From: Macrostomum lignano
Taxonomy: Eukaryota
NCBI GenBank assembly: GCA_002269645.1
Contig: NIVC01004435.1
Span: 1-27,741 of the forward strand
Direction of reading: 5' to 3'
Length of the DNA stretch: 27,741 nt
Position 1 is the stretch's first letter. Every line of letters begins with the position of its first letter. The translations under genes were made by a program, and so were the position numbers. The notes beneath the pieces are model-generated. The model had not been told where the DNA came from. It saw only the letters and a program-made list of their open reading frames with translations, and made no database searches. Shown piece after piece: positions 1 through 27,741 of this stretch.

Positions 1-41
1 GTTTTTGCGATTTTTGGCTAGCCCAACTTACTCTGGGTACT

Positions 42-1034
42 ATGAGTTTGCGTAGGATGACTGTAAATCAGCTACGTGAGAATTGAGATATAGGGGCCTG
101 AGCACGCACGGCTACAAGAAAGACCTGGTCAGCAGACTCTCCACTGCGATGAACCAGAGCGAAGCAGCTAGTCGGCGGGAACAAGCGGCGTCAAACTCCG
201 CGGAGACCGACAGCGAAGGTCGGCGGCAGCAGCAGCAACAACGGCTGGAGGCAGGGGAGGCGCTGGACCTAGTAGAGCTCCGGCGGAAGATAGCTAGCCT
301 GGAATCGGAGACGGCAGCAATGCACCAGCAGCTGGAAGGCCGATTTAGACCAGGTGAGGTGGACCAACAGCTTCTTAATGAGCCCTCTGATTGTAGTAGC
401 GACATGAATATCCCGAGTATGCTCAGAGGTCCCGGGTTCGAGACCAGGCTCGAGCCCTCAGTAGCTCAACTAGGGCTACGGGCGGCACCACTCGTCGTTG
501 CGGATTTCTGCGGTTGCGACTCTCGGACGGCGTCGGCGAGTCGTAGGGAAAAGGTGCTGCATCCAACCGCCAATCAGCCTAAAACCGAATCGCTGCAGGA
601 ATCGGTCAGTGGATAGTCGGCAACGCGCGCATCCTCGACGCCCTGATCTCTAGGGGACAGCTCGACCTGGAAGGCGTTCGGCAGTACTTGCAGTACAATG
701 TGCAGATCGGTGAGCTGGTCGAGGCAGGTTACGACACCACCAGGATCATGTGGTTCGACGACGCATTTAGAAGAGAGCAGCAGGCGGGCATGCAAGACTG
801 GGCGCGACCGAGTTTCTCGCTGGTGGCACGGCACCTCATCGCCCGCAGCAGATTCCACAACATGCCCGTTCTCGCATGGACAGGAAGATTCCGGTGATCC
901 AAGGAGCGCCCGTCTGCCTCAAGTTCAACACCCGTGGTGGCTGCAAGTTCCAGAATTGCAAGTACACTCATGCGTGCCGGGTCTGCTTGCGCTCGGACCA
1001 CGGCGAGACGCAACACGCGGCAAAAAACGAATAG
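42..1034 (+). pseudogene. Gag-like ORF1 of the YR retrotransposon, broken by three -1 frameshifts (near 80, 590 and 845)
   Basis: Joined translation: MSLRRMTVNQLRE/ELRYRGLSTHGYKKDLVSRL (SAP-like), a coiled coil, PLVVADF, IGQWIVGNARILDALI..YLQYNVQIGELVEAGYDTTRIMWFDDAFRREQQ..W, then CLKFNTRGGCKFQNCKYTHACRVCLRSDHGETQH, ending in TAG at 1032-1034. Confidence 0.8.
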
Positions 1035-2392
1035 CCGCGGCTCCAGTGGCCCCGGCAAGCTGGCAGCCGCAAATTTTAATCCCAAGTTTTTACTCCATTC
1101 GCGACATCAATTTCAATCCGAGTGGCTCCCTTGACGCAAATGCCTGGGCGAAGGAGCTGGGCGGCGACCCCGACGGGCCTTTTTTAATTGACGGAATGAT
1201 GCGCGGGTTCACCTGCGTTGGCTACCTCGACGACTTCGCGGTGGCCGGGAGCACCTACGAGGCCTGTGTCGAGGCTTACGAGAGCTTGAGGAGCCTGGCG
1301 ACGAGCCTCGGTTTCACCATCAACGAAAATAAGTCTAGCGGGCCGTCGCGGCGCACGGTTTTCCTGGGCGTCCTGATTGACACAGAGTCGGGGATGCTGA
1401 GCATCCCACCGGCCAAGCTCAGTGCACTCGAAGACGCACTTGGGAGCTGCTTGCATCGACGCGGTGCCATCAGCAAGCGCGACCTTCAGCGGATCTGCGG
1501 CAAGCTGTCCTGGGTGAGCAGCGTGACCAGGAAAGGCCGAGCTTCCATCCGCCCTCTACTGATGCTGGCGAGCCGGGCGACTAGACCTGGTGACAAGCTG
1601 CGGCTGATCCCGCACCTCACTGAGCTGCTGCACTGGTGGAGGAGAAGCCTTCAGTCCGTTGGCTGCGCGCCCATCTGGCCTCGCTACGCTCGAAGGATCG
1701 TCATCGAGACTGACGCCTGCAACTCGGGTGGTGCCTGCATTGTTCGGGAGGCCAATAAATCCGACTGGCTCTACATCAACTGGAAGAACGACGCTGGTGG
1801 CCGTTTTGCTTCGGCCCACATCAACGTTAAGGAGACCATCACGCCTGTCCTCAGCATCCTTGCGGCCCCGGGCCGCTTCGCCGGTGCGGACATCGTCGTG
1901 TACAGCGACAGCTCGGCGGCTGTCGGTGCGCTGAACAAGCTCAGCTCGCCATGTAACGACGTCAACCGGCTACTGCACACGCTGTCGCTTGCCTGCGACG
2001 CGTGGGGTCTGTGGCTGCGGGCCTTTCACGTTCCAGGCGCCTTCCAGGTCCTGGCGGATCCGGCCTCTCGCCTTGCTTCTAGAAGCGGGGCGCAGAATTT
2101 CTTTCTCCGCTTCTACCGTAGCCTGCATGATTTAGCTGCTGAATCCTGCTGCATCTCGCGCCACGCGCTCTGCCCTGCCTCCGCCTCCCTTTTGCTTTTG
2201 CAGGTCCGGCGCCTCCTGCCTCCCGCCTACCCGGGCCGCTCCTTCGCTTTCTCGCCGACGCCTGGGCTCCTAGTACGAGGCATCGTACGCTTCAAACCTC
2301 GAACAGTGGCAGCGCTACTGCAACCTCGAAGGTGTTCAGCCACTAGCGGCGTCCCCGGTGCACTTGGTCGAGTATGTGCGACGCCTGGCTAA
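1022..2392 (+). pseudogene. Reverse transcriptase-RNase H ORF; RT motifs upstream of YLDD are absent
   Basis: Part of track ORF 698..2392: YLDDF (1223-1237), TINENKS, FLGVLIDT, LQRICGKLSW. RNase H motifs IETDACNSGG, HINVKE, YSDSSAAV and HVPGAFQVLADPASR are present. No motif-A Asp or LPFG-type motif precedes YLDD. Confidence 0.88.
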
Positions 2393-3157
2393 GCGCGGCG
2401 TGGCACCCGGTAGCCTCGGTGGACACCTGGCGGCCATCAGCTGGAGCTTCAAGCTGGCGCAACTCCCCGACATCACCAAGTCCGGCCTGATCGATCTGGC
2501 AGTTAAGAGCTCCAAACGGACAAGCCGCCATTCAGTCAAGCAGAAAGACCCCATCACCCCGGCGGTTCTGCTTTCACTGGCAAACCAGGTGAACCCAAGA
2601 GACCCTGAAGACGCCGCCTTTTGGGCCGCCGTGCTCTGCTGCTTCTGGGCGCTTCTCAGGAAAGCAAATGTCTGCGGGCGCCACTCCATTCTCGTCGGCG
2701 ACACTCAGGCCGATAGTCAGTGCTGGAGACTCCGAATTCGACAATCGAAGGCCAACCAATGCGGACAAGACTACCAGGAGGCCGGAAGCCACCCACTTTG
2801 TCCTGTCCAAGCCCTGCGGCGGCATTTTCAGACTAACAAGCTGCGGTCTGGCCGGCGTTCACTCGGCTGTTTTGCGTCCACATCGCCGGAAGCTGGTGCC
2901 CGATGTCATCGCGTCAATTCGACCGCCGCCTCGCTCAGGCTCTGACAGATGCGGGTTGGGCGGCGACAGCTTTCTCAGGCCACTCTCTACGACGGGGTGG
3001 CGCCTGTCTGGCGTTCGACAGCGGCCTCGACGTGGAGCAGATCAAGCGGCTGGGCGGCTGGCGCAGCGGCGCCGTTTCACGCTACCTGCCGCAGTCGGGA
3101 GGTTGCCTCCGCCTCCTGCGCCCAATGGTCAACCGTGTGCTGTCGGCACCTCTCTAG
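2204..3157 (+). pseudogene. Tyrosine recombinase of the retrotransposon, with two -1 frameshifts (near 2280 and 2855)
   Basis: N-terminal ADAWAPSTR/SYASNLEQWQRYC. Catalytic residues: R (LLRKAN, 2658), K (SKANQ), LCPV, HSLRRGGA (2981), GGWRS and Y (SRYL, 3083). Spread over three frames, including track ORFs 2358..2945 and 2903..3157. Confidence 0.9.
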
Positions 3158-4053
3158 CGCTCGCCTGACTCGCCCCGTCGCCGTGTACCCTACTCCTTGA
3201 TCCCTTTGTTCGGGTTTTTTGGGATGTTTTGCTCGTGCTATCCAATTGTTGCCTTTGTTCTCTCCGTTCCGCTAATTTGTTTTCTGTCTTTGATTCGCAA
3301 TGCGAGTTCAGATGGGCAGCTAAGCTGAAGATGAGGATTAAATTAGTTACAGTGGACCGAATGACCAATCAGTGCCCTAATCGATCGATCAATCATTTGA
3401 ATCAGAATTCAAGTCTTTCATGTACGTTAGTGCTGACTCGGGCATCAATGCGACTTATCTAATGGACGAGCTAAGAATTCACCAGCTCAGAGGGCTGACT
3501 GCTCTGCATCAGCGCTATTGGAGAGTTTGTAGTGAAATTTGTGGCCAGAAGCCTGCATATAGGAGTCTTATGATTTACGGTAACAGAACATTCAACTGAC
3601 CTAGTCTAGTGCATGGTCAATGCGATCCAGTCCCAGCAGCGTCCCATTTATCGGATATAATGATGACCTCGAGATTGAAAGAAAAAAGACACTGGTTTGC
3701 AGGTTATATGTAGTTCAGGTTCCATTCTAGTCGGAAACCCGATTTTGCGAGAGCTGGTTTGGTGAGCCAGTGCGCACGGGTTGGTGGCGTCGGATTAGCT
3801 GATTTCTGTCTTTTTGCCCAGCTCGTCTCTTCGCTGTCCTCTCTTAGCTATAGGACCAGCTGCTTGCCGCACGTATGTATGCTACCTTGGGACCGACCAT
3901 CTGACAGGAGCTGGAGGCAGGAGCACTAAATGTGATTGATTTCTATGCTTTGAGGCCCGACAATTGCCTCGGATCAAAGGAATTAAGAAGACCAAACCCA
4001 TCAGAATCTTCAACTAAACTCGATTGAAAGCAACAGAAGGAATTAATTGTCTT

Positions 4054-4810
4054 CCTCATCACATCAGAGATCCCATTCCCTAACCCTCATCACATCAGAG
4101 ATCCCATTCCCTAACCCTCATCACATCAGAGATCCCATTCCCTAACCCTCATCACATCAGAGATCCCATTCCCTAACCCTCATCACATCAGAGATCCCAT
4201 TCCCTAACCCTCATCACATCAGAGATCCCATTCCCTAACCCTCATCACATCAGAGATCCCATTCCCTAACCCTCATCACATCAGAGATCCCATTCCCTAA
4301 CCCTCATCACATCAGAGATCCCATTCCCTAACCCTCATCACATCAGAGATCCCATTCCCTAACCCTCATCACATCAGAGATCCCATTCCCTAACCCTCAT
4401 CACATCAGAGATCCCATTCCCTAACCCTCATCACATCAGAGATCCCATTCCCTAACCCTCATCACATCAGAGATCCCATTCCCTAACCCTCATCACATCA
4501 GAGATCCCATTCCCTTAACCCTCATCACCTTAGAGATCCCATTCCCTGACCCTCACCACCTTTGAGATCCCATCCCTGATCCTCATCACCTCAGAGATCC
4601 ATCACTGATCCTCATCACCTCAGAGATCCATCCCTGATTCTCATCACCTCAGAAATCCATCCCTGATCCTCATCACCTCAGAAATCCATCCCAGATTCTC
4701 ATCACCTCAGAAATCCATCCCAGATCCTCATCACCTCAGAAATCCATCCCTGATCCTCATTACCTCAGAAATCCATCCCTGATCCTCCTTACCTCAGAAA
4801 TCCATCCAGA
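4054..4810. repeat. 31-bp minisatellite (CCTCATCACATCAGAGATCCCATTCCCTAAC)n
   Basis: 14 perfect copies at 4054-4487, then progressively diverged and shortened units to about 4810. Confidence 0.97.
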
Positions 4811-6750
4811 GATCGGGGTGTGGGATCGAGCTAGGTCAGGATGGTGCAGGGAGATCAAGGATGTGGCATCAACATGCTGCATTGCGTTGTGAGATTTGGG
4901 CGTGGGATAAGGGTATGGCATAAGCCTGATGATATCAGGGTGGAATATCGGGTCAAATTATCGTTGCATATATTGGCACCTCTCAATACTGCCTGGAATG
5001 TACGTTGCTTTCAAGAATTAAGAACTTCATAGCGAACGGAGTGTTACCATATTATGTTCAATATTATTATCTAGCAACTATACTTATTGATAACTATAGA
5101 TTCAACCTACATGCGACATGTGACATGTTATTCAAAGCCATATTCAGCATTCACTGACTATATCAATAGCAAATACATGTAAATTAAGTTGAATAAATCA
5201 ATATATCGGATTTGTAGAGAAAGAACAAATTAATAATTGTAAATTAATAAACAGTATACAACGTACAATGCCTACTATTTGAAAGTCTTAGCTCGTACAT
5301 ACTGAATGTGCCTAATAAGGCTCAATCAATATAAAAATTAGAGAACTGCATGTACAATCCAGTTTTTCACATCTAAAATTAACCTTAACGATGGTTATTG
5401 CATCGATCATTATATATATTGTTAATAGGATCATAAGCATAATGCTTATCGAATTTATCTGTCTTATCAATAATAGTTTTCTTGAGAACGTAGCTTAATA
5501 TAATTGTATAATGTCGCCCTTTGAAGCACACTCCTACAGTATATTCTTATTGCGGAAATTCCATAGAAGCAATTGGGCTATACCTGCAGATTTCTATTTT
5601 TTATGACAAACAAATTAATGATAAACAACAGGTATGATACCATATTATTTTTTGCTGTTAAACAATTCGGGACAACATCACAATAAGATAGGAGATTGGT
5701 GTGACGCATGGGAGTGGTAGCACAAGACGCTATTAGACGATCTTCAGCACGTGGAAACAGTATGATTATGCTAATATTGATAACGTTATAGTACTTAATT
5801 TTTTAAGCTAAAAAAATATAATAAATATTATGTCAATTTTTAACATATTTCTACAGCTTCCCAACGTCCCTTTGCAATCTGCTTCATTTTTTTGTTCTGC
5901 CTTATAATTTTTTTAATCCCGGCGGAAACGTCCTCTACATTGCTGACTGCACACTTCTGCTTATTTCAAATACAACAATACGTGTCAAAAGTAAATCGAA
6001 GAACCTAGCGGACCAACGATTTTCTAAACAAAATTAGCTTAGTAGAATGGTATACTCAACCAAATGTGAAGTAGAACTTGCTTTTAGCAGTGAAAAAATC
6101 TAATTGCCACTTACGCAACTACGAGTAAATGCATTGGCGTAGATTCAACTTCTTACTTTTCAAGGAAGCGGGCATGAAAGTGGAGGAAATTTCCTTTTTC
6201 AATTGTTGGACGAATTTAATTGTATCGTACTAAGGACACTGAATTTATTGAATATAAGCCTGCAGAAACTGTGTTGTCATAAACTTTTAATTTTACACTT
6301 ATTTATATTATTTCAAATTATTGTTTATTACACTGATACACAGAGAACTTCAGCTTGCAATTTTAATAAATTAAAACAGATGTTCGCTTTTATTGATATG
6401 ATTTGATTTTAGCTGAAGCCTTTTTGTATTGCTTTTGACACCAATAATCATATTCTCAAATTTATAGACCTATCATTAACAATAATTTTATAGTTTGCTA
6501 ATTGCTATAGCAATGTGCAATGGAAAATTTGTATGCAATGCTAAAATAAAAGTAAGAATAGATGTTGCTCTGCAACTTTCCTTTGCAGACTTATTTATCA
6601 CCTATAAAATATTTTTGTTCTACATAACATGTTTTATTAATAAAAGTCCATGAAAAATGAAATAAGGTTAATTAATTTATTATATATTTCAGATTTATAA
6701 GTCAGTGCCAACAATAAAACAATATTTAGCTCAATTGTCAAGTACCACAG

Positions 6751-6870
6751 ATGGAACTCAGTGAAGAGAAAAAGGCCCTAGTAAAAGGGTGGATGCTCAA
6801 GTCACCGCCATTTGCTACTGAGTCATCTTCTAAGTTAATTACCTTCAGGCGACCTAAAGCTTTCAGGCCT
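6751..6870 (+). CDS. gab: GAB/DOS-like exon 1
   Basis: MELSEEKKALVKGWMLKSPP...AFRP, followed by donor GTAAGT at 6871. Confidence 0.9.
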
Positions 6871-9800
6871 GTAAGTTACAGTATTGTGCTTTATTTACTC
6901 TTGCTTTATCAACTCCACACCCCTAAACAGCTTCTCTCCATCTCAACAGCGCTGGCGCCGCCGCTTCTTTGTCCTGTACCGCATCAGCGGCAGCGCGAAC
7001 GGCATCAACCACTGCCTGCTGTACTACAAAAACAAGCAGCTGGCCAAGGTCAAGGGCTCCATAGACCTGGGCAAGGCCAAGGACATTGTCACTCATGTGA
7101 TGCCGCCTGACAGTATCTTGTCAGACATCCCCAGCCGGCTCACGAGGCACTTCAACAAGGCTGCGGACAGTCAGCTGCCATTCTTCCAGCTGGACACCAA
7201 GCACAAGTCGCACGACCGGACCTACTTCTTCCTGCCCGACAGCGTCTCCCAGATGGAGAACTGGGCGCGCAGCATCAGCCTGGCCTGCGGATTGGCCGAG
7301 GAGGTCGAGTCCAATGATGAGCAGGCCATGCGGCCGCAGCAGACCCAGCAGTTTCCTGTCGGCATCACGCTGATCCAACAGAGTTAGTTACGTTTAATAA
7401 TTCTCTTCATCAGTTTAACAGGTCTTTTATCAGCCCTAGGCTTGCCGATATGTTGGAAATCATCTTCAAAACAGGCATTTCCAAAGTGAGTGCCTGTCTG
7501 CGGCGCCAAAGTGAGTGCCTGTCTGCGGCGCCAAAGTGAGTGCTTGTCTGCGGCGCCAAAGTGAGTGCCTGTCTGCGGCGCCAAAGTGAGTGCCTGTCTG
7601 CGGCGCCAAAGTGAGTGCTTGTCTGCGGCGCCAAAGTGAGTGCCTGTCTGCGGCGCCAAAGTGAGTGCCTGTCTGCGGCGCCAAAGTGAGTGCTTGTCTG
7701 CGGCGCCAAAGTGAGTGCCTGTCTGCGGCGCCAAAGTGAGTGCCTGTCTGCGGCGCCAAAGTGAGTGCTTGTCTGCGGCGCCAAAGTGAGTGCCTGTCTG
7801 CGGCGCCAAAGTGAGTGCCTGTCTGCGGCGCCAAAGTGAGTGCTTGTCTGCGGCGCCAAAGTGAGTGCCTGTCTGCGGCGCCAAAGTGAGTGCCTGTCTG
7901 CGGCGCCAAAGTGAGTGCTTGTCTGCGGCGCCAAAGTGAGTGCCTGCGGCGCCAAAGTGAGTGCCTGTCTGTGGCGCCAAAGTGAGTGCCTGCGGCGCCA
8001 AAGTGAGTGCCTGTCTACGGCGCCAAAGTGAGTGCCTGTCTGCGGCGCCAAAGTGAGTGTCTGTCTGTGGCGCCAAAGTGAGTGCCTGTCTGCGGCGCCA
8101 AAGTGAGTGCCTGTCTGCGGCGCCAAAGTGAGTGCCTGTCTGTGGCGCCAAAGTGAGTGCCTGTCTGTGGCGCCAAAGTGAGTGCCTGTCTGCGGCGCCA
8201 AAATGAGTGCTTGTCTGTGGCGCCAAAGTGAGTGCTTGTCTGTGGCGCCAAAATGAGTGCTTGTCTGTGGCGCCAAAGTGAGTGCTTGTCTGCGGCGCCA
8301 AAATGAGTGCTTGTCTGTGGCGCCAAAGTGAGTGCTTGTCTGTGGCGCCAAAATGAGTGCTTGTCTGTGGCGCCAAAATGAGTGCCTGTCTGCGGCGCCA
8401 AAGTGAGTGCTTGTCTGCGGCGCCAAAGTGAGTGCCTGTCTTTGACGCCAAAGTGAATGTCTGTCTGCGGCGCTAAAATGAGTGCTAATAGCACCGATTC
8501 CCAAAATAATTTAGGAATTGTAAGATTCTTGGCTTCGTCCCCCACCACCATAAAATATGTGGCAAAAGCCTGGGCATTTCACTATATTGAGGCTAATCTG
8601 TCGCCGATATGTAGAGTGCTCACAATAATCGCCACTCATCCCCAGCCGGCCTGCTCAGCACCCAGCCAATGCTGCAGCGACCGCCGCCGCCACCGCCGCC
8701 GCGGTTGCAGCCGGCCGCGGTCGATGACGCGGACAGCGAGGCCTACAAATTGCCCGCCGAGCTGCAAGCAGATTTGGTTGCCGAGGGCGTCTACGGCGTG
8801 CCGGCCGAGGACCCCTCGGTCTACCGGGTGCCGTCTCCGGTGCCGGAGCTCGCCGCGGCCCGCGCCGATGACGTGTACGGCACGCCGCCGCCCATCTCGG
8901 CGGAGCAGCAGCAGCAGCTGCTTGAGCAGCAGGCCGAATCGTCTCCCACACCGCCGCCCAGGAAAAATGCCCTCAAGCAGCCCAGGGTGCCTCCGCCCGA
9001 ATCTGGTAAGGGCCTTGCGCTGCAGTGCCTTGTTACTGACGAGCTCCATATTCCTGCCAGGGAGTCCAATCCCACACACTGATCCCACACACTGATCCCA
9101 CACAATGATCCCACACAATGATCCCCCACCCCGATCCTTAGCTCAATCCCACACTCTGATCCCGCACTCTCATCTTGCACCGGGATCTAGCATCATGACC
9201 TCACACCCTGAATCCCGTACCTTGATCCCACGATCCCAATTCGAATTCCCACCCTTGCAATACTTTTCCCAGATTATGAACCGAAGGGTTCCGCTCCTTA
9301 GCTCCTTAACATGGTACATGGAATGAGCTGGTCCCATGAAACTTTCTCAGGCTAAACTGAAAAAGCCAATCTGTACTAATATTTATGCTTTCGTCATGTT
9401 TAGGTTTATACCGTATTCCAAACCTGTGCCAGGCATCAATTACCTGCTTATGCTGCTCTTGATAACAGCCCTCCGCTTGGAACATCGAAACCGCCACAGG
9501 CCTCAATTACAGCCTGATTATATTTAACTGATTTTACGAGCGTAGATTATTAGATCCCGATCCCAGATCCCGATCCCAGATCCCCCAGATCCCCCAGATC
9601 CCGATCCCAGATCCCGATCCCAGATCCCGATCCCAGATCCCGATCCCAGATCCCGATCCCAGATCCCGATCCCAGATCCCGATCCCAGATCCCGATCCCA
9701 GATCCCGATCCCAGATCCCGATCCCAGATCCCGATCCCAGATCCCGATCCCAGATCCCGATCCCAGATCCCGATCCCAGATCCCGATCCCAGATCCCGAT

Positions 9801-12800
9801 CCCAGATCCCGATCCCAGATCCCGATCCCAGATCCCGATCCCAGATCCCGATCCCAGATCCCGATCCCAGATCCCGATCCCAGATCCCGATCCCAGATCC
9901 CGATCCCAGATCCCGATCCCAGATCCCGATCCCAGATCCCGATCCCAGATCCCGATCCCAGATCCCGATCCCAGATCCCGATCCCAGATCCCGATCCCAG
10001 ATCCCGATCCCAGATCCCGATCCCAGATCCCGATCCCAGATCCCGATCCCAGATCCCGATCCCAGATCCCGATCCCAGATCCCGATCCCAGATCCCGATC
10101 CCAGATCCCGATCCCAGATCCCGATCCCAGATCCCGATCCCAGATCCCGATCCCAGATCCCGATCCCAGATCCCGATCCCAGATCCCGATCCCAGATCCC
10201 GATCCCAGATCCCGATCCCAGATCCCGATCCCAGATCCCGATCCCAGATCCCGATCCCAGATCCCGATCCCAGATCCCGATCCCAGATCCCGATCCCAGA
10301 TCCCGATCCCAGATCCCGATCCCAGATCCCGATCCCAGATCCCGATCCCAGATCCCGATCCCAGATCCCGATCCCAGATCCCGATCCCAGATCCCGATCC
10401 CAGATCCCGATCCCAGATCCCGATCCCAGATCCCGATCCCAGATCCCGATCCCAGATCCCGATCCCAGATCCCGATCCCAGATCCCGATCCCAGATCCCG
10501 ATCCCAGATCCCGATCCCAGATCCCGATCCCAGATCCCGATCCCAGATCCCGATCCCAGATCCCGATCCCAGATCCCGATCCCAGATCCCGATCCCAGAT
10601 CCCGATCCCAGATCCCGATCCCAGATCCCGATCCCAGATCCCGATCCCAGATCCCGATCCCAGATCCCGATCCCAGATCCCGATCCCAGATCCCGATCCC
10701 AGATCCCGATCCCAGATCCCGATCCCAGATCCCGATCCCAGATCCCGATCCCAGATCCCGATCCCAGATCCCGATCCCAGATCCCGATCCCAGATCCCGA
10801 TCCCAGATCCCGATCCCAGATCCCGATCCCAGATCCCGATCCCAGATCCCGATCCCAGATCCCGATCCCAGATCCCGATCCCAGATCCCGATCCCAGATC
10901 CCGATCCCAGATCCCGATCCCAGATCCCGATCCCAGATCCCGATCCCAGATCCCGATCCCAGATCCCGATCCCAGATCCCGATCCCAGATCCCGATCCCA
11001 GATCCCGATCCCAGATCCCGATCCCAGATCCCGATCCCAGATCCCGATCCCAGATCCCGATCCCAGATCCCGATCCCAGATCCCGATCCCAGATCCCGAT
11101 CCCAGATCCCGATCCCAGATCCCGATCCCAGATCCCGATCCCAGATCCCGATCCCAGATCCCGATCCCAGATCCCGATCCCAGATCCCGATCCCAGATCC
11201 CGATCCCAGATCCCGATCCCAGATCCCGATCCCAGATCCCGATCCCAGATCCCGATCCCAGATCCCGATCCCAGATCCCGATCCCAGATCCCGATCCCAG
11301 ATCCCGATCCCAGATCCCGATCCCAGATCCCGATCCCAGATCCCGATCCCAGATCCCGATCCCAGATCCCGATCCCAGATCCCGATCCCAGATCCCGATC
11401 CCAGATCCCGATCCCAGATCCCGATCCCAGATCCCGATCCCAGATCCCGATCCCAGATCCCGATCCCAGATCCCGATCCCAGATCCCGATCCCAGATCCC
11501 GATCCCAGATCCCGATCCCAGATCCCGATCCCAGATCCCGATCCCAGATCCCGATCCCAGATCCCGATCCCAGATCCCGATCCCAGATCCCGATCCCAGA
11601 TCCCGATCCCAGATCCCGATCCCAGATCCCGATCCCAGATCCCGATCCCAGATCCCGATCCCAGATCCCGATCCCAGATCCCGATCCCAGATCCCGATCC
11701 CAGATCCCGATCCCAGATCCCGATCCCAGATCCCGATCCCAGATCCCGATCCCAGATCCTGATCCCAGATCCCGATCCCAGATCCCGATCCCAGATCCCG
11801 ATCCCAGATCCCGTATTTGCAACCGGCACTGTTACCATCATGTCGATTTGCAATGCTGCTCAAAATTTGTCCAAAATCCGCAGCAGCGCCCGTGCCGACG
11901 CTGGATGCCACCGACAGCGGCGTAGGGCAGCGCGATACGGCTGTGTCAGAGGTGCGCCGCTCCACTATGTCGCGCATCTTCACGCAGCGCCGTTCCGCGG
12001 TCCCCGCCGCTCCCGCTGCTGCCGCCGCCGTCGCTGCCAACGACGAGTTTCTGGCGCCGATGCCACTGCCTCGCCGACTTCGCGCCGGCACCAACGCCAG
12101 CAGCGAGGACGACCTCACCGAGTCGGATTCTGACTCGGCCGATTCGGACTCTGCGGAGGACAGCGGCTCGCTCGGCAGCGACTTGGGGGTGAGTACCGGC
12201 TGGGGCTGTCACTCAGTTAGTCCGACCTTCCCTGATCTCAAATCCTAGATCCCATGGATCTCTAATCCCAGGTTCTAGGTCTGGTAGATCTGTAATCTTA
12301 GACCCAAGATTCCACAGTTCCTAGATCAGAAATGTCTAAAATCCCAAATCCTAAGTCCTACGATCTCCCATACCATATCCTAGATCCCAGACCCTAGATC
12401 CCATACCATAGATCCCAGACCCTAGATCCCATACCATAGATCACATATCCTAGATCCCATATCCTAGATCCCGTTCCATAGATCACACATCCTTGATCCC
12501 ATACCCTAGATCCCATACCCTAGATCCCATACCATAGATCACATATCCTAGATCCCATATAATAAAATCCTGGTCTCAGCTCCCATACCATTAGGACGGC
12601 CGTTCATGCAGACGGCTGGGAAACTGCTGAGTGCCAGTCTGCAGTCACTCGCTCCTTCGCAGGAAAAAATTATCAGCTGATTTCTGGCTGCACATTTTAA
12701 CTGGCCGGTCCTTATCAACGCAACGGGTCTTCGCCTTATCGCACTTTAGCAATTTGTGCTTAATTAATGCAGCATTAATTGCACCTACTAAACTGGGACA

Positions 12801-14486
12801 ATCAGTGTGTGACTTCTCTCTTGGTTTTCAGGTTTAGGAATTTCTTTCGGCAAAGACATTTCTTATTTACTACTGACACTGTGAGTAGAGCTGGTAGTTC
12901 AACTAAACCCGATCGCTAATAAAATTTAATTTTAGCCAGTTTTCACTTTTGTTTAACTTTTAACTGCGTCATTTCTAGGCCCTAAGAAGTTCAGAGAATT
13001 AAATTTGTATGCGTTAACAATATGTACATTAAACTGACTGTTTATTTGTAAACAAACAAGCATTTATATAGGCTTTTGAAATGGTGAAACTAACGAATAA
13101 AATTTAAATTTGCTGTCCTTCGCGTGAATACCCTTTCTTGAATCTGTCACTGAATCTGCCAGTGGTTGTGTCTGCCTGTCACTGTGTCTGTCACTGAATC
13201 TGTCTGTCACTGTGCCTGTCACTGAATCTGCATGTCACTGAATCTGCATGTCACTGAATCTGCCTGTCACTGAATCTGCCTCTCACTCAGTCTGCATGCC
13301 ACTGAATCTGCATGTCACTGAATCTGCTTGTCACTGAATCTGCCTGTCACTGAATCTGCCTGTCACTGTGTCTGTCACCGAATCTGCCTGTCACTGAATC
13401 TGCCTGTCACTGTGTCTGTCACCGAATCTGTCTGTCACTGAATCTGCATGCCACTGAATCTGCATGCCACTGAATCTGCCTGTCACTGAATCTGCCTGTC
13501 ACTGTGCCTGTCACTGAATCTGCCTATCACTGTGCCTGTCACTGAATCTGCCTCTCACTCAGTCTGCATGCCACTGAATCTGCATGCCACTGAATCTGCA
13601 TGCCACTGAATCTGCCTGTCACTGAATCTGCCTGTCACTGTGCCTGTCACTGAATCTGCCTATCACTGTGCCTGTCACTGAATCTGCATGTCATTGAATC
13701 TGCATGTCACTGTGTCTGTCACTAAATCTGCATGTCACAGAATCTGCCTGTCACTGAATCTGACTGTCACTGAATCTGCATGCCACTGAATCTGCCTATC
13801 ACTGTGTCTGTCACTAAATCTGCATGTCACTGTGTCTGTCACTAAATCTGCATGTCACAGAATCTGCATGTCACAGAATCTGCTTGTCACTGAATCTGCA
13901 TGTCACTGAATCTGCATGTCACTGAATCTGCATGTCACTAAATCTGCCTGTCACTGAATCTGCCTGTCACTGAATCTGCCTGTCACTGAATCTGCATGCC
14001 ACTGAATCTGCCTGTCACTGAATCTGCCTGTCACTTAATCTGCCTGTCACTTAATCTGCCTGTCACTGAATCTGCCTGTCACTGAATCTGCCTGTCACTG
14101 AATCTGCATGTCGCTGAATCTGCCTGTCACTGAATCTGCATGTCACTGAATCTGTCACAGAATCTGCCAAAGAATCTGCCTTCGAAGATATTTTTGACTC
14201 TAATTAGTCTTTTCTATCTACAAAATAACTGCAGTAGCCACCGTCCCTGTACATTCTTGTTATGCGATACTACTAACAAACAGTGTGGGCAGTAGTCGTA
14301 TAGGTTTACTTACGCGGTTTCAAACGCTTCCCCCGATGCCACCCGCAGCGGCTGGGCTACGCGCAGCTAGACTTCAAGCCGAGGCTGCAGGCGGATTGGC
14401 ATGGCGGGACTCGCGGCCAGCAGCGCGGGCCCGCTACTGTGGAGTACACCGAGCTGGCCCGGCCTCTGGGCACCTCGCACAAGTGA
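6751..14486 (+). CDS. gab: GAB/DOS-family docking protein (PH domain, YxxP and Pro-rich region, SHP2-binding tail). join(6751-6870,6950-7382,8646-9005,11884-12188,14349-14486), 1356 nt, 451 aa
   Basis: PH domain GWMLKSPP..RWRRRFFVL..LLYYKN..IDL..RTYFF..MENWARSI..CG, resembling GAB1/DOS. All four introns are GT-AG with compatible phases (0,1,1,0). The C-terminus carries YAQLDF and VEYTEL tandem tyrosine motifs. Additional small exons cannot be excluded. Confidence 0.88.
6950..7382 (+). CDS. gab: GAB/DOS-like exon 2 (PH domain body)
   Basis: Acceptor TCTCAACAG ends at 6949; reads RWRRRFFVL...NWARSISLACG; donor GTTAGT at 7383 (phase 1). Confidence 0.88.
7486..8480. repeat. 25-bp minisatellite (GTGAGTGCYTGTCTGYGGCGCCAAA)n, about 41 units, in GAB intron 2
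   Basis: The 25-bp period is directly visible; two 21-bp variant units lie near 7936-8000. Confidence 0.97.
8461..8572 (-). mobile_element. Inverted arm of the same MITE-like family as 20577-20823, contiguous with the 25-bp array
   Basis: CTGCGGCGCTAAAATGAGTGCT...TGTAAGATTCTTGGCTTCGTCCCCCACCACCATAAAATATGTGGC aligns by eye with the reverse complement of 20577-20690 (CTGCGGCGCAAAAATGAGCGCT...TGTAAAATTCTTGGCTTGTCCCCCCACCATAAAATCCATGTGCGC). Confidence 0.75.
8646..9005 (+). CDS. gab: GAB/DOS-like exon 3 (YxxP and Pro-rich)
   Basis: Acceptor CTCATCCCCAG ends at 8645; contains YKLP, YGVP, YRVP, YGTP and PPPRK; donor G/GTAAG at 9006. Confidence 0.85.
9075..9245. repeat. Degenerate GATCCCACAC-type low-complexity repeat
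   Basis: Repeated GATCCCAC/AATCCCAC motifs at the start of GAB intron 3. Confidence 0.7.
9553..11812. repeat. Near-perfect 13-bp tandem array (GATCCCAGATCCC)n, about 2.26 kb and about 174 units, in GAB intron 3
   Basis: Alternating GATCCCA and GATCCC sub-units; variants are seen only near the ends (about 9575-9600 and 11760). Confidence 0.99.
11884..12188 (+). CDS. gab: GAB/DOS-like exon 4 (Ala-rich and acidic Ser-rich)
   Basis: CAGCAG acceptor at 11881-11886, in frame with track ORF 11817..12248; donor GTGAGT at 12189 (phase 0). Confidence 0.8.
12240..12560. repeat. Degenerate (CCTAGATCCCATA)-type repeat in GAB intron 4
   Basis: Multiple TAGATCCCATAC/TAGATCACATAT units. Confidence 0.85.
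13135..14180. repeat. 16-bp minisatellite (TGTCACTGAATCTGCM)n with 12-bp TGTCACTGTGYC variants, in GAB intron 4
   Basis: The 16-bp period is visible, for example TCACTGAATC at 13951 and 13967. Confidence 0.96.
14349..14486 (+). CDS. gab: GAB/DOS-like terminal exon (absent from the ORF track)
   Basis: Acceptor CCACCCGCAG ends at 14348; reads RLGYAQLDFKPRLQADWHGGTRGQQRGPATVEYTELARPLGTSHK with TGA at 14484-14486. Confidence 0.85.
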   Translation, partial: RLGYAQLDFKPRLQADWHGGTRGQQRGPATVEYTELARPLGTSHK

Positions 14487-14700
14487 TTGACAGACTGTTA
14501 ATTGGGGTCCCCACTTCTTCGATTTGCAGCCTGCAGAGAACCTAAACGGGGGCTTTTTGGGTCAAGATAATTTTTTTTGACAGACAATAAGCTTCATCAA
14601 CTTTGCTAGCTCGAATCATCACAAGCTCAAGTTTTTAGATTTGTCCACATCTTGCGGTCTGCGCAGAAGTAGGAATTTTTTATAATGTCAAGTTTATGTT

Positions 14701-15031
14701 GCTGTTAGTTTGAGATGCTGTGAGTTTGAGATGCTGTGAGTTTGTGATGCTGTGAGTTTGAGATGCTGTGAGTTTGAGATGCTGTGAGCTTGTGATGCTG
14801 TGAGTTTGAGATGCTGTGAGTTTGAGATGCTGTGAATTTGAGATGTTGCGAGTTTGAGGTGGTTTGAGTTTGTGATGCTGTGAGTTTGAGATGATTTGAG
14901 TTTGAGATGCTGTGAGTTTGAGATGCTGTGAGTTTGAGATGATTTGAGTTTGAGATGCTGTGAGTTTGAGATGCTGTGAGTTTGTGATGATTTGAGTTTG
15001 AGATGTTGCGAGTTTGAGGTGGTTTGAGTTT
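14701..15031. repeat. 16-bp minisatellite (GATGCTGTGAGTTTGW)n, first array
   Basis: Tandem units directly visible. Confidence 0.95.
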
Positions 15032-16241
15032 GCTAAAAGTCAAAATCGAAGGCTGGGTCGGCCATCTCGAATGGGTCGCTGCAGTTGTGCTCAGCAAAAT
15101 TGAGGACATCTGCGTGGAGTTTTATGTGCCTGCTAGCTCTGCTGGTGTCAATGTTGTGGAAGTGACTCAGGTCTGCTTTCCCAGTAATTTCCTCTATCAC
15201 TAATTATTTTCAATTTTTAAACAAGTTGTGTAAAGTGAAGTGCAGAAATCTTCGTTATTTTTTATCCATTGATTTAATCGGACCGTTTTGTGTTTGTCTG
15301 TCTGCTTGTTCGCCAATGAGAATCTTCGTTCAATCTCCCATGAGAACTGCTAATCCCCGTACCAATAATATTCTTGGTTCAACTGATGCACTTACAGTGT
15401 GTGATCTTATGCGGATGGCAATTATATATTTATTGAAGCTCAGATGGTGCACAGCACTCCACCCTGTGCTGCCTTGTAATTTTCCTAGTTACATGCGGGC
15501 TTGTGCTTCCGCTGCCACTTTTAGTAGCATCATGCGTTCGTGTTTGCTAAAACTTCTACCGTTAAATTTTTCTCGTGACTATCGATAAATCCAGAACTCA
15601 CAGATTGGTGCTACAGTTATAAAATGTGCAGTTTTTGCTAATTTTGCTTGTTTCTACTTTCAATAGTGCCCAACGCTTTTTGAATCTTGTCTTCCGCTAG
15701 AAGTACTAATCTGCTTTTTCTGCTTTTCAGGCTCGATCAATCGAAGTTTTTAAATACATAGAATTGCAGGCAGTAGACCTGTCTCTGAATGATTTGATGC
15801 TCTCGGGGCAAAACCACTTTTAATGTGCTGATTTACCTGGGCAGGTAGAATTAATTGAATTTATGGGATTTTGGGTGTTTTAATTGCAAACAGGAAAAAC
15901 TTCGGGATGTTTGGCAGGCTTCCGCCTTCCGTTTCTTCCCTGTCTCCCTGCCTGCTTCAATATCCCCATCGTCCGACTCTTTTGCCAGAATATCCCTCAT
16001 TTCCCCGCCCGCTGAGCAGCAGAAACTGAAATTCGAGCTCGCAGAGCAGCTTGAGGAAGCACAGCTGCTCATCAATGCTCGCCTTGCAGACTCTGTCTCA
16101 TCTCACCCATCTCACCCTATTTCCACCCCGTCTAATCTCGTCTGATTTAATCTCATCCCTTTCAATCCGATTGCATCCATGCAGTTCTCCATTCTTACGT
16201 GGGACGGAGCTGCTCAGCTCGGTGGCAAATGTTTCTGACTC

Positions 16242-16418
16242 GAGTTTGTGATGCTGTGAGTTTGTGATGCTGTGAGTTTGTGATGCTGTGAGTTTGTGAT
16301 GCTGTGAGTTTGTGATGATGTGAGTCTGTGATGCTGTGAGTTTGAGATGCTGTGAGTTTGAGATGATTTGAGTTTGAGATGCTGTGAGTCTGTGATGCTG
16401 TGAGTTTGAGATGATTTG
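16242..16418. repeat. 16-bp minisatellite (GATGCTGTGAGTTTGW)n, second array of the same family
   Basis: Same unit and orientation as 14701-15031. Confidence 0.95.
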
Positions 16419-16597
16419 ATCCCACCCCATTTTATATCACCCTATCTCATCCCACCCCATCTCATCCCACCCCATCTCATCCCACCCCATCTCATCCCAC
16501 CCCATCTCATCCCACCCCATCTCATCCCACCCCATCTCATCCCACCCCATCTCATCCCACCCCATTTCATCCCACCCCATCTCATCCCACCCCATCT
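16418..16597. repeat. 15-bp minisatellite (CTCATCCCACCCCAT)n, about 12 units
   Basis: Tandem units; source of the IPPHL ORF artefact. Confidence 0.95.
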
Positions 16598-17228
16598 TTC
16601 CGAGCTTAGCCGAGGTCCCAGACTGCCTTGCGTTGCGATTTCATCCCAATGCAGTTTTCTCTTCCGTTTGCAAAAGCCGTCTGCTTCTCCTCCTCTTCCT
16701 TGTCACTCCGGACTTTCTGCTTCTGCAACAATCGGCAGCGCCCGCGCCTGCTAAAGCAAACTTGCGAAACGGGGGCTGAAACAAGCCCTAACCGGCCGCT
16801 CTCCCTAACCTCCCACTCAGTACACTGCTGCAAGCATTCCCGGCTGTCACAGCCTCATTTCCCATCTCCCTCTCCTCCCCTCAAACCGCCCCCTCCCCAA
16901 ATTTTATTATCGATCGGTTTCAGCAGCGCGAAACAATGGGGGGAGCGCAGTGCCGATGCTGAGCTCCCGACCTTGCGCGCGCGTAGCAGTTCTGTGAGGC
17001 CGTGTGGGACAGAGCGGGGGTCTCCTATGGGAGGCTTAGCGAAGACAGACGGAGAGGCGGCGTGTCAGACAGACAGTGAGTGTCAAGAGAGACTGAGAGG
17101 CACAGGCTGACGGCACCGGCCTTCTCATTGCGGCCGTCTCAGTGCTGGATGGGGAATTCTGCATGCATGCAGCTGGTAGGAAAAGCGAGTCACTTTGCAC
17201 TCTGCCCTGAAGGCATCCACCGACGTTT

Positions 17229-17643
17229 TGCGCCCTTTGCACAGTTCTTGGCGCCCCTTGCACGGTTCTTGGAGCTCCTTGCACGGTTCTTGGCGCCCCT
17301 TGCACGGTTCTTGGAGCTCCTTGCACGGTTCTTGGCGCCCCTTGCACGGTTCTTGGAGCTCCTTGCACGGTTCTTGGAGCTCCTTGCACGGTTCTTGGAG
17401 CTCCTTGCACGGTTCTTGGAGCTCCTTGCACGGTTCTTGGAGCTCCTTGCACGGTTCTTGGAGCTCCTTGCACGGTTCTTGGAGCTCCTTGCACGGTTCT
17501 TGGCGCCCCTTGCACGGTTCTTGGCACCCCTTGCACAGTTCTTGGCGCGGCGCTCTTTGCATGGTTCTTGGCGCCCCTTGCAGGGTTCTTGGCGCCCCTT
17601 GCATAGTTCTTGGCGCCCCTTGCACAGTTTTTAGCGCCCCTTG
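17229..17643. repeat. 21-bp minisatellite (CTTGCACGGTTCTTGGMGCYC)n, about 19 units
   Basis: Two unit variants, ending GAGCTC or GCGCCC. Confidence 0.96.
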
Positions 17644-20576
17644 CCTACTTGCTTGTGAATTGCATATCCTTTTCAGTGGTAAGAATTACAGTAGTAACTC
17701 GCGAGCTTTTTGCGGCTTCAATTTTCTTCTTATCCGTCTCCCCCCCCCCGTCATTCAAGTCAAGAGTGTTCCGCAGCACCTGCTGCTACTCTTTGCTGAG
17801 CTAATTTGAAGCATGCATTTTGTTTTTTGTGACTACGTAATAACAGACTATGGAGCTTGAGGTTGAGCCCGAGTGCCGCTAGAGGGAGGTGCGTTTTACC
17901 TGCGTGGCCTAGGCGGCTGCATCAGGTGCCCCCCCCCCCCTATCTCTCATTCTGTCTCTTCCCTTTTTTCATTCCTCACTGTTTTGCTCAGATTAGCCTA
18001 TAGCAAGGTCCTCAGCTTCCCAGGTACCCCCCATTGTTCTGCCTCCGTTTCGGCTGCTTCAAGCTGCTGCTGCTGCGGATGCGACTGCAACGGCAGAGTG
18101 GAACTGCTTCACTGATTTGAAGGCAGCCGCAACAGCCGGAGCGCCTGCAGCTGGATTGTGAGACTGCCTCCGCATAGCAGTTGCACATTAGAGGGAAAAT
18201 TGAGCAGGTGATGACTTGCCACAGTTCTGTCCCTGCTCTGGCCTCTGTTCCTTTCCCTCTCCTCAGCCTCTTGTTCACGGGAAACAGGGAAACACGCGGA
18301 CTGAAGGGAAGGGATGAGACCGACTCATGCAGGCCTGCTAGTCAGCCCACCTCAGCCTCAACTCTGCCTTATTTTTCTCCATCCCTCTCTCTCTATTCCA
18401 GTTCATCCTTTAAAAATGCTTCCCTTTCAATGCCCGGAACACGGGGACTCGCCCACTTTTTCTCTTCACAAAACTCAATGGCGCGCAGAGCAGGAGGCAG
18501 GGAGAGGGAGGGGTTGCAAATATCGATCGATTCCGTCTAGAACCCACCGCCTTGCGAGGGCAGCGTAGCGCGCTGAAGTCGCGCTGTGGCCCGTGTGCTC
18601 TGTTGGGACTGCATCCCTGGCAGCGCAATACTGCTTTGACAGTTGTTGCTTGTCAGACTTGGGAAGCTGCAGGATCGTAACTCTCCTTCCGGCCCTGTTC
18701 TGCACCCAGGTACACTTATCAGCTCAGGTGTCGCGGAGTGGATGCAAACTTATGAAAATTTTAAATCCCAACAAATTTCATTATTGTAATCTTGCAATTG
18801 TAAAAACAGCAACAATTCAACTCCGAGCTGCAGTGAATGGGTTTTACAAATGATATTATAAGCATTGGAATTTGTTATGCAGAGTTGATCGTTCATGCTT
18901 TGTTCAGTTGACGCAGTGCCGAAAGCCCTGCGAATTGGTTTGCGAAACTACAAGTACAAAATCGCGCTGACGTACATGTATAAGATATTCCATGGGTTTG
19001 AGGTCGGTATGAGATTCAACTAAGTACAAATCGCTTGCAGTTAAACTGATGCTGACGAATTTAGAGCGACAATATACTGCCTTTGATTCCATAGACAAAA
19101 TGACTGCATGGCTACCAAAGCATCAGGCCAAGAAGACTGGCAGTGCTTCCTCCCTAACAGTGCCATTCTTCATCTGCTCTCACATTCCAGTTCCTATCTC
19201 CGCTTTGACAATGGGGGCCTCAGGGAAGGCAAGCCTTCAGAGCAAATGACTGCGGCGCTAAGTGGGCTGGGCTAGCTGGCGCCTGCACGTTGACATTCAG
19301 AGAGGATTTTGAGCGCGCACTACCCCCTACATTGCTCTCCCGCGTCCGCGCAGACCTAGTCATCCTTCTCATCCCCACTCCCCTGCCTTCACTCCCTTTA
19401 CCTGCGCCAAAAGGCTTGGCCACACCTGGCCTCCCTACCCACTATTGCGTGTGCGATGCCCCGTTCCCCTTTCCCTCCCTCCCACGTCATCGCCCCATGG
19501 CCTTCGTCCTCGCATTGAGAATAGGGGAATTGGAGAACACCTGGACGAGCCTCATTGGCTGGGGACCCTTCAAAGCAATTCCTCCTCTAAGTACTGTATG
19601 GAGAGGGTTTGTGCGCGCAGGGGTCCCAGGCTCCTCTATATAACTAAAGGGAATAATGGCGCGAGAAGAGAGAGGCATGTGAGCTGGCCCTGTGTTCACT
19701 GGTTGGTGAGTCGCGCTCTAACATTGCTTAGAGTTCACACACGCTCAGAGTTCAGCTCGGTAAGTAGTTTATCCGGCAACTGCGCCCTTTATCACCCCAA
19801 TACTGAACCGGGCCTCAATCCGACCTGGAAGACTAGTGATTTGTTGTCCCGATTGTAGGCATTCGCTTGCCAGCAGCCGCAGCCTCTAGGCTTGTTGCTC
19901 CGGGTTCCAGTGGCTCTGGCAAGCGTGACTCGCCTGACAACCTATCACTGGCTTCCACGTCTGAGACCTCTGCTCATCGAACTTGCATTGTCTTTCTTTA
20001 TTCGCTCCGAGCAGTTACAATGATGTTGCCTGCCATCCGAAACAAGGGTCTGTTTGTTGTATTGCTTTTAGGAAAAAATTTACATGGTTTCAGTTCACTC
20101 CCTTATTTAAATCTTCATAAACGTTGTGCTGCATCTGAGCTGCATACCCACGCTATGCAGTATTGAAATATACAGAAAGCGAAATTAATCGCGAATAAAC
20201 GTGTTTTATGATTTCATGACGTTCACAAGCTCTGCCTTCCCCGTTCTTTGCATGCTATAGTCGGGTTGGTGCTTCAGTTGTACGCGTAGCTCGTAAATGT
20301 GTATAAAGTTAACAATCCGAAATGCTGAATTTCAAGTAAAATACGGCATTGTTTTATTTGTATGTCTACTGCCAGTAGAATAACAGGAGTTTCGTACAAA
20401 GAAATCAAACACAAACATTTTGCATGCAAGCAATATCTTTCACAAATACTCGTAAAGTAAGTCTTGGATAGTATATATAGTATGCTTACATTATGAAGTT
20501 GTAAATTTAGGGACAGTTTTCTGACTGACAGCAAGCGAATTTTGACGTGTGCGCAGAAAAAAGGCACATGCAAGGA

Positions 20577-20823
20577 CAGGGGCGTCGCGCACATGGATTT
20601 TATGGTGGGGGGACAAGCCAAGAATTTTACATATACATGTACAATACTTTGAGAATGTGTTTTCAGCGCTCATTTTTGCGCCGCAGGCACTCACTTTGGT
20701 GTCGCAGCCACTAATTTTGGCGCCCGCGGTGAGGGAAGACAAAGCATTGGCATGCCCCCCATATAGCTTCTACTGGGAGGGGGCACATGACCCCCCTGGC
20801 TCCCCCCTGTGGCGACGTCCCTG
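20577..20823. mobile_element. MITE-like element, 247 bp, with imperfect 16-17 bp terminal inverted repeats
   Basis: Left end CAGGGGCGTCGCGCACA (20577-20593); right end TGTGGCGACGTCCCTG (20808-20823; reverse complement CAGGGACGTCGCCACA). No coding capacity. A related partial copy lies at 8461-8572. No TSD is evident. Confidence 0.65.
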
Positions 20824-21071
20824 TGTGCTTTGAGTTTCATTTTCATATTTTTTTGTTTTATTTCATAAGCCTAATAAGCAAAAGTTGTAAATACGAGCCT
20901 CAGTGAGCTTCTTGTTTTGTTCCTAAATCAAAGTACGAGCAATATTTGTACAAAAAAATATTGCATGCAGGCACTCTTAGCTTTAAGCAAGGCCTTAGCT
21001 TAAAAATGATAGCTTTTCAAAGACTAGGTCAACAACAATATGAAAAATATGAGCGTAATATTGGTAAGCAT

Positions 21072-21407
21072 TGCTGCCACCCCTGGTGCTGCGGCCCCTG
21101 GTGCTGCCACCCCTGGTGCTGCGGCCCTAGTGCTGCCACCACTGGTGCTGCCACCCCTGGTGCTGCGGCCCTGGTGCTGCCACCACTGGTGCTGCCACCC
21201 CTGGTGCTGCGGCCCCTGGTGCTGCGGCCCTAGTGCTGCCACCCCTGGTGCTGCGGCCCCTGGTGCTGCCACCCCTGGTGCTGCGGCCCCTGGTGCTGCC
21301 ACCCCTGGTGCTGCCACCCCTGGTGCTGCGGCCCTAGTGCTGCTGCCCCTGGTGCTGCTGCCGCTGGTGCTGCGGCCCTAGTGCTGCCACCCCTGGTGCT
21401 GGCACCC
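21072..21407. repeat. 15-bp minisatellite (TGCTGCCACCCCTGG / TGCTGCGGCCCCTGG)n
   Basis: Two alternating 15-bp variants plus 14-bp deletion units. Confidence 0.95.
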
Positions 21408-22109
21408 ACTTATTGAACAGTCTATTTGTCGGGAGCTTCAATTTTCCACTTTTTCATGCCTACTGTCAGTAGAAGGCATGGTTGGTGGCTAAATTAAATT
21501 AAACACCCCAGACGGCAATTTTATCAATAGTCAGTTTCAAACTTCGCCCAGTGGACAATGCGTGAGGTTTTGTGTTTCTATATTTTTTGTTAATCATTGA
21601 TTCAATTTTTACTCGCAAGCGAAAAGCAAAAAAAATATGCCAGCGAAAAAATAGGCGAGCCAGTCTGTGAGAAATGGCCGGAAAGCCGGAGCGAATTGCA
21701 ATTGGATTTGTGCCTTGGCAGCAGCACAGATATTCACAATAATATACGTCAGTATGCGCAGCAACAACATGCATGCATTGTACAGGTGCTGTATCAGAAG
21801 ATGGATTTATCAGACAGAAAATAGCTGGGACTGAACAGGGAACTGCTGGTGATACGTATTAAATACACATCAGTAAATAACTTCTGGCTGTTACAGTAAG
21901 CACTGGGCAATGCAGCTTTCTATTACAGTAAAAATACAAGACAGACAATGTAGATGCTGATCTGATATCGTTAATTTACACTGATTTATCGTGCACGAGG
22001 CTGGCATTGGAGAAGTTAAAAGATTCACTAAAAACTAAATTATCATATAAGCTTACAATACGCAGAACAAATGGAGCTCATAGCCTGGACTTTATCCATT
22101 GATTTTTTG

Positions 22110-22629
22110 AATAAATAAATGGTGCAATAATGGGGTCACTACTCAGAAATATGCTATGAAACGGATAACAGTGCCAACTGACAACAAGTTCTTAGGCTGG
22201 GGGCTGTGCGGGCCATCACTCCGATTGCAACTCGAGCCGGGGCTCTGCAGGGACCGGCAGAATTGGGAGAAATTCGAAAAATTAATAAAGAAAAACTCGC
22301 AGGGAACATGAGACAACTGCTGGGTTGCTATGGAAACAACAATTATTACACACCAATAAGCTTGCTGTAAAAATAAACAGAGGATGTAAGAATGGTAGCC
22401 GAGTATAACTAGTTAATTATTAATTAATTAATATTAGTATTTGCTATTGCTATTGGGCTGCCTGAATAAAAACCAACAAACTTCAAACTTGATAGACAGA
22501 CTGCAAGTGAACTTTAATTTAATTTAGTTTTAAGTCCCATTTCAATCTAAAATATTTCATGCCAAAGTTGATGCGAGGCCCCAAAGTTCAGAGAAATTTA
22601 GTTAATTTTTATAAATTGTTAATAAATAA
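22110..22629 (-). promoter_or_regulatory. AU-rich elements in the putative 3' UTR of the SERTA/IER-like gene
   Basis: TTATTTATT nonamers on the minus strand at 22629-22621 and 22118-22110. The UTR end is unknown. Confidence 0.35.
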
Positions 22630-22862
22630 AAATGGTTTGGTAAATACTAATGCATAAACCTCAGGATGTTAAACAAAATAAGAATTTCCAAAGTTCAAAA
22701 TTCAGTCATTTGAATTGAAAAATAACAACAATATTCGCTAGGCGAATGAAAAGCACTCGGGCCAAGTGTTGGCAAAGCCAAAACCAAAGCCGAAAGCAGA
22801 AGCCGATGAGGCAGCGGTGGAGGCTGAGACCACCTGTTGGCGGCAGCTCCAGGCCGACATGG

Positions 22863-23567
22863 TCAGGTCAACGAACGAAGCTTGCAGGCTGCGCAGCTCC
22901 GCAGTCGGGGAGTCGCAGAGTCCTCCGGGGCGTCGCCCTCGTCCTCCTCAGATGACAGGCTCTGGCGGGTGCGCTTGGGGCGCGGGCGGGCCGGCTGCTT
23001 CCGCTTGCGGGACGGCGTCGGCGGCTGCTGCGGCTGCGGCTCCGGCGGCTCATCGAGGTCCTGGATGGACAGCTCCACGGAGGACAGCACGATGGCGTCT
23101 GCGCTGGCACTCAGCGCATCGTCCTCGTTGTTGTCGTTGACGCTTTTGACTTCCTCCTCGACTTCACTAACGACGTCAACCGGGCAGTAGCCGAAAGCAG
23201 ACTGCGGCTCTGCTAGAGGCAGCTCGGGCTCTTCTGCAACTTGCGACTGCGGCTGTTGGGGCAGTCGGGTTGGTGCACCGCCGCAGTATCCGGTGGGTGG
23301 CTGCATCTGCGGTCGGGCCTCGAGGAACTCCAGGGCTCGTTCGTGCAGAATGCCAGCCCTCGCTTTGCCCATCGCGCTGGCAATAAGCAGGGTTCGGCGT
23401 AGGTCGCCCTGCTGCTTGCGCCGCCGCTGCCCAGTTGAAGTTGTCGTTGAAAGCTTTTCGATAGACCACTGAAGAATTTTGCCGTAGGCCGGACGCTCCT
23501 CTTCAGTGTCCGCTGCCGGGTCGTCAATAAAATGCGAATGTTGCTGCTGTATGCTGCTGCTGTACAT
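22863..23567 (-). CDS. Intronless 234-aa protein with a SERTA/IER-type N-terminal motif and a basic NLS
   Basis: True ATG at 23567; GC-rich ORF in AT-rich flanks; motif KILQWSIEKL...DLRRTLLIASAMGKAR; acidic middle region; RKRKQPARPRPKRTR. Confidence 0.75.
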   Translation of the reverse strand: MYSSSIQQQHSHFIDDPAADTEEERPAYGKILQWSIEKLSTTTSTGQRRRKQQGDLRRTLLIASAMGKARAGILHERALEFLEARPQMQPPTGYCGGAPTRLPQQPQSQVAEEPELPLAEPQSAFGYCPVDVVSEVEEEVKSVNDNNEDDALSASADAIVLSSVELSIQDLDEPPEPQPQQPPTPSRKRKQPARPRPKRTRQSLSSEEDEGDAPEDSATPRLRSCAACKLRSLT

Positions 23568-23784
23568 TGCTGCTGACGACTGAGAAATTTACACATGCGA
23601 TGCCGATGAATTTGTACAGGAATTGAAGCTTGAATGAAAGTTGAAGCCGTCTTTTTGCTGTTTTTTTTGTTTTTTTACAAATGACCGGGCGTTAAGCCCT
23701 GGGTTTCGCTTCGCCCGCTGAACGCGCTGGCTTAATGTGTGGGGTTGGGCTTGAGAGAAAGTCCGAAGTCGTTAAGCCTTATCT

Positions 23785-23910
23785 AGCTTTATACCCTCTC
23801 CCTCACACGCTAAGGCTTTCTACTGGGGGGGGGGGCTGTGGGGCAGACTTTCAGGGTCTCTATTGGCTGTTCTATTTTTAGCCCAGCTGCTCCGCTCTGC
23901 TAACGTCAGC
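23785..23910 (-). promoter_or_regulatory. Candidate promoter of the SERTA/IER-like gene (TATA, CCAAT, CRE-like site)
   Basis: On the minus strand: TATAAA at 23793-23788, CCAAT at 23866-23862 and TGACGT at 23908-23903, in the expected order upstream of the ATG. Confidence 0.5.
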
Positions 23911-25398
23911 CTTCTATGTTTTTCCCACCACAGACTGCTGCTGTTAGGCTTGAGTGGGCCAAGGGGGTATGGAGTCTTCGATTTTCTAGCCCGCACGCCC
24001 CACCCCTCTCCTTGCGGCCGGGGTCCAATGTACATTCACTGCGTACACTTTATTACATATCGGAGGGTAGGATTTCCTCGCTCAGAACTGGCAGACGGGC
24101 ATAAACTGGGGCATAGAAAACTTCAGCCTTCTAAGCCCGGCCCTCAGCCATCTAAGCAAAACTAGCTCTCGCTTTGGTGTACATTTCACTCAGTAGGAAA
24201 GACGACCGCTCTAGCAACTCGCTACACAAAGGCAGGCAACAAACATTCACAGCCTTTTCTATTAAGAGACCCACCCATATGTGCGTCATTATGAGCCTTC
24301 GGTTTGAGTCTAATTTGTGGACTAGAGAGCCTGCATCAGGACAAATGATGATGATTCTGGCTGGTTGGAATGAGTCGCGTCGATACCAGTATTCAAATCC
24401 CTTCACTTCTTCCCAGCCCATCAGTGCCATCACTAATTAAGCATTCCAGTATAGTATCTCATTCCTATTCTAGCCAAGCAGAGAAGAGACCAGAACTACC
24501 TCTCTCTCTCTCTTAGGTTGCTAGTGCCTCCGATTCTGATGGAAAATCGATTAATCACCGGCACCGCTTGATAAATTTCGAATTCTCGCTGTTCTGCCTG
24601 TCCGACAGCCTTTTTCTAGCACTTCGGCTTTTGTTACGAGTAGATAAGAATTATCGCTCAGGGCTTCGGCTTTGAGATCTCAGCGACCACATCCGATCCA
24701 TTCGAGCAACCAGGCAAGCAACTCGGGGAAACCTGACCGAACACCCCATCCAAGTTCTAAGAAAATCTTGTTTCTAAGAAACCGTTCGACACGCAAGTCA
24801 CTTTTTCATATTCACAAAAGACAAAACCTTTCTGACAACCCCAGATGGCATTTCTGGAAATAATCATGAAATCATTACTAGAATGGAGACCAGAAACTTC
24901 TTCAGCCAGCGCTTCCGCAATGAGTTGGCAAGTCAAGCTTGCAGTGACACTACTACACGGTCCCCAATTCACTGAGGACAAATTTCTTGAAATCCACAAC
25001 CCACAAGCAGTTGCGAGACCATGACGAAAGCTTAGAATGCATTATTTTTAGAATAAGCAACAACTGCAAGCAGATCGGGTTGGCTTAACGTACAGAACTT
25101 GTTATTGCTTTTGCACAGCTCAGCATAATATGAACTGCAAACTCGGTACTTGATATCGCTGACTGCGCACTTGTCTGCTTTCCATTCTGCAGAGCTTACT
25201 GTGTGGAGCTGTCTAGTGAGAAAACAAGTGCTGCTCCAGGCCAACTACTCACTCATTTATCTATAAATGCAAATGATTCTTCATCACTTGGGTGGGGTTG
25301 TTTTCACAGCCCCAAATTCCAGTCAAGTCGCATGAGGGGAGCCTTCAGGCTACTTGAAGAGATTTTCTTACCAGCGAAATTCTAAAATAAATATTTAC

Positions 25399-26100
25399 TG
25401 TGAAGATTCGGGATTGTGAAGATTGGGGATTGTGAAAATTGGGGATTGTGAAGATTGGGGATTGTGAAGATTGGGTATTGTGAAAATTGGGGATTGTGAA
25501 AATTGGGGATTGTGAAGATTGGGGATTGTGAAAATTGGGGATTGTGAAAATTGGGGATTGTGAAAATTGGGGATTGTGAAAATTGGGGATTGTGAAAATT
25601 CGGGATTGTGAAAATTGGGATTGTGAAGATTGGGGATTGTGAAAATTGGGGATTGTGAAAATTGGGGATTGTGAAAATTGGGGATTGTGAAAATTGGGGA
25701 TTGTGAAAATTCGGGATTGTGAAAATTGGGGATTGTGAAAATTGGGGATTGTGAAAATTGGGGATTGTGAAAATTGGGGATTGTGAAAATTGGGGATTGT
25801 GAAAATTGGGGATTGTGAAAATTGGGGATTGTGAAAATTGGGGACTGTGAAAATTGGGGATTGTGAAGATTGGGGATTGTGAAGATTGGGGATTGTGAAG
25901 ATTGGGGATTGTGAAGATTGGGGATTGTGAAGATTGGGGATTGAGAAGATTGGGGATTGTAAAGATTGGGGATTGTGAAGATTCGGATTGTGAAGATTGG
26001 GGATTGTGAAAATTGAGGATTGTGAAGATTGGGGATTGTGAAAATTGGGGATTGTGAAGATTGGGGATTGTAAAAATTGGGGATTGTGAAGATTGGGGGA
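25399..26100. repeat. 16-bp minisatellite (GGGGATTGTGAARATT)n, about 44 units
   Basis: Tandem units directly visible; source of track ORF 25395..26135. Confidence 0.97.
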
Positions 26101-27741
26101 AATATCGTGCGCGGTTCGAATATTCGGATCCCCAATTTAGTGCTGATGAGGATCGTTAATTTTTATAAACAAGAAGCAAAGAAACTCTGGGTCAGCTGAC
26201 CTGAAGGCCATGGGGGCAGTTCAGTGGCTGTCTGGTGTGTAATTTCTATTTTTAGCGCACCCAGCAGCCCGTCCAGTTAGCAGTCACCCTTGCAATGGAA
26301 AATTCCACTGTCTATAACATTCGCAACGCACAGCAGATTTCTTCGCCAACCTTCACATGTCAGGCATCAATCCGCTGGACCCAGATCGCCTTTTCAAATC
26401 CATCTGCATAACTCTTACTGTTTCAATCTATAAAAATTACCTGGGAGCGATATTAAATTGGAAGGCGCTATTTTTGCTTTTGCTTTGACCTTGCTGTCAA
26501 ATTAAAATTCTACTTGGCGTCTTGGCCTGACTAAGCTGGTATGAGCGTATGACTGCTAGAACTTAGAAGCATTGTATTAGAAGGCACCTAAACGCAGAGC
26601 CGCTCTCTCGCAGACCAAATTAGCCTGGCTAAGTAGAAGTAGAAGTTAGGTCTGTTTTTCGGGGCGCGGCTCCGCCAGTTCGAACCCTGGACAACTTGTA
26701 CATAGCCTGGGCCTTTAACCAGCGTGTCAATGCCTGACCAGATGAAAGTGTACAGCGCCTAATTAGTACACGTCGAAAAGTTTTGATAACAAAATAGCTG
26801 AAAGTTCTATTTTGATTGCTTTTCCTGCACGGCAAGAGTTTCAGTATTTGCAGGTGCTTTGCATTCTGTGCTTGTACGACTCGTAGAACTCGTGCAGATT
26901 AGTTTGCCTGCACCCCAGCAAAGTAAACATTTTTATATCTGCAGTTCATTGTCAATGCGCGATCACTTTCTAAAGGTTACTTCAACGAGCCGCAGAAGCA
27001 CCTTCCACTACTGTCTACTTGAACAGCTTTATGAATCGTTATTAATCTTGTATAGCAGCATGACTGCTTCAAAGACTTCCAACGGTAAACGCCCCATCAA
27101 TTTTTGAACATGCTAGAGGCTAGAGCACATTGGATAGGCCGACTCAACTCTGCGGGATAAGAAAGTCCCAGTGAGTCATATCGCAACTGCTGAAAATAGA
27201 AGAGAACACAGACAAGCTCAACCCCGCGACTGGGTCTTTGTTCGCAGATCGCAGTTATCACAGAGAAAAGAAATTCGATTGTTATGCAATCCCGCAGGAT
27301 TTTGGCACCATTTCAGCGACCCGGCGATGGGTTATAGGGCGTATAGGGGAGTTGAAACTCAATGCCAATGGCAACAAAGACAGGCCACAACCGAGAGCAG
27401 CACAAAGACCTTAGTCCCTGCTTCTCCTATGCCCTGGCCGTGGCAATCTTTGTTTGAATGAAGTGGCCCATGCACGCGATGCGACCCCCGTTAGCCTGTG
27501 AGTCATCCTTAGGGCCCAGCACGTAACCCGGCCCATTCGAGCGGCTGTCCCACCAGGGACATGTGACTGATCCTACTGCTTAATAACGATTCTCTCCGGT
27601 CGATGACTCAGCCTCAGCTTTAATTCTTTCTTAATCAATTGTCAGTCAAGACTTTTTATACATTGCTAGACAGTGCGCAGTATACGCTGCAGAGGAATGA
27701 AAACTGAAGGCCAGTGATGGAGGCAATGGCGTGGGGACCAC

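Follow-up and report, generated by a model that had tools for sequence, protein, structure and literature searches.

A candidate -1 frameshift site at the gag-pol junction of Ngaro-type retrotransposons in Macrostomum lignano

In MMTV, HTLV-1 and EIAV, ribosomes shift by -1 at an A_AAA_AAC heptamer at gag-pro/pol, and in gammaretroviruses gag-pol is made by readthrough of a UAG stop codon; UGA followed by C is a leaky stop context. A_AAA_AAC is listed among the most shift-prone heptamers on mammalian ribosomes, and of 51 animal LTR retrotransposons in a 2003 survey, 28 had pol in -1 behind a classical heptamer (both in the first part of PMC5009743, which summarises the survey). Over its first 300,000 of 449,034 characters the same text mentions neither DIRS, Ngaro nor tyrosine recombinase. 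The Ngaro plan was taken, as a set of family traits, from portions of PMC3266345, PMC9210276 and PMC7192593. Programmed frameshifting has been supposed for the overlap between the reverse transcriptase/RNase H (RT/RH) and tyrosine recombinase (YR) frames of Ngaro elements (Poulter and Butler, 2015, as quoted in a portion of PMC13003380). The literature searched, in excerpts, named no gag-pol slippery site, readthrough variant or spliced gag-YR message for Ngaro; the founding paper and the 2015 review may contain them.

The DNA analysed here, called the window throughout, is a 27,741-nt stretch of Macrostomum lignano (GCA_002269645.1, contig NIVC01004435.1, positions 1 to 27,741, forward strand). 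The element at its start shares with the retroviral shift sites of MMTV, HTLV-1 and EIAV the heptamer, its phase, the spacing to a 3' structure and a putative Gag:Pol purpose, and with animal LTR retrotransposons a pol frame in -1 behind a classical heptamer. It differs from retroviruses in having no protease, DDE integrase or LTRs; in addition, no pseudoknot was found, the stop codon in these elements usually abuts the heptamer, and 3' structure was absent in a third of the representative families. With Ngaro-like YR retrotransposons (order DIRS) it shares the order of its ORFs, split direct repeats and the absence of a methyltransferase match. The parts of the element in the window were as follows.

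1..3265, + strand: degenerate copy of a Ngaro-type YR retrotransposon (blastn against 20 other copies; split direct repeats seen in the full copy L026)
42..1034, + strand: gag-like ORF1 with SAP domain, coiled coil and C-terminal Cys/His knuckle (Pfam SAP, E 2.7e-7 in L026)
915..986, + strand: Cys/His zinc-knuckle-like motif at the gag C-terminus, a landmark in most families examined
1022..2392, + strand: pol (RT/RNase H) in the -1 frame, with YLDD at 1223-1234
2204..3157, + strand: tyrosine recombinase ORF (PF00589, E 2e-5)

By element layout and repeats, the features on which the assignment rests (the quick RT tree contains no named Ngaro elements), window 1-3265 is a Ngaro-type YR retrotransposon rather than a retrovirus or LTR element. 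It was one of 21 matches in the source genome (G000). In full copies, gag-like ORF1, RT/RH and YR lay in that order on the same strand. Self-comparison of L026 gave split direct repeats arranged A1..B1-A2..B2 (A, 192 nt, 98% identity; B, 62 nt, 100%), and the same arrangement was seen in L215, an element discussed below. Only direct repeats were detected in L026, with no inverted terminal repeats or internal complementary region, unlike a DIRS1-like element. No Pfam match to an adenine methyltransferase was obtained behind RT/RH in any of seven pol frames scanned, unlike DIRS1 and PAT. An RNase H domain was matched (PF17917, up to E 2e-5) in four of six sister-family pol proteins and not in the pol of the window family, and searching PDB sequences with the RNase H portion returned nothing (best E 0.26).

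The window copy is dead. It starts with the contig, where repeat A1 is ending, and stops within repeat B1. Its gag, which in intact copies is 330 aa long from Met, is frame-broken near 78, 595 and 841, and its YR frame is also broken. The open -1 frame spans 647-2392 and matches RVT_1 (E 4.7e-5). Because gag is broken upstream and RT has lost approximately 524 nt at 1195/1201, the shift signal cannot serve this copy. The deletion joint was also present in two public runs, and a 99.9% identical copy of the element was located on another contig. Gag and pol were both intact in 3 of the 20 other copies.

The remainder of the window held host exon-like frames at 6875-7387 and 8457-9095, the former with a PH domain (E 1.6e-9) and the latter proline-rich with YxxP motifs, which we take to resemble a Gab/Dos-type adaptor. 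Further GC-rich exon-like frames were found at 11763-12248 and, on the minus strand, at 22863-23588, where the string 'LRRTLLI' is, in our view, reminiscent of SERTA-domain proteins. Tandem-repeat arrays occupied 4055-4810, 7480-8490, 9560-11790, 14680-15120, 16420-16600, 17220-17630 and 25390-26130, with units of 31, 25, 13 nt and others, the 31-nt unit containing CCCTAA.

The gag-pol junction was read as three adjoining features.

1022..1028, + strand: slippery heptamer A_AAA_AAC, in phase with the frame 771-1034, kept in the other copies and in divergent families
1032..1034, + strand: gag stop TAG, separated from the heptamer by one codon (GAA); in the other -1 families the stop adjoins the heptamer
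1037..1070, + strand: hairpin predicted to be stimulatory, separated from the heptamer by an 8-nt spacer (RNA fold)

Positions 1020-1034 read GCA AAA AAC GAA TAG. The first-pass annotation had placed an A-AAA-AAC heptamer at 1022-1028 before the gag stop, with which both sequence and codon phase agree, and had held that a -1 shift enters the RT frame; the -1 frame indeed reads KKRIAAAPV and then runs into RT (RVT_1). The hairpin that it described behind an 8-nt spacer was recovered in full by RNA folding (stems 1037-1042/1065-1070 and 1043-1046/1060-1063, bulge at 1064), and the folding check it had called for returned this hairpin as the minimum-energy structure (-21.6 kcal/mol, 90% of the ensemble; z -2.0, with 9 of 200 shuffles equally good). 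Canonical heptamers numbered 138 over the two strands of the window, and the one at 1022-1028 alone was followed at 5-9 nt by a hairpin of -18 kcal/mol or lower. No Rfam family came near threshold over 900-1300 (best E 4.6). An H-type pseudoknot between the hairpin loop and 1071-1135 was rejected, with at most 4 bp available. A TTTTAAY-like motif with pyrimidine-rich flanks was noted at 1073-1080; by eye it recurred in most families at 20-110 nt past the gag stop, in differing reading frames.

Within the family, the heptamer was unchanged in 20/20 other copies; since these are 84-100% identical over the junction, the agreement is weak evidence. Conservation of heptamer and stem across family copies had been suggested as a check, and it came out differently for the two: the heptamer was kept, and the stem showed no compensatory double change among the 20 copies. 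Four stem changes kept a G-U pair and two broke a pair, two copies lacked 17 nt and one lacked a single base; covariation was compared within these close copies, the hairpins of other families not being alignable. In intact copies pol was open for 614 codons in -1 from the heptamer. Its first AUG in the intact copies (L024-L026) lay 229 codons behind the heptamer and within the RT domain, which starts at residue 118, so that pol should be unable to start on its own there. Several other families had AUGs near the start of pol.

Divergent families were collected by a protein search with 152 matches (150 listed), from which 60 loci were picked by hand to cover the groups, with long frames favoured; their RT was 36-59% identical to that of the window family. 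AAAAAAC/T followed at once by a stop codon was found in 48/60 picked loci, an in-frame UGA in 3/60 and neither in 9/60, and those of the nine that could be read were broken or mutated at the site. The gag end NNA AAA AAC stop, with pol in -1, was present in 12 other families, and AAT replaced AAC in one more. As a control, A_AAA_AAC occurred at 0 of 3,724 other in-phase gag positions. AAA was the minority lysine codon in gag (37/157), and the residues preceding K-N varied between families. The families of this genome form one clade (quick tree, SH-aLRT 99) and are therefore not independent. Among 29 loci on metagenome contigs, seven carried A_AAA_AAC in -1 geometry just before RT and an eighth carried A_AAA_AAG; six others had gag and pol in frame with one stop, two were unrelated RTs, and the rest were cut, broken or unclear. 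Taken together, the codon control, the minority use of AAA, the divergent families and the metagenome loci point to conservation of the heptamer beyond protein constraint. A degenerate lineage (L111, L120) had a longer A run at the site.

Fifteen representatives were folded 3' of the heptamer. Six gave z <= -2 (45- or 70-nt folding window), four were ambiguous and five (F4, F8, F10, F11, F15) had next to no 3' structure. The stems of the six significant hairpins began 4-9 nt behind the heptamer and were unrelated in sequence, with an outer GCGGC/GCCGC common to the window family and a sister family. A second fold was observed just 5' of the heptamer (approximately window 972-1020): in 40-nt folding windows at offsets of -50 and -40, z was below -1.5 in 7 and 8 of the 15 representatives, respectively. 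This fold is a possible upstream attenuator or stimulator.

Because the pol of intact copies has no AUG for so long a distance, programmed -1 frameshifting is, judged from sequence, very probably the route from gag to RT/RNase H in intact copies of the family. The frameshift reading of the first-pass annotation is thus upheld by heptamer conservation and the AUG-less pol; what did not hold was the hairpin as a universal part, nearly absent as it was in 5/15 representatives. Under this model, tRNA-Lys on AAA and tRNA-Asn on AAC would slip in tandem while the ribosome is paused at the hairpin 8 nt downstream. The fraction of ribosomes shifted to -1 would make a Gag-RT/RNase H fusion, and unshifted ribosomes would stop one codon later and release Gag, giving a high Gag:Pol ratio. 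The window family, in which a single codon parts the heptamer from the stop and the hairpin starts 8 nt downstream, looks like the classical case of tandem slippage. Where the hairpin is absent, the pause may come from the stop codon itself, which could take the place of the hairpin because it adjoins the heptamer in the other families.

Slippage may instead occur mainly at a slowly decoded stop ('shifty stop'), the hairpin being dispensable or incidental. The position of the stop directly behind the heptamer in every other -1 family whose junction was displayed is in keeping with such a mechanism, as are the five representatives without 3' structure and the stem without covariation; we consider it unlikely all the same, given that a GAA codon separates heptamer from stop in the window family, that its hairpin stands at the classical spacing and that unrelated hairpins recur at 4-9 nt in six representatives. 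More distant readings dispense with ribosomal slippage. Pol might have its own start (internal or non-AUG initiation, or reinitiation after the gag stop) or be translated from a spliced message, and the heptamer might be kept for a Lys-Asn C-terminus, as an RNA signal or the like. The AUGs near the pol start of some families would suit an own start, and the 229 codons without one in the window family speak against it. Splicing probably does occur elsewhere in these elements; before RT, however, the best acceptor-like sites were weak and varied in place and phase between families, a search for a conserved acceptor there found none, and contigs of three runs (RNA by guess) spanned the junction unspliced. 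The TTTTAAY-like motif behind the junction (by eye) would fit a heptamer retained for another reason, whereas a mere need for Lys-Asn would not account for the use of AAA AAC, preceded by an A, in place of the commoner lysine codon AAG, nor for the complete loss of K-N in the clade with gag and pol in frame. Altogether we regard a separately started or spliced pol as improbable. Least credible, to the point of being nearly dismissible, is transcriptional slippage in which the six-A run gains a base and the pol frame is opened in the RNA. The homopolymer run is conserved, and longer in the degenerate lineage, as such slippage would have it; against this, the run is only six bases long and fixed in phase relative to the gag codons, and no indel was listed at the run in the contigs of the runs, the last being a weak point since contigs drop rare variants.

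One clade likely replaced the shift by in-frame readthrough at UGA-CUG, a reading drawn from the leaky UGA-C context. Gag and pol there were in the same frame and joined by CAY TGA CTG in 18 of 24 loci fetched with the junction of one family (16 analysed with one query, the remainder with another); the other six had no readable junction. The in-frame loci fell into four groups, down to approximately 52% RT identity, and were nested among the -1 families as sister to one of them (SH-aLRT 99, quick tree). Some members had AUGs near the pol start. The arrangement resembles gammaretroviral gag-pol stop readthrough in having gag and pol in frame with an intervening stop, and differs in the use of UGA rather than UAG and in that no strong 3' structure was noted. 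In-frame junctions, candidates for readthrough, were recorded at the following loci.

L110, L132-L143, L145-L147, L150-L152: in-frame gag/pol with UGA-CUG (source genome)
L160, L162, L163, L171, L173, L180: in-frame gag/pol with UAG-G, UAG-U or UGA-CAG (metagenome)

In the window family, the first AUG of the YR frame comes only deep within the domain. A second slippery site at the pol/YR overlap was considered and set aside: inspection by eye showed no conserved heptamer, the frame of YR against that of pol varied in one family and among metagenome loci, and a conserved acceptor was found instead. The splice sites predicted in the window were as follows.

351..359, + strand: predicted 5' splice donor CAG|GTGAGG of the gag-YR message, exon end 353, phase 1; the homologous site is used in L215 and P0049 (other families)
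2186..2205, + strand: predicted 3' splice acceptor, a pyrimidine tract and a CAG with its last base at 2203; phase 1 relative to the YR frame

The predicted intron spans 354-2203 in the window and 1879-4246 in L026. In the 14 families displayed, a phase-1 pyrimidine tract and CAG preceded the YR domain by approximately 15-20 codons (by eye). Of 15 metagenome loci that include the start of YR, 12 had their top acceptor-like site in phase 1 (two of the loci are duplicates). A strong phase-1 donor lay 630-780 nt before the gag stop in 12/14 families; over 500 synonymous-codon shuffles the count averaged 2.0 and never exceeded 6. For this comparison the 630-780-nt range was picked after the data had been seen, the weight table was an ad hoc one and a family whose gag is broken was excluded. 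A SAP N-terminus and YR are fused in UniRef100_A0A1I8J2F9 (P0049, labelled Macrostomum lignano), taken here as a sequence model, and the joint falls exactly at AAG|GTGAGC and CAG|GT of L216. L215 (G000:C3137) is a complete element of a sister family, both repeat pairs 100% identical, that lacks exactly the predicted 2,410-nt GT..AG intron and has a single open SAP-YR frame.

The conserved, phase-matched sites, the one precisely intron-less genomic copy and the matching UniRef model make it likely that YR is produced by splicing the SAP/coiled-coil N-terminus of gag onto it. YR would then be reached through a spliced RNA in which the first 105-135 gag codons (SAP and coiled coil) are joined to YR, and not through a second slip. 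L215 would look like a retro-copy of such an RNA; a deletion at the shared CAGGT is a conceivable alternative origin of the missing intron. One of 92 matches spanned the joint, so that no second intron-less copy was seen, nor was there one among the window-family loci examined. No gag-YR splice joint was found in contigs of four runs (RNA by guess) aligned to L026, a comparison in which contigs can show presence only. The sequence flanking L215 was also present just upstream of another family copy (L100, 19-142), possibly as a shared target repeat. In several families (L090, L098, L083, L072 and L077) the open pol frame, 850-1050 codons long, extended across most of the YR region with no further Pfam domain, and in two families the stretch from the shift site to RT contained long low-complexity repeats.

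A -1 frameshift between gag and pol is textbook for retroelements, and the signal alone is unsurprising. What the analysis adds is an exact candidate shift site for Ngaro elements, whose translation was only supposed in print, together with the hairpin-less and candidate readthrough variants and the putative spliced SAP-YR message. The families form a natural series, one heptamer occurring with a hairpin, without one and with a stop directly adjoining, on which the contribution of the stop codon to -1 slippage could be examined, and the sister families with an in-frame UGA permit a direct comparison of two recoding modes. As a rule for animal Ngaro elements we lean, with moderate confidence, towards Gag-Pol made by -1 shifting at A_AAA_AAC-stop, repeatedly exchanged for readthrough, and YR translated from a spliced message that fuses it to the SAP/coiled-coil part of Gag. 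The integrating enzyme would then carry Gag's DNA-binding N-terminus with it, which may influence the choice of target. If true, splicing would take the place of the second frameshift into YR guessed at in print, and the recombinase would be a SAP-YR fusion. Such a fusion would fit the link between ORF1 and integration preference reported for Cafeteria Ngaros (in a portion of PMC8547959).
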